DNA from: Escherichia phage tuntematon
Sequence record: NC_052660.1
DNA: 64,000 bases
Strand: one strand, 5' to 3'
The position numbers were made by a program, and so were the translations under genes. Positions 1 through 64,000 of this stretch are shown in pieces; positions within the stretch are counted from its first letter, which is position 1; every line of letters starts with the position of its first letter. The notes beneath the pieces were generated by a model. The model saw only the letters and a list, made by a program, of their open reading frames with translations. It was not told the origin of the DNA and did no database searches.

Positions 1-90
1 CCCTGCCGCGAAAAGAACAACATCCCAAAGCCATGCCGCGAAAAGAACAACCACCCAAAGCCATGCCGCGAAAAGAACAACAATAACAAT
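1..90. repeat. 30-bp tandem direct repeat, 3 copies, array cut by window start
   Basis: ccatgccgcgaaaagaacaacNNcccaaag at 1-30, 31-60, 61-90; + frame 1 stays open to TGA 139-141 (PCREKNNxPK repeats), so could be a CDS 3' end. Confidence 0.8.
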
Positions 91-107
91 TACCAAGAAA
101 CTAAACA

Positions 108-422
108 CTATTGGCATTGCACATCCTCCTGTGTAGCATGATCTTTTACCCATTTTATACGGGCAGCATTCAAATGTAGCAGCCCGTTTCTTTGTGCAAA
201 ATCATATTTAAACCAGTCTCCGTCATCAAACGGGTATTCTTCAGACAATCCTGCCTCACGAAATTGCATTTGCATTTCATAATTTAGATCATCGTAACCA
301 CCAGTCCAAAGGTAGAGGCAACTACATAATCCTTTATCATGCCAGAAAGGATTATTATCTGGAGCACCAGCTAACAGCCAGTTATGATATGCCTGATAAA
401 ATTCTTTAAGTTCTTCTGACAT
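108..422 (-). CDS. hypothetical protein (paralog of 3914..4291)
   Basis: ORF-track ORF in tightly packed leftward operon; shares FxxAGLSxxxPFxD...GxLxWVKD pattern with 3914..4291. Confidence 0.6.
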   Translation of the reverse strand: MSEELKEFYQAYHNWLLAGAPDNNPFWHDKGLCSCLYLWTGGYDDLNYEMQMQFREAGLSEEYPFDDGDWFKYDFAQRNGLLHLNAARIKWVKDHATQEDVQCQ

Positions 423-620
423 TTAACCTCCTGTGTACAGTGTTGAAAGATACGCAGCAAAAGCATTCTCCGCTGTTTTCACCTCCTCTTCAAGATCTTC
501 ACGCTCTGCTGGCGTTAATGCATTCCGCACAGCAGCGTCTGCTTCTCGGATTTTTCTTACTAAACGTGAAACATCTTTCAGTTGTTGAAAAGTAGCCATA
601 GTCTTTCTCCTTTTAGTCAA
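423..620 (-). CDS. hypothetical protein
   Basis: ORF abutting neighbours in same operon; RBS upstream. Confidence 0.55.
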   Translation of the reverse strand: MTKRRKTMATFQQLKDVSRLVRKIREADAAVRNALTPAEREDLEEEVKTAENAFAAYLSTLYTGG

Positions 621-864
621 ACCAGTTGTATTCAGAAGGGTAACGAGCGTAGTTTGGCTTGTACCCCAGCCTTTTCATCTTAACAGACATACGAGTGAAG
701 CCAAAAGTTGTTTTGCCCTTAGACATAAACTTCTTCCCACTCTTCATTGGCTTCTTAGGGTCTTTGATCGTCTGGTGTAACGCTCGCGCAAGCCACAAAG
801 TGTATGCGCTAGGCACTTGATTAACTTTCATCTTGTTACCTTTCATCATTTCACCTCGGACCAA
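613..864 (-). CDS. hypothetical basic protein
   Basis: ORF with 8-nt overlap to upstream gene; Lys/Arg-rich. Confidence 0.5.
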   Translation of the reverse strand: MVRGEMMKGNKMKVNQVPSAYTLWLARALHQTIKDPKKPMKSGKKFMSKGKTTFGFTRMSVKMKRLGYKPNYARYPSEYNWFD

Positions 865-1145
865 TCAATAGTGATCCACTCATATGCCCCGTTCAGATCC
901 ATTTCTTTATAAACAATAAGCCCACGCTCACGAAGAATTGCTACTGCTTCATCCATCCACTTCACCTGATTGTAGATCTGCTCTGGGTGGGTGGGAGAAT
1001 TATTCAGACCAAAATCAGATGGCGTGAAATTTCTTGAAGAGTTTCCCGCTCGTGCTTCAGCAAAACATGTCTCGATCACTTCTTCAACAGGGAAGTTGAA
1101 GGAAGCTTCTTTTGCAATACGGCGTAACTGTTCGGTCAGATTCAT
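846..1145 (-). CDS. hypothetical protein
   Basis: ORF in operon; no motif recognised. Confidence 0.55.
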   Translation of the reverse strand: MNLTEQLRRIAKEASFNFPVEEVIETCFAEARAGNSSRNFTPSDFGLNNSPTHPEQIYNQVKWMDEAVAILRERGLIVYKEMDLNGAYEWITIDWSEVK

Positions 1146-1172
1146 CTTATTCTCCTTTCGTTGTGCGAAACA

Positions 1173-1610
1173 TTATAGTAGATCTAATGCTTTCAATTCT
1201 TCTTTCAATGATTCAGGCAGGTCACATTCAACGTCAATCAGAGATAACAAGTGACCAACAATGCCTTCCAGATGTTGATACTCACTATAACTTATAAATT
1301 CAGAATTGTAAACAGAAACATCCTTAGTTTCTTTCACAACTTCCTCCGCAGACACGCACATAAAAAAGTTACGCTCTCCGCGAGCTAACAATATCCCCCA
1401 ACTTCTGAACGGATACTGTCCAGCTTCAATAATATCCCCGCTGTCCAATAAAGTCAATGAGCAAACAGAGCCTGATTCACTAACATCTTCGACGCGGAAA
1501 CAAGACCCTTCAATCAAAGCTGCCATTTTGAAATTTTCATCAGAGATCATAGAGAAAGCTTCACGGGCAGCTTTAGTTTTGAAACAGTAAACAGCATTAA
1601 CTTTAAACAT
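1173..1610 (-). CDS. hypothetical protein, MFK-family paralog 1
   Basis: Starts MFKVNAVY; similar N-terminus and length to 1623..2081 and 2087..2542. Confidence 0.6.
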   Translation of the reverse strand: MFKVNAVYCFKTKAAREAFSMISDENFKMAALIEGSCFRVEDVSESGSVCSLTLLDSGDIIEAGQYPFRSWGILLARGERNFFMCVSAEEVVKETKDVSVYNSEFISYSEYQHLEGIVGHLLSLIDVECDLPESLKEELKALDLL

Positions 1611-1622
1611 AACATTCCCCTC

Positions 1623-2081
1623 TTAAACAAAAGGTACGCCGATGGTAGCAACAACCAAACGTTTATAAACTTCAACCTCTTCTGTAGGATTAGCCATTTT
1701 ATGCTCTGCTGCTTCTTTCAAAGCTTCTTCATAACTTTCAAATCCAGAAATACAGGTGTCATCAGTCATTACAACATACCACTCTTCTTTTGTTGTATCA
1801 ACAGGTTCTTCTTGGGGTTTTCCACGACCACCACGAACACCACCGTCAACAAAATAATCTATATGAGCAGAATTGATTATGTAACGATCCCCATCACCAG
1901 CAGTGATAATACCGTCTCTCATACCTATTACAACCATTGACAAGATATTACCATTTGCATCAGTGCTCAACACCTCGAAAAAATTCTCTCCAATGATAGT
2001 AGCAATACTGTTATCAAAGGTAGAATATAGTCGCATATAATCTTCATCCTGGAAACGGTAGACATGACCTTCTTTGAACAT
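1623..2081 (-). CDS. hypothetical protein, MFK-family paralog 2
   Basis: Starts MFKEGHVY; C-terminal half aligns with 2087..2542 (WYVVMTDD.../WHVVIVGS...). Confidence 0.6.
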   Translation of the reverse strand: MFKEGHVYRFQDEDYMRLYSTFDNSIATIIGENFFEVLSTDANGNILSMVVIGMRDGIITAGDGDRYIINSAHIDYFVDGGVRGGRGKPQEEPVDTTKEEWYVVMTDDTCISGFESYEEALKEAAEHKMANPTEEVEVYKRLVVATIGVPFV

Positions 2082-2086
2082 TGGTT

Positions 2087-2542
2087 TTACTCCTTATCAA
2101 TAGTGATTGTGGCGTTTGCTACTGCAACACGAGCGTAAATCTCAACCGTCTTCGACGGATAATCCTTCTTAGCTTTTGTAGCGACTTCAGAAGCTTTTTC
2201 AAAACTAGAACAAACATCTACACACTCTGATCCTACGATCACAACATGCCATTGTGGTCCTGCTTTACCCATTGTTTCCTCCTTTACTTCTTCAAAATAT
2301 TTAAATTCTTCGTTATCAATCAAATAAGTATACGAATTAAATCCTGCGGTAACACCTGCTGTATAGAGGGTACCATTGATATAAAACTCAAGAACATGAC
2401 CATACTTATCATCTGTATTCATAACTTTGAAAACTTCGTTTCCAATCACTTGGCAAACAGCAATATTTGCTTTGTCATGTGTTGCCATATCTCCTTGGTC
2501 AGCAACGCTTTTGAATTTATAAGTAAGCCCTACTTTAAACAT
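2087..2542 (-). CDS. hypothetical protein, MFK-family paralog 3
   Basis: Start moved to internal ATG (MFKVGLTYKF) 27 codons into ORF-track ORF 2087..2623; ATGTTTAAA overlap with stop of upstream gene. Confidence 0.55.
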   Translation of the reverse strand: MFKVGLTYKFKSVADQGDMATHDKANIAVCQVIGNEVFKVMNTDDKYGHVLEFYINGTLYTAGVTAGFNSYTYLIDNEEFKYFEEVKEETMGKAGPQWHVVIVGSECVDVCSSFEKASEVATKAKKDYPSKTVEIYARVAVANATITIDKE

Positions 2543-2729
2543 GATGTGTTCCTTCTTGTTCAAGAGTAAAAGGAATGATTTCACCGTAGCTGTATCGCAT
2601 AGCATCAACTTCTGCTTCTGCACGTTGTGCTAATTCCAGTGTTGCACAGATTTTATATGGAGTTGTTGTGCACTGACTCCAACCTGGGGTGTTCTTAGTC
2701 ACTAAATATACAGTAGTTCCTTTATTCAT
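2535..2729 (-). CDS. hypothetical protein
   Basis: ORF in operon, stop overlaps next start. Confidence 0.45.
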   Translation of the reverse strand: MNKGTTVYLVTKNTPGWSQCTTTPYKICATLELAQRAEAEVDAMRYSYGEIIPFTLEQEGTHHV

Positions 2730-3183
2730 AACTTTCTCCTCCTAGTTCATCATACCATTTCAAAGCGTCTTTTGGAAGCATACCAAAATCTTCTTTTAGT
2801 TCTTTTTCAATCTCTTCTTTCAGTTCATTCAACACTTGTAGTTGGCGTATTTTCTTCCGTAACAAAGCTTCCTGCTCACTGTTGTTTGGCGTTACTTCGT
2901 TTGCTGTTACCATTACATATCCTGTCGGAGAGCAAGGAAGATAATCATCAATATTTTCTAAAGCATAACGATAATTGGAGTCCAGGAAGTTTACATGCAC
3001 TCGATCACATCCAAACAACGTGGCACGAAATACTTCATAACGAGTTTCAGATAAGATATGTTGCACACAGACAATACCTACATCGTTTTGCACTGCACAG
3101 GTTACATTCAACAAACTTGAGTGTTCTTTGACATAATCTACAACACATTGCACATGCGCTTCTAGTATAGATAGTTGTCTCAT
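2722..3183 (-). CDS. hypothetical protein
   Basis: ORF in operon; C-terminal coiled-coil-like KEEIEKELKE. Confidence 0.55.
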   Translation of the reverse strand: MRQLSILEAHVQCVVDYVKEHSSLLNVTCAVQNDVGIVCVQHILSETRYEVFRATLFGCDRVHVNFLDSNYRYALENIDDYLPCSPTGYVMVTANEVTPNNSEQEALLRKKIRQLQVLNELKEEIEKELKEDFGMLPKDALKWYDELGGESYE

Positions 3184-3419
3184 TTTCTACCTCCCCATAA
3201 TGCTAACATTTTATTGAAAATGGAAACGCGTCGTGCGCGAGATGCCATATCATAATTCATTCTTTCCGTCTCTGCAAGAAATTGATCTACTGTAATCAAC
3301 GCTTTTGTCTTCTCTTTCAGAGTTTGCATATTCATCCATTCACATTCAGAATACCAATTATCGAAATACAAACTATCAAGAAGATCCATTGCTGCTTCAT
3401 TCTGTTGTGGTGTGATCAT
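3180..3419 (-). CDS. hypothetical protein
   Basis: ORF, ATGA-type overlap with neighbour. Confidence 0.5.
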   Translation of the reverse strand: MITPQQNEAAMDLLDSLYFDNWYSECEWMNMQTLKEKTKALITVDQFLAETERMNYDMASRARRVSIFNKMLALWGGRK

Positions 3420-3431
3420 TGCACACAGCCC

Positions 3432-3662
3432 TTAATAAACAATTTCATATTCATGAGGAAAGAAAACATAATCTTCCCCTTCTCGTGCATCTATCTCGTC
3501 CCAAAACCATTCCTGCACTTCCATCATCTTCGAGAATCGCACATGAGCAAGCCCACTGTATTCCACCGTGGCTTCCAACACAAGTGGAAATTTTGCATGT
3601 GCTAATCCTTTATAACCACCATCATTCTCAATACGAATTTTCATGCGTTTCATGTTATGCAT
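3432..3662 (-). CDS. hypothetical protein
   Basis: ORF in operon. Confidence 0.5.
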   Translation of the reverse strand: MHNMKRMKIRIENDGGYKGLAHAKFPLVLEATVEYSGLAHVRFSKMMEVQEWFWDEIDAREGEDYVFFPHEYEIVY

Positions 3663-3864
3663 CCTTCAGACCCTTAATAAAGTAACGACTAACCGGATTC
3701 CCTCGGAAGTATTCGTTAATGAAATCGATAACACACGTTTCACTGCCTGTCACAACGGACGGCTTAAAGTTTTGGAATTCTACAGCTACACGGCTGGCTT
3801 TAGCCAGTGCTTGCACACGTGTAGGATCAGTCAAGAACATTGTGACAGTTTTCAAATTCTTCAT
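3655..3864 (-). CDS. hypothetical protein
   Basis: ORF in operon. Confidence 0.5.
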   Translation of the reverse strand: MKNLKTVTMFLTDPTRVQALAKASRVAVEFQNFKPSVVTGSETCVIDFINEYFRGNPVSRYFIKGLKDA

Positions 3865-3913
3865 TTCATCTCCTCATTAGCTATCTGTTATGTCATCCAC
3901 TATACAGACATTT

Positions 3914-4291
3914 TTATTCAATGCAAGCATTATTTGCATCTTCGATTCTGTCTTTCACCCACTGCAATCTCCCTGGGTTGGTATGACAAGAATGTTTCTT
4001 ACCTTCATCTTCATAACGCAGAAGATCATCATTAAAGGGCAGGAAGGATGATAGCCCAGCACACGTGAATTGCAATTTCATCTCTTCCAGCGTTTTGCTA
4101 CGAACCATTTTGAAATGTTCTATATCTTCTTGCGTAGGCTTTTTCTTTAACATAGTGGTTGCGAGATAATCCATAAGGCAAATACACAAACCAACATTCT
4201 CACGATGCATTGAGGAATGATCTTCCATCCATGCTTTATAGAAGCGAATCAATTCTGCACTGCTCAACGGAACATTTTTACTCTTTTGCAT
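3914..4291 (-). CDS. hypothetical protein (paralog of 108..422), first gene of leftward operon
   Basis: RBS GAGGAGA before ATG at 4291; paralogous to 108..422. Confidence 0.6.
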   Translation of the reverse strand: MQKSKNVPLSSAELIRFYKAWMEDHSSMHRENVGLCICLMDYLATTMLKKKPTQEDIEHFKMVRSKTLEEMKLQFTCAGLSSFLPFNDDLLRYEDEGKKHSCHTNPGRLQWVKDRIEDANNACIE

Positions 4292-4898
4292 GACAATCTC
4301 CTCTCATCGTTAGCCATCTTTCATGGCAATCATCAATCACCAACATCATACGATCAATCTTAGGGAATTACAATCGAATTATCATAGGGGATTCCTATCA
4401 ATTATCCCATATATACCGATTATTTTTGACACCCCACTCTTGTATAAAAAGTAACCCAAAATATCTACGGGGAGAGATTATTTCGACACACCCTGTTTCA
4501 TGGCAATCATGGCAAGAATATCTAATAGAATCAATATCATATGGCAAAAATCATGGCGCATACGTAAGAAGTGCTTAACGCGAATTTTCGGGCCGTCAGG
4601 TCCACGCAGCGACAATTCCCAAATATCATGCGAATGAGAATAATTATCATTCGTATTCAATGACTTATGCAAGGCTTATGCCAACATAGCGACAAGGTGG
4701 GCCACTTGATTATAAATCACACAAACACTTATTTATCAATAGGTTGGCAACTTCATCATATGACGGAACATTGTCAACTAATCCCGCTCATGACAGACGG
4801 ACTATTATTCATATGAGAATGATTATTATTTAAACGTTTATTAACATAAAAACTAAAATAAATCAAGAATTTTCTGATTTTATTTACGTTTAAGAGAA

Positions 4899-5016
4899 GA
4901 TGCTCAACATATCGCTACGCGATAGTATTCGCCCCCGTGATATTTGCTCTTCTCTTAGTGCTCAACATTCCCGCCTGTGGCGGTAACATTTCGCCCCCAA
5001 AATTATTGCTTTTTAT
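4899..5016. repeat. 58-bp tandem direct repeat (2 copies) with internal palindromes
   Basis: tgctcaacat at 4901 and 4959; palindromes tatcgctacgcgata (4910-4924) and ccgcctgtggcgg (4971-4983); ttcgccccc at 4928 and 4990. Confidence 0.7.
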
Positions 5017-5379
5017 TCTATTATGTGCATAGTGTGCAATGTATCGGAATGATGATAATCATCCTCCCATTGCCCCCATAATTATTGCCATGCTAATGAT
5101 TTCATCTTGTAATTACCACAATGATTATTGTTATTGCGCTAATGTTATGATCTTGGTAATTACATATAATGCTAATAATAAGCCAGCGCAATAAGTGTAA
5201 GCGTCATTACGCTTGCAATTATTGCAAGCTACGCAGTAACAAGAAATAACCATCACCGATGGTTATGATTGTTGGGGTGTAGTTGGCTTATTATTAGCTC
5301 GCTATGTGTCCGGCATAGCGTGCTAATGATGATCCTGTGAATGATTCGTTTTGTAATGATTTCATTCAGGCACTATTTT

Positions 5380-5575
5380 GCTAATAGTTGTTATTTTAAT
5401 GGTTTCGTTTGTTATTGTTCGTTAGTTGGTTGTTTTGTCGTGTTATCGTTATCTTGCTTAGTATTCATCATGGTTTGATTGTTTGTCGTTATCAATCATC
5501 TTGCTATTATTCCTTTGATTATGATTAGTTTGCTTATTGTTTTAGGTTGTTGGTTAGTTAGTTGTTGCGAACTAT
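5380..5575. other. strongly strand-skewed GT-rich tract (CA-rich on minus strand)
   Basis: About 200 bp almost devoid of A and C on + strand, with short repeats gttattgtt, cgttatc, ttgctta; no ORF. Confidence 0.7.
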
Positions 5576-5664
5576 TATCAACATTATAGTTATGCACTTA
5601 TATTGCATAGATAAACATGGATAGATGATAATGGTTATCATTGCACTAGAAAGGAGGTAAAAGG

Positions 5665-5763
5665 GTGTTTTTGATGGTTTGTTGTTGGTTGTTGATCGAT
5701 TTTAACCGCTCTAAATGGCTCTCTAACAGCCTGTTACCCTGGGAGGTATGGTTATTCGTTTAA
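5665..5763 (+). CDS. candidate 32-aa Trp-rich small peptide
   Basis: Near-perfect SD AAGGAGGT 5651-5658, GTG 5665 (ATG 5674 in frame), stop 5761-5763; not in ORF track (under 60 aa). Confidence 0.3.
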   Translation: MFLMVCCWLLIDFNRSKWLSNSLLPWEVWLFV

Positions 5764-5847
5764 TGGTTGATTAGCTCGATACCGCGATCTATTCAGTTTT
5801 GTTCTGTGTCGGTTTTTCATAGGCGGAATCTATCAACATTATTCAGG

Positions 5848-5876
5848 CAAAAAGAAAGGGCGCTTAGTGCGCCCCT
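5848..5876 (-). terminator. intrinsic terminator after gene 5891..6310
   Basis: Hairpin gggcgc-ttagt-gcgccc 5858-5874 followed on minus strand by TTTCTTTTT. Confidence 0.7.
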
Positions 5877-5890
5877 TGTTTTGTTGTCAA

Positions 5891-6310
5891 TTATAACGCT
5901 TCATAGATTGAGTAGATCCGGTTCGCCAGGTCATTACGAAAGCGGAATTTTTCATCACGTTTAATCATCAGATCCTTAAAACCGCATTCTTTCAAGGCTT
6001 CATTAACTTTATGGCGGCAAACGTTCATATTATCTTGCGCGTCACCAATAAACTTATTACTGTGATGCATTGCTTTGATCTCTTCCTCTAATACCAGGGC
6101 AACTACACGGATCGGATCAAGCTGATATGCGGTAACATCCATGCGGCATTGTAAACGGCTTTTAACATCGTTTACCGGATATACTGCAACCTCTTCCCCG
6201 TCAACGTTCACGATAACCAATTTACCATCGATTTCGAAGCCTTTGGCGGCGCTACCGTGACAAAAAGCGTTATCGAAGGAGTAAGCTGGATTATTTGATT
6301 TAATGTTCAT
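5891..6310 (-). CDS. hypothetical early protein
   Basis: ORF with RBS AAAGGA; promoter 6356-6384 upstream. Confidence 0.6.
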   Translation of the reverse strand: MNIKSNNPAYSFDNAFCHGSAAKGFEIDGKLVIVNVDGEEVAVYPVNDVKSRLQCRMDVTAYQLDPIRVVALVLEEEIKAMHHSNKFIGDAQDNMNVCRHKVNEALKECGFKDLMIKRDEKFRFRNDLANRIYSIYEAL

Positions 6311-6355
6311 GGTGTTGTCCTTTGTTTCGTTTCGTTGTTTGCTGCCAGTGAGTTA

Positions 6356-6384
6356 AATATAATATAACGCCGATCCCCTGTCAA
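6356..6384 (-). promoter_or_regulatory. sigma70-like early promoter (no leader hairpin)
   Basis: -35 TTGACA (rc 6379-6384) inside inverted repeat atcccct/aggggat, 17-nt spacer, -10 TATATT (rc 6356-6361). Confidence 0.55.
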
Positions 6385-6422
6385 TAGGGGATAGCGCATT
6401 ATTTACATTTCTTTACGTTAAA

Positions 6423-6439
6423 GGGCGCTTGGTGCGCCC
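6423..6439 (-). terminator. terminator-like hairpin after gene 6451..6819
   Basis: gggcgc-ttggt-gcgccc, same hairpin family as 5858 and 12054; weak T-run. Confidence 0.45.
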
Positions 6440-6450
6440 CTTGTATAATC

Positions 6451-6819
6451 TTACTTTGTGCGGTTGTGAACGTTATCGCGTTCAACCATCAGGGCAAGGC
6501 GGATCAGTTGATCAGTTGTATCGCGTAAATTGTCGGGCCATGTTTTACTGTTCCAGCTATCCATGTTTGATTGTATATAGGTTTCAATGGCTTGATCCAT
6601 ATTATCAAACAAGTTTTCCTCCAGGCTCTCGGCTGTTTCACACTGGAAAGCATTAGCGACACTATTAATCAATAAGCAAGCCAGTAAATCAGCATTACGC
6701 CAATTTTTACGGATAGTTTCATCTGTCAGATAACCAACGAGATTAACCTTTGCGCCAGTGGTTGACGTTGCGATCACTTCTTGCGCTTTTTCAAGTGCTT
6801 TAATTGCTGATTTGCTCAT
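6451..6819 (-). CDS. hypothetical early protein
   Basis: ORF-track ORF; RBS AGAGGAAAATAAA. Confidence 0.6.
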   Translation of the reverse strand: MSKSAIKALEKAQEVIATSTTGAKVNLVGYLTDETIRKNWRNADLLACLLINSVANAFQCETAESLEENLFDNMDQAIETYIQSNMDSWNSKTWPDNLRDTTDQLIRLALMVERDNVHNRTK

Positions 6820-6840
6820 TTTATTTTCCTCTTTGTGGGC

Positions 6841-6896
6841 TTGCTGTATTGCTCGCCCTACGCAATAACTATAAGTTAACAGGAGCTATAAAGCAA
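6841..6896 (-). promoter_or_regulatory. PeSL-like promoter + imperfect leader hairpin
   Basis: -35 TTGCTT (rc 6891-6896), -10 TATAGT (rc 6868-6873), conserved cgtaggg then GC-rich segment 6841-6862. Confidence 0.5.
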
Positions 6897-6897
6897 G

Positions 6898-7131
6898 TTA
6901 TTTTTTATAAAATTTTTCTGCTGTGATATTCTTCCCAGTAGGCTTAACCACTTGCAAGATCTTATCATGTGCCGAACGTCCAAAAGAGTAAGATCCGTAC
7001 ACGGTAAACCAATAATCCCCGTTCGGTTGAACGGTTACGGCGGCGTACGGTGTACCTCTTTCATTATCCCCGATAAAGTGAGAAACATTACCGTTAACAT
7101 TTGGTTTAGTGCTTTTAATTTGTTCGATCAT
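6898..7131 (-). CDS. hypothetical early protein
   Basis: ORF; RBS TAGGAG. Confidence 0.55.
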   Translation of the reverse strand: MIEQIKSTKPNVNGNVSHFIGDNERGTPYAAVTVQPNGDYWFTVYGSYSFGRSAHDKILQVVKPTGKNITAEKFYKK

Positions 7132-7149
7132 GATATGACTCCTAAATCA

Positions 7150-7208
7150 GGCGGGAAACATTCCCGCCCTACGTGATAAATAGTAATGTAAGCGTGATCC
7201 GGTGTCAA
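7150..7208 (-). promoter_or_regulatory. PeSL-like promoter + leader stem-loop
   Basis: -35 TTGACA (rc 7203-7208), -10 TACTAT (rc 7180-7185), hairpin ggcgggaa-aca-ttcccgcc 7150-7168. Confidence 0.6.
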
Positions 7209-7345
7209 TAGGTAGAATTGTAAAGATTTGATAGTTTATTCCTTTGATGTTTTGTTGTTTGATAGGCGTTAGTTATCAATATATAGCGGGGTCTTCCAGT
7301 GATTATCTTCCCCGTTGCCAGTGCCGCCCGTTCAATAAGCATAAC

Positions 7346-7375
7346 AAAAAACAGGACAAAAACAAGCCCTGTTTT
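7346..7375 (-). terminator. terminator-like hairpin after gene 7383..7574
   Basis: acagg...cctgt stem followed by TTTTTTG on minus strand. Confidence 0.4.
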
Positions 7376-7382
7376 GTAAAGA

Positions 7383-7574
7383 TTAGATCTCGTCACCTAT
7401 ATAATCAGATCTGTTCTTCTCTGTCATACGCTTAAACAATTCTTGCATATGGCTTATAGCTTGCAAGGTGTCTTCTTCCAGGCTTGAATCAACATAATCA
7501 GGATCATTCTTCACCTTGCTATGGTTGTGATAGCGCAACGCTGCTAATACCTTTCTAACTTGTTCTGTATTCAT
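7383..7574 (-). CDS. hypothetical early protein
   Basis: ORF-track ORF; RBS AGGAATAA. Confidence 0.5.
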   Translation of the reverse strand: MNTEQVRKVLAALRYHNHSKVKNDPDYVDSSLEEDTLQAISHMQELFKRMTEKNRSDYIGDEI

Positions 7575-7585
7575 TTTATTATTCC

Positions 7586-7720
7586 TTAAAACCAGGTGCC
7601 AACCGTTTCCAATAGGTCACTGACTACCAGGACAACATTGATCAGCACATATTCAACCATGAAAGGGATAAGCGCCAGTGTCGCTACTATGATCCCCATT
7701 GTGATGATTACCTTTCTCAT
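7586..7720 (-). CDS. candidate 44-aa small membrane protein
   Basis: Hand-translated MRKVIITMGIIVATLALIPFMVEYVLINVVLVVSDLLETVGTWF; start 2 nt after stop of 7723..8007; not in ORF track. Confidence 0.35.
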   Translation of the reverse strand: MRKVIITMGIIVATLALIPFMVEYVLINVVLVVSDLLETVGTWF

Positions 7721-7722
7721 GG

Positions 7723-8007
7723 TTAGCGGTTTACGTGGGCTTTACCGTTTACGGTCATCGGTATGGCCTCAAGGTCTGGATCTTCCTTAAGGTCGCGCGA
7801 AAGCTCACCGCAGCGGATACCCTCGAATCCGTAGTACTCTGTTGTGCCGTCCTGGAAAGTTTTAGCGGCAAGGCATAGGCGATAATTAACACCGATCCGG
7901 TTTACCGCGTTGATATCGGTTAACGTGATGGATTTAGGCAACTCCTTAGCCATTACAGGCGTGTTAATACCAACAACCAGGGCAACTACTGCGATCATCT
8001 TTTTCAT
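7723..8007 (-). CDS. secreted or periplasmic protein (signal peptide)
   Basis: N-terminus MKKMIAVVALVVGINTPVMA looks like a Sec signal peptide. Confidence 0.6.
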   Translation of the reverse strand: MKKMIAVVALVVGINTPVMAKELPKSITLTDINAVNRIGVNYRLCLAAKTFQDGTTEYYGFEGIRCGELSRDLKEDPDLEAIPMTVNGKAHVNR

Positions 8008-8035
8008 GTGTCTATCCTCTTCCTATTGCGTTTAA

Positions 8036-8051
8036 TAGGGCGTTACCGCCC
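8036..8051 (-). other. intercistronic GC stem-loop (no promoter)
   Basis: agggcg-ttac-cgccct between genes 8062..8298 and 7723..8007; no T-run. Confidence 0.4.
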
Positions 8052-8061
8052 TGCTTAAAGT

Positions 8062-8298
8062 TTATTGATTGATGTTATAATGAAAGTTATTTTCTTCAAT
8101 AGCTTTTAAAATAAAAGCTGTGATCGCTTTCGTGTCTACTTGTTCGAACGTATCAGAATAGCACCAATAATAATCATCCCCTACTTTCGGCGGGTAAACC
8201 TGGACAAGGAGATCGCCACCTGGTTGATCTATAAGCTCAACATGCAAGCCGGATGATTCAGCGGTTTTAACGGCGGTTAATACTGTTGCAATACTCAT
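8062..8298 (-). CDS. hypothetical early protein
   Basis: ORF-track ORF. Confidence 0.55.
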   Translation of the reverse strand: MSIATVLTAVKTAESSGLHVELIDQPGGDLLVQVYPPKVGDDYYWCYSDTFEQVDTKAITAFILKAIEENNFHYNINQ

Positions 8299-8318
8299 AA
8301 TCTTTTCCTTTCTGATGT

Positions 8319-8334
8319 GGGGCGTTGCCGCCCC
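8319..8334 (-). other. intercistronic GC stem-loop (no promoter)
   Basis: ggggcg-ttgc-cgcccc between 8343..8642 and 8062..8298. Confidence 0.4.
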
Positions 8335-8342
8335 TTTGTTGA

Positions 8343-8642
8343 TTAGATCGCTGTTTCCAGTAGTTCGGCTAACGTCTTACCGCCTGATAGTTGGTCTAAC
8401 GTTTGCTCTTCTGGCAAGAAATTAGCTGATATTAATCCGACTTGATTCCCTTTGTGCCAATTAGCTTGACGGATGATTCCATCCTTTAAGGATTTTACCG
8501 CCATTGTGCAACCGTCGCCAAATGATTCATTTTTATGATCCATCACTTCATAAGCGCCCAGTTTGCTGCTGTTAGGCACCATTAACGCGAATACATCACC
8601 AACAACCAGTTTTTCTACGGTAACAATAGCGATAGTTTCCAT
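8343..8642 (-). CDS. hypothetical early protein
   Basis: ORF-track ORF; RBS GAGGAAAAC. Confidence 0.6.
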   Translation of the reverse strand: METIAIVTVEKLVVGDVFALMVPNSSKLGAYEVMDHKNESFGDGCTMAVKSLKDGIIRQANWHKGNQVGLISANFLPEEQTLDQLSGGKTLAELLETAI

Positions 8643-8660
8643 TTTGTTTTCCTCATTATC

Positions 8661-8717
8661 GGCGGCACCATTGCCGCCCTACGTGGTAAATAATACCATA
8701 TTGGGGATCGGTGTCAA
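8661..8717 (-). promoter_or_regulatory. PeSL-like promoter + leader stem-loop
   Basis: -35 TTGACA (rc 8712-8717), -10 TATTAT (rc 8690-8695), hairpin ggcggca-ccat-tgccgcc 8661-8678; near-identical copies at 15840 and 17370. Confidence 0.65.
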
Positions 8718-8723
8718 TACTTT

Positions 8724-9110
8724 TTATTCAATATAAATCAAATTATCTTCACCGATGTAAGCCGACACGTTCGGCATAAACTTAGCTGCATTGGTTAGGC
8801 GGTTGGCGGTGTTAGTGGTGTATATTTCAGTGCGATCCCAAAAGCCTACGCCGTGACCGTTACGGGTAAAATGTAAATCATTCCCGATCTGGTTGGCTGT
8901 AGCGCCGTCGCTCATCGCCTCAGAGATAGCGGCATCATTGGCATCACAAAACGCCGCAACGTCACGAATGATCCGTTGATGGGCTTGATCTGAAAATTCA
9001 TAATCAGTCATGTCATCTATAAAATTACCTTCATGATCCCTGGCTGATTCAGCAAAAATAAAGGCTTCTTTATAACCGTTGATGATTTCAATAATGATTT
9101 CTGTTTTCAT
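8724..9110 (-). CDS. hypothetical early protein
   Basis: ORF-track ORF; ATGA overlap with upstream gene. Confidence 0.6.
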   Translation of the reverse strand: MKTEIIIEIINGYKEAFIFAESARDHEGNFIDDMTDYEFSDQAHQRIIRDVAAFCDANDAAISEAMSDGATANQIGNDLHFTRNGHGVGFWDRTEIYTTNTANRLTNAAKFMPNVSAYIGEDNLIYIE

Positions 9111-9322
9111 GCTGTACGCTCGACAATAATAATAGTTTGCGGGATCTCGTTTTCTACTACTAACAAGGCTTTTTTCTGTGTAATAGATATTTTAACACGT
9201 TGTAAAGTAGCGGTGAAATCTTTCATTTCATTATGCGCGGACTTCGTGCAATGCCAGATCTCAGGCTTACCAACTTGTAAGCCGCGTAAAAATTCCGTTT
9301 TGCCTGTTTTGTTCGTGATCAT
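9107..9322 (-). CDS. hypothetical early protein
   Basis: Start moved to ATG (MITNKTGK) with RBS AAGGTGA; ORF track used upstream TTG at 9340. Confidence 0.5.
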   Translation of the reverse strand: MITNKTGKTEFLRGLQVGKPEIWHCTKSAHNEMKDFTATLQRVKISITQKKALLVVENEIPQTIIIVERTA

Positions 9323-9332
9323 TTGTTTCACC

Positions 9333-9437
9333 TTATCCAATACCGTGGGAAGATAGGATCATGTTAGCCATAGTTGCAATCACTCCAACCGATAACGCCA
9401 GGCCAACCACTGCAACCGTGAAAATTTTCTCTAACAT
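9333..9437 (-). CDS. 34-aa hydrophobic peptide
   Basis: ORF-track ORF 9333..9536 reads through the PeSL hairpin; real start taken as ATG 33 codons in (MLEKIFTVAVVGLALSV...). Confidence 0.4.
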   Translation of the reverse strand: MLEKIFTVAVVGLALSVGVIATMANMILSSHGIG

Positions 9438-9456
9438 GATTCTACCCTCATTAGTA

Positions 9457-9517
9457 GGCGTTGCACCATTGCCCCGCCCTACGTAATACACTTTACTAGA
9501 TAACAAATTATTGTCAA
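9457..9517 (-). promoter_or_regulatory. PeSL-like promoter + degenerate leader hairpin
   Basis: -35 TTGACA (rc 9512-9517), -10 TAAAGT (rc 9490-9495), degenerate hairpin 9457-9478. Confidence 0.5.
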
Positions 9518-9520
9518 GCT

Positions 9521-9658
9521 TTATTTTACTTCCCAAACGGAAAATTCGCTGCCTGTTGGGATCATCTTTTTAATCTTGTTTGCTGCCGCTACCAGGTCAA
9601 CGGCTTGCACTGTAATAATATAACCAATTGTCGAGGCTGTTGCGTTGAAAGTTTTCAT
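9521..9658 (-). CDS. candidate 45-aa protein
   Basis: Hand-translated MKTFNATASTIGYIITVQAVDLVAAANKIKKMIPTGSEFSVWEVK; RBS AAAGGGTAA; not in ORF track. Confidence 0.4.
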   Translation of the reverse strand: MKTFNATASTIGYIITVQAVDLVAAANKIKKMIPTGSEFSVWEVK

Positions 9659-9678
9659 TATATTACCCTTTAATACAG

Positions 9679-9696
9679 GCGGGATTAATCCCGCCT
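9679..9696 (-). other. intercistronic GC stem-loop
   Basis: ggcggga-ttaa-tcccgcc between 9703.. and 9521..9658. Confidence 0.4.
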
Positions 9697-9702
9697 TGTT
9701 GA

Positions 9703-9873
9703 TTACTCTTCATCGTCGCCGTTATAGTATTCAATGCCGTTTTCATCGGTTACGGTGATGTTAACGCCACCGATAGCAACACGATCACGGGCAAACGTCA
9801 TAGCTTCATTTAAATCTTCAGACCAAAAAATATTGTGACCTTTGCGCGATACATAAAACATAGTCGGGATCAT
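9703..9873 (-). CDS. hypothetical early protein (57 aa)
   Basis: ORF-track ORF 9703..9957 translates the PeSL hairpin; start moved to ATG 28 codons in (MIPTMFYV...). Confidence 0.5.
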   Translation of the reverse strand: MIPTMFYVSRKGHNIFWSEDLNEAMTFARDRVAIGGVNITVTDENGIEYYNGDDEE

Positions 9874-9894
9874 GATTTGTTTCTCTTCTGTTGT

Positions 9895-9957
9895 GAGCGG
9901 TGGACCATTCCGCCGCTCTATGTAATAAACTTTACTACGTTGTTTGCCTACTGTCAA
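9895..9957 (-). promoter_or_regulatory. PeSL-like promoter + leader stem-loop
   Basis: -35 TTGACA (rc 9952-9957), 17-nt spacer, -10 TAAAGT (rc 9929-9934), hairpin 9895-9918. Confidence 0.6.
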
Positions 9958-9958
9958 A

Positions 9959-10243
9959 TTATTTTTTAATGTTTTGCCCTACAAAATTGATCACTTCCTT
10001 AAGCTGTTTCTCAGTCATGATCGTGCCTGGTAGTTCCTCTTTGATTTCTTCCGGTAAATAGATATTACCGCGCCAGGTTAACAAACAACCGTTTTGATCT
10101 TCGCAGATAGAATAAGAAAACATCCACTCGCAATCATTTTCAAGCTCCCAAAAACACAAAAAGTCTTCTTTCCCTAAGTTTTCAACGGTTAAACATAATC
10201 CGCGACGTGCTGCATAATTAGTTAGGCTTTTTGTTATTTTCAT
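9959..10243 (-). CDS. hypothetical early protein (94 aa)
   Basis: Start moved 17 codons in (MKITKSLTNY); the ORF-track N-terminus is hairpin-encoded. Confidence 0.55.
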   Translation of the reverse strand: MKITKSLTNYAARRGLCLTVENLGKEDFLCFWELENDCEWMFSYSICEDQNGCLLTWRGNIYLPEEIKEELPGTIMTEKQLKEVINFVGQNIKK

Positions 10244-10262
10244 GATTTTTCTCTCTTCTTGT

Positions 10263-10320
10263 GAGCGGCACCATTGCCGCCCTACAAGATACATATTATC
10301 AGACTAGGCGGACTTGTCAA
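10263..10320 (-). promoter_or_regulatory. PeSL-like promoter + leader stem-loop
   Basis: -35 TTGACA (rc 10315-10320), -10 TAATAT (rc 10293-10298), hairpin gcggca-ccat-tgccgc 10265-10280. Confidence 0.65.
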
Positions 10321-10321
10321 A

Positions 10322-10432
10322 CTATTTTTTCTTTTTCTTTGCTTCCAACCGTCTAAGGTTACGGCTTGACTTATTGCGCAAGGCGCTTAGATCGTCGTAC
10401 CCTTTCCATGCTTGCATATCTTTCGGATTCAT
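10322..10432 (-). CDS. 36-aa Lys-rich small protein
   Basis: Internal ATG (MNPKDMQAWKGY...KKKKK) with RBS AAGGGGGA; the upstream part of ORF-track ORF 10322..10594 overlaps gene 10443..10721. Confidence 0.4.
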   Translation of the reverse strand: MNPKDMQAWKGYDDLSALRNKSSRNLRRLEAKKKKK

Positions 10433-10442
10433 GTTATCCCCC

Positions 10443-10721
10443 TTAACGGTTATAAACATTATGGATGGCTTCAAAGGCAAGATGACCATAAGCCGCCAAA
10501 TCGGGATTGATCCAAGCGTTATCCAACATCGTTTCAAGGACTGTGGAATCATCGTATAAAGCATCATAGAAATCTGCACGGATGATCGTTTCAATGTCGT
10601 CCGGTGTTAGTTTGTCGTTCAACTTGCACACTGTTTCAACGTCAACACCAATTTTCCAATTTTGTAAATTAGTGGTTAACATTGTTTTCATTTCTTCGGT
10701 TGTTAATTTAACGATGGTCAT
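10443..10721 (-). CDS. hypothetical early protein
   Basis: ORF-track ORF starting right after PeSL unit. Confidence 0.6.
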   Translation of the reverse strand: MTIVKLTTEEMKTMLTTNLQNWKIGVDVETVCKLNDKLTPDDIETIIRADFYDALYDDSTVLETMLDNAWINPDLAAYGHLAFEAIHNVYNR

Positions 10722-10742
10722 GATTTTTTCTCTCTTCTGTTA

Positions 10743-10800
10743 GGCGGGGCGCTTGTCGCCCCTATGTGATACATCTTATCAGGTTGATTCAGCTTGTCAA
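10743..10800 (-). promoter_or_regulatory. PeSL-like promoter + leader stem-loop
   Basis: -35 TTGACA (rc 10795-10800), -10 TAAGAT (rc 10773-10778), hairpin ggggcg-cttgt-cgcccc 10743-10762; flanks near-identical to unit at 10263. Confidence 0.6.
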
Positions 10801-10801
10801 A

Positions 10802-10963
10802 CTATTTGTTAGCCGGATTATATGCCAGGACCGCGCCACTTGCTTTCACGCTTTCCGCTTCATAGTTGCGCAGATCGTTTTCTGTAAGATTGAGCGCGAT
10901 CACTTCCTCGATCTCAACGTCAGCGGCAAGGGCGATCTCTTTGATAATATCTGTTGTTTTCAT
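10802..10963 (-). CDS. hypothetical early protein (53 aa)
   Basis: Start moved to ATG 13 codons in (MKTTDIIKEI) with RBS AAGGTG. Confidence 0.5.
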   Translation of the reverse strand: MKTTDIIKEIALAADVEIEEVIALNLTENDLRNYEAESVKASGAVLAYNPANK

Positions 10964-10973
10964 GGTGTGCACC

Positions 10974-11093
10974 TTATAAGATGATTGATAAGATAGTGAC
11001 AACGAAAGCGATTATACTGATGGCAAATGTCATCTTTTTACCTTCGGATACTGCCGGATTCTCTACCGTGTATTCTACTGTGTACTTGCTCAT
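10974..11093 (-). CDS. candidate 39-aa membrane-anchored peptide
   Basis: Hand-translated MSKYTVEYTVENPAVSEGKKMTFAISIIAFVVTILSIIL; RBS GAGAGGA; not in ORF track. Confidence 0.4.
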   Translation of the reverse strand: MSKYTVEYTVENPAVSEGKKMTFAISIIAFVVTILSIIL

Positions 11094-11115
11094 CGTGTAA
11101 TCCTCTCGTTTGCTT

Positions 11116-11172
11116 TGGGAACTATTCCCGCCGCCCTATGAATTAAATATACACTATCTCAAAATGATTGCA
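11116..11172 (-). promoter_or_regulatory. PeSL-like promoter + leader stem-loop
   Basis: -35 TTGCAA (11167-11172), -10 TATATT (rc 11145-11150), hairpin gggaa-cta-ttccc 11116-11128. Confidence 0.55.
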
Positions 11173-11190
11173 AGCCTTTTTCTAAATTAT

Positions 11191-11475
11191 TTATGCAGTA
11201 AACAAACCATCATTTACAACGGCGGCGATGATCTCCCGTGCCATTGATTCAGGGAAAGGGGCGCTATAGTCCTGGCTTGTCTCGTCGGTATCAGTGATCC
11301 AATGATAAGCTAACGAGTAAAAGCCTTTACTAACTGTTTTCAGTGAGATGATGATCACTCGGTCAAGCTTATTGGTGAATGTTGCCGTTAATGTGTTACC
11401 CTCCTGCGTCATGTTGGACAAGTAAGCGGGATCATTAATCAGGGAAAACATTAGTACGGTGTTAGCTTTACTCAT
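11191..11475 (-). CDS. hypothetical early protein (94 aa)
   Basis: Start moved 10 codons in (MSKANTVLMF). Confidence 0.55.
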   Translation of the reverse strand: MSKANTVLMFSLINDPAYLSNMTQEGNTLTATFTNKLDRVIIISLKTVSKGFYSLAYHWITDTDETSQDYSAPFPESMAREIIAAVVNDGLFTA

Positions 11476-11495
11476 GATTGCATCCTCAAAGGGGC

Positions 11496-11550
11496 GCGGC
11501 ACCATTGCCGCCCTACACGATAACTATAACACAATGTAAAACAGGATCAA
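11496..11550 (-). promoter_or_regulatory. PeSL-like promoter + leader stem-loop
   Basis: -35 TTGATC (rc 11545-11550), -10 TATAGT (rc 11523-11528), hairpin gcggca-ccat-tgccgc 11496-11511. Confidence 0.6.
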
Positions 11551-11753
11551 CCTTTATTTTTCCACGGTGTCAGCTTGTTAATCATTGGTGATAAATAACG
11601 TTTACCAACGTAAAACAGCACGCCAACTGATGCAACGGCGGCGATCTCATGTAAGGAGGAAGGACGCGCGGTGTCATAGTAGGTACCGATAATAGCAATA
11701 GCGGCTACGGCTGCAACGTCGATAATGATTTTTTCTTGTTTTGCGGTGATCAT
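11547..11753 (-). CDS. small membrane protein
   Basis: Hydrophobic stretches AAVAAIAIIGTYY and AAVASVGVLFYVG. Confidence 0.55.
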   Translation of the reverse strand: MITAKQEKIIIDVAAVAAIAIIGTYYDTARPSSLHEIAAVASVGVLFYVGKRYLSPMINKLTPWKNKG

Positions 11754-11772
11754 AATATTTACCTTTTTGTAT

Positions 11773-11831
11773 GGTGGGAACTATTCCCCGCCTGATGTAA
11801 TACAGTTTAACAGGTCCGGTTATGGTGTCAA
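11773..11831 (-). promoter_or_regulatory. PeSL-like promoter + leader stem-loop
   Basis: -35 TTGACA (rc 11826-11831), -10 TAAACT (rc 11804-11809), hairpin 11773-11792. Confidence 0.55.
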
Positions 11832-11837
11832 CCACTT

Positions 11838-12023
11838 TTAAAGATATTTTATACTGATAACGTTTTCCGGTTTAACCTTGTTGTGATGTGCATCAACATA
11901 GATCAAACCATCGTCAGAAAAGCCCAGGATCACGCCCTGCGCAATAAAACCGTATTCGTCACGGTAACGCACGGCTATTTTTAATGTTGCGTTATAGGCT
12001 GTTTTAAGCTCGTTTAAAGTCAT
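11838..12023 (-). CDS. hypothetical early protein
   Basis: ORF-track ORF; RBS GAGGATAAACAAAA. Confidence 0.55.
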   Translation of the reverse strand: MTLNELKTAYNATLKIAVRYRDEYGFIAQGVILGFSDDGLIYVDAHHNKVKPENVISIKYL

Positions 12024-12053
12024 TTTTGTTTATCCTCTACATGTAAAAAGAAA

Positions 12054-12070
12054 GGGCGCTTGGTGCGCCC
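12054..12070 (-). terminator. intrinsic terminator or leader hairpin
   Basis: gggcgc-ttggt-gcgccc followed on minus strand by TTTCTTTTT. Confidence 0.55.
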
Positions 12071-12078
12071 TTGTTATG

Positions 12079-12225
12079 TTAATCCTCTAAATCCATCCAA
12101 TTATATTTGTCACTCTTCCCGCGCTTTGTTTTATTGCGCTTGTCGCCTTTGCGGATCACTTCCTCATTCCAGGCCTTGCGGATCTTGGAAGATTGAATTT
12201 TTTCTGCGCGATTAGATGTGTTCAT
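12079..12225 (-). CDS. candidate 48-aa basic protein
   Basis: Hand-translated MNTSNRAEKIQSSKIRKAWNEEVIRKGDKRNKTKRGKSDKYNWMDLED; RBS AAAGAGGAAAC; not in ORF track. Confidence 0.4.
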   Translation of the reverse strand: MNTSNRAEKIQSSKIRKAWNEEVIRKGDKRNKTKRGKSDKYNWMDLED

Positions 12226-12245
12226 TTTGTTTCCTCTTTATATGA

Positions 12246-12298
12246 GCGGCACCATTGCCGCTATATTGTTAATTTAAACTGTTTTGTAAAATTGTCAA
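12246..12298 (-). promoter_or_regulatory. PeSL-like promoter (weak -10) + leader stem-loop
   Basis: -35 TTGACA (rc 12293-12298), hairpin gcggca-ccat-tgccgc 12246-12261. Confidence 0.5.
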
Positions 12299-12304
12299 GG
12301 TTTA

Positions 12305-12658
12305 TCATTCATAAGAGCAAGCAAGGATCACGCCTGCAATATAAAGCCAATAATTTTCCCTTTCTCGTTGGATTTTATCATCGCTGCTATTCTCTTTAAT
12401 GTATCCCCAGGATGTTAACAAGCGATCAATTTCCCAATATTCGAAAGCGATATTAATGTCTGATGGCAAACCTTGTAACCATGATGCAAGTGCTTTAACA
12501 ATACTATAATTAAAACGTGATTGGTTATCAGGGTACCAGTACTCGGAATTAAAACGGCGCATCAATTCCGCGATCTTCTCTTTTTCGGTTGTAATACCAT
12601 AATCATTAAAATCGATAGCGGCAAGGATGTACTCTTTAATTGCATTTTGTGCTTTCAT
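12305..12658 (-). CDS. hypothetical early protein
   Basis: ORF-track ORF. Confidence 0.6.
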   Translation of the reverse strand: MKAQNAIKEYILAAIDFNDYGITTEKEKIAELMRRFNSEYWYPDNQSRFNYSIVKALASWLQGLPSDINIAFEYWEIDRLLTSWGYIKENSSDDKIQRERENYWLYIAGVILACSYE

Positions 12659-12676
12659 GGTCTTTCTCTCTTTTTA

Positions 12677-12733
12677 GCGGGAACTATTCCCGCCCTATGT
12701 GTAACAGTTTACTGAAAATTAAATCTGTGTCAA
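12677..12733 (-). promoter_or_regulatory. PeSL-like promoter + leader stem-loop
   Basis: -35 TTGACA (rc 12728-12733), -10 TAAACT (rc 12706-12711), hairpin gcgggaa-ctat-tcccgcc 12677-12694. Confidence 0.6.
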
Positions 12734-12736
12734 GTT

Positions 12737-12958
12737 TTATTTTGTTACTACCATTTGGTACCCTGTTTCAATGTTGCTAAACACTGTTATCCCGTCCTGG
12801 CGTTCACTCATTAGCATACAAGGCGCTAACATCCTTTCTACTGCCTTGCACTCGTTGTAAACGGCGGTTATATCTCCTGCTGCCTTGTCTTCTGTAGTAA
12901 ATGTCTCATTTACGTAAACTTGACCAGCGACAACGGTGACAATAGCGAAAGTGATCAT
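12737..12958 (-). CDS. hypothetical early protein
   Basis: ORF-track ORF. Confidence 0.55.
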   Translation of the reverse strand: MITFAIVTVVAGQVYVNETFTTEDKAAGDITAVYNECKAVERMLAPCMLMSERQDGITVFSNIETGYQMVVTK

Positions 12959-13031
12959 GATGTTTTTCTCTTTATGTGTTTCGATTAGTTGATATTACAG
13001 CAATTCGCAGATTAGTTTTTAGCAATTCGTG

Positions 13032-13250
13032 CTATTTACTCATAACAGTATCGAAAACAAATTTTTCTTTGTTGTCAAAGCTCACGTATCCGATTCGACC
13101 ACGCAAGCCGCGAGTAGTGCCGTATTCGTAACCGTCAAGACCTTTAACCTTCCAATCCACGCCCATTAAAACCGCATTATATTTCTGACCAACTACAAAC
13201 GCGCCACCAGTTGATTCAATGCAAACAACTTTAATTTTACGGATTGCCAT
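13032..13250 (-). CDS. hypothetical early protein
   Basis: ORF-track ORF; RBS AGAGAGAAAGAAAA. Confidence 0.55.
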   Translation of the reverse strand: MAIRKIKVVCIESTGGAFVVGQKYNAVLMGVDWKVKGLDGYEYGTTRGLRGRIGYVSFDNKEKFVFDTVMSK

Positions 13251-13288
13251 TTTCTTTCTCTCTTTCTGGTGATTGGTTTCTCTTCTCT

Positions 13289-13312
13289 ATAGCGCCCATT
13301 ATAAGGCGCTAT
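13289..13312 (-). other. intercistronic stem-loop
   Basis: atagcgcc-cattataa-ggcgctat, 8-bp stem. Confidence 0.4.
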
Positions 13313-13328
13313 AACGAAAAGTCAACGA

Positions 13329-13496
13329 TTATTTTTTAAGGCTTAAAGTACCTAACTTGTCAGCGTGACGCAGACCAGGGAAGATCCATTTGCCTGATTC
13401 ATCTTTTACAGGGGCTTTAAGTGTAGCGCCCAGGTTGGCGGCGTTAACTTTACGTGCAACGTTGCGAGCGGCTTCACGGGTAGTAAAAGTAATCAT
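13329..13496 (-). CDS. candidate 55-aa protein
   Basis: Hand-translated MITFTTREAARNVARKVNAANLGATLKAPVKDESGKWIFPGLRHADKLGTLSLKK; not in ORF track. Confidence 0.4.
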   Translation of the reverse strand: MITFTTREAARNVARKVNAANLGATLKAPVKDESGKWIFPGLRHADKLGTLSLKK

Positions 13497-13520
13497 GATG
13501 TTTTCCTCTTCTCTTTGTTA

Positions 13521-13581
13521 GGCGGTGGACCATTCCCCGCCTTGATGTAATACAGTTTACTTTATTTTTGCAGTATTGCAA
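13521..13581 (-). promoter_or_regulatory. PeSL-like promoter + leader stem-loop
   Basis: -35 TTGCAA (13576-13581), -10 TAAACT (rc 13554-13559), hairpin 13521-13541. Confidence 0.55.
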
Positions 13582-13586
13582 GCGTT

Positions 13587-13799
13587 TTATGAAATAATCG
13601 TCAAAGTAAAATTGTAATCACCTGATTGATACAATACCTTGTCACCGAACGTTCCAACACGTTTAACATTGCAATATATACCCATAACACTTTTTACATC
13701 TTTGATATTCTTCACGCCTGTAATATCTTTATTAAAATGATCGTGATCAGAAAATAAAACTTGTTTTGCATTTTTTAACAGTGTGCGGATATTAGCCAT
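13587..13799 (-). CDS. hypothetical early protein
   Basis: ORF-track ORF. Confidence 0.55.
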   Translation of the reverse strand: MANIRTLLKNAKQVLFSDHDHFNKDITGVKNIKDVKSVMGIYCNVKRVGTFGDKVLYQSGDYNFTLTIIS

Positions 13800-13822
13800 C
13801 GTGATAATCTCTCTTCTGTTGT

Positions 13823-13880
13823 GAGCGGCACCATTGCCGCCCTACGTAATATAGTTTACTCTTTTTCTTTCCCGTGTCAA
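13823..13880 (-). promoter_or_regulatory. PeSL-like promoter + leader stem-loop
   Basis: -35 TTGACA (rc 13875-13880), -10 TAAACT (rc 13853-13858), hairpin gcggca-ccat-tgccgc 13825-13840. Confidence 0.65.
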
Positions 13881-13889
13881 CAATCTTTT

Positions 13890-14117
13890 TCAGATTAATT
13901 CATCCAGGCATAACAGGCGATCAACGTTGAGATCGGTTAGGCTGATGGTTGGCACCTGGTAGGATTCGATGTACTCGACGCTTGCATATTCCCCAAAATT
14001 AGCAATAGCCCACTTATTCAAGATCTCACATACATCATTAATCTTTTTGTTTGTTACAACTGCAATAACCTGGGAAGTGCCAACGGTGCCGGATACGCGA
14101 ACAATATTGATAGCCAT
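13890..14117 (-). CDS. hypothetical early protein
   Basis: ORF-track ORF. Confidence 0.55.
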   Translation of the reverse strand: MAINIVRVSGTVGTSQVIAVVTNKKINDVCEILNKWAIANFGEYASVEYIESYQVPTISLTDLNVDRLLCLDELI

Positions 14118-14139
14118 AATCTTTAATCTCTCTGTTGTT

Positions 14140-14199
14140 GGCGGGAAACCACTTCCCGCCCTATGTGATACATCTTACACTAATTTTAAACGTTGTCAA
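14140..14199 (-). promoter_or_regulatory. PeSL-like promoter + leader stem-loop
   Basis: -35 TTGACA (rc 14194-14199), -10 TAAGAT (rc 14172-14177), hairpin ggcgggaa-accac-ttcccgcc 14140-14160. Confidence 0.65.
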
Positions 14200-14208
14200 C
14201 TGTTTTTA

Positions 14209-14448
14209 TTACATTCCAACCATCGCGGCGCGGATCGCAGTAGTGCTATATTTGAAACCGTCTGGCGTTTTATCTTGTCCAGTTTGTTCCAGAAAAAGCA
14301 TCATATCCCGCGCAGCATCATTACGATTAGTATTAGCGGCGATAAATTCTTTCGCCAACCGATATAATGATTCATCGTTATTAATCCAAAGGCTTACATT
14401 CCAATGAGTTTTGTTTTTGTGACCTAAGAACATTTTTGATTTAGCCAT
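14209..14448 (-). CDS. hypothetical early protein
   Basis: ORF-track ORF. Confidence 0.55.
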   Translation of the reverse strand: MAKSKMFLGHKNKTHWNVSLWINNDESLYRLAKEFIAANTNRNDAARDMMLFLEQTGQDKTPDGFKYSTTAIRAAMVGM

Positions 14449-14472
14449 GATATTAATCTCTTTTTCAGTGAG

Positions 14473-14531
14473 GCGGGAACTATTCCCGCTCTCTATGTAA
14501 TACAGTTTACTCTTTTTATTCGTGCTGTCAA
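14473..14531 (-). promoter_or_regulatory. PeSL-like promoter + leader stem-loop
   Basis: -35 TTGACA (rc 14526-14531), -10 TAAACT (rc 14504-14509), hairpin gcgggaa-cta-ttcccgc 14473-14489. Confidence 0.6.
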
Positions 14532-14537
14532 TGCTTT

Positions 14538-14903
14538 TTATAAATCTTTTTTACGTTTAACATCGCTTGCATGACTGTATACAGCGATCCCATTATCACG
14601 GCAAAAACGGGAAAGGTAGGCATAATTTGAAAACTCTTTACCTTCCAGGTTGATAACCTTGCTAAACTCTTCTAGGGCAACGGTATCAAAATGATCCCCA
14701 TAGCCATATTGAAACGGAACGTTAACTACTTCGATCAGTTTACCGCCGATCTCAACGTCAACCATCAAAGAGAAATAAGTATTACCATAAGACTTTTGAA
14801 ACCAGCGACGGGCGCTAATATGTACCGCTTCAATGCTGGATAGTTCAATTTTAGCAGTGTTAGCCAGGGTAGCATAAGCAGAAACATTGATATTTTTAGC
14901 CAT
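14538..14903 (-). CDS. hypothetical early protein
   Basis: ORF-track ORF. Confidence 0.6.
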   Translation of the reverse strand: MAKNINVSAYATLANTAKIELSSIEAVHISARRWFQKSYGNTYFSLMVDVEIGGKLIEVVNVPFQYGYGDHFDTVALEEFSKVINLEGKEFSNYAYLSRFCRDNGIAVYSHASDVKRKKDL

Positions 14904-14950
14904 AGTCTTTAATCTCTTTTGATTAGTTAGGAGTATTCCCGATAAAAGTT

Positions 14951-14988
14951 ATTATGCTTATACTATCACTCATTGTCAATAGTATAAG
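14951..14988 (-). promoter_or_regulatory. early promoter overlapped by 10-bp inverted repeat (operator candidate)
   Basis: -35 TTGACA (rc 14974-14979), -10 CATAAT (rc 14951-14956); inverted repeat cttatactat 14957-14966 / atagtataag 14979-14988. Confidence 0.5.
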
Positions 14989-14998
14989 ACTAAAACTT

Positions 14999-15178
14999 TT
15001 AACGATAATCGTTATAGGCTTTATTGACCTGGCGAATGTAACATTCGAAAGCAAGATCAATGTATTCGTATTCACGCACATAATCACCATAGGTCACTAC
15101 ATACATTTTTAAAGTTTCCTCATAAGCCAGGAGGATCGAATCTAAACCTATAATCTCAGTTTTTGCAATGATAGCCAT
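14999..15178 (-). CDS. candidate 59-aa protein
   Basis: Hand-translated MAIIAKTEIIGLDSILLAYEETLKMYVVTYGDYVREYEYIDLAFECYIRQVNKAYNDYR; not in ORF track. Confidence 0.4.
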   Translation of the reverse strand: MAIIAKTEIIGLDSILLAYEETLKMYVVTYGDYVREYEYIDLAFECYIRQVNKAYNDYR

Positions 15179-15198
15179 GATGTTAACCTTTTATTGTT

Positions 15199-15255
15199 GG
15201 CGGCACCATTGCCGCCCTACGTGATAAACTATACCAGAATTTTAAACAGTGTCAA
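15199..15255 (-). promoter_or_regulatory. PeSL-like promoter + leader stem-loop
   Basis: -35 TTGACA (rc 15250-15255), -10 TATAGT (rc 15228-15233), hairpin ggcggca-ccat-tgccgcc 15199-15216. Confidence 0.65.
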
Positions 15256-15261
15256 CCGTTT

Positions 15262-15624
15262 TTATTCGTAAATTTTACCGCTCTCGGCCCATACCATAAC
15301 GCGGCGCATACTATCCCAAGTGTTCTGATCCAAGTTTAAGCCGTGCAACTCTTCGGTACTTCCCAGACCAGGTACCGCCTTGTTGTAAGTAGCATATAAG
15401 CGCCCTTGATACTCATACGCCAGAGTAAGATCCGTTTGAATCATCTTTTTAAGCATAGCATTAAGCATCATATTAGCGGCATGTTGATCACGTTTTAGCG
15501 GTAACATATCAATAAGGGCGCGATAAGCTGAAACATGAATATCAACCGTTTCACGTGGTAAATTTTTCATATCATCGCGGAAAGATACCAGATTAAACAT
15601 GATAGTATTGATTTGCTTGCTCAT
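15262..15624 (-). CDS. hypothetical early protein (120 aa)
   Basis: Start moved 19 codons in (MSKQINTIMFN); ORF-track N-terminus is hairpin-encoded. Confidence 0.55.
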   Translation of the reverse strand: MSKQINTIMFNLVSFRDDMKNLPRETVDIHVSAYRALIDMLPLKRDQHAANMMLNAMLKKMIQTDLTLAYEYQGRLYATYNKAVPGLGSTEELHGLNLDQNTWDSMRRVMVWAESGKIYE

Positions 15625-15646
15625 TGTGTTACCCTTTTTTTGTTTT

Positions 15647-15707
15647 GGCGGGGAAGTATTCCGCCGCCCTATGTGATACATCTTATCAGATTAAAAAACG
15701 TTGTCAA
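15647..15707 (-). promoter_or_regulatory. PeSL-like promoter + leader stem-loop
   Basis: -35 TTGACA (rc 15702-15707), -10 TAAGAT (rc 15680-15685), hairpin 15647-15668. Confidence 0.55.
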
Positions 15708-15716
15708 GAATATTTT

Positions 15717-15812
15717 TTAGAAAATAATAGCCGCTACTACAACCCAAAATGGAACGGCGAAAATGATAGCATTAATCGTTCCAACCGTCAAGCTATTTTC
15801 TTTATTAATCAT
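15717..15812 (-). CDS. candidate 31-aa hydrophobic peptide
   Basis: Hand-translated MINKENSLTVGTINAIIFAVPFWVVVAAIIF; RBS AAGAGG; not in ORF track. Confidence 0.35.
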   Translation of the reverse strand: MINKENSLTVGTINAIIFAVPFWVVVAAIIF

Positions 15813-15839
15813 TGTAAACCTCTTGCATAATTTCACTAT

Positions 15840-15898
15840 GAGCGGCACCATTGCCGCCCTACGTGGTAAATATTATGCCAGTGGCGGCGATATGTCAA
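15840..15898 (-). promoter_or_regulatory. PeSL-like promoter + leader stem-loop
   Basis: -35 TTGACA (rc 15893-15898), 17-nt spacer, -10 TAATAT (rc 15870-15875), hairpin gcggca-ccat-tgccgc 15842-15857. Confidence 0.65.
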
Positions 15899-16461
15899 AG
15901 ACTATTTTCAAAGTTTTCTAGTGCGATCCTTTTTTCTTCCTCTGTCGGCTGATAATCAGGAAAAGCATCAACACACAACAACGGCGGGATCTCTTCGTAC
16001 TCTTCCTCTTCCGTTGTCTCCTCGTCTTCCTCCTGGGCTATGGCTGCAATTTTGGCTAATTTTCTTTCAGCTTGAATCAATTTACCATCAAGTACGTTTT
16101 TTGCCATGTTGTAAGCGGTCCAGGTGATGCGCTTACTTTCCAATGCTTCATCAAGCGCCGCTATCTTGCTGGGGTATTCATCCAGGACACGAAAAGCCGG
16201 ATCAACTTTGTATAAAGGATTATCTTTCGCGCCATCGCTCGCATCTTCCGCACTGGATAAATCAGCGTTACCATTTGCCAGCCAACCAGGGCGCACATAA
16301 CGCGCTTTTACGTTGCCGTTACTACGTGCTAATCTGTTACCTATTTGCTCACCGCTATATCCCGTGGATTCATCGATAAGATGATCGGGAATGATGCGCG
16401 GATCATCTGCTTCATGTTTTACCCAAGACTGGATCACATATTCGCGGCCCATATTAACCAC
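15895..16461 (-). CDS. hypothetical acidic early protein
   Basis: ORF-track ORF; acidic tract EEDEETTEEEEYEEIPP. Confidence 0.6.
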   Translation of the reverse strand: MVNMGREYVIQSWVKHEADDPRIIPDHLIDESTGYSGEQIGNRLARSNGNVKARYVRPGWLANGNADLSSAEDASDGAKDNPLYKVDPAFRVLDEYPSKIAALDEALESKRITWTAYNMAKNVLDGKLIQAERKLAKIAAIAQEEDEETTEEEEYEEIPPLLCVDAFPDYQPTEEEKRIALENFENSL

Positions 16462-16711
16462 CTTTTTTCAACAATTGACATACTTTAAAAAGACTTGCTG
16501 AATCCTTGCAAGGGTAGAAAGATGTACGATAATCACGTACGCCAACCTTGCGGATCTCGATGTTTTCGCATGTTGTTTGATCAAAGATATTTATTTCATC
16601 ACGCCCCCTTATATAAACATAGTGGGGATGTATTAACGCATATTTTGCTAATCTGTAAAAAGCGTTATCTTTGAACGCGATCACGTGACCTTTTAATTTG
16701 ATGTAAAACAT
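16454..16711 (-). CDS. hypothetical early protein
   Basis: ORF-track ORF; 8-nt overlap with downstream gene. Confidence 0.55.
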   Translation of the reverse strand: MFYIKLKGHVIAFKDNAFYRLAKYALIHPHYVYIRGRDEINIFDQTTCENIEIRKVGVRDYRTSFYPCKDSASLFKVCQLLKKGG

Positions 16712-16728
16712 TCTACCACCTTACAAAT

Positions 16729-16784
16729 AGCGGGAACTATTCCCGCTTTATGTAACATATTAACAAATTATTCGTTAATGTCAA
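16729..16784 (-). promoter_or_regulatory. PeSL-like promoter + leader stem-loop
   Basis: -35 TTGACA (rc 16779-16784), -10 TAATAT (rc 16757-16762), hairpin 16729-16747. Confidence 0.6.
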
Positions 16785-16787
16785 GCC

Positions 16788-17060
16788 TTAAAGCAAAAAC
16801 GCTACATCTTGCGCTTTTAGTGTAGTATCAACCATTTTCGGGCTTTTATAATCAACAAAGCGCGCGGTTTTTTCAATAGCGAAACCGAGATAATCTTGTT
16901 TGTTGAAATTACATTCTTTCTTAAATGTTTCCCGTGCAATGGCAATCGCTGCGTCCAGGGATAAACGCCCGTCAATATTGATATTAGCGAAAGATCCGCC
17001 ACCGCTCATAGGTTTACCAGTTGTGCCAGCTACGATCATTGTTGCGCTATATGATGCCAT
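16788..17060 (-). CDS. hypothetical early protein
   Basis: ORF-track ORF; the overlapping 16817..17002 frame is rejected. Confidence 0.55.
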   Translation of the reverse strand: MASYSATMIVAGTTGKPMSGGGSFANINIDGRLSLDAAIAIARETFKKECNFNKQDYLGFAIEKTARFVDYKSPKMVDTTLKAQDVAFLL

Positions 17061-17083
17061 GATGATAATCTCTCTTCTGTTAC

Positions 17084-17144
17084 GAGCGGGAAACCACTTC
17101 CCGCCCTATGTGATACATCTTATCAGGTTGTTGTTTGTTGTCAA
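17084..17144 (-). promoter_or_regulatory. PeSL-like promoter + leader stem-loop
   Basis: -35 TTGACA (rc 17139-17144), -10 TAAGAT (rc 17117-17122), hairpin 17086-17104. Confidence 0.6.
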
Positions 17145-17150
17145 TACTTT

Positions 17151-17348
17151 TTATTCTATCCCTGCAATTTGATTAACGCGCTTGCATTTTGTAGCGTGCT
17201 GGTCTTCTGTAATGACTCCCATTTCTAACAGGGAATCAATGAAAGATAAAACCGTTTCATGATCATCCTGGGGATGACTGAACTCAGTAAAACCGTTTAC
17301 TATTACGTTGATTTGTCCAGCTTTCGCCACAATGTGCAATGTTGCCAT
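17151..17348 (-). CDS. hypothetical early protein (65 aa)
   Basis: Start moved 30 codons in (MATLHIVAKAGQ); ORF-track N-terminus is hairpin-encoded. Confidence 0.5.
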   Translation of the reverse strand: MATLHIVAKAGQINVIVNGFTEFSHPQDDHETVLSFIDSLLEMGVITEDQHATKCKRVNQIAGIE

Positions 17349-17369
17349 GATCTTAACTCCAAATAGTGA

Positions 17370-17426
17370 GCGGCACCATTGCCGCGCTACGTGGTAAATA
17401 TTATGCCGCCACCTGGCGAACGTCAA
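17370..17426 (-). promoter_or_regulatory. PeSL-like promoter + leader stem-loop (first of array)
   Basis: -35 TTGACG (rc 17421-17426), -10 TAATAT (rc 17398-17403), hairpin 17370-17385. Confidence 0.6.
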
Positions 17427-17535
17427 CCACTTTTTCAATCTTTTTTATTTTCTTTTTGCTTGCTATATATAAAGGAAAGGGCTATCATCTTTCTACCGCG
17501 CCAACCAGGGCGCACAACAAAGAAAGGGCGACACC

Positions 17536-17802
17536 ATGACAACTACTACATTACACCTTATGCACTCATTGGGCTGGCAAGGCGGCACGGTGCACCAGGT
17601 AGCAAGCGCAACGGGCTTAAAGGTTGAAACCGTTCTCAACCTGGGCGATCATAAAGTGGAAGAGATAGAACATTTTGATCCGTTCGCTGATGGTTATTTA
17701 TGGGCTTGTAATGGCGGCGGGGAAAGCAAGATACCGCCAGGGGCGCGGGGCGATATGTATTTTTGGTTAGGTGTCCTATCCTGGCAAGAAAACAAAAAAT
17801 AA
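17536..17802 (+). CDS. hypothetical protein, divergent from early array
   Basis: ORF-track ORF; candidate promoter TTGCTA-17-TATCAT near 17457-17485. Confidence 0.45.
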   Translation: MTTTTLHLMHSLGWQGGTVHQVASATGLKVETVLNLGDHKVEEIEHFDPFADGYLWACNGGGESKIPPGARGDMYFWLGVLSWQENKK

Positions 17803-17804
17803 TC

Positions 17805-17833
17805 TTGACAAGCCCAGGGATCGGGCTTATACT
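17805..17833 (+). promoter_or_regulatory. orphan sigma70-like promoter facing ORF-free region
   Basis: TTGACA 17805-17810, 17-nt spacer, TATACT 17828-17833; no ORF of 60 aa or more in the 0.8 kb downstream. Confidence 0.55.
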
Positions 17834-18091
17834 GTTTTACATACAGAAGAGGAAGCGCCACCCCACGGCGTAAAGGCGGGGCTAACATACCAGGGGCACT
17901 GGTTGGAAGGTTGATCGCCGGTAGCTCGTCTAAAATAAATTTGTAAAGAAATGTAAAGATAAAAATAATCGCTTGCTTTTGTTGTTGGTTATGTTATTCT
18001 TATTGTATGGCGAGGGGACACGGGAGCGCGAGACAAACACCGCCCCTGCGCGTCATTCTCTAAATGAGATTGATTCTTATTTAATAAAGTA

Positions 18092-18139
18092 AATGATAAT
18101 CATTCTCATTTATAAACTTAAATGCGAATCATTATCATT
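18092..18139. promoter_or_regulatory. two Fur-box-like palindromes
   Basis: aatgataatcatt (18092-18104) equals the 13-bp core of the Fur box consensus GATAATGATAATCATTATC; gaatcattatcatt (18126-18139) is close. Confidence 0.35.
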
Positions 18140-18190
18140 TGCATTTCCATATGAGAACCCTTCTCATTCTCACCTGCATAAAAATTTTTG

Positions 18191-18368
18191 TAAACTTTAA
18201 ATTTTGCTTTTGTACTTTCATTTTTGTAAAAGCAAAAAAACTTTAAATACTGTGGGCGCGCAAAATTTTTAAAATTTTCCTTGACTTTTGAGTTTTGTTT
18301 TGTATCTAACATTTTAAGATAATTTTCCTAAACTTTAAATTTTGGTTTTCAACTTTCACTTTTGTAAA
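18191..18368. repeat. 40-bp direct repeat, 2 copies about 138 bp apart
   Basis: taaactttaaattttgcttttgtactttcatttttgtaaa (18191-18230) vs taaactttaaattttggttttcaactttcacttttgtaaa (18329-18368), about 35/40 identical. Confidence 0.6.
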
Positions 18369-18610
18369 TTCTTAAAAAGTTTAAATAATTTGAGGAATTT
18401 TTGAGATAACAAGTAGTGGTAATTTGAGATAACCTTTAATCTTATTGGCAGACCTTCAGGAACCCACCTAGATCGAATCCTAATGATGCAAACTGAAAAA
18501 GATAAGTGTTTGTATAGGACAAAATAATAGGCTCTCTACGGTGCTGTAGGAGCCTTATTTCTGTGCTACAAAGTGACACCTTTGTTCTAAAAATGAAAAA
18601 AGTTAAAATA

Positions 18611-19153
18611 TCACAAATATCGTCTTTGCGGTATTTTGTCTGGGAAAAGTATTTCGATCAGTTTGTTATGATATTTGCCTAAAAGATTCTGCCCTTTCCA
18701 GGTGGCAGGGTTTAGCACCCCTGGTTCATACATCCCCATTCCAATTCCGTAAACCTTATCGTAGGGGCTTGCTTCAACAAACGTTTTGTATTGGTAAAGG
18801 TGTAAGTCTGCATACAAATCTGGATTCTGTACATATTTCAAGCATAAACCTCGCATAACAATACGCTCACGGTTCTCTTCCCATACGTTGTTATCAAAAT
18901 CCGACACTGCCCTACCCATACGTTTGTAATAAGCTTGGATCTTCTCATCTTTCCGTATCAAACTATGAGTCAGAATAGCCTGTGCAGTGTTGTGGTCATT
19001 AAAAAGCAAAGCTTTACGCCACATCATGTATTGTTCGACACAATTAAATGTCTGATTGTAACCTGGTTCGGTTTCTGTAAAGGGTGCAATATACCAATTA
19101 CTAAAAACATCTTTATGTGAAAAGAAGAATACATATTCGTCAGTTATTCTCAT
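18611..19153 (-). CDS. NADAR-family (YbiA-like) protein
   Basis: FFFSHKDVFSNW, CVEQYMMWRKA and WKGQNLLGKYHNKLIE match NADAR/DUF1768 hallmarks (E. coli YbiA: FYSTSDDYGDFSNF, SEHYFQAQKF, GKGKNRLGYLLMELR). Confidence 0.75.
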   Translation of the reverse strand: MRITDEYVFFFSHKDVFSNWYIAPFTETEPGYNQTFNCVEQYMMWRKALLFNDHNTAQAILTHSLIRKDEKIQAYYKRMGRAVSDFDNNVWEENRERIVMRGLCLKYVQNPDLYADLHLYQYKTFVEASPYDKVYGIGMGMYEPGVLNPATWKGQNLLGKYHNKLIEILFPDKIPQRRYL

Positions 19154-19365
19154 TTTTTCATACCTTCTAAGACTTTAGCTTGCCCGTCTTGAAAAGCTTT
19201 CATCAGAACTATCTTAAGATTGACTTCCAAACGTTCTTCATCCTCTTTATAACAATCCAACACTGCTTTAAGTTCATCATAGTGGTTCAGAATAGGTTTA
19301 AAGATTTCATGATCTGCTAAACGTGCCATAGTTTCTCCTTTGTTAATCCATCCACCAGTAGCCAT
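19150..19365 (-). CDS. hypothetical protein
   Basis: ORF, ATGA overlap with NADAR gene. Confidence 0.55.
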   Translation of the reverse strand: MATGGWINKGETMARLADHEIFKPILNHYDELKAVLDCYKEDEERLEVNLKIVLMKAFQDGQAKVLEGMKK

Positions 19366-19708
19366 AAACCGCGTCTGCGTCGATGAGTTTGTGTTTGTTG
19401 TTCCGCATGTAGTCTAAGATAAGTAGACGTTTATTGTATCTGGAGAGATTATGACCCTCTTTTCCGCCATAGTCAAAATATTTTGCAAGATCTTTACACT
19501 CAAACAAAATCAATTCGGGAGTTTCTTCATACTGGTCTGTCTGGTACACTTGACGAATGATCATGTATACATCATCGTCTTCCGCTAAATGCTCTACTGG
19601 TCCACATCCAGCAGGAACAAATTCATAGTCCCATCGAATCAGATGTTTCTCTACTGCTTCAAAGAAGTCCATTCTTTCGTTGCGCATAATTTGAACGTCA
19701 ACTAACAT
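19343..19708 (-). CDS. hypothetical protein
   Basis: ORF-track ORF in operon. Confidence 0.55.
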   Translation of the reverse strand: MLVDVQIMRNERMDFFEAVEKHLIRWDYEFVPAGCGPVEHLAEDDDVYMIIRQVYQTDQYEETPELILFECKDLAKYFDYGGKEGHNLSRYNKRLLILDYMRNNKHKLIDADAVYGYWWMD

Positions 19709-20700
19709 GTTTCCTCCTGTAATGTTCCACCATAAAGTTTATAAATGTTTTGTATTGAAGCCAGACAAGATAGCTCCACTGTTTCTGTGTAGCCATCTGG
19801 CATAGAATATTTGCTCACTGCTTCCGTGTGAAGGACACGCTTACAACGCTTTTCTGCATCTTTGCATTGCTTCACAGTAGGGAAGTGCCACACTTGGCTC
19901 TGTTTCATAGTAAACACATTATGACTATTTTGTTCTTTGATACGGCGATCACTACTATTGGCAATACCAAACTTCAAAGCACAGAGAAGATTTTGTTCAT
20001 CATAGATATAGTTGATGTATGCCTGTTGTTGTGTATGCCCTTTACACTGCGGACAACCACGCCCCTTATGTAATAAGTGGTCAGCATTCCCTATTTGCTC
20101 CCCGTGATCCTTACATCCATATTTAAACTCTCCTGTTGAGGAAGGTTTACTAATCCACTCTATCCAGATATATCCTTTACTTTCTAAACCTTTTCTCGCC
20201 TTGTAAGTGATCTGATCTTTTGTATAACGGTAAACTCTAGTACAACGACAAGGGATAATCCCTTTTTTAAGATCGTTCCCTGCAATGTAAAATTTACCAT
20301 CACACACTCCTGCTTGTACGTATTCATCATGAGAACAAACAGGACATTCAACCATCCAGAGAATATGACTCCCTTTACGTTTGCCTGTATTGGTGAAAAT
20401 GGTACCAGGTTTAAACTTTCCTGTGTTAATGAAATCTTTTATGTGCTGATCGTCTGTCTTACCTCCTTTCCCAACTCCTTTCCCAATTGCACAGACAGGA
20501 CAACCAGCACGACCAGTTTTAAAGTTTTTAAATGTTGTAGTGTTCCATTCATGAGCATACTGACAACGATTGATCATTTTCGTGTGTTGTCCTGTAAACG
20601 GCTCAACAATTCCAATAATCTCAATACCTTTAGCAGCAGCAATAGGTTGACACTCTTCAATATATTGTTCAATACTCTTCTTTACTGGCATATCTAACAA
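19702..20700 (-). CDS. Cys-rich zinc-ribbon protein, function unknown
   Basis: Repeated CPVC/CPQC/CxC pairs (CPVCAIGK, ECPVCSHDEY, CPQCKGH); no catalytic motif recognised. Confidence 0.6.
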   Translation of the reverse strand: MLDMPVKKSIEQYIEECQPIAAAKGIEIIGIVEPFTGQHTKMINRCQYAHEWNTTTFKNFKTGRAGCPVCAIGKGVGKGGKTDDQHIKDFINTGKFKPGTIFTNTGKRKGSHILWMVECPVCSHDEYVQAGVCDGKFYIAGNDLKKGIIPCRCTRVYRYTKDQITYKARKGLESKGYIWIEWISKPSSTGEFKYGCKDHGEQIGNADHLLHKGRGCPQCKGHTQQQAYINYIYDEQNLLCALKFGIANSSDRRIKEQNSHNVFTMKQSQVWHFPTVKQCKDAEKRCKRVLHTEAVSKYSMPDGYTETVELSCLASIQNIYKLYGGTLQEETC

Positions 20701-20726
20701 TTATCTCCCTATTAAACTGAAATCAA

Positions 20727-20753
20727 TATAACAAAACCCGCCGAAGCGGGTTT
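20727..20753 (-). terminator. intrinsic terminator after ATPase gene
   Basis: aacccgc-cgaa-gcgggtt followed on minus strand by TTTTGTT. Confidence 0.65.
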
Positions 20754-20769
20754 AGCTATTTGTGCTGTA

Positions 20770-21909
20770 TCAGAATACGCTACCCAGGGTAGTGGAACGT
20801 TGTGTTACAGGTTCCAGCACCACTCGCAGAGTGTTTCCTGGTGTAGTGCTCATAACCAGAATCTTACCACCTTCAATCAGATCACAAGTTAGACCATCAG
20901 CCGTTGCACATAGATCAATATGTGGATCACCATCTTCATCCAGGATAACATAACTGTTGGTTTCCATTGCTTCCACTTCATCATCTTTCAAACTTTGTAG
21001 ATAGATGTTCAGGGAACAAGCACCCGACAAAAACTTAGTAGGGGTGAAGTCGTGCCAGTTATTGATCCAATTCACCTTCAAGGTTTTGCCATTAGCTACG
21101 ATAGAAGCCACATTCCATTTAGCATCGTTGCCTAAAGAAATACCCATCATTTCAAGACATTCTTTAAAAGTCATTTTTGGATAGAAATTCAATTCTTCTA
21201 CAATGCCTTGAATAACATCGAAAGACAACTCTGTGCTAACATCCCATAAACGTTGGAAGTTATCTACGTGCTTTTTATTTACCAAGTTCTTATCCAAGTA
21301 ATCTAACATAGTTTCACTAGACAGTTTATCGTAATTGAAACTGTAGTAGATACGACTAGGACGGTTTACAAAATATTCCGAGATATAACCACTATTTTTA
21401 GTGAGGATGTAAAGTTTATTCCCACTTCCTGTTCCATCCAACAAGGTCAACAGTGCTTCCTGATCTTCTTTCTTAGCGTACACTTTATCAAATTCGTCAA
21501 ATAAAACAACAGCACGATCTGTAATTTTACTCATAAATTCTAAGAAGCCAGCATCTGTGTAAGGCTGTGTAACCAAAATGGTTGGAATACCTAAACCTTC
21601 TGTGGACATTAGGGACATGCTAATTAGTTTAGCTAACATCGTCTTACCACTGCCTTTTGTGCCTGTCAGTAACACCCCAGTATTTTTACCTTCTTTACTA
21701 CGACGAGCAAATGTTTTAATAACATGTGCGGCGCGGTCTTTAGTTTCCCCATAAAGAGTGTTCGGAAGAGAGAAACTTTCGCCACGCACTAAAGAGTAGT
21801 TACCGTGCGGATCGCAGTTGACAACCCAAACTCCAGCAGGAAGTTTATTAGCTTCAACGCCATATTCCTTATTTACAACAGCTACATCTCCAAAAATAGT
21901 GTATTTCAT
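20770..21909 (-). CDS. P-loop NTPase (AAA-type ATPase)
   Basis: Walker A GTKGSGKT and Walker B VVLFDEFD. Confidence 0.65.
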   Translation of the reverse strand: MKYTIFGDVAVVNKEYGVEANKLPAGVWVVNCDPHGNYSLVRGESFSLPNTLYGETKDRAAHVIKTFARRSKEGKNTGVLLTGTKGSGKTMLAKLISMSLMSTEGLGIPTILVTQPYTDAGFLEFMSKITDRAVVLFDEFDKVYAKKEDQEALLTLLDGTGSGNKLYILTKNSGYISEYFVNRPSRIYYSFNYDKLSSETMLDYLDKNLVNKKHVDNFQRLWDVSTELSFDVIQGIVEELNFYPKMTFKECLEMMGISLGNDAKWNVASIVANGKTLKVNWINNWHDFTPTKFLSGACSLNIYLQSLKDDEVEAMETNSYVILDEDGDPHIDLCATADGLTCDLIEGGKILVMSTTPGNTLRVVLEPVTQRSTTLGSVF

Positions 21910-22265
21910 TAGAACGTTTCTCCTTTTAAAATAATTACTGTAAACTTTGCAGTTTTTTCACTCTTAATATTCTTGACTAATAAGTACTCTCCTCCAGGGG
22001 CATCTTTGTATTGTTTAATAGCTACTATTTCATTTTTGCAAGTAGCTATAATCGAATAAAAAGGACGTTCCGTGTTATCTTCTTTTCCTGTATATGCCTC
22101 AACATCTTGGCACTCTTCCAGAACACCATTTCCAGGTGTATAGTAAAATTTGTTGCCTGTGATTACAACATCTTTACCAATATCCGTTTTAACTGCTACA
22201 AATTTTTGAGCGTAAGTGGTGAAGCTTACGGTAGCCAGCAATGTGGCTAAGATTAATTTTTTCAT
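21909..22265 (-). CDS. secreted protein (signal peptide)
   Basis: Start moved 10 codons in to MKKLILATLLATVSFTTYAQ (RBS GGAGGGAAG); signal-peptide-like. Confidence 0.55.
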   Translation of the reverse strand: MKKLILATLLATVSFTTYAQKFVAVKTDIGKDVVITGNKFYYTPGNGVLEECQDVEAYTGKEDNTERPFYSIIATCKNEIVAIKQYKDAPGGEYLLVKNIKSEKTAKFTVIILKGETF

Positions 22266-22276
22266 AAACTTCCCTC

Positions 22277-22441
22277 CTATTCCCACAACATACAAATCGC
22301 AGCGACAAACATATTAACAATAGCCGCACCAAGAACTATAAACATCGCCAGTTCTGAACAATATTCACCAACCAGAGGGGATATTATTGCACAAAGTAGT
22401 CCCAATGTCAAACACAAATTGATGATGAAGTTTAAAATCAT
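22277..22441 (-). CDS. candidate 54-aa membrane protein
   Basis: Hand-translated MILNFIINLCLTLGLLCAIISPLVGEYCSELAMFIVLGAAIVNMFVAAICMLWE; RBS AAGGAGAGAA; not in ORF track. Confidence 0.4.
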   Translation of the reverse strand: MILNFIINLCLTLGLLCAIISPLVGEYCSELAMFIVLGAAIVNMFVAAICMLWE

Positions 22442-22450
22442 ATTCTCTCC

Positions 22451-22615
22451 TTACAACCAACCCTTTGCCTGGTAGCCTTTAGAAAATCCATCTTCCCATT
22501 CTTCGAATTCCTTTTTGTGTGTCATTGGACAGTATGGATTTACTTTATTAAACATACCAAACTTGAACCCTGCGGTATACCCTTTCTTAAAAGCTATTGA
22601 TTCTAAAGAGATCAT
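22451..22615 (-). CDS. hypothetical protein (54 aa)
   Basis: Start moved 9 codons in (MISLESIAFKKGY) with RBS AAGAGGAGAAAG. Confidence 0.45.
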   Translation of the reverse strand: MISLESIAFKKGYTAGFKFGMFNKVNPYCPMTHKKEFEEWEDGFSKGYQAKGWL

Positions 22616-22628
22616 ATTCTTTCTCCTC

Positions 22629-22880
22629 TTAGAACTCGACAATGATTTTGTCTAAGTGTTCTGCTTCAACTTGGGATAATGTTAACACCTGCACCAAACC
22701 TCTGTCAATGCCTAATTTGATCACTTGCAAATAATCACCGAAAAGATCAGAGATTTCGATCTGGTGTTCAGTAACCACCACGACCTCGTTACCCTTGGTA
22801 TACTCTCTCCAGATTCGTCCACACTTGTAAATGAAATCTTTCTGGTCTTCACTGATCATCTTAGGCTTAACGCTTAACAT
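22629..22880 (-). CDS. hypothetical protein
   Basis: ORF-track ORF. Confidence 0.55.
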   Translation of the reverse strand: MLSVKPKMISEDQKDFIYKCGRIWREYTKGNEVVVVTEHQIEISDLFGDYLQVIKLGIDRGLVQVLTLSQVEAEHLDKIIVEF

Positions 22881-23236
22881 TACATACTCCCGTATTCTGG
22901 TTCAATATTATGTTTACGACAAATGGTATCCCAACGTTCATTACCAAAACTTCTTCCATGTAGAGCGTTAAATGCGAAATGCTCTGCCAACCACAATACT
23001 ACATCATCAGGATCTGTGTCAAGAGGAATTCTAAACTCTCGATCATAACGCATACGCAGAATAAAATCCTTATCATCTTCAAGGAGATACATGTGACTTT
23101 TAGCCCGTGATGCCAAATCAAAGAAAGGAGGCTCATCTTTCCAAACGTGACGCTCAACTTCAACACCATGATCAACTACCAGAGTAGCGATCACCTCTCT
23201 CATTTCTTTACTAAACATATTACCTCCATTAACCAA
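22880..23236 (-). CDS. hypothetical protein
   Basis: ORF-track ORF. Confidence 0.55.
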   Translation of the reverse strand: MVNGGNMFSKEMREVIATLVVDHGVEVERHVWKDEPPFFDLASRAKSHMYLLEDDKDFILRMRYDREFRIPLDTDPDDVVLWLAEHFAFNALHGRSFGNERWDTICRKHNIEPEYGSM

Positions 23237-23417
23237 TTAGTTCAACCGATTTGCAAATGTAAATCCAAACTGGAGTGAGCATAAGAGCTATACCGAATAC
23301 ACAATTCCACTTAATTCCCATTTCCTCTATTAGAGACATGATTAAGCCAACAGCACTAATAATCAGATAGATCCCTAAGAAAGCCATTGTGAAGAATTCA
23401 GACATATTTAGCTCCAA
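23229..23417 (-). CDS. small membrane protein
   Basis: Two hydrophobic segments (FLGIYLIISAVGLIM, VFGIALMLTPVWIYI). Confidence 0.5.
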   Translation of the reverse strand: MELNMSEFFTMAFLGIYLIISAVGLIMSLIEEMGIKWNCVFGIALMLTPVWIYICKSVELIG

Positions 23418-23764
23418 AGATTATCAAAATAACTAGCAAATAAAAGACGGCCCTCTAATCGTGCCTTCCTTTGATCTTCAGCATACACGATTTCTGGATT
23501 ACCACTATCAATAAAAGCATTCTCCATCTTTTCTAAAATATTTAACCACTCTCTTCTACCTGTCTCCTCTTCTTCATCTGTATACGGCGCACTTCTATTT
23601 GGATACAAAACACGCATCAGTTTAGTGGGGATCATGACAAACGTGCTATTGTTTGCCTTCTCACGGAAGGCTTTAATTCCTGCATAGATTACCTTCCCCA
23701 AAGCTGCATCCAAATCCATCAGGTCACTTTCTTCTATTTGAATTTCATCGTGTACAATTTTCAT
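23408..23764 (-). CDS. hypothetical protein
   Basis: ORF-track ORF. Confidence 0.55.
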   Translation of the reverse strand: MKIVHDEIQIEESDLMDLDAALGKVIYAGIKAFREKANNSTFVMIPTKLMRVLYPNRSAPYTDEEEETGRREWLNILEKMENAFIDSGNPEIVYAEDQRKARLEGRLLFASYFDNLWS

Positions 23765-24048
23765 CGTGCATTCTCCCGATCTGCATCTAATTTCGACAAG
23801 AAAGCTGTATACTCTTCAGAACCTTGGTGTAAAAACATGCGATAAGAGCTTACCAGTTTCTTGGTCGTTGTATAACGTTCCATTTCCCCAACAACACCTC
23901 CACCTAGTGTGTAGAGCACAATACCTTCAACTCCAACATGGGTTACTACTTCAACCAAGTCTGTGTTATCCCAATGGTAGTTAGGTGACACAATAAGATC
24001 GCCCACTGCCAGTTTAATGTTTGCTACTTCATTTTGTGAATAATACAT
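23761..24048 (-). CDS. hypothetical protein (95 aa)
   Basis: Start moved 33 codons in (MYYSQNEV) with strong RBS AGAGGAGAA. Confidence 0.5.
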   Translation of the reverse strand: MYYSQNEVANIKLAVGDLIVSPNYHWDNTDLVEVVTHVGVEGIVLYTLGGGVVGEMERYTTTKKLVSSYRMFLHQGSEEYTAFLSKLDADRENAR

Positions 24049-24085
24049 TTGGTTCTCCTCTCTTAATTGATGGAAATAGTATACC

Positions 24086-24577
24086 TCACCACATAATCTC
24101 GCGCAACTCTTTTTCTTCTTTAAAATTACGCAAGTCTTCCAGTGCACGGTTTAGGTCTTCTTCCGTCTCTGCTTTCTGGACTTTTTCCATCATTTTCGCA
24201 ACAATATTTTTCTTAACTTGCAAATCTGGAACAGGCATACGTTTTTCCATTTCATAAACTTCTCGTTTATGGCGTTCCTCCATCTCTGCTTTTTCTTTTA
24301 CCCAATCCGCCTCGTCCATTGCACCTTTGCAGACACAAGTGTAACCTTTAATAGTATAATCACCATGTTCAATACCAGGTTGAAGAGCTAAGGCTTCATT
24401 ACCACAATACGCGCACAACGGACGACCTGGCATTTTCAAAGTTTTGGTAGCCTTAGCGCCACATTGACTATCCCAGCTTGTTTTATAACTGGAACCGTTG
24501 TCTCCGTGAGAACGACCAACCAAGAAGTTACGGAAGAAACCCATAGCACGTTCGTCAATGTAATCAGGGTAAGCCAT
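24086..24577 (-). CDS. hypothetical Cys-rich protein
   Basis: ORF-track ORF; CAYCG...CVCKG pairs. Confidence 0.55.
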   Translation of the reverse strand: MAYPDYIDERAMGFFRNFLVGRSHGDNGSSYKTSWDSQCGAKATKTLKMPGRPLCAYCGNEALALQPGIEHGDYTIKGYTCVCKGAMDEADWVKEKAEMEERHKREVYEMEKRMPVPDLQVKKNIVAKMMEKVQKAETEEDLNRALEDLRNFKEEKELREIMW

Positions 24578-24589
24578 TATATTCTCCTT

Positions 24590-24883
24590 TCACATTAAGA
24601 CACGTTTTGTGTCGATGGGTGCATTATCAAACATGTTAAGAACATTGTCAAGCAGTTTTACTAATTCGTTTGTAATTTGTTCCTTTGAACGGGAGGAAGT
24701 GAGCACTTTGCTTTCACCAACAATATGCATAACTTTTATAGGAGCGTCTAAAATGATGTTGTGCTGACGATCCTCTTCAAAAGAAGCCAACCATTTCTCA
24801 TTGTTACCGTGCAAGGCTACAATCACACCAAAACCGTTAATTGTTTCAGAAATATTCTTAGTTGCTAAAGTAATGTTCATCAT
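24590..24883 (-). CDS. hypothetical protein, first gene of leftward operon
   Basis: ORF-track ORF adjacent to divergent promoter region. Confidence 0.55.
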   Translation of the reverse strand: MMNITLATKNISETINGFGVIVALHGNNEKWLASFEEDRQHNIILDAPIKVMHIVGESKVLTSSRSKEQITNELVKLLDNVLNMFDNAPIDTKRVLM

Positions 24884-24915
24884 CTACCTCTCTTGTTAAT
24901 GTTCATACATGATAC

Positions 24916-24931
24916 CTGAAAATAATTTCAG
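24916..24931. promoter_or_regulatory. inverted repeat between divergent operons (operator candidate)
   Basis: ctgaaa-ataa-tttcag palindrome. Confidence 0.35.
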
Positions 24932-24939
24932 ATCAAGTG

Positions 24940-24967
24940 TTGACATGCTTTTTAGTCCTGTTAAGAT
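24940..24967 (+). promoter_or_regulatory. sigma70-like promoter of rightward block
   Basis: TTGACA 24940-24945, 16-nt spacer, TAAGAT 24962-24967; RBS GAGAGGAG, ATG 24998. Confidence 0.6.
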
Positions 24968-24997
24968 CAACTCATACAAAACGAGAGGAGAAAACAA

Positions 24998-25426
24998 ATG
25001 CAAAACATGACTTGGACCGAAGCTAAAGAAGCGATGCAGAATGGCAAACGTGTGAAGCACGAATACTTCTGTAGTGATGAGTGGTTTGAGATGCAATACG
25101 GTGTTATTCTGGATGAGCATGGCTACAATATGTCAAACTGGTTCCGAGGGGAAGCTTGGCAAGAACAGGGTTGGTTTGTAATTGAAAAAGAAGACAGTAA
25201 GGAAGAAGGCGTGTTGTCTAATGTAGAACGCGAGATGAGGGAAACAAAGATACCTGCTTTGGATTTTGTATACCTGGAAGAACTTGTGGCAGCATCTTTT
25301 GTAGCAGGAAACCTTTGGAATACACCTGTTAGCCGACTGGAGAACCAAAATAACCCGTCTGCTCGTAATCACAAGCTTTATAAGGGTAAAGGTCACAACA
25401 AATTAAAGAAAGGAAAGAAGAAATGA
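24998..25426 (+). CDS. DUF2829-like protein (Tad2-like candidate) with basic C-terminal tail
   Basis: N-terminus MTWTEAKEAMQNGKRVKHEYF resembles the xFxEALEALKxGKKVRRxGW signature I associate with DUF2829; tail KLYKGKGHNKLKKGKKK. Confidence 0.5.
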   Translation: MQNMTWTEAKEAMQNGKRVKHEYFCSDEWFEMQYGVILDEHGYNMSNWFRGEAWQEQGWFVIEKEDSKEEGVLSNVEREMRETKIPALDFVYLEELVAASFVAGNLWNTPVSRLENQNNPSARNHKLYKGKGHNKLKKGKKK

Positions 25427-25572
25427 TCTACAAAAACAAGTTCACTGGTTGTCTCCGTAAATTTATCGATAAGAAAGGGTTTGTTTCTCTTGACAAGGGT
25501 GTTACGTGGGTGCAAAATGGCACTTCAGAACAACTGATCAAGGCTTTACCTTACTATGAGGAGGTTTTATGA
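25423..25572 (+). CDS. candidate 49-aa protein
   Basis: Hand-translated MIYKNKFTGCLRKFIDKKGFVSLDKGVTWVQNGTSEQLIKALPYYEEVL; ATGA overlaps on both sides; not in ORF track. Confidence 0.4.
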   Translation: MIYKNKFTGCLRKFIDKKGFVSLDKGVTWVQNGTSEQLIKALPYYEEVL

Positions 25573-25829
25573 CACTTTATCACGTAACTACAGAAGGCGA
25601 CTGTGAAGGCCGCACTACAAAAGATTTGGGGTATGTTGAAGCAGATTCACCTGAACATGCTATCAAATACCTGCATTCCATCGGGAAGTATGCGGGTTAT
25701 GAGTATACTATCTACGAGGTTGAAATTATTAACCTTATACAAGTGGCAACTCCTATGGCAGAGTTGAAACATCTTAAGGCAAAAGTAAGACCTGGTGTAG
25801 TGTCCGATTACAAAGGGGAAGTAAAGTGA
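25569..25829 (+). CDS. hypothetical protein
   Basis: ORF-track ORF; RBS GAGGAGG. Confidence 0.55.
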   Translation: MTLYHVTTEGDCEGRTTKDLGYVEADSPEHAIKYLHSIGKYAGYEYTIYEVEIINLIQVATPMAELKHLKAKVRPGVVSDYKGEVK

Positions 25830-26038
25830 GTGGATGGATTAAAGTATCTGGTACCGAGAATGTTCCTATCGGAGAGTGGCTTGTAATCATGGCAAACGGC
25901 AAGAAGGGATTCTGTGAAGTTAACAAAACACGCAATGGCACGATAGCTGTTATCAATGGTCATTTTTATTTTGACTTGGCACCTGTGATCGCATACCATG
26001 CACTACCAACATATGAAGAGGAGATTAACAATGGCTAA
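25826..26038 (+). CDS. hypothetical protein
   Basis: ORF-track ORF, GTG start overlapping previous stop. Confidence 0.5.
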   Translation: MSGWIKVSGTENVPIGEWLVIMANGKKGFCEVNKTRNGTIAVINGHFYFDLAPVIAYHALPTYEEEINNG

Positions 26039-26354
26039 CAAAGAACCACACGTATATACTGCACTGGTAAAGCACTTGAACAAAGAACGTAACAGGATCA
26101 TTGCAGATTATCGTAAATTTAAACGTAGTAGTCTAAATCGTAAATACATGCCACATGCAGCTTTTGACGCTACACGTGCAGTATTTCGTGCAAAGATTGC
26201 GGAAATGGATAATCTGCTTAAGCTTGCACGATTATCTATTCAGGCATCCAAAGTAACAGGGGTCACTCACTTCTTTGACTTCGATACTAAAGCACTATAT
26301 GCACCAGAAGCAGGTGAACAATTGATTTATCTACTTACCAAAAATAAGTGTTGA
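26031..26354 (+). CDS. hypothetical protein (107 aa)
   Basis: Start moved to ATG 26031 (MANKEPHV) behind RBS GAGGAG. Confidence 0.5.
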   Translation: MANKEPHVYTALVKHLNKERNRIIADYRKFKRSSLNRKYMPHAAFDATRAVFRAKIAEMDNLLKLARLSIQASKVTGVTHFFDFDTKALYAPEAGEQLIYLLTKNKC

Positions 26355-26523
26355 CTTTTTTCAAAAAATATGCTACCCTAACCCCGAAGGGTCGAGCGAT
26401 AGCGAGTATAGATTATGTAATAGATTAATCTCTATCGTTAGATGTTCGAAGAATAGAGATTTAAGTACTTGTTCTTATCGGTAGATGATCGTAAGATCAA
26501 GAACAATAATAGGAGAGTATGTT
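26355..26523 (+). promoter_or_regulatory. structured intergenic region with repeats and hairpins
   Basis: Hairpin acccgaagggt; 8-bp inverted repeats atctctat/atagagat and ttgttctt/aagaacaa; direct repeats tagatta x2. Confidence 0.35.
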
Positions 26524-26721
26524 ATGTTAGTCAGTGAAATACTACCTGACTCTAATGGTAATCAGATCACTGTTGATTGGTTTCCTGGTACTGGTACACT
26601 AGATCTAACTGCTGAATGGTCTGGTGATATTTATGGAGAAGGTGTATTATCATTGTCTACAGAACAAATGATCATCCTTCGTGACTTCTTAATTAGTTTA
26701 GATCTAGGAGAAAACAAATGA
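26524..26721 (+). CDS. hypothetical protein (65 aa)
   Basis: Start moved to ATG 26524 (MLVSEIL) behind RBS AGGAGAG. Confidence 0.5.
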   Translation: MLVSEILPDSNGNQITVDWFPGTGTLDLTAEWSGDIYGEGVLSLSTEQMIILRDFLISLDLGENK

Positions 26722-26987
26722 GTAATACTTCTGTTGAGTTTATCGAGAAATCCCCTGTTCCAAAGTTATACCGTTTATCTGAAATTGAACCTATGTCTGT
26801 TTTCTACTACTACGATTCAGAAGTAAGTGAACAAGAACGGGACTACTACTTAGCTACAGATACAGGTGCAGTGTGCTTAACAGGTTCTCGTGCAGGAGAA
26901 TACATTGTGACTAGTCGTTTTAATGAAGCAGATTACTGTTGGGCTAAGGTTGAAACTAAGATTGTCATCAACATCACTAATCATTAA
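26718..26987 (+). CDS. hypothetical protein
   Basis: ORF-track ORF, ATGA overlap. Confidence 0.55.
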   Translation: MSNTSVEFIEKSPVPKLYRLSEIEPMSVFYYYDSEVSEQERDYYLATDTGAVCLTGSRAGEYIVTSRFNEADYCWAKVETKIVINITNH

Positions 26988-27009
26988 GACTAATCTGACA
27001 AAGAGTTAC

Positions 27010-27039
27010 TTGACATGTGCAAAGCTCTTTGTGTAGAAT
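27010..27039 (+). promoter_or_regulatory. sigma70-like promoter flanked by inverted repeat
   Basis: TTGACA 27010-27015, 18-nt spacer, TAGAAT 27034-27039; inverted repeat caaagag (about 26998) / ctctttg (27025-27031) brackets the -35. Confidence 0.5.
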
Positions 27040-27069
27040 AAAGATTCACTTACTAAGGAGATTTTATAA

Positions 27070-27267
27070 ATGGCTACAAAGAAACAGAAAATGAAATGTC
27101 TTACTCTCACTGAACTGGGTCAAGCTTCCAACTGCGTTACTGTTGGTAAGATTTATTCTACAGTTCTTGATAAAGACAACAACAGTTTTACTTTCAAAGA
27201 TGATAACGGAAACCCTCAAGTTGGAATCTACCCTTCCTGTGCTTTTGGTACTTGGGAAAAAGTGTAA
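27070..27267 (+). CDS. hypothetical protein
   Basis: ORF-track ORF; RBS AAGGAG. Confidence 0.55.
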   Translation: MATKKQKMKCLTLTELGQASNCVTVGKIYSTVLDKDNNSFTFKDDNGNPQVGIYPSCAFGTWEKV

Positions 27268-27310
27268 CTAATTAGAGGGTATACTTGTAAACAAGATTAA
27301 GGAGGCATTT

Positions 27311-27484
27311 ATGGGAGATAAACAAAGTAACATCCGTTACGCGCTTTATGGAAGAATGGGTGCAGATTGTGAATGGATGCTTCTGTCGCAACGTATACCC
27401 TCTTACAAAGAGGCTCTTGAAAAAAGAGACTATTACAAACAAACATGGCGTTTTGTCATTTGTAAACACTATTTGGAGGCGTGA
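27311..27484 (+). CDS. candidate 57-aa protein
   Basis: Hand-translated MGDKQSNIRYALYGRMGADCEWMLLSQRIPSYKEALEKRDYYKQTWRFVICKHYLEA; RBS AAGGAGGC; not in ORF track. Confidence 0.4.
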   Translation: MGDKQSNIRYALYGRMGADCEWMLLSQRIPSYKEALEKRDYYKQTWRFVICKHYLEA

Positions 27485-27792
27485 TGAGTACATTATCATT
27501 AGCAGTTATGGTACATCAACAGTATGAAGAAGCTGTGAAAGATTCAGAAAACCCTTCTACATTGGTGTTTGAAGATCGGACTGGTCTTAAATGGGTAGAA
27601 TCTGGGGATGAACTCTACTTTTGGTATCCACAAGGTTGCACAAGTAATTCTAATTTGTATAGTTATGAATTGGAGTATCGTGCGCCTGTAGACGAAGATG
27701 ATAATTACATCATGTATTATGTTAATAATGGTTGCGGTGAAACGTTTAATGTAGTATTCTCTAAAGCCTTGAAGTCCGACGAGGAGATGTAA
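27484..27792 (+). CDS. hypothetical protein, tandem paralog 1
   Basis: TLSLAV...AVKD...YRAPV.EDD.YIMYYVNNGCGE aligns with 27792..28097. Confidence 0.55.
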   Translation: MSTLSLAVMVHQQYEEAVKDSENPSTLVFEDRTGLKWVESGDELYFWYPQGCTSNSNLYSYELEYRAPVDEDDNYIMYYVNNGCGETFNVVFSKALKSDEEM

Positions 27793-28097
27793 TGCGGCAC
27801 AATACGACTTTAAGTTTGGCAGTTGCAGCCCACATGCTGTACAATGATTCTGTGAAGGATGAGTTGTCGCCTGTGAGTTTAGCTTTCTATCTGATAGATA
27901 GGGATTGGATGTTCTCTGGTGAGGATGAAATCTACTACGTAAATTCACGCGGTTTTATTGAAAGTTTTGAACTTGAACATCGCGCACCAACAGCAGAAGA
28001 TGATCGTTTTATTATGTTCTGTGTAAATGATGGTTACGGAGAGGTATATGACGTAGTATTCTTCAAAAACCGACAGAAGACTGAAGAGGAATTCTAA
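27792..28097 (+). CDS. hypothetical protein, tandem paralog 2
   Basis: TLSLAV...SVKD...HRAPTAEDDRFIMFCVNDGYGE aligns with 27484..27792. Confidence 0.55.
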   Translation: MRHNTTLSLAVAAHMLYNDSVKDELSPVSLAFYLIDRDWMFSGEDEIYYVNSRGFIESFELEHRAPTAEDDRFIMFCVNDGYGEVYDVVFFKNRQKTEEEF

Positions 28098-28460
28098 ATG
28101 AAAAGGCTACTTTGTGTCCTGATGTTGATGATTGCGACCAATGCTACAGCCGCCCGTGATGGTTTCAAGATTGGGGTGGAAGGTAGCCAATTCTTCACTT
28201 GGTATGGTGGTGAAGCTGTCTACCAGGTGGATGATAAAAAGTATAACTGTAAGTTTGATCGTATAGATCGTGGAGTGGATAATTGGGGTGACGCTTACAA
28301 AGCCACAGGTTTCTATTGCACAAAAGATTTATATATTACAGTCAAAGAACCACAAGACAACAGAAAGGTGTTGTTCATTGTGCTAAACCCTGCTAAATTT
28401 GAAGAACGTAAAGCTTACTATGCAGATATGTTCATTGAATACAAAAAGGAGGAAAAATGA
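28098..28460 (+). CDS. secreted protein (signal peptide)
   Basis: MKRLLCVLMLMIATNATAARD looks like a signal peptide. Confidence 0.6.
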   Translation: MKRLLCVLMLMIATNATAARDGFKIGVEGSQFFTWYGGEAVYQVDDKKYNCKFDRIDRGVDNWGDAYKATGFYCTKDLYITVKEPQDNRKVLFIVLNPAKFEERKAYYADMFIEYKKEEK

Positions 28461-28819
28461 GAGAAACAATCGTAGATGTTGTTATTAATGGTCAACGTTA
28501 TGTGCCTGTTGTAGAGAAAGCTGAACCAGATGCTTTAGATGTTGTTTTTGAAGACGATGATCTTGGCACTGTTACTGTGCGTGAATATTTCAGACGACTG
28601 CTCTCTACGCTTTGGGAAGAAGAAGATAGCTTCAGTGGAAAACGCCCTTTCGGTAACTCTTGCTGGCAGTTCGATTTGATTATTGGTTTGATCGATGCTG
28701 GGTACCTGGAAGGTAAAGTTTATCGTGACGAAGATGGTGGTATAGAAGATACCGACTATGATCGCGAAGAAGCAGATAAACTCATCCAGGGTCTGATCGC
28801 ACGTATGTGTTTAGGTTAA
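28457..28819 (+). CDS. hypothetical acidic protein
   Basis: ORF-track ORF. Confidence 0.55.
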   Translation: MRETIVDVVINGQRYVPVVEKAEPDALDVVFEDDDLGTVTVREYFRRLLSTLWEEEDSFSGKRPFGNSCWQFDLIIGLIDAGYLEGKVYRDEDGGIEDTDYDREEADKLIQGLIARMCLG

Positions 28820-28820
28820 T

Positions 28821-29189
28821 ATGAAGGTATTAAACTTTTACCATTTAGGCAAAACAATCCCAGAGGGTGCTGTTTATATTGGTAGAGCAATGCCACATAT
28901 GGGACTAAAAGCCTCTAAGTTTGCAAATCCTTTTAAGTTAAAAGATGATGAACCACGAGGATCAACCATACAAAGGTATAAAGAGTGGTTGTGGGAGCAA
29001 ATTCGTTGTGGTAAGATCACTCTTGAAGATTTATTAGAGTTAGAAGGGAAAGATTTAGTTTGCTTCTGCTCACCTCAACCTTGTCATGGAGATGTATTGG
29101 TAGCAGCCGTAGCTTGGGCTAGAAAAGAGTGGGACAAAAGGCATCCTACTTATGTAGACAATTATTGGATTTGGGAGGAGAATTTTTGA
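28821..29189 (+). CDS. hypothetical protein with conserved Cys/His motif
   Basis: Motif FANPF...CFCSPQPCHGDVL; family not assigned. Confidence 0.55.
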   Translation: MKVLNFYHLGKTIPEGAVYIGRAMPHMGLKASKFANPFKLKDDEPRGSTIQRYKEWLWEQIRCGKITLEDLLELEGKDLVCFCSPQPCHGDVLVAAVAWARKEWDKRHPTYVDNYWIWEENF

Positions 29190-29539
29190 AAAATATTATT
29201 GATGTAGATGTGTTTGGTATCACAACACTACAAGACAAACAAGCAACATTGTATTATCATAAAAAAGAGGACCAAGCTTACATCTACATCGGGGCAGAAA
29301 AGTTTGGTGTCGGAGATATGGTTTTAAATGTTGAAGGAGATCTTCCTTTAGAACAAAAGTTGAAAGTTTTTCGTTTCACAGGAGATGTTAAACTAGACGG
29401 CGTTATCGCAATCCTACAAGAAGACCATTATTATATGGTAACTTTCGTTACTCCTGCTTTCTCTGGCCTTAATGGAGAAGAAGCTCTTAATGATGTTATT
29501 ATCTTAAAGATTGGTAATGCTCTAAACGATGTAAACTAA
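29186..29539 (+). CDS. hypothetical protein (117 aa)
   Basis: Start moved to TTG 29186 behind RBS GGAGGAG; ORF-track start at 29129 overlaps previous gene. Confidence 0.45.
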   Translation: MKNIIDVDVFGITTLQDKQATLYYHKKEDQAYIYIGAEKFGVGDMVLNVEGDLPLEQKLKVFRFTGDVKLDGVIAILQEDHYYMVTFVTPAFSGLNGEEALNDVIILKIGNALNDVN

Positions 29540-29546
29540 AGGGGGA

Positions 29547-30062
29547 GTGAGTATGTTCTTTGATGCAAATTCTCTTTTTGTATCTACAGCAGGGCAATCT
29601 GCTGTTAATGCAGAATTTGAGGAAAGAGAAGAATGGATTGATAATCACAACTACGATCCAAGTAATTTAAACTGGTGCAGTTTGGATGTTGGTAATCTTA
29701 GTAGAGATAATGCACTTAGAGCATACTACTCTGTATATACTGTTGACAATCTTTATCAATACTACGTGTTTCGTAGTCTTATTGTTAATCTTAATTTAGC
29801 TGGACGTTTAAAGAACAATAAGGCATTCACATTGGGACATTATATTCCCTTCCGTAAAGGTGGTGTGCATTTTCCATGCAATTGGATTATTCAAACACGA
29901 AAAGAAAACAGTTTAGCAGGAGACACCATGCCAAGATTTAAAGATAAGTGGACATGGGAAAAACAAATGGGGTACATTAATGCACATTTGCCACCTAATC
30001 TAAAAGAACCTTATGCCAGCAGAGCTAAGGAAATGATGAGGATTGTCAAGAGTTTTTATTAA
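29547..30062 (+). CDS. hypothetical protein
   Basis: ORF-track ORF; RBS AAGGGGGAG. Confidence 0.55.
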   Translation: MSMFFDANSLFVSTAGQSAVNAEFEEREEWIDNHNYDPSNLNWCSLDVGNLSRDNALRAYYSVYTVDNLYQYYVFRSLIVNLNLAGRLKNNKAFTLGHYIPFRKGGVHFPCNWIIQTRKENSLAGDTMPRFKDKWTWEKQMGYINAHLPPNLKEPYASRAKEMMRIVKSFY

Positions 30063-30076
30063 GAGAGGAGAAATAC

Positions 30077-31669
30077 GTGTCTACACAATTGAGTTTTACA
30101 CCTACCGAGGAACAATACGCTATTGAAAGCGGGTATAAAGAAAATCGTTTCGTTACAATTCAAGCTAAATCTGGATCAGGTAAAACGTCAACACTATATA
30201 TGTTGGCTAATGGCACAAATGATAGTATTCTATACTTGGCGTTTAACAAAAGTATGGCAGAGGAAGCTCGGCGTAAAATGCCGCCTAACGTTATGTGCCG
30301 AACGCTACATTCAATCTGTTACCAGCGTCTTCCACAAAACCTTCGACACAAATTATCTCGTCCAGAAGGTCAATATGTTAACGTAGCTGGAACTGGTAGT
30401 GAGATTGCCAAAAAATTCAAGATTCAGAACTTGATTGATAAGAATGGTAAAGTGCTACTGACTCGTGCAATGATCGGGTTAATGGTAAAACAAACTTTAG
30501 CTAAATATGAGTTTTCTGACGATGAACATATTGGACATAAACATTTTCCTAAAGTGCATATGTCAGATCTTAAACGTAAGAACATCAACGAACAAAAACT
30601 TATTAACGAAGTTGTTAAATATGCGAAGCAACTTTGGCGTGAGCGTATCGATCCTAAATCAGAAACCATTATGACTCATGACACCTATGTGAAACTCTTT
30701 GAATTGAGCAAAGAAGACTTAGGATACGATATTATTTTTGGAGATGAATTCCAGGATGTTAACCCTGCATTCCTGTCTATCCTTCGCAATGCTAAATCGG
30801 CTAAACGTATTGTTGTTGTGGGTGATGAATTTCAGAGTATTTATCAGTTCCGTGGAAGCCAGAACATGATGAAGCAAACGGCTACATATGGGGTTGAGTT
30901 GCCTCTGACAGCTTGTTTTCGCTTTGGTCCTAAAGTTGCGGACATTGCTAATGCGATCCTTTCTGATCGTTCACCTCTGAAGCATCCGCTGGTAGGCAAA
31001 GGTTATGATACTGTCACTGGAAGTTTTCATTCTGATGTGGTAGATTATAGTAAACCTTACACCATTATTTTCCGTAAGAATTTGACTCTGTTGCTCGAAG
31101 CTATGGACCGAATTGCTAACGGAGAAGAGATTATTATTAACGTAGATACCAAAGATTTCATTTCTATGGTTGATAGTGTTAATGCTTTACGTAGAGGCGA
31201 TTTGGACAAAGTTAAGCATGAGACAGTTCTCCCTTACACCTCTTGGGAAGAATTTGTAGAGTGTGCAGAATCAGATCCTGATGCAAAACGACTTTTAAAC
31301 ATTGTTGTTTCTGGTAAAGCTAATAATATTGCATACACTTTACGTATGCACCGTAACTCTCCAACGGCTAAAGTTACTTTAACTACAGCCCACAAATCAA
31401 AAGGTTTGGAGTGGGATCAGGTTATTGTTGCAAATGACTTCCCTTCCAATTATGATAAGAAGGGTGAGTGGGTAGGTCTTGAAGAATCAGAACGAAATCT
31501 TCTGTATGTTGCACATACACGTTGTATTAAATGTCTGCAATGGAACCGGACTGTTCAAGAGATTTTAGACATGCATCGTTTAGGTAAGAGCACGGCTCCT
31601 GTATCCGAAGAAGATAAGCTTATAGCTGCCCTTGCTCGTAAGATTAATCAAATCAGAGAGGATCGTTAA
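30077..31669 (+). CDS. SF1 DNA helicase, UvrD/Rep/PcrA family
   Basis: Walker A AKSGSGKT, motif II FGDEFQDVNP, motif III VVVGDEFQSIYQFRGS, motif V/VI TTAHKSKGLEWDQVIV. Confidence 0.85.
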   Translation: MSTQLSFTPTEEQYAIESGYKENRFVTIQAKSGSGKTSTLYMLANGTNDSILYLAFNKSMAEEARRKMPPNVMCRTLHSICYQRLPQNLRHKLSRPEGQYVNVAGTGSEIAKKFKIQNLIDKNGKVLLTRAMIGLMVKQTLAKYEFSDDEHIGHKHFPKVHMSDLKRKNINEQKLINEVVKYAKQLWRERIDPKSETIMTHDTYVKLFELSKEDLGYDIIFGDEFQDVNPAFLSILRNAKSAKRIVVVGDEFQSIYQFRGSQNMMKQTATYGVELPLTACFRFGPKVADIANAILSDRSPLKHPLVGKGYDTVTGSFHSDVVDYSKPYTIIFRKNLTLLLEAMDRIANGEEIIINVDTKDFISMVDSVNALRRGDLDKVKHETVLPYTSWEEFVECAESDPDAKRLLNIVVSGKANNIAYTLRMHRNSPTAKVTLTTAHKSKGLEWDQVIVANDFPSNYDKKGEWVGLEESERNLLYVAHTRCIKCLQWNRTVQEILDMHRLGKSTAPVSEEDKLIAALARKINQIREDR

Positions 31670-31921
31670 ATGGCGGGGTATCACATAACAGACATTAAGA
31701 AACAACCTTATGGCAGCATAGAAAAGATTAAAGAGGAAGTAGAAGAACTTTTTGATGCTGTTGAGCAGGATTGCAAAATAATGCAACTTGTTGAATTGTC
31801 AGATATTATAGGTGCTGTCGAGGGAGTTTTAGAACAACAGTTCCCAGATATGACTTTACAAGATTTGATCATTATGTCAAACATTACTAAACGTGCGTTT
31901 CGCACAGGAGGAAGGTCATGA
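31670..31921 (+). CDS. small acidic protein, possibly MazG-like NTP pyrophosphohydrolase
   Basis: 83 aa with EEVEELFDAVEQD...ELSDIIGAV; weak pattern match only. Confidence 0.35.
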   Translation: MAGYHITDIKKQPYGSIEKIKEEVEELFDAVEQDCKIMQLVELSDIIGAVEGVLEQQFPDMTLQDLIIMSNITKRAFRTGGRS

Positions 31922-32475
31922 ACACAGGTGTGATTGCCGAAGCCATCCAGAGTTATGGACGCTTTGCTGAAATGTTAGATGTTCCTTATTTAGTGGATGC
32001 AGATATTTTGGCATTCACACTGCCACCTGGCAAAGAAGATGCTCCTTTGGGGCATCCTAATGGGAAGTTTTATGTTGCCAGTGCCGAGCAATCATTCTTG
32101 CAAATGGAAAAGGATGGCTACGAGTTTATCGCTGGTCATCCCTACATGGCCCTGACACCATGTTACCGCACAGAGGAAGTGTTGGATGATTCTCACTTCA
32201 ACATCTTCTTGAAGCTGGAGTTGATTGAGTTCTATCCCAGCTTTGGTGAAGTGAAAGAGTATGCCGAAGAAATGCGATACTTCTTCTGGACCTACTACAA
32301 AGTCCAAACAAGAATTGTAGAAACAGAAATAGGGCTTGACGTGGAAGACATGAATGGTTTAGAATTAGGGTCATTCGGAACAAGATTGTCCCCACAAGGT
32401 CATCCATATATTTATGCAACAGCCATAGCCGAACCTCGTGCATCTATGGCAATTAACAGGAGGAATCATGATTAA
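31918..32475 (+). CDS. hypothetical protein
   Basis: ORF-track ORF. Confidence 0.55.
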   Translation: MNTGVIAEAIQSYGRFAEMLDVPYLVDADILAFTLPPGKEDAPLGHPNGKFYVASAEQSFLQMEKDGYEFIAGHPYMALTPCYRTEEVLDDSHFNIFLKLELIEFYPSFGEVKEYAEEMRYFFWTYYKVQTRIVETEIGLDVEDMNGLELGSFGTRLSPQGHPYIYATAIAEPRASMAINRRNHD

Positions 32476-33856
32476 TAAATTTGCCCGTAAACAGGAAGTT
32501 GCTGAAGCAGCACGTCGCGCTGGTGTGTATGACAAATTGTGTGAAGGTATTGTGAAGGTGTATGGCTGGGAGGGAGAAGATGATCCAACCTGTTCAGGTG
32601 ATTTTGCAATGAACGATATGACCTTCCCATATATTTCCTACAATGCCTCCACTGGTGAAATAAACGGTGTAACCAGCACCAGTGTTGATCGTTATCCAGA
32701 CGCAGAACAAACCACAGGAGGTTACATGTTAGATCTGATTCTTAAGAAATCAGGGTTATTGGGAATCGAAGACGTTTTCGTAGATGCAGATAGTTTATCA
32801 TTAGGAGATGTTGTTAAACTACTGGTAGACTTTAGATTTGCAACAGGTAAAAGCTTCTGGAAGCCAGAAGATGCTGAACGTTTGAAGACAATCGACCCAA
32901 GTATGTATGAACTGCCACAATATAAAGATAAACAATTCCGCAAGGTTATCTTCTTTGATCGTCAAGCAGGTTTAGATGCAATGCATATTGAAGTTGGGGA
33001 TTTACCACGCCCACACTCTGCTGCTACTGGTGATCGCAGCCTTGTAGAAGTCACGGCCCAAGAATTTAAAAATATGTTTGCTGCGAAATACGATGAAGCT
33101 GCGCCTGTGCCAAGTATTGAGGAGCAAGAGGAAGAACAGTTTGTAGCGGAAGATACTGCATTTGAATATCTGCCGAACACAGGTGTTATGCCTTCAGAAG
33201 ATTTCGTGCAGGTTCGCTTCAACAATGGTCAAACAGATGTTGCTAAGGGAACAGTATTCACTTGGAATATCGACAATCTGGAAGAGTGGGCGATTAAAGA
33301 ATACTTCATTCTCCCGCGCACGGCAAAATACAACTATAATAATGGTGGACACCGCCCTTGTGGTGGTCACGTAGAAGTTCTCTTTCGTGACGGAACTACG
33401 GATAGTGGATCGGCTACGCATTTCACTTGGGGTCATGTTGGATATGATCGGGATATTGTTGGTTGGCTTCCAACTAACAACCCTAAACCACGTTACCGTA
33501 AGCCTCGTAAGAAGCCGCCAGTAGGTAAGAAGAGTGTTGTTCGTGTCCTTTACACTACACAGCAGACATACACATTTAAAAATGTGGTAGACGTGCAAGT
33601 GACCGAGGAGCGAGTTTATATCCAATATGATCGTGAAGTTACAGAGGGTATTAAAGAATCGGTTACTACCGAAATTGAAAATAAGCTTGTTATGGCAATC
33701 ATTGTTGAAGAAAGTAAAGTAGAGAACGGTAAAGCCTACACTGTTCGTGATAGCTTCTTGCGTAACATTGATGGAACTTGGGATTATAATGGACACGATG
33801 GGACCGCTGTAAAGAACGGTAAGATCATGGGAAGACAATTCCTCTCCAAACGATAA
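32468..33856 (+). CDS. hypothetical protein (462 aa)
   Basis: Start moved to ATG 32468 behind RBS AGGAGG; basic segment PRYRKPRKKPPVGKK. Confidence 0.55.
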   Translation: MINKFARKQEVAEAARRAGVYDKLCEGIVKVYGWEGEDDPTCSGDFAMNDMTFPYISYNASTGEINGVTSTSVDRYPDAEQTTGGYMLDLILKKSGLLGIEDVFVDADSLSLGDVVKLLVDFRFATGKSFWKPEDAERLKTIDPSMYELPQYKDKQFRKVIFFDRQAGLDAMHIEVGDLPRPHSAATGDRSLVEVTAQEFKNMFAAKYDEAAPVPSIEEQEEEQFVAEDTAFEYLPNTGVMPSEDFVQVRFNNGQTDVAKGTVFTWNIDNLEEWAIKEYFILPRTAKYNYNNGGHRPCGGHVEVLFRDGTTDSGSATHFTWGHVGYDRDIVGWLPTNNPKPRYRKPRKKPPVGKKSVVRVLYTTQQTYTFKNVVDVQVTEERVYIQYDREVTEGIKESVTTEIENKLVMAIIVEESKVENGKAYTVRDSFLRNIDGTWDYNGHDGTAVKNGKIMGRQFLSKR

Positions 33857-33863
33857 AACTTAA

Positions 33864-33886
33864 AGGCGCACTTTGCGCCTTTTTTG
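33864..33886 (+). terminator. rho-independent terminator
   Basis: aggcgca-ctt-tgcgcct then TTTTTT. Confidence 0.8.
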
Positions 33887-33956
33887 ATTTTCCTCAAAGC
33901 TTTTTTCGGTTAGAAGAGGTAGAATAATAGTTCTACTCACAAAATAAGGATTAATA

Positions 33957-35771
33957 ATGAAAGATTTGTACCAAGATGTTTTTTCTTTTTTAGATCGCAC
34001 TTCAGAAACATACACTAGAGAGAATGCAAACAAACCTTCCCACCTCGTTAACACGCATAGGGATCTCTTGGCGGGGATTTTAAGCAAACATATGGCAATG
34101 ATACAGATACTGCCAAAAAACTTGTCAGAATGGCATACAGAAGGTTTTGGACATATTCACGACTTGGATTATCTGCTCTCTCCTCTTACAAACTGTTGTC
34201 TTGTTAATTATCAAGATATGTTAGAAAATGGTTTTAAGATCGGTGCTGCACAGATAGAAAAACCAAAATCTATTGGAGTAGCTACCACAGTGCTAACTCA
34301 AATCATCCAAGCTGTTGCCTCCAGTCAGTATGGAGGTCAAACGTGTGCACACATTGATAAAGGGCTTAGTCCTTATGTTGAAGCTAGTTTCCTTAAAAAC
34401 ATGGAGATAACCAAACGTCGCTACGGTTGTTATGCAAGGAAAGAAGCCCTAGAAATGACAGAACAAGATGTATATGATGCTATGCAAACTCTCTTGTATC
34501 AGGTTAATACTTTAATGAGTGTTAATGGACAATCTCCTTTTATTACAATCAGTATGGGTCTGGATACCTCTGTTTTTGGCAGAATGATCACAGCCAACTA
34601 TCTTAAAGTGCATAGTAACGGTCTAGGCAAAGATCATGTAACGCCTGTATTCCCTAAAGTTATTTTCTTTTTACAAGAAGGTGTTAACATGAAACCTAGT
34701 GATCCTAACTATGACCTTAAGCAACAAGCTTTGGCATGTTGTGCTGATCGTATTTATCCAGATTTTATTTCTGTTCCTTTGAACAAAGAAGTTACGGGAT
34801 CAGCAGATGGTACTGTTACGAGTATGGGTTGTCGTTCCTTTTTGTCGTACTATGCCACCGAACAAGGAGAAAAATATGATGGACGATTCAACCTTGGAGT
34901 AGTTTCTATCAACTTGCCTCTGATTGCTGCGGAAGCGAGAAGTAAAGGAGAATCTTTCACCTACCTCCTTAATAAACATATGGAGATAGCCTACGATGCT
35001 CACATGCTACGTGTAAACCGTATTAGACATACCAAAGCATCTGAAAACCCTATTCTTTTCATGGAAGGGGCTTTAGCGCGTTTAAATGCCAATGATGAAA
35101 TTGGTGTTTTGTTTGAAGATGGTTATGCTTCTATTAGTATTGGTTATGTAGGTCTTGCCGAAGCTTTGGAAATCCTTTATCCAGAAGAAAAAGATAAAAA
35201 GGAACTTGGTAAAAGCATTCTGCAACATATGAAAGATGTGTGTGCTGTGTTTAAAGAACGATCTAAGCTGGCGTTTAGTCTCTATGGAACTCCAGCAGAA
35301 TCCTTGTGCTATAAGTTTGCAACAGCTTTAAATAAAAAATACCCAGGTTTGGTAGAAAGAGACTATCTTACTAACTCTTTTCATCAACCTGTATGGTTGG
35401 TAACAAATCCTTTTGAAAAATGGGATTATGAAGCAGGTTTTGCACAGATTAGTAATGGTGGTAACATAAGTTATGTCGAAACACCAAACTTAAAGAATAA
35501 CTTAGAAGCTTTGGAGACTTTAGTAGACTACGCTTATGAACATATTCACTATTTTGGTATTAATCAGCCCGTGGATCAATGCTTTAAGTGTGGTTTTCAT
35601 GGAGAATTTAAGGCAACGGCTAAAGGGTTTGAGTGTCCTGATTGTGGCAACCATGAAGAAGAAACTATTTCTGTAGTTAGACGTGTATCAGGGTATCTTT
35701 CTGCCCCTAATTCACGGCCTTACAACAAAGGTAAAATGCAGGAAGTTTTGCAAAGGGAGAAACATCTTTGA
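33957..35771 (+). CDS. nrdD: anaerobic ribonucleoside-triphosphate reductase (class III)
   Basis: C-terminal glycyl-radical motif RVSGYL preceded by Zn-ribbon CFKCGFHG...CPDCG; 604 aa. Confidence 0.9.
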   Translation: MKDLYQDVFSFLDRTSETYTRENANKPSHLVNTHRDLLAGILSKHMAMIQILPKNLSEWHTEGFGHIHDLDYLLSPLTNCCLVNYQDMLENGFKIGAAQIEKPKSIGVATTVLTQIIQAVASSQYGGQTCAHIDKGLSPYVEASFLKNMEITKRRYGCYARKEALEMTEQDVYDAMQTLLYQVNTLMSVNGQSPFITISMGLDTSVFGRMITANYLKVHSNGLGKDHVTPVFPKVIFFLQEGVNMKPSDPNYDLKQQALACCADRIYPDFISVPLNKEVTGSADGTVTSMGCRSFLSYYATEQGEKYDGRFNLGVVSINLPLIAAEARSKGESFTYLLNKHMEIAYDAHMLRVNRIRHTKASENPILFMEGALARLNANDEIGVLFEDGYASISIGYVGLAEALEILYPEEKDKKELGKSILQHMKDVCAVFKERSKLAFSLYGTPAESLCYKFATALNKKYPGLVERDYLTNSFHQPVWLVTNPFEKWDYEAGFAQISNGGNISYVETPNLKNNLEALETLVDYAYEHIHYFGINQPVDQCFKCGFHGEFKATAKGFECPDCGNHEEETISVVRRVSGYLSAPNSRPYNKGKMQEVLQREKHL

Positions 35772-36238
35772 ATTTTGCAGGATATGAACCTGTAGATCTT
35801 ATTAATGGTGAGGGAGTTAGGTGCTCCCTCTGGGTTAGTGGTTGTAGCCACGGTTGTCGTGGCTGTTTTAACCAAAAAGCCTGGTCTTATTCTTATGGGA
35901 AACCGTTCACTCACGAAAATGTAGAGCAAGTTTTAAAAGATTTGTCAAGACCGTTTGTAAAAGGTTTAACAATTTTAGGAGGAGAGCCATTAGATCCACA
36001 GAATATTTACAATGTTAAAAACCTTATAGAAAAGGTTAGAGACGTTTATGGGTCAAGCAAAGATATAATGGTGTATACAGGGTATACTTTTGAGGAAGTG
36101 CCTTTGTATATTAAAAATCTTGTTGACATTATTGTAGACGGAAAGTATGAAATAAACAATCCAACTACAAAACCTTTCAGAGGGTCAGATAATCAAAGAT
36201 TATGGACCAAAACGGCAAGTGGTTGGCAATCAGATTAA
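35768..36238 (+). CDS. nrdG: anaerobic RNR activating enzyme (radical SAM)
   Basis: CSHGCRGC (CxxxCxxC) near N-terminus; immediately after nrdD; TTG start. Confidence 0.8.
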   Translation: MNFAGYEPVDLINGEGVRCSLWVSGCSHGCRGCFNQKAWSYSYGKPFTHENVEQVLKDLSRPFVKGLTILGGEPLDPQNIYNVKNLIEKVRDVYGSSKDIMVYTGYTFEEVPLYIKNLVDIIVDGKYEINNPTTKPFRGSDNQRLWTKTASGWQSD

Positions 36239-36251
36239 CTTAGGAGGTTTC

Positions 36252-36443
36252 ATGGTTACATATTTTGCTGTAGGAGATAGAGTAGGGACGGCAGGAGAAC
36301 TTTTGAAGAACAGTGATCGGGACGTTAAGGACATTCTTGCAACCCTTGTGGATATTTTACAAAGAAAAGAGTTGCTTTCTGATCGAGATGTTGCTAAATT
36401 ACTTGATATCGGAGGAGATGAACTTCAAAGACTTCCATTTTAA
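36252..36443 (+). CDS. hypothetical protein (63 aa)
   Basis: Start moved to ATG 36252 behind RBS TAGGAGG. Confidence 0.45.
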   Translation: MVTYFAVGDRVGTAGELLKNSDRDVKDILATLVDILQRKELLSDRDVAKLLDIGGDELQRLPF

Positions 36444-36458
36444 GTGAGGAGATAAGTA

Positions 36459-37064
36459 ATGCAACATAGTGTAGTAGTCAACATGCCGAATAGTGGGGAT
36501 AAATCTTTTGGTGTTCCTGCTAAAAAAGTGTGGAAAGCCCATTTTCATCTTACTTTATCTAACGTTAGTTCTGAAGAGTTGATGAAAGCAGCTAAGATTA
36601 TTGGTGCCAAATGCACAACAATTGATTTACATCGGGATACAAAGTCTCAACGTGATCGTATGTTAACAAAGTATCAAAGCGATCTCGACACTACTTTAAT
36701 GTTGCAGTGTGTAGAAAAACTTGAGAATGCAGGTTTCAATGTTGTTCGTTACAAACTGGAACGAATGTTTAAACATGTTGCCTGTGTTCTTTTCATGGAT
36801 CTAAGTAAAGAAAATTACGGAGAAGTTCACATTAAGACTTCAGCAAGTGATCCCGAAGTAGAAACAAACTTCTTCCGTATTTCTTCTAATGCTGAAGAAA
36901 TTGATTACCGATTTTATAATGCTCGCTTATATTCCGCAGAAGATAAGTTGCGTTTCAATGAAGCGTATGATATGCTCTTGAACAGTGGGATACAGATAAA
37001 AGGCTACCACATAGAACAAGTGGTAGTGGACAGTAATCTTAACTTAGACGCATGGTGGGCTTAA
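36459..37064 (+). CDS. hypothetical protein
   Basis: ORF-track ORF; one HxTx motif (HFHLTL) but no confident family. Confidence 0.55.
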   Translation: MQHSVVVNMPNSGDKSFGVPAKKVWKAHFHLTLSNVSSEELMKAAKIIGAKCTTIDLHRDTKSQRDRMLTKYQSDLDTTLMLQCVEKLENAGFNVVRYKLERMFKHVACVLFMDLSKENYGEVHIKTSASDPEVETNFFRISSNAEEIDYRFYNARLYSAEDKLRFNEAYDMLLNSGIQIKGYHIEQVVVDSNLNLDAWWA

Positions 37065-37065
37065 T

Positions 37066-37722
37066 ATGACTATTAAACATATCTCTTTTGATGTATGGAA
37101 CACACTGATCACAGCAAACTCCAATTACGCAGACATGCGAGCCTGGACTATCGCAAAATATGGAGATATTACGGAAGTTGAAGCAAGAGCAGCTTATAAA
37201 AAAATCAAAAAGGAACTGGATAATGCAGCACTTCAAGGCAAAGCCGAGTGTGCAGCATACGCCTGGGAAAGACTCGGTTCTGAACTTGGGATAACGCCTT
37301 GGAAGTCTGCAAAGCTTCGTTTCGAGTGTGAACAGTGGTTCCTTAAGTTTCCACCACACGTAGCCGTAGATCTGCCGATGTACTTGCTGTATCTTTCTGG
37401 GCGTTATGATTTGAGTATTAAGAGCAATACCAACTTCATATCAGGGGATATTCTGCGTCGTGCTTGTAAGTTTGATAGTTGGAATTGTTTTGAGTTCACC
37501 CATTTCTCGGATGAAGCTTTACTTTGTAAACCAGATCCGCGATTCTTTGCTCGCACGCTCACGTATTCTCCGATCCCTCTGTTAGGGCACGAAGTATTGC
37601 ACGTAGGCGATAGTGAAGAATATGATGGAAAATGTGTTGACTTAGGATTTAACTTCTGTCATATTAAGAACCCTAACGACTTACTAGAGAAACTTAAAAG
37701 AGGAGAAATTGTAAATGCGTAA
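37066..37722 (+). CDS. HAD-superfamily hydrolase
   Basis: Motif I FDVWNTL (dehalogenase-like DxYxTL type) and motif IV VGDSEEYD. Confidence 0.55.
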   Translation: MTIKHISFDVWNTLITANSNYADMRAWTIAKYGDITEVEARAAYKKIKKELDNAALQGKAECAAYAWERLGSELGITPWKSAKLRFECEQWFLKFPPHVAVDLPMYLLYLSGRYDLSIKSNTNFISGDILRRACKFDSWNCFEFTHFSDEALLCKPDPRFFARTLTYSPIPLLGHEVLHVGDSEEYDGKCVDLGFNFCHIKNPNDLLEKLKRGEIVNA

Positions 37723-38542
37723 TCAAACTCAAATTTTTGCAAATAAATTTGATGACCTGGAAACTGCTACTTTTGATATCCAAGATTATTCAAAATTGAA
37801 ATTTGGTAGTAACCAAGCCGCGCGTCGTATGGGTAAAGAATTGGCACTTCAGTTTTTTGCTCAAGTGGCAATGAAACATATTGGGGAACAATTTGTTATC
37901 ATTCCTTCTCCTTACAACCATGTGCATAATGCTGCAACAATGATGACAGATCATTTTATTAATTACTTTAATATGTTGCAAGCACAATATGATCAAGGTC
38001 GTTCAGCAGAACTGGACATTATTCATCGTAAAGTTAGCTATATCAACGATTATGGTTTCTTGGATAAAGCTAGTCGTAAGAAACTTATTGATGGGGATAC
38101 ATTCTACTGTAACAAAGAATTCTGGGGGGATAAGAAGCTTGTATTCATTGATGATGTAAATATCACTGGAACGCATGAAGACAAACTGATTGAGATCCTT
38201 AATGAAAATCAAGTTAAAAATGATGTTTACTTCCTGTATTTTGCAAAATATGAAGGTAATCAAGCAGATACCGAAGCTAAACTGAATTTTAACTACATTA
38301 ATACACCGGAAGCGTTTGTTAAAATGATTAATGAAGAACGTGATGCACAGTGTCTTGTTCGTCCTATTAAGTATCTTATGGGCCAAAATCATGAAGACTT
38401 CAAAATCATTCTTAGCCAATTGCCACATTACTATGTAGAGCAACTTTTCTTTGGATGCTTGGGAGAAGGTTACAACCGAATTTCAAAGTATGCTGAAAAC
38501 TTTGAATTCTTGGATCGTTACACAAAACAACACATTCTGTAA
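37715..38542 (+). CDS. type I phosphoribosyltransferase-fold protein
   Basis: PRPP-binding loop KLVFIDDVNITGTHEDK. Confidence 0.65.
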   Translation: MRNQTQIFANKFDDLETATFDIQDYSKLKFGSNQAARRMGKELALQFFAQVAMKHIGEQFVIIPSPYNHVHNAATMMTDHFINYFNMLQAQYDQGRSAELDIIHRKVSYINDYGFLDKASRKKLIDGDTFYCNKEFWGDKKLVFIDDVNITGTHEDKLIEILNENQVKNDVYFLYFAKYEGNQADTEAKLNFNYINTPEAFVKMINEERDAQCLVRPIKYLMGQNHEDFKIILSQLPHYYVEQLFFGCLGEGYNRISKYAENFEFLDRYTKQHIL

Positions 38543-38555
38543 TAAGGAGCTAAAA

Positions 38556-39029
38556 ATGCTTAAAATGAAAACAGGTAATCTTATTGATGCCGCTAAAGCA
38601 GGTGAAGTAACTGTTATTGCTCATTGTTGCAACTGTATGTGTAATATGGGGGCAGGTATTGCCCCACAAATCAAACGAGCATTTCCTTACGCATATGCAG
38701 CAGACTTAGACACAATGGCTGGTGATCAAAGTAAACTAGGTTGTTTTAGTTTAGGGGTGCCAGACGAACAATCAGACCCTTTGGTATATAATCTATACGG
38801 GCAATACCGTTACGGATACAATGCTAAAGGTCGTCAGTTGGACTATGATGCACTTTACGATGCACTAATAGCTATGGCTAACGATTTGCTTCTCCGTGAC
38901 CAAAAATGTAAGATCGGCTTACCTATGATTGGCGCTGGACATGCTGGAGGTAATTGGGCTATCATCCAAGTGATGATTGAAGAAACTTTAGTAAAAACAG
39001 GTCACGATGTGACTATTTATAAACTTTAA
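38556..39029 (+). CDS. macrodomain protein (ADP-ribose binding/hydrolase)
   Basis: VTVIAHCCNCMCNMGAGIAPQIKRAFP and IGLPMIGAGHAGG match macrodomain signature blocks; start moved to ATG 38556 behind AAGGAG. Confidence 0.7.
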   Translation: MLKMKTGNLIDAAKAGEVTVIAHCCNCMCNMGAGIAPQIKRAFPYAYAADLDTMAGDQSKLGCFSLGVPDEQSDPLVYNLYGQYRYGYNAKGRQLDYDALYDALIAMANDLLLRDQKCKIGLPMIGAGHAGGNWAIIQVMIEETLVKTGHDVTIYKL

Positions 39030-39041
39030 GAGGAGATTAGT

Positions 39042-39263
39042 ATGGGTGTTTTTGCAGGTATTGTTGCAGTGGTAAGCTTTTTTGTTATTGCTTTTATGCT
39101 TAGTTTGATTCCAGCTTGGTTACTGTTGCTGGCTTACAACTATGTTGCTGAAGTTATGGGTCATGCAGATATCACTGTCCCAGTAACCTTCTGGACCGTG
39201 GTTTGTGTTTCGTTTATTCTGGCTGTATTACGAGGAATCTTTTCCTCTCATTCAACAAAATAA
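39042..39263 (+). CDS. small membrane protein
   Basis: Two hydrophobic helices. Confidence 0.5.
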   Translation: MGVFAGIVAVVSFFVIAFMLSLIPAWLLLLAYNYVAEVMGHADITVPVTFWTVVCVSFILAVLRGIFSSHSTK

Positions 39264-39342
39264 GTGTTGACATAGTTCTTAAAAAGAGTAAGATATATCA
39301 CATGAAGCGGGGAATAGTTCCCCGCAAAGAGAGGAGAAAAGA

Positions 39343-40317
39343 ATGCAACTTGGTTTCCCAATTATTGATGTAGTTGTTTTAGTTGGTATTTTAGCATTGT
39401 CTATTGGTATTGATTTCTTTGGTCACAAAGAAAATAAAGAAATTTCATTCAAATCCGCAGTTGGTTGGTCGATCTTTTGGATTGGTGTATCATTAGCTTA
39501 TTATGGTTTTGTATACTTCCAACATGGTGCCGATTTTGCTAACTTGTTTTTAAGTGGATATGTGTTGGAAAAATCTTTGTCGGTAGATAACTTGGTAGTA
39601 TTTGTAGCAGTATTCGCAAGTTTTGGTATTAAAAGCACACACTTGCAGCACAAGATTCTACTTTGGGGTATTGCAGGTGCGATTGTCTTCCGAGGTGTGT
39701 TTGTAGCAGTAGGCACTTACTTGTTAAGTTTGGGCTGGTATGTTAATATCTTCTTCGGTGCGGTCATCCTTTTCTGTGCAGCTAAAATGGTATTTGCTGG
39801 AGATAATGACGCAGAAGTTGATTACTCTAAACACTGGGCTACCCGTATTGTTCGTAAACTGTTCCCTGTATCTAATAAAATGGATGGGGAGAAGTTCTTC
39901 ACAATCGAAAATGGTGTTCGTGTAGCAACTCCAGCTTTGGTTTGCGTATTCGTGATGGAAATGGTGGATGTAATCTTTGCAGTAGATTCGGTTCCAGCGG
40001 TGATCGCAGTGACACAAGAACCCCTGCTTGTATTCTCTTCGATGTTATGTGCAATCTTAGGTCTACGTGCTCTGTTCTTTGTTCTTAGTGTCGCACTGAA
40101 GTATCTGGTTCACTTGGAGAAAGCAGTTATTGTGGTTCTGGTGTTTGTAGGCGTTAAACTGATGTATCACCCGTTTGCAGAAACATTGCATGAGAAAATC
40201 AGTTTCCTGCCAGCACATATTGATCCAACTGTTAGTATGTATATCGTGCTTGGTACTTTGGCCCTTGGTGTTATTGCAAGCTTTATCTTCCCTGAAAAAG
40301 AAGAAGCTACTGTTTAA
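39343..40317 (+). CDS. TerC-family integral membrane protein
   Basis: Polytopic membrane protein with LEKSLSVDNLVVFVAVF motif typical of TerC. Confidence 0.6.
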   Translation: MQLGFPIIDVVVLVGILALSIGIDFFGHKENKEISFKSAVGWSIFWIGVSLAYYGFVYFQHGADFANLFLSGYVLEKSLSVDNLVVFVAVFASFGIKSTHLQHKILLWGIAGAIVFRGVFVAVGTYLLSLGWYVNIFFGAVILFCAAKMVFAGDNDAEVDYSKHWATRIVRKLFPVSNKMDGEKFFTIENGVRVATPALVCVFVMEMVDVIFAVDSVPAVIAVTQEPLLVFSSMLCAILGLRALFFVLSVALKYLVHLEKAVIVVLVFVGVKLMYHPFAETLHEKISFLPAHIDPTVSMYIVLGTLALGVIASFIFPEKEEATV

Positions 40318-40323
40318 TAAATG

Positions 40324-40348
40324 AGCCTCCTTCGGGAGGCTATTTTAT
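40324..40348 (+). terminator. rho-independent terminator
   Basis: agcctcc-ttcg-ggaggct then ATTTTAT. Confidence 0.75.
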
Positions 40349-40359
40349 AGGAGAGACTT

Positions 40360-40710
40360 ATGAGTAATTTTGATGAAATTCAAGAACTTGTTTGGGATTT
40401 ATCTGGTGATGTGGATTACATTTCAGATTATCTTTCAAAAGTTTACCCTGGGGTAAGCGTTATGATTGTGACCAAAGATCCAATTAATTTGCCTCCTAAT
40501 GTTGTAGCTTGTTGTGGAAGTGGTTCAGGAGAAGTAGAGCCTGTATCTCGTTGGGAATTAACTAAAGCTGTTTCAAAACGAAACGGTGAAGTTTTGAATA
40601 TTGATATTGAGCAAATATGGACTTCTCCAGCAGCCAAATGGAATGATCCAAATGGTTGGGATTTGTTCTTCTGGGATAATGAGACTGATGATGAGGTGTT
40701 TTTAAAATGA
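40360..40710 (+). CDS. hypothetical protein
   Basis: ORF-track ORF; RBS AGGAGAG. Confidence 0.55.
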   Translation: MSNFDEIQELVWDLSGDVDYISDYLSKVYPGVSVMIVTKDPINLPPNVVACCGSGSGEVEPVSRWELTKAVSKRNGEVLNIDIEQIWTSPAAKWNDPNGWDLFFWDNETDDEVFLK

Positions 40711-40893
40711 AATACTTGTTGGTTGTGTTTGAAAATATCTGTTTTGCAATAGGGTTGTTTGTTGTAATTTTTGTATTGACAAGCGTAATCAACGGCAGTA
40801 AAGTGAGTTTATACCGAGATGGAGAGCAACTTTATTGCTTCTCTGGAGATTTCAAACACAGATGTATTAATAGCCAAAACGAGGAAAGCAAAT

Positions 40894-41331
40894 ATGAAAA
40901 AACTAGCCCTGATTTTAATTGGTTGTATCTTTTTAACAGCTTGCGAGGATGAAACAAATCCTGCACAATACCAACAACCTCCTCAACAATACGCTCAACA
41001 AGGATCTGACGGAGATACAACTATTATCAACAATGGTGGCGGTTCTAGTAGTAGCGGTGTTGGTGAGTTTGCTACAGGTATGTTGTTAGGGCATATGATG
41101 AGTGGCGGTAGTAATCGTAACAGTGGGGATTATAACGATAACAGAACGATTATTAATAAGCATTATAATACACCTAAACCGAAAACTAATTTTTATGGTA
41201 AGCCTAAACAAGAGATAAAAACTTATGAAAAGCCGAGACAAACTTTTAAAACAAATAGTAGCTATACAACTCGTAAATCTTACAATAGCCCTTTAAGTAA
41301 AAAGAGTTCATCTCGTAGCAAGCGACGTTAA
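40894..41331 (+). CDS. lipoprotein, low-complexity Q/P/S/G/N-rich
   Basis: Start moved to ATG 40894 (MKKLALILIGCIFLTAC lipobox) behind RBS GAGGAAAG. Confidence 0.5.
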   Translation: MKKLALILIGCIFLTACEDETNPAQYQQPPQQYAQQGSDGDTTIINNGGGSSSSGVGEFATGMLLGHMMSGGSNRNSGDYNDNRTIINKHYNTPKPKTNFYGKPKQEIKTYEKPRQTFKTNSSYTTRKSYNSPLSKKSSSRSKRR

Positions 41332-41345
41332 TAAGGAGAAAAACA

Positions 41346-41939
41346 ATGACAATTTCTATTCGTACTTCCATCGTAGGTGTTAAAAGGTTGCCTAATGCTT
41401 TGCAAATCACACGCGCTTTGAGGGATACATTCTCTGCTGTGGACGAGCATAAGATGCTTGATAATCTTTCAAATTGGCCCTATTTCCATTATTTTAAAAA
41501 TGAAGATGACGAGTTTATAGACGCTGTTTCTTATGGTTATGATTTCGGTAAGGAGGTTTCTGCTGAAGAATTTGTAGCTATGGTGTTCCCAAACGGTTTG
41601 CCTACTCGCAGTAAACGTAAAAAAGGACCAAAAAACAAGAAACGTGCTACTAATAAAGCTACCATTTTCTTTACTGATGGCACACAATATACGATTAAAG
41701 ATTTTGAAGAGGTATCTTATACAGCAGGTGGGAATCTTTCTTTCTACACCATCAAAAAACAAAACTCTACGTTCAGCCATGTTTCTAACATGATTGAAAT
41801 GTTAGTAGAAGATATTGAAAGCGTAGCTGTGTTAGGTATGCATAAAAGCTTTTTAATTACAAATATTTCAGATTTCAGTGCAAGTTTATCTGGCCCTGAT
41901 TTTGAAGCCACGACCACACATTTCGCTTTTAAGGTGTAA
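41346..41939 (+). CDS. hypothetical protein
   Basis: ORF-track ORF. Confidence 0.55.
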   Translation: MTISIRTSIVGVKRLPNALQITRALRDTFSAVDEHKMLDNLSNWPYFHYFKNEDDEFIDAVSYGYDFGKEVSAEEFVAMVFPNGLPTRSKRKKGPKNKKRATNKATIFFTDGTQYTIKDFEEVSYTAGGNLSFYTIKKQNSTFSHVSNMIEMLVEDIESVAVLGMHKSFLITNISDFSASLSGPDFEATTTHFAFKV

Positions 41940-41942
41940 GTT

Positions 41943-42533
41943 ATGCATACCGAGAGAGACTTGCAACTCTTGTGGTGGGAAGTGATGCAGGAAATAAAAG
42001 AAGATTTTCCTGTTTACTACAACATGTTACGTGAAGCAGGATATAAAGCTTGTGTTAGAAACAAAGTGAATAACTCTTTCGGTTGGTGCAACTACCGAGA
42101 TAAAATTGTTGTTGTAAATTGGCACTTGCATAAGAACTCCACAAGAGATATGATCGTGGATACAATGAAGCACGAAATTGCTCATGCTATTGATGGTTGT
42201 ATGGGTAAGTTTAGTAGGCACGGTGCTCATTGGCAAAAACTGGCAGCAGAATTAGGGGCTAATCCTAAAGCCACTTCCAAAGAGCCGTTGAACCACGAAT
42301 ATAAATATGTTCTTGTTCTGGTAGATAGGTTTGCGACAAGATGTGTTAGAGGTTATAATCGTAAACCTAATCGCATGTACCCAGGTAAGCAACCTAATAT
42401 GTGGTTGAAATCAGATAAAGAAGGGACCGAAGGAAAATTATGGTTGTATAAATGGGACGATTGGGTTAAAGTAGCTAAAGAGTACGGTGTTTCACCATAT
42501 ATAAGAGATGCAGAAGAGGAGAATGAAGAATGA
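41943..42533 (+). CDS. SprT-like zinc metallopeptidase
   Basis: HExxH motif MKHEIAHAIDG with downstream His; SprT-like length. Confidence 0.55.
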   Translation: MHTERDLQLLWWEVMQEIKEDFPVYYNMLREAGYKACVRNKVNNSFGWCNYRDKIVVVNWHLHKNSTRDMIVDTMKHEIAHAIDGCMGKFSRHGAHWQKLAAELGANPKATSKEPLNHEYKYVLVLVDRFATRCVRGYNRKPNRMYPGKQPNMWLKSDKEGTEGKLWLYKWDDWVKVAKEYGVSPYIRDAEEENEE

Positions 42534-43642
42534 CAAGTCCATTTTTAAAAGCAGCTACTGGTGGTCAGAAGAAGCCTGAAATGAGCGTATTTGCTGCAAC
42601 AACAGATGCAAGTAAATCTGTATTCGCTCCAAGCGTGTTAGATGCCAGTCCTGTTTATGCACCAGCGGCACCGCAAGAAGTTCCAGTTTTGCCTTCTATG
42701 ACCCGACAAGAGATCGAAGAGATTGGGGCAGAGGCAGGAACAACCTTGCGTTCCTTGAATGCCGAGGTATTAAAACATCAACGTAGTAATCAAGGCGATC
42801 AGATGAGTGAACGACTCACAGCTTTGATTAAACAGGCAAAACAACTTGATCCAAACTCTATTAAACAAAGCAAGGGTATTACTAAACTCATTAAAAAAGT
42901 TATGGGTATGAAAGAAGACCTGTTTGGGGAGTTTGATAATGTTAATAACCGTATTGAAGAGTTGGTAAAGAACCTTCAAATGGATATTCGCAAAGAAGAA
43001 GATTCCTTGGTATATCTTGAAAAGCTACATCAAGCTATTGGACAGTATGCTGCAAGTTTGAACCGAGATATGCAGCTTCTAACAGCAACCTATGAAAAAG
43101 AAGAACAAGCTTTGGCTGCTCTTCCAGAAGATGCAGTAGAACAGCGACAAGTGATCCGAGATACTTTGGATCTTCTGGAGATTCGTATTGCAGATTTAAA
43201 AGCATTGCGCCTACTGTGTGTCCAAATGGGACCGCGTGTACAAGGTATGCAAAAAGTTTCTGCAAGCTTAATGCGATCTGCGCGTAACATAGTAAATAAT
43301 GTTATTCCTGCTTACTCTGCTAACTTCTCAATGTATATCGAGAGCTTACGTCAAATGAAAGCAGCAGAGACGCAGAATAACGTTCTTGATGAATTTAACC
43401 TGGCAATTAAACTGGGTAGCGATCTTGCCACACAGAATCAGATCGAAGCAGCAGCACTGGCTAACCGTCAAGTGTTGGATATTGAAACTCTGCGTCACGA
43501 TCAGGAAAACTTGGTTAAGATGTTGGAAGAAACTAACCGCATCAATACGGAAGCCCGTGCTGCTCGTGTTGATTATATTAATGAAGTTCAATCTCTGGAA
43601 GACGGGATGGTAGCTGCTGTGAAACGAGGGCTTGGTAAATGA
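42530..43642 (+). CDS. TelA-like (toxic anion resistance family) coiled-coil protein
   Basis: 370-aa mostly helical protein of TelA-like size, sitting between TerC and TerD genes; family call is tentative. Confidence 0.45.
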   Translation: MTSPFLKAATGGQKKPEMSVFAATTDASKSVFAPSVLDASPVYAPAAPQEVPVLPSMTRQEIEEIGAEAGTTLRSLNAEVLKHQRSNQGDQMSERLTALIKQAKQLDPNSIKQSKGITKLIKKVMGMKEDLFGEFDNVNNRIEELVKNLQMDIRKEEDSLVYLEKLHQAIGQYAASLNRDMQLLTATYEKEEQALAALPEDAVEQRQVIRDTLDLLEIRIADLKALRLLCVQMGPRVQGMQKVSASLMRSARNIVNNVIPAYSANFSMYIESLRQMKAAETQNNVLDEFNLAIKLGSDLATQNQIEAAALANRQVLDIETLRHDQENLVKMLEETNRINTEARAARVDYINEVQSLEDGMVAAVKRGLGK

Positions 43643-43833
43643 GAATCCGTATCTATATAATTGATGAAGACATTGGTGTCCGTTATGATGACGAAAAACG
43701 ATTCGCACCGATGGGAGGTATATATCCCCCAAGTGTTCTAGCAGTTTGTCGTGATTGTTATATTTATGAAGGTTGTCGTAACTTCCGTAAATTCGAACTC
43801 CTTGCAGATATTGACTTCAATGAGGAGGAGTAA
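43639..43833 (+). CDS. hypothetical Cys-containing protein
   Basis: ORF-track ORF, ATGA overlap. Confidence 0.5.
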   Translation: MRIRIYIIDEDIGVRYDDEKRFAPMGGIYPPSVLAVCRDCYIYEGCRNFRKFELLADIDFNEEE

Positions 43834-44006
43834 TGAAAATATTACGAGTGAATATTGAAACTGCTTGGTGTGGATGCAATGAGGTTGTGGATATCGAAAT
43901 TGAAGATGATATGTCTCAAGAGGATATAGAAGATCTTGCACACGAAACCTTTCAGGATTATTGTAATTACGGGTTCCATATTTTAGAGGAGGAAGAAGAT
44001 GTATAA
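43833..44006 (+). CDS. candidate 57-aa acidic protein
   Basis: Hand-translated MKILRVNIETAWCGCNEVVDIEIEDDMSQEDIEDLAHETFQDYCNYGFHILEEEEDV; TAATG overlap; not in ORF track. Confidence 0.4.
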   Translation: MKILRVNIETAWCGCNEVVDIEIEDDMSQEDIEDLAHETFQDYCNYGFHILEEEEDV

Positions 44007-44397
44007 TCCAACAGGTATTCTTTTAAAACTTACAGTAACAGACCCTACTCTTTTCACCAAGTTAGCAAGTGGTGAAGTTTATGAAGTAATGAAAGATGAT
44101 GACGGTTGGTGTTATCTTTGTGGCTACTTCCTCTGTGATGCAGAAGAGTTAGAATCCATTGTAACTAAAGGTTTTTATGAAGAACCAGGGTTCCGTGTGG
44201 AAACTACGCAGAAACCTGATACCATTACGTTGACTCGACAGGAACTGATCACAATCATTGAAGATGCTTTTATTGATGGCTGGAATACACAAGATAATGA
44301 CTGGGGTGGACCCGAAGCTTTTCTGGAACATCATAAAGCTTATGGAGAATTTTGTGAAACCACTGTAGCTCTTGATAATCTGAAGGAGGGTTTGTAA
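43999..44397 (+). CDS. hypothetical protein
   Basis: ORF-track ORF. Confidence 0.55.
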   Translation: MYNPTGILLKLTVTDPTLFTKLASGEVYEVMKDDDGWCYLCGYFLCDAEELESIVTKGFYEEPGFRVETTQKPDTITLTRQELITIIEDAFIDGWNTQDNDWGGPEAFLEHHKAYGEFCETTVALDNLKEGL

Positions 44398-44960
44398 TGG
44401 GTTGTTTTAGTTTTTTGTGCAAAGAATCGGGCAAAGCTGCCCTTTCTACTTCTTTCGACGGATCGCCTTGCTACCTCTTTCTTTTGAAGGACGGTGTTGT
44501 TATTGAAGAGATGTATGGCAACTATGATAGTTATGGTTGTGTTTTCTCTGGAAAGGAGGATGAAAATGGTGTTCGTGAACGATTTGAATGGGCTATGGAT
44601 TGGAGTAAGGTTTGTGATTTGATGCATTCCTCAAATCCAAGGGACGGTATCGCTATGGTGCTGGAAGAGTACTTTACAGGTGAAATCCCTACAGAACAAT
44701 CTGACGGAGATCCTAACCAAGGTTGGGGTGATGGTGAAGAAGATCCAGATTGTTTTTTCAGCACAGAAAAGAATAAGTTTAAACGTGTTGACAACCCTTA
44801 TCACAAAGTGCATAATACTCTCATTGAAACAGAAGATGACAAGATGGAAATTGAAGAAGATGATCCTCTTGTAACACTTCCTATAAGTGAGTTACAAAAG
44901 ATCACTAAGGAAGCTTACGATTTGGGCTTCAAAATTGGTAGAGGAGGTATGCGTGTTTAG
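44397..44960 (+). CDS. hypothetical protein
   Basis: ORF-track ORF. Confidence 0.55.
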   Translation: MGCFSFLCKESGKAALSTSFDGSPCYLFLLKDGVVIEEMYGNYDSYGCVFSGKEDENGVRERFEWAMDWSKVCDLMHSSNPRDGIAMVLEEYFTGEIPTEQSDGDPNQGWGDGEEDPDCFFSTEKNKFKRVDNPYHKVHNTLIETEDDKMEIEEDDPLVTLPISELQKITKEAYDLGFKIGRGGMRV

Positions 44961-45231
44961 ATTCAATATTCAAGAAGAAAAAAGTCAGGATTTACCTATT
45001 GCTTTCGAAGATCTTGACGTAGGGGCCACATTCATGTATTATGATGCCTATGAAGACGCAGGGTTGGATACCTACCGTAACTTGGTGTTCATTAAAAATT
45101 CCACAAACAGTGCGATCTGTATTAATGGATCACTAGCACAACGAGGCTATACTCATTGCATCCCACCAGATACAAATATGGTGGAAGTAGATTTAGAAGT
45201 TACCAATATTACACTTAAGAAGGAGAAATAA
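44953..45231 (+). CDS. hypothetical protein (paralog of 46253..46522)
   Basis: Start moved to GTG 44953 behind GGAGGT; FRFNIQEEK...DLDVGATF aligns with LNFEIDEQK...DLDVGDTF. Confidence 0.45.
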   Translation: MFRFNIQEEKSQDLPIAFEDLDVGATFMYYDAYEDAGLDTYRNLVFIKNSTNSAICINGSLAQRGYTHCIPPDTNMVEVDLEVTNITLKKEK

Positions 45232-45232
45232 T

Positions 45233-46027
45233 ATGTCCGAGAAAATCAGCCTGAAAAAACGTCAAGAAAACCTTGCTTTCTCTCTGAAAAAGAATAAGAA
45301 CCTGAATGAAGGTAAGATTGTTCTTCGTGTAGCATGTGCTCTAGATATTTCTGGTAGTATGCATGGTCTATATTCTAGTGGGGTAGTGAGTGATTTTGTA
45401 GGTAAACTGCTTCCTTTTGGTATGCTGTTCGACGATAATCAACAAATTGATATGTGGGCCTTCAATACGAGTTCCCAAGAGCTTACTCCAGCAACAGCAG
45501 ATGTTTACGATGACTATGTTGGTAAATGTATGCGTAATGTTCGTATCGGAGGTGGAACAAATTACGCCCCTGTAATGGCAGATATCTACGATGAGTATTT
45601 TGGCACTGTTACCAAATATATTACCACTAAACAAGTGGTACAAGAGGAGGCTCCAAAGAAAGGCTTCTTTAATCGTCTGCTTGGTAAAACTGAAACAGTA
45701 TCTGTAGAGCGTGAAAAGGTTGTAGCTGTATCTGAACCAGGTGCTGACGTTACCCCTGGTGTTGTATTCTTCCAGACAGACGGTGAGAATGGTGATCCTA
45801 GTGCTGTTCGTCGTCTTATTGAAGAGAATAAGAATAAACCTATTTATTGGTTCATGGTTGGCGTTGGTAATGAGAAGTTTGGCTTCCTGAAAGAACTGGC
45901 AAATGCTTATGATAATGTTGGTTTTATTGGCATTAAAGATTTAGACTTGACAGATTCAGAGCTTTATGACAAACTCTTATCTGAAGAGTTCGGAGAGTGG
46001 GTTGTTAAAGTAGGTGCTAAAAAATGA
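45233..46027 (+). CDS. von Willebrand factor A domain protein (TerY-like)
   Basis: MIDAS motif DISGSM near N-terminus of a Rossmann-like region. Confidence 0.6.
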   Translation: MSEKISLKKRQENLAFSLKKNKNLNEGKIVLRVACALDISGSMHGLYSSGVVSDFVGKLLPFGMLFDDNQQIDMWAFNTSSQELTPATADVYDDYVGKCMRNVRIGGGTNYAPVMADIYDEYFGTVTKYITTKQVVQEEAPKKGFFNRLLGKTETVSVEREKVVAVSEPGADVTPGVVFFQTDGENGDPSAVRRLIEENKNKPIYWFMVGVGNEKFGFLKELANAYDNVGFIGIKDLDLTDSELYDKLLSEEFGEWVVKVGAKK

Positions 46028-46272
46028 TCGACGAGCTTGCCTCTCAAGTCATAGAAAATTATTGGCGCGAGAGAGAAGCTTTCATTATGCGCAGTCTCAA
46101 AGAGTATTTCATTGGGACTGTGCGAATGGAAGATATTGTAAGTAGAGTAGAGATTCATGTATGGCCCGATTATGAAGAATGGGTTGACAAAGAAAATGAA
46201 AATGCTATAATTCTTCGTATATACAAACCGGAGATAACATTAGGAGGAAGAAGTGTTAAACTTCGAAATTGA
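46024..46272 (+). CDS. hypothetical protein
   Basis: ORF-track ORF, ATGA overlap. Confidence 0.5.
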   Translation: MIDELASQVIENYWREREAFIMRSLKEYFIGTVRMEDIVSRVEIHVWPDYEEWVDKENENAIILRIYKPEITLGGRSVKLRN

Positions 46273-46522
46273 TGAGCAAAAAGTAAATAAACGATGCCTT
46301 ACCATTAAAGATTTGGATGTAGGAGATACTTTCGTCTATGAAAATGCATTTGACGAAAATGGTTTAGACCTTAGTGAAATCATTGTTTATTTAAAAGTAG
46401 ATGATGGGGAAAATGATTATTCTGCTGTAGAACTAAACCATCATGCACAATTAGTATCAATCCAAAACACATCTAAGCTTTTGGAAGTAGAATTGACTGT
46501 AACTGGTATTACACTTAAATAA
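46253..46522 (+). CDS. hypothetical protein (paralog of 44953..45231)
   Basis: GTG start; shared DLDVG.TF and LEV.LTVT.ITLK blocks. Confidence 0.5.
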   Translation: MLNFEIDEQKVNKRCLTIKDLDVGDTFVYENAFDENGLDLSEIIVYLKVDDGENDYSAVELNHHAQLVSIQNTSKLLEVELTVTGITLK

Positions 46523-46537
46523 TAGAGGAGACAAAAG

Positions 46538-47140
46538 ATGACTGATAAAATTTCCCTGAAAAAAGGCTCTAGCGAAAAAATTTCCCTGAAGAAGGTTGCT
46601 CCGGCTCTGAAAGAACTGCGCCTGGAATTCTCTTGGAAGTCTGATTCTAAACTGGATCTGGATGTAAGTGCACTGGTTTGTCGTCACAATGCCGCTGGCA
46701 ATCCTGAAATGCTGTCTGCACGTCATCTTGTTTGCTATGCTAACAAGTTTGATCCTGAACGTTCTACCTTCGCTGGTGACGATGTTCGTGATGGCACTGG
46801 CAGCATGGAGCAGATTGATATTACTCTGGCTAAAATCTCTCCTGATGCACAAGAGATTGCCTTTGTTCTGACCATTGATGATGATACAGGTCTGAAACGT
46901 TTTGGTCATGCTTCTGAAGGTATGCTTAAAATCTTCGACTCCGAGCGCAATGTGGAAATTCTGGATTTTGACTTCCTGGCTCCTGAAGTAGCTGGTAACA
47001 CAATCTGCCACGTGGCTTCCTTGGTTCGTGAAGATGGAGAATGGAAGCTGAAAGCATATGGTGTAGGTAAAGCTGGTCTGGATATTTGTGATGTGGTGAT
47101 GGCCTTCGGTGGTAAAAAAGAATGGTATGAATGTCCGTAA
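46538..47140 (+). CDS. TerD-domain protein
   Basis: 200 aa; LDLDVSALV and GDDVRDGTGSMEQIDITL match the TerD signature (GDNxTGEGDGDDEQI). Confidence 0.7.
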   Translation: MTDKISLKKGSSEKISLKKVAPALKELRLEFSWKSDSKLDLDVSALVCRHNAAGNPEMLSARHLVCYANKFDPERSTFAGDDVRDGTGSMEQIDITLAKISPDAQEIAFVLTIDDDTGLKRFGHASEGMLKIFDSERNVEILDFDFLAPEVAGNTICHVASLVREDGEWKLKAYGVGKAGLDICDVVMAFGGKKEWYECP

Positions 47141-47158
47141 TAATTAACAAATGATTTT

Positions 47159-47180
47159 GAGGGGGAGAAATCCCCCTCTT
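47159..47180 (+). terminator. terminator-like hairpin
   Basis: gaggggga-gaaa-tccccctc then TT. Confidence 0.5.
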
Positions 47181-47207
47181 GCAATAAAGCCTCTATCGTG
47201 TTATACT
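47179..47207 (+). promoter_or_regulatory. sigma70-like promoter
   Basis: TTGCAA 47179-47184, 17-nt spacer, TATACT 47202-47207. Confidence 0.55.
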
Positions 47208-47239
47208 AGAAATTCGTTAACTTAAAAAGGAGGCAAAAT

Positions 47240-47761
47240 TTGCTGATAAAAAACTTTGTAACAGTTGCGTTACTATCCTTAACTGCTTTTACATTTACAC
47301 CTGTTGTGGCGAAAGCCGAAGCTGCAAACGTAAAAACCGCTAAAGTAGTTCACAAATGTACAAAGCAATATAATGATAAAATTCTATTAGCTTGTGCAAT
47401 TTACGCAGAAGGTCGCGGTCTGGGTAAAAAAGGAATGAATGCCGTTGGGAATGTGGTAATCAACAGAAGAAATGATACCTACTTCCCTAACACAGTCAGA
47501 GGAGTCTTGTTCCAGAAAGGGCAATTCTCATATGCGAAAACTTTTAACGTAACAGAGAAAGATAAGTGGCAGGAAGCAAAAGCAATAGCGGAGCGTTTAC
47601 TTTATTTAGAGAAACATTTTCCTGAATTGCGGTCTGTTTTAGATGTTACTAAAGGTGCTCTATACTTCAAGAAACGGAATATAAGAACACACTGGGAACG
47701 TGATATGCGTCTTGTTTATCGAGATAAAGTGCATGGTTTCTATCTACCAAAGGGGAGTTAA
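47240..47761 (+). CDS. SleB/CwlJ-type cell wall hydrolase with signal peptide
   Basis: Signal-peptide-like N-terminus; LLACAIYAEGRG, MNAVGNVVINRR and GQFSYAKTF match hydrolase_2 family blocks; TTG start. Confidence 0.7.
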   Translation: MLIKNFVTVALLSLTAFTFTPVVAKAEAANVKTAKVVHKCTKQYNDKILLACAIYAEGRGLGKKGMNAVGNVVINRRNDTYFPNTVRGVLFQKGQFSYAKTFNVTEKDKWQEAKAIAERLLYLEKHFPELRSVLDVTKGALYFKKRNIRTHWERDMRLVYRDKVHGFYLPKGS

Positions 47762-47762
47762 A

Positions 47763-48047
47763 ATGCAAGAAGATAATACTGTTGTTGTAGCAAGTTACCT
47801 GGTTGTCGGTCTTACTGAAGAGGATGTATACTACACCCGTAAGCATTTAGAAGCATACGCTACTTTGTTTATGGAAGATGAAAAGGATGTAGATAAATAT
47901 AGCATTGACATGATCAACGACAGTATTTATCCTTGTATGGTTCTTAAAGTAGATGCTGTGTTGTGGGAGCGTTTTGCAAGGACTCATGATGCTGTAGAAT
48001 GCTCCGCAGTAATGTCTCAAAACAACATTTTAGGGGAGATTCACTGA
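47763..48047 (+). CDS. hypothetical protein (94 aa)
   Basis: Start moved to ATG 47763 (MQEDNTVVV) behind RBS GGGGAG. Confidence 0.5.
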   Translation: MQEDNTVVVASYLVVGLTEEDVYYTRKHLEAYATLFMEDEKDVDKYSIDMINDSIYPCMVLKVDAVLWERFARTHDAVECSAVMSQNNILGEIH

Positions 48048-48277
48048 TGGGAGAAGTCATTGAAGTCAATTTTCGCACTAAACAGAAAGTGCAAAAATAT
48101 GTCGTTATTAAAAACATTTGCGTTGTCTGCTTCAATACAGTAATATACGACTCACGACGCGGAGAAAACGAAAATGAACCTTACATTGAAATTTCTAAGA
48201 ACAAAGGTCAATGTATTTGTAAGAACTGTGCAGTAGCTATTAAGGAGGTTGTAAATGAAAACGCTTGGGACCAATGA
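48047..48277 (+). CDS. Cys-rich zinc-ribbon protein (76 aa)
   Basis: Start moved to ATG 48047; CVVC...CKNC pairs. Confidence 0.45.
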   Translation: MGEVIEVNFRTKQKVQKYVVIKNICVVCFNTVIYDSRRGENENEPYIEISKNKGQCICKNCAVAIKEVVNENAWDQ

Positions 48278-48446
48278 AACTGGCGAGATCTCTCTTCAAG
48301 AAGTGACAAACGACAAACTGATTAAACTACGGGACGTAGCCCGTGACCATCTCCAAGAATCTTTTAAAGAATATATGGAAGCACGAGATCGTGTGATCCA
48401 AATCCAACAAGAAATGATTAAACGTGGGATTGTAGCCGACAGTTAA
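48255..48446 (+). CDS. hypothetical protein
   Basis: ORF-track ORF; RBS AAGGAGG. Confidence 0.5.
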   Translation: MKTLGTNETGEISLQEVTNDKLIKLRDVARDHLQESFKEYMEARDRVIQIQQEMIKRGIVADS

Positions 48447-48462
48447 TATAACGGAGGGGAGA

Positions 48463-49026
48463 ATGATTTATTATATTACTCCCTATCTGACAGGAAATAT
48501 CGGCAAGGCTATCAATGAAGCCATTGCCGTTCTTCCAGATGATAGTTGGGTGTGTTTAAGAGATACCGATACAATGTTCCTCCTACCTGATCAACCATCT
48601 ATGCTTGAAGAGCTTGTTATGTCAAACCCGCCTTTTGATGTAATAGGTGCAACTTGTAACAGGTTAGGCAGTGGTTATCAGCTTTTCTCTAACCAAATTA
48701 ACGATGATCCAGATATTCTAAACCATATAGAATATGCTAAGATTGCAAGAGAATATCATAAAGTAAATGTTGAAGAAGTTCCTTTCGGAACACCTCTGGC
48801 AGGTTTCTTTTTGCTTTTTAGAAAATCATTGTGGAATGAAATTCCTTTTGAAGAAAAATCTATCCAATTCGACTTAATTTTCTCTCGCACTTTACATGAA
48901 AAAGGAAAGAGGTTAGGATTGATGCGGGGAATGTATCTGTTTCACATTTACAGATTAGGTCAAACAAATCCTCAACGGTCTATACATCATTTATTACACT
49001 GTCATGATCACAGTAAAACTATTTAG
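48463..49026 (+). CDS. putative glycosyltransferase-like protein
   Basis: DxD-type acidic motif CLRDTDTMF; weak call. Confidence 0.4.
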   Translation: MIYYITPYLTGNIGKAINEAIAVLPDDSWVCLRDTDTMFLLPDQPSMLEELVMSNPPFDVIGATCNRLGSGYQLFSNQINDDPDILNHIEYAKIAREYHKVNVEEVPFGTPLAGFFLLFRKSLWNEIPFEEKSIQFDLIFSRTLHEKGKRLGLMRGMYLFHIYRLGQTNPQRSIHHLLHCHDHSKTI

Positions 49027-49034
49027 GAGAGAAA

Positions 49035-49718
49035 ATGGAAAATATTAAAATCGGAGTGGGTGTTATCACTGTAGGTGTCCGTCCACTTAAAGACTACCTT
49101 GTAACAGATCCACGTGCAGATTTTCGAGTATTCAACGATCCAGATCGTAAAGGTGTAGCTTATGCCAGGAATGAACTTATGCACCAGTTTTATGAAGAAG
49201 GTTATGATTATTGGTTTATTTTTGACGACGATTGCTACCCAGTCATGGAGGGATGGGAAACATATTTTGTAGATCAAGCTGTCTCTGGAGGATGGGATTT
49301 CTTTGGTATGCCGGAGTACTTCAAAGATAAAGTTGTTGGAAGCAAAGGAGAAGTTATTCTCTGGGAACTTGCAATGTGTCAATTTGCAATGTATTCTCGT
49401 GCTGTTGTTGAGAAGATGGGTTATTTCCGTCCTTACACTCACGGTTATGGTTTTGAAGATGCTGAATGGGGACACCGTTTGCAAGCTGCTGGTTTGAATC
49501 ATGGTATTCAGGCAACACCTTGTCCACTTCGTATCATGGCTTATATCCACCCAGACGATGTTTTTGGAAACAATCCTATGCCTTTTGCTAACCTGACAAA
49601 AGAAGAGAAAGAGGCTGCTATTGGGATTAACTGGGAAGAATATAAAGCATCTTTAGAGGATATTAAAAATGGGAAAATCCGAATTTCCTATGAGGAGGCA
49701 CTAGCACATGTCAAATAA
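49035..49718 (+). CDS. glycosyltransferase, GT-A fold (family 2-like)
   Basis: FIFDDDCYP and YGFEDAEWGHR resemble GT2 signature blocks. Confidence 0.6.
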   Translation: MENIKIGVGVITVGVRPLKDYLVTDPRADFRVFNDPDRKGVAYARNELMHQFYEEGYDYWFIFDDDCYPVMEGWETYFVDQAVSGGWDFFGMPEYFKDKVVGSKGEVILWELAMCQFAMYSRAVVEKMGYFRPYTHGYGFEDAEWGHRLQAAGLNHGIQATPCPLRIMAYIHPDDVFGNNPMPFANLTKEEKEAAIGINWEEYKASLEDIKNGKIRISYEEALAHVK

Positions 49719-50655
49719 AAAATGGTCTAAACTAAAAATTGATGCAAAACCTCACAGCGGTTGTGACTATCATCGTATTGTTATACCATTTAACAACAAT
49801 AATATTCAACCTAAGAAAGATGTTGTTGTGTTTAACCGTATCCACTCTAAAGGTGCAGAATACGTTTTATCTTTGAAACGTCAAGGTGTTAAGGTTGTTG
49901 TAGACTTAGATGATTTTTACCAACTTAATCCAGAACATTATTTAGCAAGCCTATACGAGTCAAACACTCATGCTATTGTAGCTATGGTTAAGCTTGCTGA
50001 TGTGGTTATTGTGACTACGGAATATTTGGCATATAAGATCCGTCACTTAAATAGGAATGTTGTTGTGATCCGAAATGCACTTCCTTTTGATAGCGGACAA
50101 TTCACTTTGTCAAATGATCGTTCATCCGGTACCCCTGTTGTATGGGCTGGCGGTGCTAGTCACGAACCAGACTTACGACTAGTCTCTAATACTTTCGATG
50201 ATGAACTTCTTACTATTGCGGGATATGAAGCATCACAAAGCATCACGGGACAAGAGTGGATTAAGATTCGCAGAAATTTACCAAATGCCAAATATAAAGC
50301 CGCTGTAAAAGATTTAGATAATTACATGAGTGTTTACGAAAGTCATGCTATTGCTATAGCTCCTTTGGTAGATAATGATTTTAATAATTGTAAAAGTAAT
50401 CTCAAAATCCTGGAAGCTGGAGCAAAAGGTATTCCAATTGTTTGTTCTAAGGTATTACCTTATTTTAACCCTGTAGATGCTCGCGCTGTTGCTTACGCAG
50501 AGAATAAAGCAGAATGGCATTACGAAATTGTTAAGCTTCTTCGCAATCCAAACTATCGGGAAGATCGTGGCTTGTTCTTGGCTGAACATGTTCGAACACA
50601 TTATAATCTGGCAGATGCAAACGAGTTGCGACGCCAGGTTATTGAAAGTTTGTAG
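49708..50655 (+). CDS. glycosyltransferase, GT-B fold, paralog 1
   Basis: C-terminal SNLKILEAGAKGIPIVCS resembles GT-B nucleotide-sugar site; paralog of 50663..51607. Confidence 0.5.
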   Translation: MSNKKWSKLKIDAKPHSGCDYHRIVIPFNNNNIQPKKDVVVFNRIHSKGAEYVLSLKRQGVKVVVDLDDFYQLNPEHYLASLYESNTHAIVAMVKLADVVIVTTEYLAYKIRHLNRNVVVIRNALPFDSGQFTLSNDRSSGTPVVWAGGASHEPDLRLVSNTFDDELLTIAGYEASQSITGQEWIKIRRNLPNAKYKAAVKDLDNYMSVYESHAIAIAPLVDNDFNNCKSNLKILEAGAKGIPIVCSKVLPYFNPVDARAVAYAENKAEWHYEIVKLLRNPNYREDRGLFLAEHVRTHYNLADANELRRQVIESL

Positions 50656-50662
50656 GTGAAGT

Positions 50663-51607
50663 ATGGGACAAATAATTCTTGACAATCGTAACGGAATCAA
50701 TTATAGTGTCTGCGATTTCCATAGGGTAGTGCTGCCTTACTCAAGGCAGTTCTCTTCACAACCTAAACACAACGTTTTCGTTTTTAACGGAGTGCCAACA
50801 AAAGGTAAAGAGGGCTTTTTAGCCCTTAAAAACCTAGGCTTTAAAATGGTTATGGATTTGGATGACTCTTTAGTTATTCCAAAAGGACACATGTTAGAAG
50901 GTATTTTTGAATCAGGTATTCGTGAACATTTAAAATGGTTTTTAGAGCACAGCGATCTTGTTACAACTACGACACCTGCTTTGCAAGTTGAACTTTCACA
51001 ATACAATGATAATGTGCACATAATCCCTAATGGTCTTCCTTACGATGAAGGTCAATTTGTGTTGACCCGTGATCGCTACTCCAAAACTCCATTAGTCTGG
51101 GCTGGAAGTGAAACACATAAACAAGATTTGGCTATCTTGCCCGATTTTGGTAAAAATCTTACAATATGTGGTTTTCGTAGGGATTCTGAAGTTTTAAGTA
51201 GTCGTGAATGGTCTGTGATCAGAGAAAATGTAGCACCAACTTGTGTTTATGAAGGTGTAAGACCATATGCCAACTACATGGAATCTTACGATGGTCATCA
51301 AATCAGTCTTGCGCCATTGCTTGATAACGTGTTTAATAATGCAAAAAGCAATCTTAAAATTCTTGAGGCAGGTGCTAAGGGTTTACCTTTGATCTGTTCT
51401 CCTCGTGAGAATTATCATACACAAGAGTTTAAAGATTTGTTATTCTTTGCTGAAACACCTTCCGAGTGGAAAGATATTACGGAATACTTATTAAGTGCTC
51501 CCGATGTTTGCATGGAGAAAGGATTAGCATTAGCTAAGTATGTCAGGACTCATTATCACATTGATGTGTTGAATGAGCGTCGTAGACTTTTATTTGAGGA
51601 GCTATAA
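50663..51607 (+). CDS. glycosyltransferase, GT-B fold, paralog 2
   Basis: SNLKILEAGAKGLPLICS; collinear similarity to 49708..50655. Confidence 0.5.
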   Translation: MGQIILDNRNGINYSVCDFHRVVLPYSRQFSSQPKHNVFVFNGVPTKGKEGFLALKNLGFKMVMDLDDSLVIPKGHMLEGIFESGIREHLKWFLEHSDLVTTTTPALQVELSQYNDNVHIIPNGLPYDEGQFVLTRDRYSKTPLVWAGSETHKQDLAILPDFGKNLTICGFRRDSEVLSSREWSVIRENVAPTCVYEGVRPYANYMESYDGHQISLAPLLDNVFNNAKSNLKILEAGAKGLPLICSPRENYHTQEFKDLLFFAETPSEWKDITEYLLSAPDVCMEKGLALAKYVRTHYHIDVLNERRRLLFEEL

Positions 51608-51885
51608 TGATTAACACTTTTGATTTTGAATACACCACTCGTAACGGGAAAGCCTTAGTCGTGGAGGTGGATTACTATTATGAAGAGCCTAACCCGCTTT
51701 CTCGTGAAAGTGATTGGGATTACCACGGAGGGCTTTTAATCGACGGTATTCGTTTTTATGAAGGCTCTACAGAAGTTTTTGAAAAAGATTTAAATGTAAC
51801 TGTAGCAGAAATTGCTTTCCAATTTAGAAAGCACATGGAAGAACTAGAAGCAGAATATATGATGGAGACTAACGAACCATTTTAA
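51607..51885 (+). CDS. hypothetical protein
   Basis: ORF-track ORF, ATGA overlap. Confidence 0.5.
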   Translation: MINTFDFEYTTRNGKALVVEVDYYYEEPNPLSRESDWDYHGGLLIDGIRFYEGSTEVFEKDLNVTVAEIAFQFRKHMEELEAEYMMETNEPF

Positions 51886-51897
51886 CAGGAGAACAAA

Positions 51898-53676
51898 GTG
51901 TCGCACATTATAACTAAATATGGATTTGATGTTGATCTTAGCAAGGAAGGGCATACAGGTTGTCCGCGCTGCATGAAAAATGGCAAGGATCGCTCTCGTA
52001 ATAACCTGATGGTTTATGGATTAGATTCTAATGGAGAGCATAAAGGTGCTAAGTGCTTTGCGTGTGAATACACTATTCCTAGCGTAGAATGGTTACGAGA
52101 AAATGGTGAAGTTTTAGAAGAAGAGGAGGAGATTGTGGGTTCGGAATTTAATAAACAGATTCATCGTAAAATTGTTCAAGAAACATCAACCAACCCACGT
52201 GGTTATCGAGGCATTAAAGAAAAAGTTTCATCTTTCTATGGTGTTCGTTATGAATACCGTCAGGAAGGGGATCAGATGGTAGTAGAAAGTTGTTTATATC
52301 CAACTACTATCGGTAAAGAGTTGGTTGGTTTTAAGCGTCGTATTCATCCTAAAGATTTCAGTAAACCTATTGGTCAAGTAGGTAAAGATGTAGATCTTTT
52401 TGGACAAATTCGTTTTGCAGACCGTTCTCATACTGTGGTAATTACAGGTGGTGAACACGATGCTCTGGCAGCTTATCAAATGCTGTCTGAAAACTTGGAC
52501 AACAAATATGAACTTCCAGCAGTAGTTAGTGGCACAACTGGTGAAACCAGTATGTATAAACAAGTTCAGGCACAATATCCTTTCTTTGAAAAATTTAAGA
52601 AGATTATTGTTTGCATGGATAATGACAAAGCTGGTAATGAGGCATTTGAAAATATTGTTAAGGTGCTGCCTCGTAACAAAGTCTACCGTATGCAGATGGA
52701 TCTTAAGGATGCCAATCAGTATCTGGAAGAAGGTCGTGCAAAAGATTTCGTAAAAGCTTTTTGGAGTGCTCGTCTATACACCCCAGCAGGTGTTTATGCT
52801 TCTAATGTCTTGTATGAAGCTGCATTAGAATGCTTGGAATCCAAGATGATTACCTTGCCTCCTTTTATGCGTGTTGCTGCAAATATGCTGGGTGGTGGTT
52901 TAGTAGAGGAAGAGATTACAGTTATCCTGGCAAAGACCAGTATCGGTAAAACTTTGATGGTGAACGAGATCACCAAACATATTATTGTTGCGCACCCAGA
53001 ACATACCCTAGGTATTCTGTCCTTGGAAGCAACTTATAAGAAATATTCTCGTAACCTGTTGTCCTCGTTCCTGCATATTCCTCTACACAGGAAAACACCG
53101 GAAGAGAAATTTCAAATCTTGGAAGAGAATAAAGAAAAAATCCTAGATTTTTACGAAAGAGAAGATGGATCACCACGTTTTTATGTGTGTGATGATCGTG
53201 GAGCAGATGTGGAGTCTATCAAAGAAAAAGTTTTGGAGATGATCATCTATTTTGGAGTAACAATTCTTGTTATCGACCCTTATTCTGATTTGCTTTCTGG
53301 TATGGATGTTCAAGCCCAGGAAGAGTTAGCAACATGGTTGAAGCGCATCATGAAAGAGTATGCTATAACCATTATCGTCATCTCACACGTTAAGAAGTCG
53401 GCTAATGGTGGCAATGAACACTTAACAGAGGACGATGCAATGGGTAGTAGTTTCTTGGCTAAAGGTGCTGGTATTACCTTGGCTTTGGAACGAGATAAAG
53501 CCGCTGAAGACCCTGTAGAACGCAATACGACTCATTGCTTTATCCTAAAAAACCGTGAGTTCTCGGAAACTGGTCCGGCAGGGCAGTTTTACTATGACAT
53601 TAGAACTGCAACTCTGCATGACAAAGAGCAGTATTTCAACAATCCTGCTAATTTGCCTACGGATAGCAACTATTAA
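51898..53676 (+). CDS. T7 gp4-type DNA primase-helicase
   Basis: Zn ribbon CPRC...CFAC, TOPRIM block VVITGGEHDALA...CMDNDKAGNEAF...DLKDANQY (compare T7 gp4), Walker A KTSIGKT; GTG start. Confidence 0.85.
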   Translation: MSHIITKYGFDVDLSKEGHTGCPRCMKNGKDRSRNNLMVYGLDSNGEHKGAKCFACEYTIPSVEWLRENGEVLEEEEEIVGSEFNKQIHRKIVQETSTNPRGYRGIKEKVSSFYGVRYEYRQEGDQMVVESCLYPTTIGKELVGFKRRIHPKDFSKPIGQVGKDVDLFGQIRFADRSHTVVITGGEHDALAAYQMLSENLDNKYELPAVVSGTTGETSMYKQVQAQYPFFEKFKKIIVCMDNDKAGNEAFENIVKVLPRNKVYRMQMDLKDANQYLEEGRAKDFVKAFWSARLYTPAGVYASNVLYEAALECLESKMITLPPFMRVAANMLGGGLVEEEITVILAKTSIGKTLMVNEITKHIIVAHPEHTLGILSLEATYKKYSRNLLSSFLHIPLHRKTPEEKFQILEENKEKILDFYEREDGSPRFYVCDDRGADVESIKEKVLEMIIYFGVTILVIDPYSDLLSGMDVQAQEELATWLKRIMKEYAITIIVISHVKKSANGGNEHLTEDDAMGSSFLAKGAGITLALERDKAAEDPVERNTTHCFILKNREFSETGPAGQFYYDIRTATLHDKEQYFNNPANLPTDSNY

Positions 53677-53695
53677 GGGCTTCGGCCCTTTTATT
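53676..53695 (+). terminator. rho-independent terminator
   Basis: gggc-ttcg-gccc then TTTTATT. Confidence 0.75.
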
Positions 53696-53705
53696 AAAAA
53701 TACCT

Positions 53706-53734
53706 GTTGACAACTTTACGGAAGGGACTTATAC
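53706..53734 (+). promoter_or_regulatory. sigma70-like promoter
   Basis: TTGACA 53706-53711, 17-nt spacer, TATACT 53729-53734. Confidence 0.6.
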
Positions 53735-53768
53735 TTGTCTCATCAACCAAACAAGAGGAGAAGTAAAA

Positions 53769-54200
53769 ATGCGTATGACAATCGATCTGAATGCAAAAGT
53801 TAAAGCTGCTGGTGCTCTGGGTGCTGGTGTTATTAAACACAAACAAGCGTTGGCATTTGCCATCCCACATATGATTGTTGAGGATCATCCTGAAGAGTTT
53901 GCTGTAAAAGTTGTTGAGAACAATGTCTCTGTTATTGAACATCTTCCAACTGGACGTTCTTACCGTGTTGTTTCTTCTAAAGGTTTCCGTTTCGATGTAA
54001 GCCCTTCTTTCACAAAAGGTGCTGGTCGTAGTAAAGTGGGTATTCTTTCTTACAAATATTATATCGATAAAGTTGCAGATGGTGTCGCATTCTGTCGTGT
54101 AAGTGAAGGTAAAGTAGATATCATCTTTAAAAATACCAAAAACATGGTTATTTCTGACGATGGTAAAGTTGACCTCACTATTGAGTTCGCTAACAACTAA
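53769..54200 (+). CDS. hypothetical protein
   Basis: ORF-track ORF; RBS AAGAGGAG. Confidence 0.55.
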   Translation: MRMTIDLNAKVKAAGALGAGVIKHKQALAFAIPHMIVEDHPEEFAVKVVENNVSVIEHLPTGRSYRVVSSKGFRFDVSPSFTKGAGRSKVGILSYKYYIDKVADGVAFCRVSEGKVDIIFKNTKNMVISDDGKVDLTIEFANN

Positions 54201-54209
54201 GGAGGACTA

Positions 54210-55004
54210 TTGAGCAAGTTGAATACACTTGATCAATATTACACTAACCCCGCTTATGCGGGGTTCTTATGTGATAAGATCAAAGAAATTTTTGGAGAGG
54301 AAGCTAACTACGTAGAACCATCTGCGGGAGAAGGAGCTTTCTCTTTTTGTTTTAAAAACATAACTTCTTTTGATATTGACCCTAAGTTTGAAGATTGTAT
54401 TGAGGCAGATTTTTTAGCTCAATCTGTTGAGTCTGTTGGCAGTGTAACTGCTTTTGTCGGTAATCCTCCGTTTGGAAAAAATGCCAGTCTTGCCATTAAG
54501 TTCTTTAACCATTGTGCTGAAATGTTGGATAACGAAGGTGGTATTTGTTTTATCTTGCCTCGCACATTTCAAAAAATCTTTTTTGCACACAAACTAAATC
54601 CCCACATGCATCTTCTTTACGAAGAAGAATGTCCAAAAGGATCTTTTATTCTTCATGGAGAACCTTGGGATGTTCCTTGTGTATTCCAGATATGGATTAA
54701 ACGCAACGAGAAGCGTTCTCCCGTTGTTTTAGGAGAGAATCGACTGTTCGTATTAGGTAACAGTAAAGACTACGATATAGCCGTTAGGAGAGCGGGAGCA
54801 AGTGCAGGTAAAGTGTTATCAGAAGAAGATTCTTTATCTGAAGCATCTACCTACTTTTTAAAAGCCTTGACTTCTGATCTTAAAACACGTATCATTGAGG
54901 CTTACCCGTTACTTAAAGCTGAAGCTAGTAAAACTGCGGGAGTAAGAAGTTTAAGTTTAAAAGAACTTCAGTGGGTTCTGGAGAACATTAGAAAGGAGGA
55001 ATAG
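54210..55004 (+). CDS. N6-adenine DNA methyltransferase (orphan)
   Basis: QYYTNP motif, SAM-binding EPSAGEGAF, catalytic GNPPFGK; TTG start behind GGAGGA. Confidence 0.7.
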   Translation: MSKLNTLDQYYTNPAYAGFLCDKIKEIFGEEANYVEPSAGEGAFSFCFKNITSFDIDPKFEDCIEADFLAQSVESVGSVTAFVGNPPFGKNASLAIKFFNHCAEMLDNEGGICFILPRTFQKIFFAHKLNPHMHLLYEEECPKGSFILHGEPWDVPCVFQIWIKRNEKRSPVVLGENRLFVLGNSKDYDIAVRRAGASAGKVLSEEDSLSEASTYFLKALTSDLKTRIIEAYPLLKAEASKTAGVRSLSLKELQWVLENIRKEE

Positions 55005-57601
55005 TGAGTAAGTTTACATGGGATATTGAAGCAAACGGATTGTTGAATAATGACACTATTGATTATTTAGCTAGTCCTTATCGTCTCAAAGACACATTTC
55101 AAATGCACTGTATTGTCTTAGAGAACCATGAAACAGGAGAAATAGTAGCTTTCCACGATGGCCCTAAATACATCTTTGATGGGCGTCCTTATGAAGAGTC
55201 AGATGGTAAATACACATATGTTCTTAAAGAGTATGTGGCGCAAGATTACACACATTTTCAACTAAAAGATTTCCCAGATTTTATTAATCATGAAGGTTAT
55301 TTTAAAGACAAGCCTGAATATCTGGTTGAAATGGCTGTGGCTCACAACGGTATCAACTACGACTGGTTGGCTACAAAACTGTTTTATGGATTAGATTACA
55401 GTGTTAAATATAATACGTGGGGCAAAAATAAGGTAAAACTTATTGACTCCTTGATTTTGAGTAAAGTGTTAAACCCAGATCGAAAGATTGAGGGCAAATC
55501 AGGACATAGCTTGGCAGCACTTTCTCGAAAAGCAGGTGGTGATGTAAAAATAGATTTCCGTAAAGAGATTCCAGAAGAAGATCGATTTAAGACTTTTGCT
55601 GCGGATATGCTTTATTACTGTATCTATGACAACAAAGCCAATACGAGCGTATATAATTACCTTATGGAAGAATGGGGTGATTATGATAAATGGGAAGGTC
55701 CATTTGAACTTGAACAACGTGTAGCAGACATTATTACACGTCAGGAACACCGTGGATTTGCTTTTAACATGAAACAAGCAGAAGAGAACCTTGCTTTTTT
55801 GGATGCAGAAATGGAGCGTCTTCGTTTACTCGTTGAGCCTATTTTGCCACCTAAACCAGCAACAAAAGGTTATCTTAAGGCTTTTATTCCACCTAAGTTG
55901 CAAATTAAAAAGAACTTAGAGCCAACTAACCATATGATCAATTTTGCTAAGAAACATGATGGTCATTTGGAAGAGAGGGATGGCGATTGGTGGTTAGTTA
56001 TGTTGGGGAAAGAGTGGAAACTGCCAGTTGCAGCAGATGAACCTCTATGTGATCCTAACATTCCTGCAACATTGAACGATACAACCCATATTAAAAACTG
56101 GCTTGTAGGATTAGGTTGGGTACCATCTGAATATAAAGATAAAGACTTGACTCTTAAATCTGGCACCAAGATTAAAAAGAGCGAGGAAGAACTTCAGAAA
56201 GGTATTCGAGCTTACGTTGAGCAAACTCTATCTTCTAATTTTTGTCAGGATCGTTGTGATCATCTGGAGTGCACACCGGAAACCCTGGAAAGGAAGATTC
56301 AAGAGCGTATAGCAAAAGGTAAAGGTCGCGGTCTTAAAGTATTGACTAACCCATGTTTTACCAAAGGTCAGGAAAAAGAAATTTGTCCTAACCTGCAAGC
56401 TTTGGGTGAGAAGTTTCCTTATGCTACACAGATTGTAGAATACTTAACGTATAAGCATCGTAGGAACTCTATTTTAGGTGGCGGTGCTGATTGGGAAGAA
56501 GATGAAGAAGATCAAGAATACGATAAAGGTTTCTTAGCCGCAGTAAGGGCGGATGGGCGTATTCCTACCCCAGCCGCTACATGTGATGCTGCAACCTCTC
56601 GTATGAAGCATAGATCTGTAGCTAATATTCCTCGTGTCACATCTTTGTTTGGATGGGAGATGCGTAACTTGTTTGGTGTAGAGGTTCCTAAATACTTCCA
56701 GATCGGCTACGATTTCGACTCTTTGGAAGCAAAAATTGAATCACACTACTGTTGGCGGTACGAGCCGGAGCCACACGAATATTGTAACGCTCTGTTGTTA
56801 GAGAAACCTAACGATGTTCACACAATGATGGCAAAACGTATCACTGAAACTATTGGACGTAAATTTGAACGTAGTCCTGCTAAATCTGTTAAGTATGGTA
56901 TTACCTATGGTGCACAAGCCGACAAGGTTGCTAAAACAATTGGTAGCGATAAGTTTACAGGTCAATTGGTGTTTGATGCTTTCTGGGAAGCTGCATTCCC
57001 ATTGGCGCGTCTTAAAGAACGTTTAAACGATTTCTGGGTTAAGACTGGTAAACAATATGTTTTGGGTATTGACGGTCGTAAGGTTCCTACTCGTTCTGCT
57101 CACGCGATTCTTAACTCTCTATTCCAAAGCGGCGGGGTTATCTGTGCTAAACGTGCAATGGTTATTTATGACGACATGATCGAAGAAGAAGGGCTAAGTG
57201 TTGACTTCTTTAAAGATGACTGGAAGAATAAAGACTTCGTGCAACAAATGATCGCATATCACGATGAAGCCCAGCTTGAAGTTTCTCGTAACCTTGTAGA
57301 ATTTAAATGGTTTTCACCTGAATCATTAGGTTGGAAGAAAGTAGACGATCCTGAAGAACAAAAGAAAATTGATAAAGAATGCCTTGCTAAAGTTGAAGAA
57401 TGGAAGCATAATAAGGAAAAAGAGACGGGACAAATTTGGGCTAACATTCATGAATCTCCCAAAGGTGGATGGTTTACAGCCTATAGTCGGGCAGGTGAAC
57501 TTGCTGCTTTAGCTGTTACTAAGGCTGGAGAATTTTACAATCTTAATGTTCAGCTTACTGCCGGATATGATGTGGGTAACTCCTGGGCGTCCTGTCACTA
57601 G
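55004..57601 (+). CDS. family A DNA polymerase with 3'-5' exonuclease domain (T7 gp5-like)
   Basis: N-terminus FTWDIEANGLL...FHDGPKYIFDG parallels T7 gp5 IVSDIEANALL...FHNGHKYDVPA; 865 aa; GTG start overlapping MTase stop. Confidence 0.9.
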   Translation: MSKFTWDIEANGLLNNDTIDYLASPYRLKDTFQMHCIVLENHETGEIVAFHDGPKYIFDGRPYEESDGKYTYVLKEYVAQDYTHFQLKDFPDFINHEGYFKDKPEYLVEMAVAHNGINYDWLATKLFYGLDYSVKYNTWGKNKVKLIDSLILSKVLNPDRKIEGKSGHSLAALSRKAGGDVKIDFRKEIPEEDRFKTFAADMLYYCIYDNKANTSVYNYLMEEWGDYDKWEGPFELEQRVADIITRQEHRGFAFNMKQAEENLAFLDAEMERLRLLVEPILPPKPATKGYLKAFIPPKLQIKKNLEPTNHMINFAKKHDGHLEERDGDWWLVMLGKEWKLPVAADEPLCDPNIPATLNDTTHIKNWLVGLGWVPSEYKDKDLTLKSGTKIKKSEEELQKGIRAYVEQTLSSNFCQDRCDHLECTPETLERKIQERIAKGKGRGLKVLTNPCFTKGQEKEICPNLQALGEKFPYATQIVEYLTYKHRRNSILGGGADWEEDEEDQEYDKGFLAAVRADGRIPTPAATCDAATSRMKHRSVANIPRVTSLFGWEMRNLFGVEVPKYFQIGYDFDSLEAKIESHYCWRYEPEPHEYCNALLLEKPNDVHTMMAKRITETIGRKFERSPAKSVKYGITYGAQADKVAKTIGSDKFTGQLVFDAFWEAAFPLARLKERLNDFWVKTGKQYVLGIDGRKVPTRSAHAILNSLFQSGGVICAKRAMVIYDDMIEEEGLSVDFFKDDWKNKDFVQQMIAYHDEAQLEVSRNLVEFKWFSPESLGWKKVDDPEEQKKIDKECLAKVEEWKHNKEKETGQIWANIHESPKGGWFTAYSRAGELAALAVTKAGEFYNLNVQLTAGYDVGNSWASCH

Positions 57602-57618
57602 TTAACTCATTGTTTTAT

Positions 57619-57640
57619 AAGGGGCTTCTGCCCCTTTATA
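57619..57640 (+). terminator. rho-independent terminator
   Basis: aaggggc-ttct-gcccctt then TATA. Confidence 0.7.
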
Positions 57641-57649
57641 GGAGGAGAT

Positions 57650-57841
57650 ATGCATTACGATTTAGATTGTCTTGGTATGCCTTACCTACCAGATGAATTT
57701 GAAGGTGAAGAAGAACGTGAATGGGACGATGGGGATATCCGTTGTTGGTCTTGTGGTAAAGATATGTCTTATGAACAACATATGCACAATGATGGTTTCT
57801 GCATACATTGTTATAATGAAATTGATCTGGAGGAAGATTAA
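57650..57841 (+). CDS. small zinc-ribbon protein
   Basis: CWSCG...CIHCYN; RBS GGAGGAG. Confidence 0.5.
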   Translation: MHYDLDCLGMPYLPDEFEGEEEREWDDGDIRCWSCGKDMSYEQHMHNDGFCIHCYNEIDLEED

Positions 57842-58008
57842 TGGGAAATGGTATCATGATTTGCTATAAAATTGTGCGTATTGTCGGAGACGAAGTTACC
57901 ACTCGGTATTTTATGATAGAGTCTCAAGCCGATGAGGTTTACAATGACTGGCTTGAAAAAGGTGGATACGATTTTGTATCTAAAGAAACTTTCCGTTTAG
58001 AGGTATAA
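57841..58008 (+). CDS. candidate 55-aa protein
   Basis: Hand-translated MGNGIMICYKIVRIVGDEVTTRYFMIESQADEVYNDWLEKGGYDFVSKETFRLEV; TAATG overlap; not in ORF track. Confidence 0.4.
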   Translation: MGNGIMICYKIVRIVGDEVTTRYFMIESQADEVYNDWLEKGGYDFVSKETFRLEV

Positions 58009-58018
58009 GGAGAAAACA

Positions 58019-58237
58019 ATGCGTAAACTAGTGAGCTTTAATGTTTCAATTCTTATTGATGAACAAAATGAAGATGTTATTAAAGGTCTTGCAAATAAGA
58101 TTGCAGGTGGAATGACGGAAGCTGAAGTGTGGGAAGAATGTGCTCGACTTTATGAGGAAGGTGTTATTGAGGTCTTGGGGGATGAGATTAATATGGACGA
58201 TGTTGTAAAAGTAACTGTGGAGCGTATCAATGACTAA
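58019..58237 (+). CDS. hypothetical protein
   Basis: ORF-track ORF; RBS TAAGGAG. Confidence 0.5.
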   Translation: MRKLVSFNVSILIDEQNEDVIKGLANKIAGGMTEAEVWEECARLYEEGVIEVLGDEINMDDVVKVTVERIND

Positions 58238-58823
58238 ATCAAAACAAATCAATATTGCCAAAGAAATTCTTACCGTATTAAAGATCGCTGATCCTAATTC
58301 TGTCTTGGCTGGCGGTGCTGTTCGTGATTGGCGTATTCTTGATATTGCTGGACGTGATCTGGATTTCTATACATCCCTTCCTGCACATCGGACTGAAGAA
58401 CAAATACAAGGATTAATTGCATCTGCTTTAATGGGAACCAATATTCGTAAACTAGGAAACAAAGAGGCTTCTGACAATTATGAAGGTGTTACTGGTCTTA
58501 AACACGTTTTTGAGTTTGAACGTGATGGTCAGCTTTGCAACCTTATGATTATGGAACCAAGCGTAATGACAACCTTTCTAAATGAGTTCGATCTGTCCAT
58601 CTGCCAGGCTGCATTTGATGGGAAGGACTGTTATTATTCTAAAGATTTTGAAACAACCTTGGAAACAGGGATCTGCTTCTTGCACAAAGATGTTAGAGAA
58701 GATGCCAAACACGTTATTAAAATTGCTACACGTTTCCCATATCTTCGTTTTGTGAAAGAGGTTAAGGTTCCACGTCCACCTCAAGTAGATACCAGATTGG
58801 AAGAAGATGATATTCCTTGGTAA
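58230..58823 (+). CDS. Pol-beta-superfamily nucleotidyltransferase (CCA-adding-enzyme head-like) with SSB-like acidic tail
   Basis: AGGAVRDWRILDIAGRDLDFY matches GGxVRD...DxD nucleotidyltransferase motif; C-terminus EEDDIPW. Confidence 0.55.
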   Translation: MTKSKQINIAKEILTVLKIADPNSVLAGGAVRDWRILDIAGRDLDFYTSLPAHRTEEQIQGLIASALMGTNIRKLGNKEASDNYEGVTGLKHVFEFERDGQLCNLMIMEPSVMTTFLNEFDLSICQAAFDGKDCYYSKDFETTLETGICFLHKDVREDAKHVIKIATRFPYLRFVKEVKVPRPPQVDTRLEEDDIPW

Positions 58824-58830
58824 TTAAAGC

Positions 58831-58860
58831 TTGACAATATTAAACATTTTATGATAGGAT
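58831..58860 (+). promoter_or_regulatory. sigma70-like promoter
   Basis: TTGACA 58831-58836, 18-nt spacer, TAGGAT 58855-58860. Confidence 0.5.
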
Positions 58861-58868
58861 AGCATTCA

Positions 58869-59261
58869 ATGACTGAACGTTCTAAGATAGCTGTTGAAAC
58901 TGTTTATGGAAACTATACCAGTTTGACACTAGTTGAGAAAAATGTTGTAGGTCTTGACAACTCTTTTTATTTTCAAATTTTGGTTATTCAAGGTGGAAAC
59001 AAGAAGCTAACTGCTCGTGTTGAAACATCTGAAATAATTGAAACCACTGTTACAAACAAAGAATTCATTTCACTGCAAGATACAATCCGAAACGTTATAG
59101 ACGAAGAAGGCAAAGCTGCCACAATTAAACTCGGAGGTTTCCCAGTGCAAATAGTTCATTTTCCTAATGGTGAAATTGGAGTTGGAATAGGTAAAGGTAA
59201 ATACCTGTTAGAGCAAGATGATATGGAAAGACTCCGCTCTTTCTGTGCAAAATTAATGTAA
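58869..59261 (+). CDS. hypothetical protein
   Basis: ORF-track ORF. Confidence 0.55.
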   Translation: MTERSKIAVETVYGNYTSLTLVEKNVVGLDNSFYFQILVIQGGNKKLTARVETSEIIETTVTNKEFISLQDTIRNVIDEEGKAATIKLGGFPVQIVHFPNGEIGVGIGKGKYLLEQDDMERLRSFCAKLM

Positions 59262-59277
59262 TGTAGAGGAGATAATA

Positions 59278-60165
59278 ATGTCCGTAATTAATACTGAAAC
59301 TGATCGTAAAGGCAAAACTGTAACTTATGCAACTGGTATCGTAGACTACGTTAAACTGGATAAATTCGCTGAACCTAAAACTTTTCATTGGGAAGGAAAA
59401 ACGATTGTTTCAACTCACCGAGCTTCTCTTGTTCTGAAAGAGAAAGGTGCTAAACCAGATGAGAAAGGTGTTTGGATTTCTCTTGGTGACATTGAACTGA
59501 AAGAAGGTTATGAAAACCTACAAGTCAAAGAAGGTGATAACTGGATCACTATTGAAAAAGGTGTAGAAGTAAGTATTGATATTGATCGCGTTGATAATAA
59601 AGGCGGTAAAACTTACTACAATACTAAAAAATCTCGTATTACAGTATTGTCTACCGATGGTGTTCAGAAGTCTAACAAATCTTCTGGCAATAAGGGGTCC
59701 AACGATGCGGCTCCTAAACAATCCTATAAAAAACGTGATACTGTAGGTCTGGAAACTGGTCACGCAGTAAATGGTGCACTGGAACTGATTCGTAATGGTG
59801 TTAAAGGTGATGCTTTCGATATCGCTGGGGTTGTTCAATCTGCAACTGTCACACTGAAATCGGAAATTGCTGAATCTCGTGGCGTTGATATTAATGATTA
59901 TGATCTTGGGGCATCTGTTGGTCACGCTATCCTCAATGCTTGTAAAGACCATACCATTAAGACTGTATCTGTAGAAGATCTGATTGATTCTGCTCGTAAA
60001 GTTCTGGCTCTGTCTGATAAAGTTGCTGCTGCCATTCGTGGTTCCGCAGAACAACCTAAGAAAGAAGAGAAGAAAGAAGTTAAGAAACCTGAACCACAAC
60101 CAGAACCAACTCCAAGTAATCAAGAAGAACCTCCAATGGACTTCGACGATGATATTCCATTCTGA
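59278..60165 (+). CDS. ssb: single-stranded DNA-binding protein
   Basis: C-terminus MDFDDDIPF is identical to the E. coli SSB C-terminal tip as I recall it; acidic/Pro-rich linker; next to replication genes. Confidence 0.6.
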   Translation: MSVINTETDRKGKTVTYATGIVDYVKLDKFAEPKTFHWEGKTIVSTHRASLVLKEKGAKPDEKGVWISLGDIELKEGYENLQVKEGDNWITIEKGVEVSIDIDRVDNKGGKTYYNTKKSRITVLSTDGVQKSNKSSGNKGSNDAAPKQSYKKRDTVGLETGHAVNGALELIRNGVKGDAFDIAGVVQSATVTLKSEIAESRGVDINDYDLGASVGHAILNACKDHTIKTVSVEDLIDSARKVLALSDKVAAAIRGSAEQPKKEEKKEVKKPEPQPEPTPSNQEEPPMDFDDDIPF

Positions 60166-60193
60166 TCTTATTGATTTATAAAGAGTTTTTATA

Positions 60194-60224
60194 AAAGAAA
60201 GGAGCCATTTGGCTCCTTTTCTTA
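60194..60224. terminator. bidirectional rho-independent terminator between convergent genes
   Basis: ggagcc-attt-ggctcc flanked by A-run (left) and T-run (right). Confidence 0.75.
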
Positions 60225-62894
60225 TTTATAATTGGAAGGAATGTTGTTATAATCTGAAAGTTTTGTGCAATACCTGAATAGGTAACTATTAGCTACTCCG
60301 CCTAATGTATTTGTTAATGTTGTTCCTGTTCCTGTAAGATTTGTGCATCCACTAAAGAAAGAAGATAATGCTCCACGTTTACCACAAACAGTTAACCCTG
60401 GGTTGTCATTAAAGATTTTATTAAAATCTGTAAGTGCTAAACAACCTTGGAATGTAGCTGTTAAAGAGGTCACTTTCGTTGGAATATTATCAAACATTCC
60501 TGCTGGAACTTCTGCAAGAGAGGTGCAATCTTTAAAGGTGTAAGAATATCTTGTAACTTTTGATAGATTCTTAAATAAATCTGAAGGAATAGATGTTAAA
60601 GATGTACAACCTTCAAACGTGCTTGACATTGTTGTCAGCGAAGGAAATAAAGCATCACTGAATAATCCTTCAGGGATAGCTGTCAAACTTGTACAGCCAG
60701 AGAAGATACCACTTATAGATGTTCCGGTGTAAGATGTGTTACTAAAACAATCAGAAGTTATTCGTCTTAAGTTAGCACAACCTTTTAAGAATTGTGAGGC
60801 TGGGCTTGTAGAATAACCAATTCTGTTGCCGCCCCATAATTCTAAAAGATTTGGATTTGCTTCCATAGACACATCAACACTATTCACTACTGAAGCACTT
60901 GCAAATTCAATAGCCAGTCTATATTCTCCTGTTGGATAACTATCCACTGTAGAGAAAGCTTTATTTCTAAATATTACTTTATTTGAAGGTATTACAACGT
61001 CATCCACCTTAACTACAAAGTTAGCTGGTGTGACAGTACCCGATAAAATTGGGAACGTAATTGCCCCATCTGCCGAGTGGTTGAAATATCCGTTTAGAAC
61101 CGTTAAGCTACTACTAGGAGATGGAGCTAACTCCTTTCCCGCAACAGCATTCACCGTTAAATAAGAACTATCAGAAGCGGTAACAACACCTTGATACGTA
61201 GCTGTGCAACCAATCCTACAACCACCATCACCAACACCAGTTATTACACCAGTTGTAGGATCTACTGTAGCAACATTAGGATCTGTAGTTGTATACTCAA
61301 CAACCATACCAGGTAAGCTTGCTGCCCCTGTTGGCGTTATTTCTGCTACCATTGTTTGTGTTGTTCCTACATCCATTGCAGATAAGCTAGGGGTGTAAAC
61401 GCTCAATGTTGAAGCATATCCTCCAGAGGTATCTGATAAAGTTGTTCCTTCAGCGTTTAAGGCTGTCATACCTGCATCAAAACCACCTTCTGCATGGAAA
61501 GTCATTAAACCAGTAGATGATATTGTCATGTTTGCAGGGGCAGAAGAAGTGTATTTAATATCGAAAAGTTTACCTCCTTCTGGGCTAACAGAATGTGTCA
61601 ACTGTTTAGTTCCACCTACAATACAAATTCCTAAAGAATCTGTAGTTAAGCCAGTTGCCAGAATATCACCCGTAATCACGGAGCTTGCTATTGGTGTGAA
61701 TTTATTATAGTTTAGACCACTATTGAACAGATACGAGGCTTTCCCATCTTTCCAAATACCGGAATAATACATATCTCCATTATAAACGAAAAAGGTTCCT
61801 TGATAACCTAATTGGTTAGTAACATCCATATTCAGCGTATGAACGCTTGTGAGCTTGTTTATATCCCAAGAACCCACTCCTTCAGGTTTAACTGGTTTCC
61901 CCACTTGGAGTGGATCTCCGCTCGCAGAATCATACCCCAAACCTAAGTTTGCAGTGTAGTTCTTACCAATAGCCCACAAGGAATTATTGATCCCAACGAA
62001 AAAAGAGTGGCGGCTTGGTGGAAACTTCCATGTTGAGAAACCTGCTGCAAAGGTATCCAGTTTAGTGTAGGTTGTTTCTGTATTAGATCTAACATATAAG
62101 TAGTTTACTGTACCCGTGCCACCGGAGGTATCTCCTACAACTATTGTCTGGGAAACTGTATTGATGTAATCTTTGACATACACTGTTTCAGTAGCGGATA
62201 TCTTGGCATTGACAAAAGCTGTTGTTGTGTTATTATTACCTGCTAAACCTTTACTAGCTCCACAAACACGCAAGGTTCCCACATTGTTGACATAAGAGCA
62301 TTGGTTGTAACCTGCATCAAAAGCAACTGCTGCACTTGTTATCTGACGAGGAGTAGAAACTTCGTTAGTAGTACTTGCACCTAAACTACCTACTGTGTTT
62401 TGACCTGATCCATAAAGAACACCACTATTCATTAACCAGAGAGTGTTATTATATCCTCCCTTAACCTCTTTAAGATTAGCTAAAGAGATAGTCCCTGTTA
62501 TTACAGATGGAAAGCTGGTCCAAGTAGTTACACATGCGTCCGTACCACCTGCTGCTATAGATCCTACCAATCCTGCTGTCAATCCTGAATATTGCCATCC
62601 ACCACTGTTAGTTTTAATAACAAAACAACGATCTGCGGTAAACACATCCGCTACTACAGTAGAAGCTAAGTGGAAATTATTGAATCGTGCACTACGAGTT
62701 CCATCTGCAATCTCACCAAAGAGGTTTGCGCCTTGAGTAAACAATCTACCATCATTAAGCAAAATTGCTAAACTGCTGTTAGAATTACCAGCATTATCTG
62801 GGTAATCTAAAGCGATTACTTTTTTAACAATACCTGCTGGCAGAGGAACGACACCAGTGCTGGTCATAATAGTAAATATTGGAATTGGAAACAT
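60222..62894 (-). CDS. tail fibre / receptor-binding protein with C-terminal LRR-like repeats
   Basis: 890 aa; C-terminal repeats GCTSLTAIPEGLF, EGCTSLTSIPSDLF, KDCTSLAEVPAGMF, QGCLALTDF resemble BspA-type leucine-rich repeats; Gly/Thr/Ser-rich body. Confidence 0.65.
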   Translation of the reverse strand: MFPIPIFTIMTSTGVVPLPAGIVKKVIALDYPDNAGNSNSSLAILLNDGRLFTQGANLFGEIADGTRSARFNNFHLASTVVADVFTADRCFVIKTNSGGWQYSGLTAGLVGSIAAGGTDACVTTWTSFPSVITGTISLANLKEVKGGYNNTLWLMNSGVLYGSGQNTVGSLGASTTNEVSTPRQITSAAVAFDAGYNQCSYVNNVGTLRVCGASKGLAGNNNTTTAFVNAKISATETVYVKDYINTVSQTIVVGDTSGGTGTVNYLYVRSNTETTYTKLDTFAAGFSTWKFPPSRHSFFVGINNSLWAIGKNYTANLGLGYDSASGDPLQVGKPVKPEGVGSWDINKLTSVHTLNMDVTNQLGYQGTFFVYNGDMYYSGIWKDGKASYLFNSGLNYNKFTPIASSVITGDILATGLTTDSLGICIVGGTKQLTHSVSPEGGKLFDIKYTSSAPANMTISSTGLMTFHAEGGFDAGMTALNAEGTTLSDTSGGYASTLSVYTPSLSAMDVGTTQTMVAEITPTGAASLPGMVVEYTTTDPNVATVDPTTGVITGVGDGGCRIGCTATYQGVVTASDSSYLTVNAVAGKELAPSPSSSLTVLNGYFNHSADGAITFPILSGTVTPANFVVKVDDVVIPSNKVIFRNKAFSTVDSYPTGEYRLAIEFASASVVNSVDVSMEANPNLLELWGGNRIGYSTSPASQFLKGCANLRRITSDCFSNTSYTGTSISGIFSGCTSLTAIPEGLFSDALFPSLTTMSSTFEGCTSLTSIPSDLFKNLSKVTRYSYTFKDCTSLAEVPAGMFDNIPTKVTSLTATFQGCLALTDFNKIFNDNPGLTVCGKRGALSSFFSGCTNLTGTGTTLTNTLGGVANSYLFRYCTKLSDYNNIPSNYK

Positions 62895-62905
62895 TTAAAC
62901 CCTCC

Positions 62906-62931
62906 ATAAAAAGAAAGCCCCTTTCGGGGCT
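62906..62931 (-). terminator. terminator or attenuator between tail-fibre genes
   Basis: gcccc-tttc-ggggc followed on minus strand by TTTCTTTTTAT, then RBS GGAGGG. Confidence 0.6.
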
Positions 62932-62935
62932 TCTG

Positions 62936-64000
62936 TTATCGTGTTACAACAACCATGTCCACGATATCACCCACACCAGGATACGTTAATTGCAAAATTG
63001 TTACTGCGTTAGCAGTAGTTGCTATTTCTGTATCATTTAGTGCTCCATAAGACGCATCTAGTGTAACCGTGTGTCCCGTTGTATCTTGAATCAAATAAAT
63101 CATTGCTGAAAACGCTTTAGGTTTTGTAGAGCCAGTGACACCAGGCCATGCTCCAACTGTCAGAGCGTCAGTTACTGTAACAACATACATATTGGAAGTT
63201 CCAGAAGGAGTCCAAGATGCTCCAGAGTTGGCAGTAGTTGTTTCAAGTTCCATGAAACCTGCTGTAACTTTAGTTGGTGTTATAGCTTCCGTAGGATCTG
63301 ATCCTGATATTTCGATCCAGTTTCCATCAGAACGACCATACGTCAAGCCGTCTTGAGGGGCTTCTGGTATACTAGGAAGAGTTCCTATAAGTGTCCACGT
63401 AGAAGAATCTGTTTTCTTAAACACTGCTCCAGTGGTAGTATTGAAGGCGTAATCATTGATAACACCGTCTCCTGCGACTGGATTAGTTGTTGCTACAAAC
63501 CATTGTGCGCCGTCCTTACCGTTGGTCCCATTAGTACCATTGGTTCCGTTTGCTCCTGGATCACCTTTCTCACCTTTATCTCCCTTCTCGCCTTTGTCAC
63601 CTTTAATACTCCCCATGTCAACAAAAGATGCGGAATTGGTGTCTTGATCATAAGTATAGATGTAAAGATTACTGGTGTCTTCAGTTAAATAAGCATCGCC
63701 ATAGTTATTATAAACGGGGAGAGCTTCTCCATTTGCAACATGACCTTTAGCTGTAATAGATCTACCACCCAAACTACCCACATTGAGCCACGTTTGATTG
63801 TCGTCGATCCACACGTAAAGGTCATTTTTTACAATGTAGGCATCACCAACCTCCGCTACAGACGGTAGTTCTGAAACATCTGACAATTCGCCATTTACAG
63901 AAAGACCTGCACCAACCGGACCTTGGATACCTTGAACACCCTGTTCACCTTGTGGACCAGGATCTCCCTTATCTCCTTTGTCCCCCTTCTCTCCTTTTAA
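62936..64000 (-). CDS. collagen-like tail-fibre protein, 5' end beyond window
   Basis: Gly-X-Y repeats GDKGEKGDKGEKGDPGANGTNGTNGTNGKDG; frame stays open through 63887-64000 (KGEKGDKGDKGDPGPQGEQGVQGIQGPVGAG), so ORF-track start at 63886 (a TTG) is not the true start. Confidence 0.75.
   Translation of the reverse strand, partial: LKGEKGDKGDKGDPGPQGEQGVQGIQGPVGAGLSVNGELSDVSELPSVAEVGDAYIVKNDLYVWIDDNQTWLNVGSLGGRSITAKGHVANGEALPVYNNYGDAYLTEDTSNLYIYTYDQDTNSASFVDMGSIKGDKGEKGDKGEKGDPGANGTNGTNGTNGKDGAQWFVATTNPVAGDGVINDYAFNTTTGAVFKKTDSSTWTLIGTLPSIPEAPQDGLTYGRSDGNWIEISGSDPTEAITPTKVTAGFMELETTTANSGASWTPSGTSNMYVVTVTDALTVGAWPGVTGSTKPKAFSAMIYLIQDTTGHTVTLDASYGALNDTEIATTANAVTILQLTYPGVGDIVDMVVVTR

Follow-up and report, generated by a model that had tools for sequence, protein, structure and literature searches.

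Replication origins activated by transcription include the primary origin of T7 and oriF and oriG of T4, and the lambda-type origin has four dyad-symmetric iterons beside an AT-rich region. A non-coding region of T5, at the border between its first-step and second-step DNA, has puzzled workers since 1987 and, according to recent papers, still awaits experimental dissection. Repeat Region 3 of T5, considered with Region 1 and a candidate for the injection-stop signal, is untranslated and dense in repeats, forms the inner end of the terminal early block and, being inside a terminal repeat of about 10 kb, occurs twice per genome.

Here we describe a locus that resembles each of these systems in part. 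It lies in Escherichia phage tuntematon (NC_052660.1), of which a stretch of 64,000 nucleotides was analysed (the window). The window belongs to a phAPEC8-like myovirus (Phapecoctavirus) and is about 95% identical to Phapecoctavirus genomes. A preliminary description, made from the sequence alone, had singled out 0.8 kb without a credible ORF and proposed a structured non-coding RNA locus, a replication origin with iterons, or both. Our analysis indicates that this ORF-free stretch is very probably the core of a conserved non-coding control region of about 1.15 kb (17.40-18.57 kb), referred to below as the hub, which forms the inner-side closure of the 13-kb terminal block of small early ('host-takeover') genes and is built largely of sites read by the host.

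Results

Along the hub, the modules are arranged in the order P1, RNA1 (104 nt), a CpxR-type GTAAA-N5-GTAAA repeat, P2, a GC-rich hairpin, four Fur-type boxes, 72-nt direct repeats, two copies of TTGAGATAA and a bidirectional terminator. Chance is exceeded by the six best Fur-matrix sites, by the minimum in GC content and duplex stability and by the preservation of the layout in two phage subfamilies. The longest ORF in 17803-18610 has 64 aa, bearing out the absence of a credible ORF, and the same stretch is left empty in careful annotations of relatives; the rV5 paper draws only a 'non-coding' box at this position. On the right, the flanking gene (18611-19153) does encode a NADAR protein, as had been described, and AAATATCACAAATATCG (18605..18622, + strand), a repeat of AAATATC, marks the hub edge in all lineages; the same motif adjoins the terminal repeat. 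All features listed in the preliminary description were recovered at or near the places where it had put them; the P2 candidate with the CpxR-type box, the conserved RNA1, the box copies in the terminal repeat and the relationship to T5 were not part of it.

On the left, the first leftward early promoter (TTGACG-17-TAATAT, 17398..17426, - strand), which was found by promoter scan and has an annotated promoter at the equivalent ASO2A site, opens a block of about 12 kb of tiny early genes read toward the genome end. At least six occurrences of its initial transcribed sequence are present in the window, and T5 has a similar sequence at 5019-5045. Divergent from it lies P0 (TTGCTA-17-TATCAT, 17460..17488, + strand, 9/12 matches), a candidate promoter for an 88-aa ORF (17536..17802, + strand) that is the only + strand gene of the neighbourhood. 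This ORF is annotated in relatives and hits phrog_19316 at 1.6e-58; it also gives a partial match to a 143-aa family, and a Pfam search of it returned no domain. Co-variation of this upstream ORF with the lineage-specific repeats of the hub was considered and rejected, as phiTE shares the ORF family with this phage and the repeats with 4MG and KPP-1.

The physical genome ends were placed by BLAST against both ends of the Schickermooser record, whose 329-bp direct terminal repeat (328 bp as reported in PMC6563267) has its counterpart at 4576..4904. Because it maps there, the hub lies 13.2-14.0 kb from the physical end, or 8.7-9.3% (about 9%) of the genome, compared with 7.9% for the T5 region, 7.9-8.4% (11.6-12.4 kb) for the BME3 hub and 5.6-6.4% (8.1 kb) for that of KPP-1. 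The terminal-repeat counterpart contains two further Fur-type boxes (4633-4651 and 4812-4830).

P1 (TTGACA-17-TATACT, 17805..17833, + strand) had been noticed as a near-consensus promoter pointing into the region, and this was confirmed: it agrees with the sigma-70 consensus in 11 of 12 positions, and its score is the joint highest of the 8 kb scanned. Its hexamers are retained in about 30 related sequences, and its spacer contains a GC hairpin (17810-17828) whose sequence varies among relatives with self-complementarity kept. Downstream of P1, cross-subfamily alignments and a covariance model delimit RNA1 (17839..17942, + strand), a conserved non-coding leader element of 104 nt whose identity between Vequintavirinae and Stephanstirmvirinae, two subfamilies with otherwise no DNA in common, is 80-85%. 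Within its consensus structure, 13 of the 16 predicted pairs never vary and one pair covaries perfectly (AU 12, GC 11, none broken). With the covariance model, the element of this phage reaches 124 bits and that of the divergent member L082, which retains the RNA1 hairpin, 42.6 bits. Coding by RNA1 was rejected, since a start codon is absent and indels are not multiples of three. The proposal of a structured ncRNA locus is supported in part by a strong promoter followed by a conserved 104-nt element with one covarying pair, but the single-sequence fold of RNA1 is no better than shuffles (z = -0.65), and a match to a known RNA family did not emerge, Rfam scans giving nothing at E <= 1 in 6 kb and only chance-level matches, far under gathering scores, in 0.8 kb. 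A tRNA/tmRNA scan was likewise negative. From the alignments we infer that RNA1 is transcribed as a new conserved phage leader RNA without an Rfam family.

Immediately after RNA1, GTAAAGAAATGTAAA (17943..17957, + strand) is a direct repeat fitting the CpxR consensus GTAAA-N5-GTAAA (PMC9603713). It is the sole + strand match in 64 kb, for which we estimate a chance expectation of about 0.3 per 64 kb. The box is present in 29 of the 30 aligned leader sequences, and the 30th has one mismatch; L082 has half of it only. T5 also has a CpxR-type box, at 5076-5095. Placed before P2, the tandem repeat is a candidate CpxR-P type site by consensus match only. In Stephanstirmvirinae, a 9-10-bp insertion lies between the box and the -35 hexamer. 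P2 (TTGCTT-16-TATTCT, 17973..18000, + strand) is itself a candidate, proposed from the positional conservation of both hexamers in the alignment; it is weak in this phage (8/12 matches, under the threshold of the promoter scan), and its counterpart in Vequintavirinae reads TTGCAA-17-TATATT. Beyond P2, the GC-rich segment previously placed at 18010-18050 was mapped by alignment to a hairpin module (GGCGAGGGG...CCGCCCCTGCGCGTC, 18008..18058, + strand), of which the outer stem ATRGCG/CGYYAT varies between lineages and the single-sequence fold is not significant against shuffles.

The two Fur-box-like palindromes and the separate palindrome atgagaa-ccc-ttctcat described earlier are all present, but they actually belong to four copies of one 19-bp palindromic box with an exact 29-bp spacing (n=4; starts 18063, 18092, 18121 and 18150). 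Box 1 (AATGAGATTGATTCTTATT, 18063..18081) matches the palindrome AATGAGAATnATTCTCATT at 17/19 positions. Box 2 (AATGATAATCATTCTCATT, 18092..18110) and box 3 (AATGCGAATCATTATCATT, 18121..18139) match GATAATGATAATCATTATC at 16/19 and 14/19 positions, and the 7-1-7 motif TGATAATnATTATCA at 14/15 and 13/15, respectively, and box 4 (TATGAGAACCCTTCTCATT, 18150..18168) has 16/19 matches. A Fur weight matrix was built from nine published iron boxes (PMC10665472), which were themselves scored by leave-one-out. The hub boxes reached 14-23 bits, compared with 2.8-27.7 bits for the published boxes; box 2 had the top score of the window (23.4 bits), and the top six sites in 64 kb all fell in the hub or the terminal-repeat zone. 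In 6 of the 7 bacterial loci examined, iron-related genes begin 16-100 bp downstream of the exact palindrome AATGAGAATnATTCTCATT; they encode FecI-type sigma factors, a TonB-dependent receptor, a siderophore-type binding protein, an ABC ATPase and an Fe2+ transporter. When 5,426 E. coli genomes were searched with the box array by BLAST, only four marginal matches (E about 4) appeared, which we took as no more than a hint; the closest E. coli chromosomal match of box 3 is the fhuE promoter (weak, E about 4). Consensus, matrix and bacterial iron-locus matches strengthen the earlier Fur-box call and support the assignment of the hub boxes as putative Fur-type operators.

Like bacterial Fur operators, the boxes have the 19-bp palindromic form (7-1-7), score within the published range and share an identical palindrome with sites before iron-uptake genes. 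Unlike them, they form a four-box array of strict 29-bp phasing downstream of promoters and not over -35/-10 elements, belong to a virulent phage and have extra copies in the terminal repeat. The 29-bp phasing is common to CR3, 4MG, phiTE, KPP-1 and Schickermooser. Only weak promoter-like sites overlap the boxes, the strong promoters lying upstream. Repression by Fur does not usually employ boxes placed downstream of the promoter.

One explanation of these modules is an ordinary early regulatory locus, consisting of an abundant early ncRNA (RNA1, possibly a transcript of 0.55-0.73 kb) and of operators tying a few phage promoters to the iron and envelope-stress status of the host, and taking part neither in replication initiation nor in DNA entry; in that case, the AT-rich repeats described below would be promoter/UP-like elements or protein-binding repeats at the RNA level. 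We consider this explanation rather doubtful, although several observations argue for it. No part of the hub is more conserved than RNA1, whose sequence is almost invariant, and in one relative (L027) an HNH-like gene inserted in RNA1 is followed by a second promoter and leader copy, suggesting that a homing-endonuclease-like insertion is tolerated only with duplication of both. At the P2 position of L082, a degenerate upstream box coincides with a stronger core promoter (TTGACC-17-GATAAT), as expected of an activator site, and in the terminal repeat we read the box at 4812-4830 as lying just downstream of a promoter-like site. Moreover, many viral and bacterial contigs have such Fur-type boxes as generic operators. 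However, such a locus accounts neither for the strict 29-bp phasing nor for a module order that, AT-rich long repeats and TTGAGATAA included, persists at this place in the genome in several lineages and in T5, and RNA1 lacks a following terminator, an Hfq-type 3' end and an Rfam match.

To the right of the boxes lies the AT-rich repeat core (18183..18392, + strand). The two copies of a 40-bp repeat reported here exist, but the repeat is really 72 nt long (18183-18254 and 18321-18392, 82% identical), and the core also holds a partial third copy (18271-18304) and three copies of AAACTTTAAAT. At 21.5%, the segment 18192-18391 has the lowest GC content in the 64 kb, and its duplex is also the least stable. 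The tandem ttgagataac repeats noted at 18391-18433 correspond to TTTGAGATAAC, present twice on the + strand (18400..18433) with copies at 18400 and 18423, 23 bp apart. TTGAGATA occurs 2-3 times in phiWec179, 4MG, KPP-1 and L082 and also in copies 2 and 3 of T5 'direct repeat A'. TTGAGATAA is short and its count in the window is not above chance, its clustering and conservation alone being notable. The terminator-like hairpin expected near 18540-18575 was located at 18529..18556; it folds well on both strands (z = -3.4 for the + strand and -2.5 for the - strand) and is an annotated terminator in ASO2A. This bidirectional intrinsic terminator ends the NADAR operon, and rightward non-coding transcripts would probably end there as well.

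The promoters of the hub thus read into ORF-free, AT-rich DNA that is the least stable of the window, and the phage encodes a replisome of T7 type (a gp4-like primase-helicase and a family A polymerase). Our leading reading, tentatively held, is that the hub is a host-factor-gated, transcription-activated opening element, i.e. a replication origin. Soon after entry of the DNA end, host sigma-70 polymerase would fire rightward from P1, and probably also from P2, just upstream of which the CpxR-type activator repeat is found. The product would be a non-coding transcript with RNA1, with its conservation and covarying pair, as the 5' part. This transcript would have to cross the four Fur-type operators spaced by 29 bp, where iron-loaded Fur may gate read-through. 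Transcription would then enter the repeat-filled DNA, whose composition makes it the least stable, and stop at the bidirectional terminator. Opening or an R-loop in the AT-rich repeats could serve as the start site for the T7-type replisome, and the lineage-specific repeats would bind a phage protein.

Compared with the T7 primary origin and T4 oriF/oriG, the hub is alike in its tandem promoters directed into a gene-free, easily opened AT-rich segment and in the T7-type replisome, and differs in having host-type promoters and host-regulator sites instead of phage-polymerase or middle promoters, and long direct repeats. As in the lambda origin, four regularly spaced palindromes (here of 19 bp) adjoin an AT-rich segment and transcription would pass through, but the hub palindromes match the operator of a host regulator, not that of a phage initiator, and no O-like initiator gene is found around them. 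The promoters into the least stable DNA, the lineage-specific direct repeats and the T7-type replisome favour the origin with iterons that had been proposed; against it, a search of both strands of 17400-18700 for the DnaA box TTWTNCACA found none, and no initiator was identified because the neighbouring ORFs have no informative family. A search of the hub for an IHF site was also negative. GC skew is negative on both sides of the hub; we rejected it as an origin indicator, since it is dominated by transcription direction, and a skew analysis of rV5 found no origin signal separable from transcription direction. Electron-microscopy mapping cited by Davison locates the origins of T5 near the centre of its genome and not within the T5 region related to the hub.

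The module order is the same in Stephanstirmvirinae and Vequintavirinae, and the long repeats alone differ between lineages. Conservation of the hub repeats in related phages holds for number and module order, but not for the sequence of the long repeats, which is lineage-specific. We also considered that the hub might be the relic of a former long-terminal-repeat boundary or packaging signal, or a functionless chance set of AT-rich repeats. Hub and terminal repeat do share two motif types, the Fur-type box and AAATATCA, and the equivalent T5 region abuts the inner boundary of the 10-kb repeat. Nevertheless, the hub is kept at 70-85% identity across the two subfamilies while the flanking genes have diverged beyond DNA recognition, and module number and spacing are maintained, which is not how a decaying relic would behave; we regard a relic or a functionless chance set as highly improbable.

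Judged by its motifs, the hub is an evolutionary relative of repeat regions 1 and 3 in the terminal repeat of T5, having Fur-type boxes, TTGAGATAA repeats and a CpxR-type box in common with them. Both loci are untranslated and repeat-dense and sit where the terminal early block ends on its inner side, with convergent surrounding transcription. T5 has five palindromic boxes ('direct repeat C / DRE') at 9473-9631 where the hub has four, and box 3 of the hub is identical to T5 9573-9603 at 30/31 nt. 'Direct repeat A' (TTGAGATAA) is distal to the boxes in both (T5 10026-10064; hub 18400 and 18423), both have lineage-specific short repeats in between, and TTTGTAAAGAAAYGTAAAGA is common to the hub and T5 5076-5095. 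When positions 1-24 kb of the window were compared with the T5 terminal repeat by tblastx, the sole similarity lay over the hub repeats (18047-18212), and no protein-coding gene was shared. The loci differ in that the hub has no long inverted repeat comparable to the T5 IRD'-spacer-IRC', no DnaA boxes and no TGTGCAAATCCGAC repeats, and T5 gives no detectable match to the RNA1 covariance model. A 'mini RNA1' in T5 (about 4985-5020), seen by eye, was dropped because the model found nothing in the terminal repeats of T5, Shivani and Slocum.

The border position, about 9% from the physical end, together with the motifs common to the T5 injection-stop region, opens a third reading beyond ncRNA and origin, namely a DNA-entry checkpoint of T5 type. 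According to this, the terminal 13 kb with the early genes would enter first, and arrival of the hub at the entry apparatus would make transfer pause; the hub would correspond to the T5 injection-stop region, and the cis signal common to both would be the array of Fur-type boxes (perhaps also TTGAGATAA). The hub and T5 repeat regions 1 and 3 have several motif families in common, with the hub elements in the same order relative to the genome end, and the distances from the end given above for this phage, T5, BME3 and KPP-1 also speak for it, as does the calculated T5 shear point, 9618, which falls inside the T5 box array. T5, Shivani, BME3, Schickermooser and this window also have Fur-type boxes within about 60-250 bp of the physical end, and T5-like and rV5-like groups have early genes and early-promoter design in common. 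Circumstantially, daunorubicin blocks a T5-like phage after first-step transfer and inhibits Vequintavirinae, but not T4-like or T7-like phages.

Other observations make such a checkpoint unlikely. The phage is a contractile-tailed myovirus, whereas the T5-like phages are siphoviruses, and no contractile-tailed phage is known to transfer its DNA in two steps. Homologues of T5 A1/A2 are absent from the 64-kb window, and tblastn matches in 50,697 phage records, sampled across the ranking, were to T5-like phages and a few other groups, none of them rV5-like or phAPEC8-like. Inverted repeats with DnaA boxes, the stop signal preferred by Davison, are missing from the hub, and it is single-copy because the terminal repeat measures only 329 bp, not 10 kb. 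The T5 stop signal itself is experimentally undefined. The broader proposition, that genome delivery by rV5-like and phAPEC8-like myoviruses takes place in two steps as in T5, with the phased Fur-type array as the shared cis signal and with sites for an abundant host metalloregulator, also present near the physical DNA end, bracketing the first-entering early module, seems to us quite improbable.

Discussion

The core repeats of the T5 border region turn out to be apparent Fur-type operators, as far as their sequence tells. Two subfamilies of large myoviruses carry these repeats, in unchanged order, at the inner border of their terminal early block, which turns a T5 oddity into a comparative problem. 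If the two-step reading were true, the host component of the T5 injection stop, long searched for, would be Fur or another box-reading protein, and T5-like siphoviruses would not be alone in staging their entry. For annotation, the 'non-coding' box of rV5-type genome maps corresponds to a structured, conserved element. Through such an element, virulent phages under therapy development may sense the iron and envelope-stress status of their host.

A conserved gene-free region in phAPEC8-like phages

BLAST searches assigned the region to Phapecoctavirus (phAPEC8-like, Stephanstirmvirinae, about 150 kb), many of whose Escherichia phages are ~95% identical to it. Carefully annotated relatives carry no gene between the 88-aa + strand ORF (17536..17802) and the NADAR gene (18611-19153), a terminator being the sole feature marked there in one relative's record, and the rV5 genome paper maps a grey 'non-coding' box with no function given. 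Two records ~94% identical to the coliphage region, MG065650.1 ('Campylobacter phage B15') and OP562383.1 ('Acinetobacter phage vB_AbaM_ABPW7'), bear doubtful host labels. Just inside this control region, hereafter the hub (17.40-18.57 kb), 19702-21909 encodes a CapR-domain/zinc-ribbon protein ('endonuclease' in relatives' annotation) and an AAA ATPase, and both genes are kept beside the hub across Stephanstirmvirinae. TerC and TelA homologues (tellurite-resistance-type genes) lie at 39343-40317 and 42530-43642, near nrdD (33957-35771).

Every feature that the preliminary description listed in 17803-18610 is present in the sequence, and two of them needed redefinition. What had been described as two Fur-like palindromes plus a separate atgagaa-ccc-ttctcat proved to be four copies of one 19-bp box, and the two copies of a 40-bp repeat are truly 72 nt long (82% identical, 138 bp apart) and joined by a partial third. 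The terminator-like hairpin, at 18529-18556, makes a good terminator on either strand. At 21.5% GC, 18192-18391 is the lowest of all 200-bp windows in the 64 kb (mean 39.2%, sd 3.8), and the least stable duplex computed for the 64-kb window also falls inside the hub.

A shared module order across lineages

Distant BLAST matches revealed conservation in two layers: 17823-17959 has counterparts of 80-85% identity in Vequintavirinae (Cronobacter CR3, Pectobacterium phiTE, coliphage 4MG, Klebsiella KPP-1, Salmonella PVP-SE1 and others), where the flanking genes have no DNA-level match, and 18047-18172 matches inside the terminal repeats of T5-like phages. When the regions of seven annotated phages were aligned with those of 14 contigs from IMG/VR and 11 from metagenomes, one module order emerged. 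It begins with promoter P1 (17805..17833, + strand), whose spacer holds a GC hairpin that varies in sequence by lineage while keeping its self-complementarity, and the roughly 104-nt element RNA1 (17839..17942), followed by a CpxR-type repeat, TTTGTAAAGAAnnGTAAAGA, and candidate promoter P2 (17973..18000, + strand), TTGCAA-17-TATATT in Vequintavirinae and a weaker TTGCTT-16-TATTCT in the window. A GC-rich hairpin module precedes one to five palindromic boxes, usually spaced by 29 bp and in the window exactly so (18063, 18092, 18121 and 18150). Very AT-rich DNA with two to four long direct repeats comes next, then two or three copies of TTGAGATAA in several lineages, and AAATATC(A) repeats before a terminator or the next gene. 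The long repeats are conserved in presence but lineage-specific in sequence: the window has the AAACTTTAAAT type, Certre-, Seuna- and Mydovirus share the TCGATCGAGACCC type, and L082, a 148.8-kb viral contig, has a third. The divergent L082 hub (7300-8100, - strand) also contains a single perfect Fur box, repeats of its own of roughly 75 bp that follow A/T tracts, and three copies each of TTGAGATA and AAATATC, and is a useful outgroup for covariation work.

RNA1 lacks a start codon and varies in length across the alignment by steps that are not multiples of three, so it is non-coding. Its single-sequence fold is unremarkable; RNAalifold proposed a consensus of three helices in which 13 of 16 pairs are invariant and one covaries (A-U in 12 sequences, G-C in 11, broken in none). 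A covariance model built from 23 sequences scored 124 bits in the window and recovered the L082 copy (42.6 bits, E about 1e-10), where the first and central hairpins persist and the second helix is lost; in T5-like terminal repeats the model detected no RNA1. Membership of a known RNA family found no backing in Rfam, which gave no credible match for the locus and none for RNA1. RNA1 is a real conserved element and probably a leader RNA, with a sequence constrained beyond the demands of structure alone. In L027 (IMGVR_UViG_2974574029_000001), a Mydovirus-like contig, an HNH-like ORF interrupts RNA1, and a second promoter and a divergent leader come after it. This HNH/AP2-like ORF (~190 aa) lies about 1 kb downstream of the contig's P1, the second promoter has its own spacer hairpin, and the arrangement resembles that expected if a homing-endonuclease gene had entered a conserved non-coding site.

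GTAAA-N5-GTAAA, the consensus for CpxR in E. coli (PMC9603713), is found at one + strand site of the window, 17943..17957 immediately upstream of P2, and is conserved in almost all aligned hubs. In Stephanstirmvirinae a 9-10-bp insertion, about one helical turn, separates it from the -35 hexamer, and L082 combines half a box with a near-consensus P2; both would agree with an activator site, for which the consensus match makes CpxR the candidate.

Fur-type boxes and the T5 terminal repeat

A weight matrix built from nine published Gram-negative iron boxes (PMC10665472) placed its six top sites of the 64 kb at 18089, 4630, 5627, 4815, 18118 and 18095, all in the hub or the terminal-repeat zone, and their scores of 14-23 bits stay inside the span that the published boxes cover in leave-one-out scoring. 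Of the 19 positions in the classical 19-mer, box 2 agrees at 16, and of the 15 in the 7-1-7 motif, at 14. Viral contigs and bacterial genomes alike contain the idealised palindrome AATGAGAATnATTCTCATT far more often than expected, and the gene directly downstream is iron-related at six of seven bacterial loci examined (a FecI-type sigma factor at two, and a TonB-dependent receptor, a siderophore-type periplasmic binding protein, an ABC ATPase and an Fe2+ transporter). The nearest E. coli chromosomal match, a weak one, is the fhuE promoter. Judged by motif, the hub boxes (18063-18168) are predicted Fur-type operators.

Comparison with the repeats annotated in the T5 left terminal repeat (AY587007) revealed the hub's box there, as the 'direct repeat C' copies and as palindromes E-I (9468-9637), T5 9573-9603 being identical to window 18117-18147 at 30 of 31 nt. 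Copies 2 and 3 of 'direct repeat A' (GAGTTGAGATAAT, GATTTGAGATAGG) lie about 400 bp further in than the boxes, parallel to the two hub copies of TTTGAGATAAC, with T5's own short repeats (TGTGCAAATCCGAC) between the box array and 'direct repeat A'. T5 5076-5095 is TTTGTAAAGAAACGTAAAGA, and its local alignment to phiTE reaches a score of 47, where shuffled sequences give 17.6 +/- 2.6. The initial transcribed sequence (…CATTGCCGCGCTACGTGGTAAATATTA… on the + strand) of the window's early promoters, at 7159-7185, 8669-8695, 10272-10298, 15207-15228, 15849-15875 and 17377-17403, is shared with T5 5019-5045 at 85-95% identity, and this match makes the early-promoter design appear common to both phages. 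T5 5019-5045 resembles a leftward promoter as well. In the T5-like Serratia phage Slocum, a pre-early-region gene (10119-10493) is annotated as similar to gp025 of phi92, an rV5-like myovirus, so small early genes appear to have been exchanged between the two groups. Unlike T5, the hub has neither a DnaA box nor the IRD'/IRC' inverted repeats, and the window phage has a short terminal repeat.

Davison interpreted the T5 region as a probable injection stop signal, with a calculated shear point (9618) inside the stretch recognised here as the box array; that analysis nowhere mentions Fur, and two later papers describe the region as not yet dissected by experiment. In the literature searched in full text, 'injection stop signal' occurred in papers on T5-like phages only, and no paper identified the T5 repeats as Fur boxes or linked the rV5/phAPEC8 'non-coding' region to T5.

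Position and possible functions of the hub

In the Schickermooser (Phapecoctavirus) record, a terminal repeat of 329 bp stands at both ends and maps to 4576-4904, so the physical genome ends fall within the window and the hub lies 13.2-14.0 kb (8.7-9.3% of the genome) from a physical end. The corresponding distance is 11.6-12.4 kb in phage BME3 and, from a 514-bp repeat, 8.1 kb in KPP-1, and the T5 counterpart is 7.9% from the end. Between terminal repeat and hub lie about 45 tiny genes, all transcribed toward the genome end and most with their own sigma-70-type promoter and terminator. Fur-type boxes also occur within or next to the short terminal repeats (window 4633 and 4812; BME3 53 and 248; KPP-1 116713), and in T5 and Shivani a high-scoring site lies about 230 bp in from the left end. 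Fur-type operators thus bracket the terminal early module in three lineages. Only one spot of the window is more AT-rich than 4576-4904, which carries two Fur-type boxes and AAATATC motifs and is followed by about 1 kb of gene-free, TTG/TTA-rich DNA (4905-5890). The BME3 record (PP239276.1) ends in 788-bp and 342-bp copies of its own start, probably assembly redundancy rather than biology, with 'DTR-L' annotated near the right end.

The motifs common to T5, their order from the genome end, the hub position and the bracketing boxes would fit a T5-type entry checkpoint. Daunorubicin is reported to arrest a T5-like phage after first-step transfer and to inhibit Vequintavirinae too, not T4-like or T7-like phages, a pattern that favours a checkpoint circumstantially. 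The trans-acting T5 entry proteins A1 and A2 have no homologues in the window, and tblastn with both matched T5-like and some unrelated phages, with no rV5-like or phAPEC8-like phage among the sampled matches; these proteins and the DnaA-box elements are missing. We know of no myovirus precedent, which also counts against a checkpoint, and we consider it unlikely.

We conclude with high confidence that the hub is a functional, conserved cis element that centres on Fur-type operators and has relatives in the T5 repeat regions; a relic or chance explanation is very improbable. Ranked first, tentatively, is a transcription-activated opening element, i.e. a replication origin. P1 and P2 would read into the least stable, repeat-filled DNA, their transcript would encode nothing, and read-through could be gated by the Fur operators, which lie between these promoters and the AT-rich core. 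Among the phage's proteins are a gp4-like primase-helicase and a family A polymerase, and direct repeats that differ by lineage point to a phage DNA-binding protein co-evolving with them. Against an origin, the T5 origins cited by Davison are near the genome centre, skew is uninformative in the window and in the rV5 paper, and the hub offers no DnaA boxes and no initiator was found. A plain early ncRNA and operator locus, a somewhat doubtful reading, ranks below the origin and ahead of the entry checkpoint, with relic or chance last and some probability left to none of the four. Origin, checkpoint and ncRNA/operator locus are not mutually exclusive and can hold together.

For T5, the finding makes a long-standing question testable by simple host genetics and provides two further phage subfamilies as comparative material for its region.

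Follow-up and report, generated by a model that had tools for sequence, protein, structure and literature searches.

Our interest in Escherichia phage tuntematon arose from a single gene of the NADAR family, for which it was asked whether its product erases ADP-ribose from nucleic acid, against which kind of host transferase such an eraser would be directed, and how the gene is embedded and maintained in the phage genome. The window analyzed here, by which the whole stretch of 64,000 nucleotides from record NC_052660.1 is meant, belongs to a Phapecoctavirus, a phAPEC8-like myovirus of the Stephanstirmvirinae. The 3.5 kb around the NADAR gene are 97.9% identical to Escherichia phage vB_EcoM-P3322, and the ortholog in phAPEC8 is gp010 with 98.9% amino acid identity. 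The gene is defined as follows:

18611..19153, minus strand: NADAR (AdfN-like) coding sequence, ATG start, 180 aa, single domain

A preliminary description had assigned the protein to the NADAR family by three hallmark blocks, and all three were recovered, FFFSHKDVFSNW at aa 9-20, CVEQYMMWRKA at aa 38-48 and WKGQNLLGKYHNKLIE at aa 152-167. The assignment was borne out by the profile search which that description had proposed: the Pfam model NADAR (PF08719) matched with 124.2 bits (E=7.8e-36), above the curated gathering score of 35.1, and the alignment spanned aa 11-161 of the protein and positions 3-154 of the 163 in the profile. PHROG 1017, which is labelled as of unknown function, was matched with E=5e-52. 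NCBIfam TIGR02464, the equivalog-domain model of riboflavin biosynthesis intermediates N-glycosidase, was likewise passed with 113.1 bits (cutoff 73.7); this domain model is, however, also passed by proteins of the NADAR family proper. An AlphaFold2 model of the protein, with the alpha+beta fold of the NADARs, reached a pLDDT of 95.7 and a pTM of 0.89, and a Foldseek search of the PDB with this model returned only two structures at E<=0.001, 8BAU (TM 0.78) and 2B3W (TM 0.69). The family profile ranked the same two in the same order, with E=1.7e-35 for 8BAU vs E=2.8e-16 for E. coli YbiA (2B3W), about 19 orders of magnitude apart, while structures of DarG1 were matched neither by the profile (E<=0.01) nor by Foldseek (E<=10).

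The active site was examined in an alignment of 43 homologs, in which conservation was scored, and in a second alignment of seven sequences including YbiA and T4 gp30.3. Invariant among the 43 homologs were E40, K47, G80, W91, the stretch E127-A-S-P, D132, G136, W152, G154, N156 and G159, and K77 and R81 were conserved in at least 90% of them. Conserved catalytic residues, the absence of which would have spoken against the family according to the preliminary description, are thus present with E40, K47 and E127. In HMMER alignments to 8BAU, the structure of the NADAR of Phytophthora nicotianae (PnNADAR), residues E40, K47, K77, R81 and E127 correspond to E43, K50, K75, R79 and E125, which in PnNADAR serve distal-ribose and phosphate coordination and catalysis (Schuller et al., 2023, PMC11543638). 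The spacing of seven residues between the conserved Glu and Lys (PnNADAR E43/K50) is retained in E40/K47. Three of the codons are of particular relevance for what follows:

19033..19035, minus strand: codon of E40, equivalent to PnNADAR E43 and T4 AdfN E36; invariant in the 43- and the seven-sequence alignment
19012..19014, minus strand: codon of K47, equivalent to PnNADAR K50, E. coli C7 NADAR K95 and T4 AdfN K43; invariant in both alignments
18772..18774, minus strand: codon of E127 in the motif VEASPYD, equivalent to PnNADAR E125 and SCO5665 E167; invariant in the 43 homologs

The glutamate equivalent to E40 coordinates the distal ribose (PMC11543638; PMC11825919), and the lysine equivalent to K47 takes part in phosphate coordination and was essential in the NADARs tested (PMC11543638). 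The residue equivalent to E127 is the catalytic acid by which Glu-type NADARs are defined, its place being taken by Asp in DarG1 and by His in T4-type AdfN (PMC11543638; PMC12945103). E127 aligns with the 'YEAS' motif of 8BAU, and the same column of the seven-sequence alignment holds His in T4 and Glu in YbiA. An insertion of 7-12 residues at aa ~63-75, directly before the K77/R81 motif, is a feature of the clade to which the tuntematon protein belongs. Overall, the protein is a NADAR of the Glu type that stands alone and belongs to the 'NADAR proper' family, not to the DarG1, the T4 or the housekeeping YbiA type.

The surroundings of the gene were considered next to its product, and the following features are needed to describe them:

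18519..18555, minus strand: intrinsic-terminator-like hairpin with U-rich tail (hairpin at 18529-18555, then UAUUAUUUU)
19150..19365, minus strand: small ORF upstream of the NADAR gene, 59-71 aa depending on the choice of start, an annotated CDS in relatives
19343..19708, minus strand: 121-aa ORF in the same tight gene run, without hit in the Pfam scan
19702..20700, minus strand: 332-aa endonuclease-like protein with CapR homology, a treble-clef zinc finger and a weak MUG113/T5orf172 match (Pfam)

The endonuclease-like gene is the first of a tight run of four genes, which is preceded by a terminator-like hairpin (20734-20753) and an AAA ATPase gene, and the three minus-strand genes upstream of the NADAR gene overlap or abut one another. 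The small ORF, which also had no Pfam hit, ends in an ATGA (19150-19153) in which its stop overlaps the start of the NADAR gene, an arrangement suggesting that the two may be translationally coupled. Hairpin and UAUUAUUUU lie 56-92 nt beyond the NADAR stop. A simple terminator scan reported nothing directly after the NADAR gene, and the hairpin was obtained by explicit folding, with a minimum free energy of -30.3 kcal/mol vs an average of -16.4 for shuffled sequences (z=-4.48; none of 200 shuffles was as stable); the annotation of phAPEC8 has an ARNold terminator at the corresponding position. Downstream of it follows a gene-poor gap of ~1.3 kb, which according to the annotation of a relative holds one small ORF and in which an Rfam scan yielded sub-threshold noise only; tRNAs were absent from the window. 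Overlapping and abutting minus-strand genes, hairpin and U-tract after the NADAR gene and the gene-poor gap beyond it confirm the earlier placement of the gene at the end of a leftward operon.

A Pfam scan of the four genes upstream of the NADAR gene detected no ADP-ribosyltransferase (ART) domain, and no ART is annotated in the equivalent of the 64-kb window in PV191315.1. Judged from gene content, the tuntematon NADAR would therefore qualify as an orphan, a NADAR of a lytic phage with no cognate transferase beside its gene. A functional tie to the AAA ATPase or to the CapR/zinc-finger protein was considered as well and rejected, as the domain hits of these neighbors have no connection to ADP-ribose.

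How widely the gene is distributed was assessed by tblastn, which at a threshold of >=80% identity found the NADAR in 69 Phapecoctavirus-level phage records and the adjacent ATPase likewise in 69, a comparison of totals and not of record lists. It is likely that the gene is universal in the sampled Phapecoctavirus. At >=99% identity the ATPase was retained in 61 of the 69 records vs only four of the 69 for the NADAR, which is thus far more variable. Two allele groups can be distinguished, the differences of which cluster at aa 52-72 and 84-90 and hence partly in the insertion before K77/R81. All eight sampled alleles, which span the diversity, are intact ORFs of 180 codons with zero variation at the catalytic positions, and pairwise dN/dS among them ranged from 0.02 to 0.23, by which measure the gene is under purifying selection. 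The phage records carry it under the labels 'GTP cyclohydrolase II', 'YbiA-like N-glycosidase' and 'hypothetical protein'.

With regard to a host origin or prophage copies, blastn against 5,426 complete E. coli genomes found no similar DNA. The nearest non-phage homologs share 41-48% identity and are stand-alone 'NADAR family proteins'. Of the closest bacterial homologs, neither the copy in Burkholderia, which lies in a prophage-like block, nor that in Kofleriaceae, which lies among housekeeping genes, has an ART beside it. A derivation of the clade from a toxin-antitoxin pair had been considered, and these two neighborhoods offered no evidence of any particular other toxin.

An indication of function comes from a relative that has been studied experimentally. 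Johannesman et al. [quoted passage not shown] In the same study two unrelated phage NADARs, AdfN-Bas32 and AdfN-Bas60, neutralised DarT1 in uninfected cells without other phage factors and enabled RB69, T5 and Bas25 to form plaques again on DarTG1 hosts, whereas DarTG2 was unaffected; AdfN-Bas60 was assayed by ectopic expression only and not by deleting its gene from the phage that encodes it (PMC11825919). The phages Bas60-62 are phi92-like members of the BASEL collection and are currently assigned to Justusliebigvirus, which is the sister genus of Phapecoctavirus. Their records contain NADAR genes as bas60_0111 (PaulScherrer) and bas61_0107 (EmilieFrey), both annotated as 'putative YbiA-like N-glycosidase'. 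We infer that AdfN-Bas60 is the product of bas60_0111, because that genome has no other NADAR match. It shares 59% identity over 172 aa with the tuntematon NADAR (E=1e-69), and its gene follows an ATPase and an endonuclease-like gene and precedes a gene-poor gap, as in the window. If bas60_0111 is AdfN-Bas60, the tuntematon NADAR would, by sequence and position, be the positional ortholog of a validated anti-DarTG1 factor.

The two proteins are also alike in detail, being single-domain proteins of ~180 aa with the three motif blocks, a Glu-type site and the insertion before the K/R motif, and their phages belong to genera of one subfamily, Stephanstirmvirinae. They differ in 41% of residues, in an extra loop of 6-7 residues after aa 30 in Bas60, and in the two extra small genes which Phapecoctavirus, unlike Bas60, has between the endonuclease-like gene and the NADAR gene. 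The counter-defence suggested in the preliminary description, in which guanine ADP-ribosylation by DarT1 is erased, has been demonstrated for phage NADARs including AdfN-Bas60 (PMC11825919), and at 59% identity it can by analogy be extended to the tuntematon protein, for which the same activity, with DarTG1 as the main natural target, would be expected.

It is therefore our view that the protein is quite probably a Bas60-type AdfN, an orphan, antitoxin-like anti-DarT ADP-ribosylglycohydrolase of a lytic Phapecoctavirus, a reading based on family, fold and active-site conservation, on orthology and synteny with AdfN-Bas60, and on genus-wide conservation and purifying selection. In the mechanism proposed, host DarT1 would transfer ADP-ribose from NAD+ onto guanine N2 in single-stranded phage DNA, a modification by which phage replication would be blocked. 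The NADAR would then bind the ADP-ribose, its phosphates held by K47, K77 and R81 and its distal ribose by E40 and E127, and hydrolyse the bond between ribose C1'' and guanine N2, so that ADP-ribose would be released and the DNA left unmodified again. Since its target would be the lesion and not the toxin, the enzyme should counter any guanine-directed ADP-ribosyltransferase. However, activity in vitro is no guarantee of protection in vivo, because uninfected cells are not rescued from DarT1 by YbiA or T4 gp30.3, although both hydrolyse G-ADPr in the test tube (PMC11125620). A further reservation concerns the insertion of the clade before K77/R81, the region in which allelic variation is concentrated. 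In the literature searched, nothing linked Phapecoctavirus to DarTG phenotypes.

The alternative closest to this reading retains the chemistry and assumes a main natural target that is different or broader, namely cytidine in addition to guanine, RNA in addition to DNA, the products of transferases other than DarT1, or N-glycosidic bonds in soluble ADPr-derived immune signals; the transferases imagined for it are pierisin/ScARP-like, YarT-like, or the toxin of an uncharacterised defence system. The tuntematon protein has the Glu-type catalytic acid E127, and C-ADPr on DNA and RNA is removed by NADAR and YbiA members of the Glu type but not by DarG1 (Asp) or T4 AdfN (His) (PMC12945103), while removal of G-ADPr from RNA is common to all NADAR families (PMC11833690). 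The best PADLOC match was moreover not a DarG1 model but PDC-M42C, a candidate defence-system component (E=1.1e-35), and earlier comparative genomics preferred soluble ADPr-derived signals as targets (Iyer et al.). However, the only in vivo data for the clade concern the neutralisation of DarT1 and DarTG1 (PMC11825919), no anti-phage transferase is known in E. coli that is directed at RNA or produces C-ADPr and is reversed by a NADAR, and the adenine N6 modification made by CmdT is reversed by CmdA (PMC12945103). The closest bacterial homologs examined also have no neighboring transferase that would hint at another cognate toxin. A different or broader main target is regarded as unlikely.

Very improbable is a housekeeping role as a YbiA-type N-glycosidase that would destroy reactive intermediates of the riboflavin pathway, which could be read from the score against TIGR02464 (113 vs 73.7 bits) and from several GenBank records named 'YbiA-like N-glycosidase' or 'GTP cyclohydrolase II'. 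The protein consists of a single NADAR domain and has neither a RibA nor a RibD portion, for which reason the label 'GTP cyclohydrolase II' is best understood as a carry-over from fusion proteins; identity to YbiA is low (29% over 96 aa) and the profile scores ~19 orders better on PnNADAR, riboflavin genes are not annotated in the window, and the ortholog AdfN-Bas60 has demonstrated anti-DarT1 activity (PMC11825919). That the NADAR reverses or tunes ADP-ribosylation by a transferase of the phage itself would have a parallel in several T4-like phages, in which NADARs are co-expressed with ARTs (Iyer et al.); for T4-like early regions, Alt-type enzymes have been suggested. This explanation is hardly to be expected here, since neither the operon neighbors scanned nor the annotation of PV191315.1 contributed an ART, the latter over the equivalent of the 64-kb window, which is part of a genome of ~150 kb.

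The reading of the protein as a Bas60-type AdfN gains a further aspect from a second gene in the window, 20 kb from the NADAR gene:

38556-39029, plus strand: macrodomain protein (longest ORF starts at 38451)

Its product passed the Pfam model Macro marginally (22.3 bits, cutoff 22), and the macrodomain part matched the PADLOC DarG model with E=4.3e-10. The closest solved relatives are SCO6735 of S. coelicolor (2.4e-12) and DarG of T. aquaticus (1e-6). The Asn equivalent to DarG N22 is kept, and, as in SCO6735, a residue other than Lys occupies the position of K80. SCO6735 is among the listed thymidine-ADPr hydrolases (PMC12945103; PMC11833690), and macrodomain proteins (AdfM) are used against DarTG2 by T4 and by chimalliviruses. 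The tuntematon macrodomain protein is hence a candidate SCO6735/DarG-like anti-DarTG2 partner of the NADAR, and the phage probably carries a NADAR-plus-macrodomain pair of erasers as T4 does, built from different lineages. It is possible, although rather doubtful, that the NADAR acts as a broad eraser of G- and C-ADPr on DNA and RNA and that, with the macrodomain protein as candidate for thymidine-ADPr, near-complete cover against base-directed ADP-ribosylating defences would result. This suggestion is made because the dual-specificity Glu-type active site is kept, unlike in T4 AdfN (His) and DarG1 (Asp); if it is true, the cover could extend to systems not yet described, for example PADLOC PDC-M42.

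For the genus as a whole, which enjoys popularity in therapy and in the biocontrol of pathogenic E. coli, the results correct a widespread mis-annotation as 'GTP cyclohydrolase II' or 'hypothetical protein'. They lead to the prediction that Phapecoctavirus phages are intrinsically resistant to DarTG1 and, via the macrodomain protein, possibly to DarTG2 too. The AdfN-Bas60 clade is extended to an entire sister genus, where the NADAR gene appears to be universal, and a natural Glu-type phage NADAR becomes available with which differences in substrate range among phage erasers can be studied. The idea of a phage NADAR directed against DarTG1 and a close ortholog have already been published, and as concept and ortholog are in print, no new kind of biology is involved; modestly novel are only the predicted wider substrate range and the predicted pairing with a DarG-like macrodomain.

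Placed among the known members of the superfamily, the tuntematon NADAR has its best solved match, by profile and by fold, in PnNADAR (8BAU, with bound ADP-ribose), a proven guanine-ADPr hydrolase (PMC11543638), which differs in sharing only ~28% identity and in being cellular and not viral; the 'NADAR family proper' groups PnNADAR with SCO5665 and the sigma70-linked E. coli NADAR. E. coli YbiA (2B3W) has the NADAR fold and a Glu-type acid in common with it and passes TIGR02464, but is only 29% identical over 96 aa and is without the GIGMG...W-KGxN loop segment. YbiA is moreover a housekeeping gene of a LexA operon and provides no protection from DarT1 in vivo (PMC11125620).

DarG1 belongs to the same NADAR superfamily, has the same chemistry and substrate and serves as the functional template for the idea of an orphan antitoxin. 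DarG1 proteins are ~229-234 aa long, with an N-terminal extension and an Asp as catalytic residue (PMC11543638), and are encoded beside DarT1, whereas the upstream genes scanned here include no adjacent DarT. Membership of the tuntematon NADAR in the DarG1 type was rejected, since its NADAR core starts at residue ~1-11 of 180 aa, the catalytic residue is Glu and not Asp, and a DarT is not adjacent. AdfN-T4 (gp30.3) is, like the tuntematon protein, an orphan phage NADAR, and its pair E36/K43 aligns with E40/K47; however, the BLASTP comparison of the two was not significant (E=4.3) and AdfN-T4 has His at the position of E127, on which grounds membership in the gp30.3 clade was rejected. AdfN-T4 requires the context of a T-even infection and gives no rescue of uninfected cells, which AdfN-Bas60 does (PMC11825919). 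AdfN-T4 and the tuntematon NADAR were acquired independently, and the role by which AdfN-T4 counters DarTG1, enzymatic de-ADP-ribosylation, is the same as that proposed here for the tuntematon NADAR.

Among Phapecoctavirus genomes the NADAR gene was found to be much more variable than the adjacent AAA ATPase gene (20770-21909), with at least 99% amino acid identity in only 4 of 69 records, compared with 61 of 69 for the ATPase. The NADAR alleles form two groups, whose differences are concentrated at residues 52-72 and 84-90, close to the phosphate-binding K77/R81 motif, and dN/dS lies below 0.25 throughout. This variability could have arisen by recombination between lineages or by tuning of a substrate-facing surface.

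The surroundings of the gene comprise the following features:

17263-18606: AT-rich, gene-poor gap of ~1.3 kb downstream of the NADAR terminator
19702-20700, minus strand: gene for a 332-aa protein that combines a pair of CapR-homology domains with a treble-clef zinc finger and also matches MUG113/T5orf172 weakly
20734-20753: 8-bp GC-rich perfect hairpin, AAACCCGC-TTCG-GCGGGTTT, with T-runs on both strands, between the ATPase and CapR/zinc-finger genes

The counterpart of the CapR/zinc-finger gene is annotated as 'endonuclease' in relatives, and in KKP 3954 it is broken into two ORFs. Its product is highly variable in length: against 332 aa in this phage, it has 394 aa in phAPEC8 and 325-467 aa in Justusliebigvirus. 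Such variation points to a homing-endonuclease-like gene beside the NADAR gene that is either mobile or decaying. The hairpin is a bidirectional terminator-like element within the leftward gene run, and the NADAR sub-operon may therefore need either read-through or a phage promoter that has escaped recognition. The gap, an equivalent of which is kept in Justusliebigvirus, holds a single annotated ORF, small and on the plus strand (17536-17802); an Rfam scan of it gave nothing above threshold, and tRNAs were absent from the whole window.

The NADAR gene is often misnamed in public records. Most GenBank records carry 'hypothetical protein' and only a few 'NADAR family protein', while 'DNA methyltransferase' is used in one (PQ529420.1). 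The wrong label 'GTP cyclohydrolase II' is a systematic mis-annotation, its source being RibA-NADAR fusion proteins from which the name was carried over. Across the NADAR region, 90-99% identity to E. coli Phapecoctavirus or Justusliebigvirus genomes is shown by records under the names 'Campylobacter phage', 'Acinetobacter phage', 'Klebsiella phage ZCKP1' and 'Serratia phage'. Either these host names are likely wrong, or coliphage contamination lies behind the records.

A macrodomain gene lies in a further block, all on the plus strand (the last four labels are those of the nearest annotated relative):

37715-38542: ComF-like PRTase (Pfam PRTase_3, 144.7 bits)
38556-39029 (longest ORF from 38451): macrodomain protein of the SCO6735/DarG/TARG1 clade (PADLOC, PDB and Pfam matches)
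~39340-40320: Alx/TerC-like membrane protein
~41985-42535: SprT-like
~42530-43640: TelA-like
~46345-46950: TerD-like ('general stress protein 16U')

The ComF-like PRTase gene, directly 5' of the macrodomain gene, belongs to the block that bears these TerC/SprT/TelA/TerD-like labels. The block constitutes a cluster of Ter-type stress or nucleoside-metabolite genes within a lytic phage. The macrodomain protein matched the PADLOC model of DarG (E=4.3e-10), PDB 5E3B (2.4e-12) and T. aquaticus DarG (1e-6); its Pfam Macro score barely exceeds the cutoff. It is a candidate anti-DarTG2 eraser of thymidine-ADPr, resembling AdfM, the macrodomain proteins of T4 and chimalliviruses, and the phage may thus carry two orphan antitoxin-like enzymes, NADAR and the macrodomain protein. 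At the position of DarG K80 the latter has a residue other than lysine, as does SCO6735 of S. coelicolor, which is listed as a thymidine-ADPr hydrolase.

Follow-up and report, generated by a model that had tools for sequence, protein, structure and literature searches.

The gap at 26355–26523 of the window, by which we mean the whole 64,000-nt stretch of Escherichia phage tuntematon DNA (NC_052660.1) that was analysed, opens with a short promoter-and-hairpin cassette that is found three times per genome in four Stephanstirmvirinae lineages. Its functional core of about 60 nt consists of an extended -10 promoter of the sigma-70 type, TTGACT-17-TGcTACCCT (26351–26379), and a hairpin (26393–26406) 13 nt further on, and the cassette is probably a shared control signal. 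As read from the sequence, the region is the 5' leader of a transcript predicted to begin inside the operon. We tentatively favour the reading that the first bases transcribed from this internal promoter mark the RNA in cis for a trans-acting factor, in the manner of nut/put. An exactly kept short module, at three fixed places and also in foreign islands, with nothing conserved after it, suggests a cis-site read by one common trans-acting factor. The nut/put-like mark was ranked first because U.G pairs recur, the hairpin lies at the 5' end and long leaders prone to Rho come after it. The original prediction had described a structured leader of 170 nt; a conserved and covarying part does exist, but it covers only the first ~60 nt and contains the hairpin at 26393–26406, which that prediction had not listed.

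Setting and conservation of the cassette

Over the 3 kb round the gap, Escherichia phage SKA64 is 99.4% identical to the window, which assigns the window to Phapecoctavirus, and about 120 further phage records, the majority of them Phapecoctavirus (phAPEC8-like, subfamily Stephanstirmvirinae), are 91–99% identical over the same 3 kb. Genes as far as 24883 are oriented leftward, and a rightward block extends from 24998 to about 60165, with genes for a helicase, for ribonucleotide reductases, for a PolA-type polymerase and for a T7 gp4-like primase-helicase in its later part. The gap is flanked by homologs of phAPEC8_00237 (26031–26354) and phAPEC8_00236 (26524–26721), reaching from the upstream stop codon TGA (26352–26354, within the -35 hexamer) to the downstream ATG at 26524, and the 65-aa downstream product belongs to PHROG 25113, a family without assigned function. 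No ORF was found for the cassette, and the hairpin has no protein-coding explanation; the sole candidate for a hidden small ORF in the gap, an in-frame extension from 26485, has no ribosome-binding site and was rejected. ARAGORN detected no tRNA or tmRNA gene in the window, and Rfam 15 gave no match at gathering score over the whole window and nothing for the second phage copy (copy B) or for the island sequence described below, the two matches obtained on 26300–26560 being at chance level (E 2.2 and 7.7).

Comparison with related phages, which the original prediction had proposed as one check, gave a divided answer. Inside the genus, the gap is 98.8% identical among seven relatives, but the whole 25183–27222 block is 97–100% identical in them, and the idea that the gap is more conserved than its coding flanks was therefore rejected; divergence among the seven is confined to separate blocks at 25003–25182 and 27223–27822. 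Between genera, on the other hand, the promoter and the signature hairpin are kept and the hairpin's stem covaries. A gap likewise follows the ortholog of the upstream gene in phi92, phiWec179, Klebsiella phage phi1_175008 and Citrobacter phage Tr1, and 26347–26425 aligns between genera at 75–83% nucleotide identity, whereas the flanking ortholog protein is 32–46% identical. The flanking DNA is no longer alignable at this distance, the cassette being among the very few stretches that can be aligned by local blastn. The part shared between genera comprises TTGACTTT, an A/T-rich spacer, (C/T)ATGCTACCCTAA, 6–14 variable bases and CGAGCG-(1–3 nt)-GCGAG. Past the signature hairpin the sequence is lineage-specific, each genus having some hairpin ahead of the ribosome-binding site, and the gene downstream of the cassette differs among lineages.

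The promoter-like site TTGACT-17-TACCCT of the original prediction proved real by comparison. A -35 element, TTGAC(T/A) or TTTACT, stands at equal distance in 15 of 17 distinct cassette copies, and both TG and TACCCTA are invariant columns in the alignment of these 17 copies, TACCCTA and the hairpin core having been demanded by the search pattern and TG not. That description had overlooked the TG at 26371–26372, which makes this an extended -10, and the overlap of the -35 with the stop codon. With a -35 near TTGACA, a spacer within 17 ± 1 bp, TGn and TAnnnT, the site agrees with the sigma-70 extended -10 class. It is overlooked by a plain consensus scan because TACCCT agrees with TATAAT at only three of six positions, and the support for the predicted promoter is comparative. 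Early-region promoters occur about once per kilobase, for example at 24940, 27010 and 39267, the last with a hairpin of its own, and according to a published report the related phage rV5 depends on promoters of host type, of which many have an extended -10 (PMC3606486). A hairpin formed by a T-run and an A-run in the promoter spacer was rejected, since slid controls scored equally, indicating an effect of composition only.

Downstream of the promoter, the 7th to 9th base past the hexamer is a purine after a pyrimidine in nearly all copies, and in most copies the signature hairpin starts 0–7 nt from the predicted 5' end; seven unpaired bases precede it in the window copy. In several copies, including that of the window, complementary arms start directly after TACCCTA, upstream of the predicted start, and therefore cannot pair in RNA made from the cassette's own promoter. 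Such arms could pair only in read-through RNA or in the non-template DNA strand, and they are the main point between the RNA and DNA readings discussed below. The hairpin previously given as 'acccgaagggt' is of this kind: it is present at 26381–26392 as ACCC-CGAA-GGGT, one c having been dropped, and cannot fully form in own-promoter RNA. At the same place, other copies carry palindromes of other sequence (ACCT-GAA-AGGT, CAC-GAA-GTG, AACAT/ATGTT). As a single aligned helix the start-site palindrome was rejected, 48% of cells pairing and the register varying among copies; it is real by eye and not scorable.

The signature hairpin occurs once in the window and is of the GCGNNAGC mini-hairpin type with a tandem G.A clamp; no second cassette copy lies inside the window, the other two being outside. 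Two G.A juxtapositions stand between the outer C-G and the inner G-C pair in a CGAG/CGAG context, which is the classic context of tandem sheared G.A pairs. The structure is strand-specific, as the opposite strand turns G.A into C.T and U.G into A.C. The C-G, G-C and C-G pairs of the core are invariant in the 17 distinct copies, as the search pattern demanded. The stem pairs flanking the core, however, were not part of that pattern, and 81% of their cells in the 17 copies are paired vs 32–44% in slid controls. The covariation score of this flanking stem was 0.305 vs 0.162, a value reached by 0 of 500 shuffles, and its pair types are CG, AU, UA, UG and GU. The bases flanking the hairpin are unpaired in the window copy. 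The commonest loops among 42 distinct pattern matches, which include probable chance ones, are GAA, GCA, GATA and GGA, with GTA, GGGA, GAAA and GAAT also present; most of the 42 obey a GN(N)A loop rule and a minority do not fit. The window's GCGATAGC follows the DNA mini-hairpin rule (two G-C pairs, a GNA or GNNA loop and a sheared G.A). Note that the energy model has no term for the mini-hairpin motif.

Table. Features of the cassette, its leader and its neighbours; positions are those of the window unless SKA64 is named.
Feature	Position	Strand	Remarks
Upstream gene, phAPEC8_00237 homolog (gp237)	26031–26354	+	always precedes this cassette (copy A)
-35 hexamer TTGACT	26351–26356	+	overlaps the stop codon of the upstream gene (26352–26354)
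Extended -10, TG-c-TACCCT	26371–26379	+	hexamer 26374–26379, TG 26371–26372; followed by invariant A 26380
Hairpin 1, ACCC-CGAA-GGGT	26381–26392	+	contains CCGAAGG; straddles the predicted start
Predicted transcription start, G	26386	+	7th base past the -10 hexamer; inferred from canonical sigma-70 spacing
Signature hairpin CGAG-C-GATA-G-CGAG	26393–26406	+	mini-hairpin GCGATAGC (26396–26403) clamped by CGAG/CGAG tandem G.A and a C-G pair
A+T-rich spacer	26407–26427	+	two copies of ATAGATTA (26408–26415, 26420–26427)
Hairpin 2	26428–26460	+	arms ATCTCTAT (26428–26435) and ATAGAGAT (26453–26460)
Hairpin 3	26469–26506	+	arms TTGTTCTT (26469–26476) and AAGAACAA (26499–26506); ends 4 nt before the Shine-Dalgarno sequence
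Shine-Dalgarno AGGAG (26511–26515) and start codon (26524)	26511–26526	+	serves the 65-aa downstream gene (26524–26721)
Copy A	26355–26523		the gap itself; counterpart likewise present in SKA64
Copy B	SKA64 ~46.95 kb		outside the window; opposes the surrounding leftward genes; no ORF after it
Copy C	SKA64 ~6.75 kb		outside the window; in a ~480-nt gap at divergent transcription

The rest of the leader and the other copies

The two 8-bp inverted repeats and the duplicated TAGATTA (26409 and 26421) of the original prediction are present beyond chance, but they are specific to Phapecoctavirus, other genera having different hairpins. Perfect 8-bp inverted repeats number three in the gap vs 0.16 in shuffles (P ~0.01), 1.6% of 169-nt window tiles reaching three, and TAGAT occurs four times, which is equalled by 0.13% of window tiles. 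The loop of hairpin 2 holds the mini-hairpins ATC-GTTA-GAT (26434–26443) and TTC-GAA-GAA (26445–26453). In phiWec179, two pairs of hairpin 2 are altered on both sides and still paired (A-T to G-C, C-G to T-A). The 8-bp arm ATCTCTAT/ATAGAGAT is perfect in this phage only, as all seven aligned relatives differ at 26454, a position that is C in the three relatives read there and thus gives an A.C mismatch. The interior of hairpin 3 holds ATC-GGTA-GAT (26477–26486) and TGATC-GTAA-GATCA (26486–26499). Its site is annotated as a predicted terminator in the record of phage ASO2A; the sequence directly after it here is TAATAGGAG, with no U-tract. Hairpins 2 and 3 represent a duplication, the units 26433–26459 and 26476–26502 forming a 74% direct repeat of 27 nt. 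RNA folding z-scores were modest and near equal on the two strands (-2.4 on the plus strand and -2.1 on the minus strand). In the minimum-energy fold the signature hairpin pairs long-range with the hairpin 2 loop (26392–26408 with 26426–26442), a pairing that was rejected since it is absent from phi92, and a T7 primase site, GGGTC at 26389–26393, was set aside as present in this genus only.

Besides the signature hairpin, five C-G-closed GN(N)A hairpins (CCCGAAGGG, ATCGTTAGAT, TTCGAAGAA, ATCGGTAGAT and TGATCGTAAGATCA) lie on the plus strand of the 117 nt at 26383–26499. These are five of the window's 20 plus-strand ones, where ~0.04 would be expected, and the minus strand of the same interval has none. 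The whole-window count shows no excess (39 vs 39.2 in shuffles). The cluster is strong in the Phapecoctavirus copy A only, the other copies having zero or one such hairpin besides the signature hairpin.

The three copies of one genome have the promoter and the hairpin core in common, while the intervening and surrounding bases differ; only the first ~60 nt are common to the copies and the chromosomal islands. The same three copy classes were found in three further lineages from IMG/VR. Copy B is followed by ~125–135 nt of structured sequence up to the stop codon of a convergent gene in four lineages, and is oriented so that it would transcribe against a 34-kb gene block. Downstream of copy C lie two ~40-nt blocks of nearly pure A+T, GATC- and GTAC-rich repeats, a second promoter, small genes and a tRNA cluster. 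Gene orientation and GC skew diverge at two points, one coinciding with copy C and the other lying 1.4 kb from copy A. GC skew was rejected as an origin marker, since it tracks gene orientation only.

Outside the subfamily, the cassette turned up in three IMG/VR contigs (L038, L042 and L048) in a pattern scan, with TGTGCTACCCTAA as additional shared bases. L038 and chromosomal loci of Citrobacter sp. OP27, two Buttiauxella genomes and one Scandinavium genome represent one island type, in which an integrase gene is followed by the cassette, ~800–950 nt of conserved non-coding sequence, a second promoter, small ORFs and a DUF5906 primase-helicase-like gene. The non-coding stretch is C-rich and G-poor, and this untranslated sequence after the cassette looks like a Rho substrate. 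Similarity between island and phage is limited to the 44-nt cassette, which is 91% identical to copy C of the Klebsiella phages and 89.5% to Citrobacter phage Tr1, and the homolog of phAPEC8_00237 is absent from the islands. Host mimicry was rejected, as neither the cassette nor the island leader occurs in 5,426 complete E. coli genomes. Among the matches listed, TTGAC-N15-TGnTACCCTA without the hairpin is found in many unrelated viral contigs, and in an unrelated viral family the motif is present as an inverted pair. Most of the at least 38 genome matches, as well as the G+C-rich single viral matches, are probably due to chance given the size of the collection. Note that for TACCCT promoters and the bare hairpin in public collections the listed matches are lower bounds among which chance ones are numerous, and no enrichment figure is attached to them.

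How the cassette may be read

The upstream basic protein is, by position alone, the only candidate for a reader, and a reader would most likely be phage-encoded. Across the five compared lineages the gene keeps its synteny (32–46% amino acid identity), and its product is basic (pI 10.0–10.6) with a conserved motif DFRxFKRxxxNR. It is predicted to fold as a generic helical hairpin, for which no structural match was significant. The idea that gp237 might be recognised as an RNA-binding or transcription protein was rejected, there being no Pfam, PDB-sequence or fold match; a weak similarity to DksA2 (E 1.9) is to be expected of any helical hairpin. No relatives of the protein were found in IMG/VR, and no N-, Q- or RfaH-like protein was identified.

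We infer the start site, the reading of RNA rather than DNA, the existence and identity of a reader and the effect on elongation or stability, within the following scheme. Host sigma-70 RNA polymerase would start at about 26386 from the extended -10 promoter lodged in the end of the upstream gene, and RNA bases +8 to +21 would fold into a C-G pair, tandem sheared G.A pairs, a G-C pair, a C-G pair and a GAUA loop. This hairpin would act as a cis mark on transcripts or elongation complexes begun at these promoters, reinforced in the window copy by the five further C-G-closed GN(N)A hairpins. A trans-acting factor would read the mark in the fashion of lambda nut/boxB or HK022 put, giving resistance to termination, Rho or decay over long untranslated leaders into downstream genes, replication genes included, and this reader would be phage-encoded, with the basic protein encoded directly upstream as the candidate. 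Reading as RNA is supported by the several U.G pairs of the stem, which become A.C mismatches on the opposite strand. On the other hand, the loops GAA, GCA, GGA, GTA, GATA, GTTA and GAAT suit the DNA mini-hairpin rule better than the RNA GNRA rule. The direction of copy B against a 34-kb gene block needs a separate explanation, and the complementary arms upstream of the predicted start, the unpaired bases on either side of the window copy's hairpin, the lack of a boxA and the generic helical-hairpin model of the candidate reader also count against the nut/put-like mark. The protein-binding leader, one of the possibilities originally proposed, stays the best guess.

It is somewhat unlikely that the cassette is an ordinary internal promoter whose duplication took along a compact 5' stem-loop shielding the mRNA 5' end from RNase E and RppH, with the later hairpins as processing or 3'-protection sites, no dedicated reader, and island sharing by recombination of a handy module comparable to the PeSLs of T4-like phages. 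Such a view gains from the early-region promoters at every kilobase or so, the hairpin within a few bases of the predicted 5' end, the downstream gene that varies by lineage as at a recombination joint, the hairpin-less TTGAC-N15-TGnTACCCTA in many unrelated viral contigs among the matches listed, and the precedent of PeSLs as mobile promoter/stem-loop modules (PMC4122927). However, a mere stabiliser needs no CGAG-C-GN(N)A-G-CGAG and TACCCTA kept amid 32–46% protein identity, the window copy has seven unpaired 5' bases and no flanking stem, and copy B stabilises no mRNA. We also regard as unlikely a signal in single-stranded DNA, in which promoter firing would displace the plus strand and let it fold into stable, SSB-resistant mini-hairpins (GCGATAGC, CCGAAGG, ATC-GTTA-GAT and others) that would stabilise an R-loop or be used by the T7 gp4-like primase-helicase for loading or priming. 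On this view each of the three cassettes would be an origin or priming site switched on by transcription, comparable to T7 and T4 origins, G4 oriC and RSF1010 ssiA/ssiB. The loops do obey the rules for DNA mini-hairpins, with GTTA and GAAB among the tolerated variants; RSF1010 ssiA has CCGAAGG as its hairpin, and the St-1/alpha3 origins have GCGTTAGC. Within 120 nt, six hairpins are found on one strand while the opposite strand has none, complementary arms begin upstream of the predicted RNA start, and the phage has a T7-like replisome (primase-helicase, PolA). Copy B without a gene to serve, the A+T blocks and GATC-/GTAC-rich repeats after copy C, the location of copies C and A at and 1.4 kb from the divergence points of orientation and GC skew, and the inverted motif pair of the unrelated viral family point the same way. 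In contrast, U.G/G.T pairs, inexpensive in an RNA stem but not in a DNA one, are repeatedly found in the closing stem of independent lineages, the GC skew just tracks gene orientation, the hairpin cluster is strong in the Phapecoctavirus copy A only, and the T7 primase site GGGTC at 26389–26393 is missing in other genera. A bolder combination is less likely still, namely that the -10 (TACCCT) is poor on purpose and, when it fires, lays bare the non-template strand, that a phage protein of replication or transcription reads the very stable mini-hairpins of this strand, that the three cassettes are origins or switch points, and that the integrase-primase islands of Citrobacter, Buttiauxella and Scandinavium carry the same 44–60 nt as an infection sensor in a satellite-helper link.

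Two further explanations concern the RNA itself. Trans-acting small RNAs of ~120–140 nt, alike in a protein-binding handle at the 5' end but variable in the body, which would act by pairing or as decoy, the copy A RNA doubling as mRNA leader, would account for copy B as a stand-alone unit of ~125–135 nt that ends near a convergent stop codon in four lineages, and for the like layout of copies A and B (signature hairpin, then two hairpins). This is nevertheless very improbable, as no terminator closes any unit, the bodies are not conserved across genera, and neither a target nor an Rfam relative was found. The attenuator of the original prediction, at which transcripts from the upstream or the cassette's own promoter would stop conditionally within the leader, fared worst and is hardly to be expected. 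A U-rich run does follow the signature hairpin in copy C and in contig L048 (UUAAGGUUUUAGG; AAUAGUUUUAGUUU), and hairpin 3 is the one marked as a predicted terminator in the ASO2A record. However, no hairpin of the gap is followed by a U-tract, a scan found no plus-strand terminator (hairpin and U-tract) in 26355–26523, and termination attenuation is unlikely because the window copy has no terminator. Nor is there a conserved alternative pairing, the complementarity of 26392–26408 with 26426–26442 being missing in phi92.

Significance and comparison with known systems

The phAPEC8/phi92 group, from which therapy candidates are widely drawn, is not known to encode a polymerase or sigma factor of its own. 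Hardly altered at its three places while the neighbouring proteins have diverged to 32–46% identity, the cassette is the clearest handle yet on the timing of transcription or replication in this phage group, and it offers three precise sites, a 14-nt hairpin and one candidate reader. Should the hairpin be read as RNA, virulent myoviruses would possess a new nut/put-like system; should it be read as DNA, this would be the first mini-hairpin DNA motif to act on the non-template strand of a host-type promoter. In addition, the island copies suggest a previously unrecognised satellite or parasite of these phages.

The known kind to which the cassette belongs is the promoter-proximal cis-acting hairpin; Rfam 15 holds no family related to the cassette. 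Lambda nut consists of a boxA and a boxB hairpin read by N, the boxB loop being a GAAAA pentaloop, and HK022 put RNA has two stems in ~65–70 nt. The cassette resembles both in that a short conserved hairpin, its loop GNRA-like, closely follows particular promoters, in several similar copies per genome, in differing surroundings and with no ORF, and by analogy it would let transcription cross terminators and long leaders. Unlike lambda nut, it has no boxA (CGCTCTTA / TGCTCTTTAACAA) in 26340–26530, its hairpin has tandem G.A pairs and a GN(N)A tri- or tetraloop, and no N-like protein was identified beyond the basic candidate with its DFRxFKRxxxNR motif, which matches no family or fold. Unlike HK022 put, it keeps a single stem of ~20–25 nt, after which the sequence is unalignable between genera; furthermore, the phage is a virulent myovirus of 150 kb and not a lambdoid phage. 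The RfaH ops/JUMPstart element, 12–14 nt in the leaders of long operons, forms a small hairpin on the non-template strand in which RfaH reads the central GGTAG. Here AGCGATAGCGAG agrees with GGCGGTAGCGTG at 9 of 12 positions, whereas in contrast to ops (GGCGGTAGnnTG, with an invariant GGTAG) the centre varies among copies (GAA, GCA and GGGA loops), as does the length. The T7 primary origin and T4 oriF/oriG share with the cassette, as a putative origin, a promoter followed by an A+T-rich stretch, several occurrences per genome and, in this phage, a T7-like primase-helicase with PolA, but they are not known to contain a conserved hairpin.

The DNA mini-hairpins GCGNAGC and GCGNNAGC described by Hirao are found in the complementary-strand origins of G4, St-1 and alpha3, in RSF1010 ssiA (CCGAAGG) and in the N4 virion-RNA-polymerase promoter, and r(GCGAAAGC) melts at 39 °C vs 76.5 °C for the same sequence as DNA (PMC13037366). 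The cassette agrees with them exactly in the sequence rule, in strand specificity and in the clustering of intergenic hairpins beside a start of nucleic-acid synthesis. Unlike these motifs, which act on single-stranded templates or on an extruded template-strand hairpin, its hairpins lie on the non-template strand at a sigma-70 promoter of a double-stranded genome, and the CGAG/CGAG tandem G.A clamp is an addition to the described motif. An N4-type hairpin promoter, moreover, works on the template strand with a giant virion RNA polymerase, whereas the present hairpin is on the strand with the sense -35 and -10; the ~147 kb of SKA64 that were inspected carry no annotation of a giant N4-type polymerase, and the largest ORF of the window has 890 aa. 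The PeSLs are terminator-then-promoter units restricted to T4-like phages, where they stand in many copies in hyperplastic regions (PMC4122927, PMC2839356). Like them, the cassette is a small repeated promoter/stem-loop module that borders variable genes and may act as a recombination joint; unlike them, it places the promoter before the hairpin, occurs in three copies, carries no U-tract and extends across genera and into bacterial islands.

Further copies of the cassette

Besides copy A in the window, the genome of phage SKA64 carries the promoter-hairpin cassette at two places outside the window (copies B and C in the table). Copy B is oriented opposite to the local genes and is followed by no ORF. 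Downstream of copy C lie two A+T blocks of ~40 nt and GTAC/GATC-rich repeats, which together look like an origin or control region, and the region runs on to the tRNA cluster.

The cassette was also found in a family of integrative islands, comprising L198 on the Citrobacter sp. OP27 chromosome and the loci L197, L219, L223, L200 and L038. In these islands, an integrase gene is followed by the cassette, a non-coding stretch, a second promoter, small ORFs and a DUF5906 primase-like gene; the non-coding stretch (~800-950 nt) is conserved, rich in C and poor in G. The family had no match in Rfam, and no member was found in E. coli complete genomes. The islands may parasitise Stephanstirmvirinae phages or be their satellites.

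Coordinates of the features described in this part (L008 is phage SKA64)
Feature	Record	Position	Strand
Cassette copy B	L008	40927-41095	+
Cassette copy C	L008	~800-480	-
Integrative island	L198	3050-5332	
TTGAC(A)-N15-TGnTACCCTA promoters	IMG/VR loci L065-L184		
Inverted hairpin pair	L010; ~20 similar IMG/VR contigs incl. L011, L012, L021	2033-2161 (L010)	
CA-rich non-coding region	L045	from 8187	-
ATTCC-GAGCGNAGCGAG-GGAAT	L205, L207, L210, L222		
Segment shared with phi92	window	25426-25566	
Divergent blocks	window	25003-25182; 27223-27822	
Two-way terminator-like hairpin	window	33862-33882	
Internal promoter, hairpin, ribosome-binding site	window	39257-39342	

Other features of the window and its relatives

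A 141-nt segment within a 49-aa gene shows 93% identity to phi92, a phage of another genus, and the DNA around it is no longer alignable between the two genera; by this comparison, conservation is unusually strong for so small a gene. In two blocks, 15-37% of positions vary among relatives. Since these sharply divergent blocks sit within surroundings that are 97-100% identical, the alignment indicates mosaic replacement. Some relatives have a ~320-bp insertion within the 3 kb holding both blocks. Among the similarity matches, near-identical Phapecoctavirus sequence was deposited as Campylobacter, Acinetobacter and Pseudomonas phage, and also occurs in genome bins named 'Proteobacteria bacterium' and 'Lysobacteraceae' (L195, L209); such records probably reflect wrongly labelled hosts or contamination.

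Between the two reductase genes, inside the rightward block, lies AAAGGCGCACTTTGCGCCTTT, a strong hairpin that resembles a two-way terminator and has T-runs on either strand. Further downstream lies another internal promoter, TTGACA-16-TAAGAT, after which come the hairpin GCGGGGAATAGTTCCCCGC and a ribosome-binding site; upstream of this promoter, AAAATAAGTGTTGAC is identical to the bases before the promoter at 26351.

Promoter and hairpin apart from each other

Among the IMG/VR matches listed, TTGAC(A)-N15-TGnTACCCTA evidently forms a promoter in numerous unrelated families of viral contigs, where A+T-rich repeats or hairpins of other kinds usually come next and the CGAG hairpin is missing; these matches are a lower bound and no measure of preference for the hexamer TACCCT.

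The hairpin type also occurs in an unrelated viral family, as an inverted pair of TACCCTATCCCCCCC(A/T)A-CGAGCG(A/G)AGCGAG with ~100 nt spacing, immediately 5' of the genes for the large terminase and the portal protein. The pair is without a -35 element and without TG. Since the search that found this family demanded TACCCTA, the pair's kinship with the cassette is uncertain. The non-coding region of L045, a 37-kb viral contig, holds one forward and several reverse copies of CGAGCGAAGCGAG, and ACATACTAT(A/G)TA precedes each of two reverse copies.

The cassette's tandem-G.A mini-hairpin recurs, held in a clamp of 5 bp (ATTCC-GAGCGNAGCGAG-GGAAT), in Synergistetes, Chloroflexota, Terriglobia and Ardenticatenaceae genomes, usually preceded by GTC and once seen as an inverted pair. 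It resembles repeats of the REP or MITE kind, so the tandem-G.A hairpin type would be in wide reuse.
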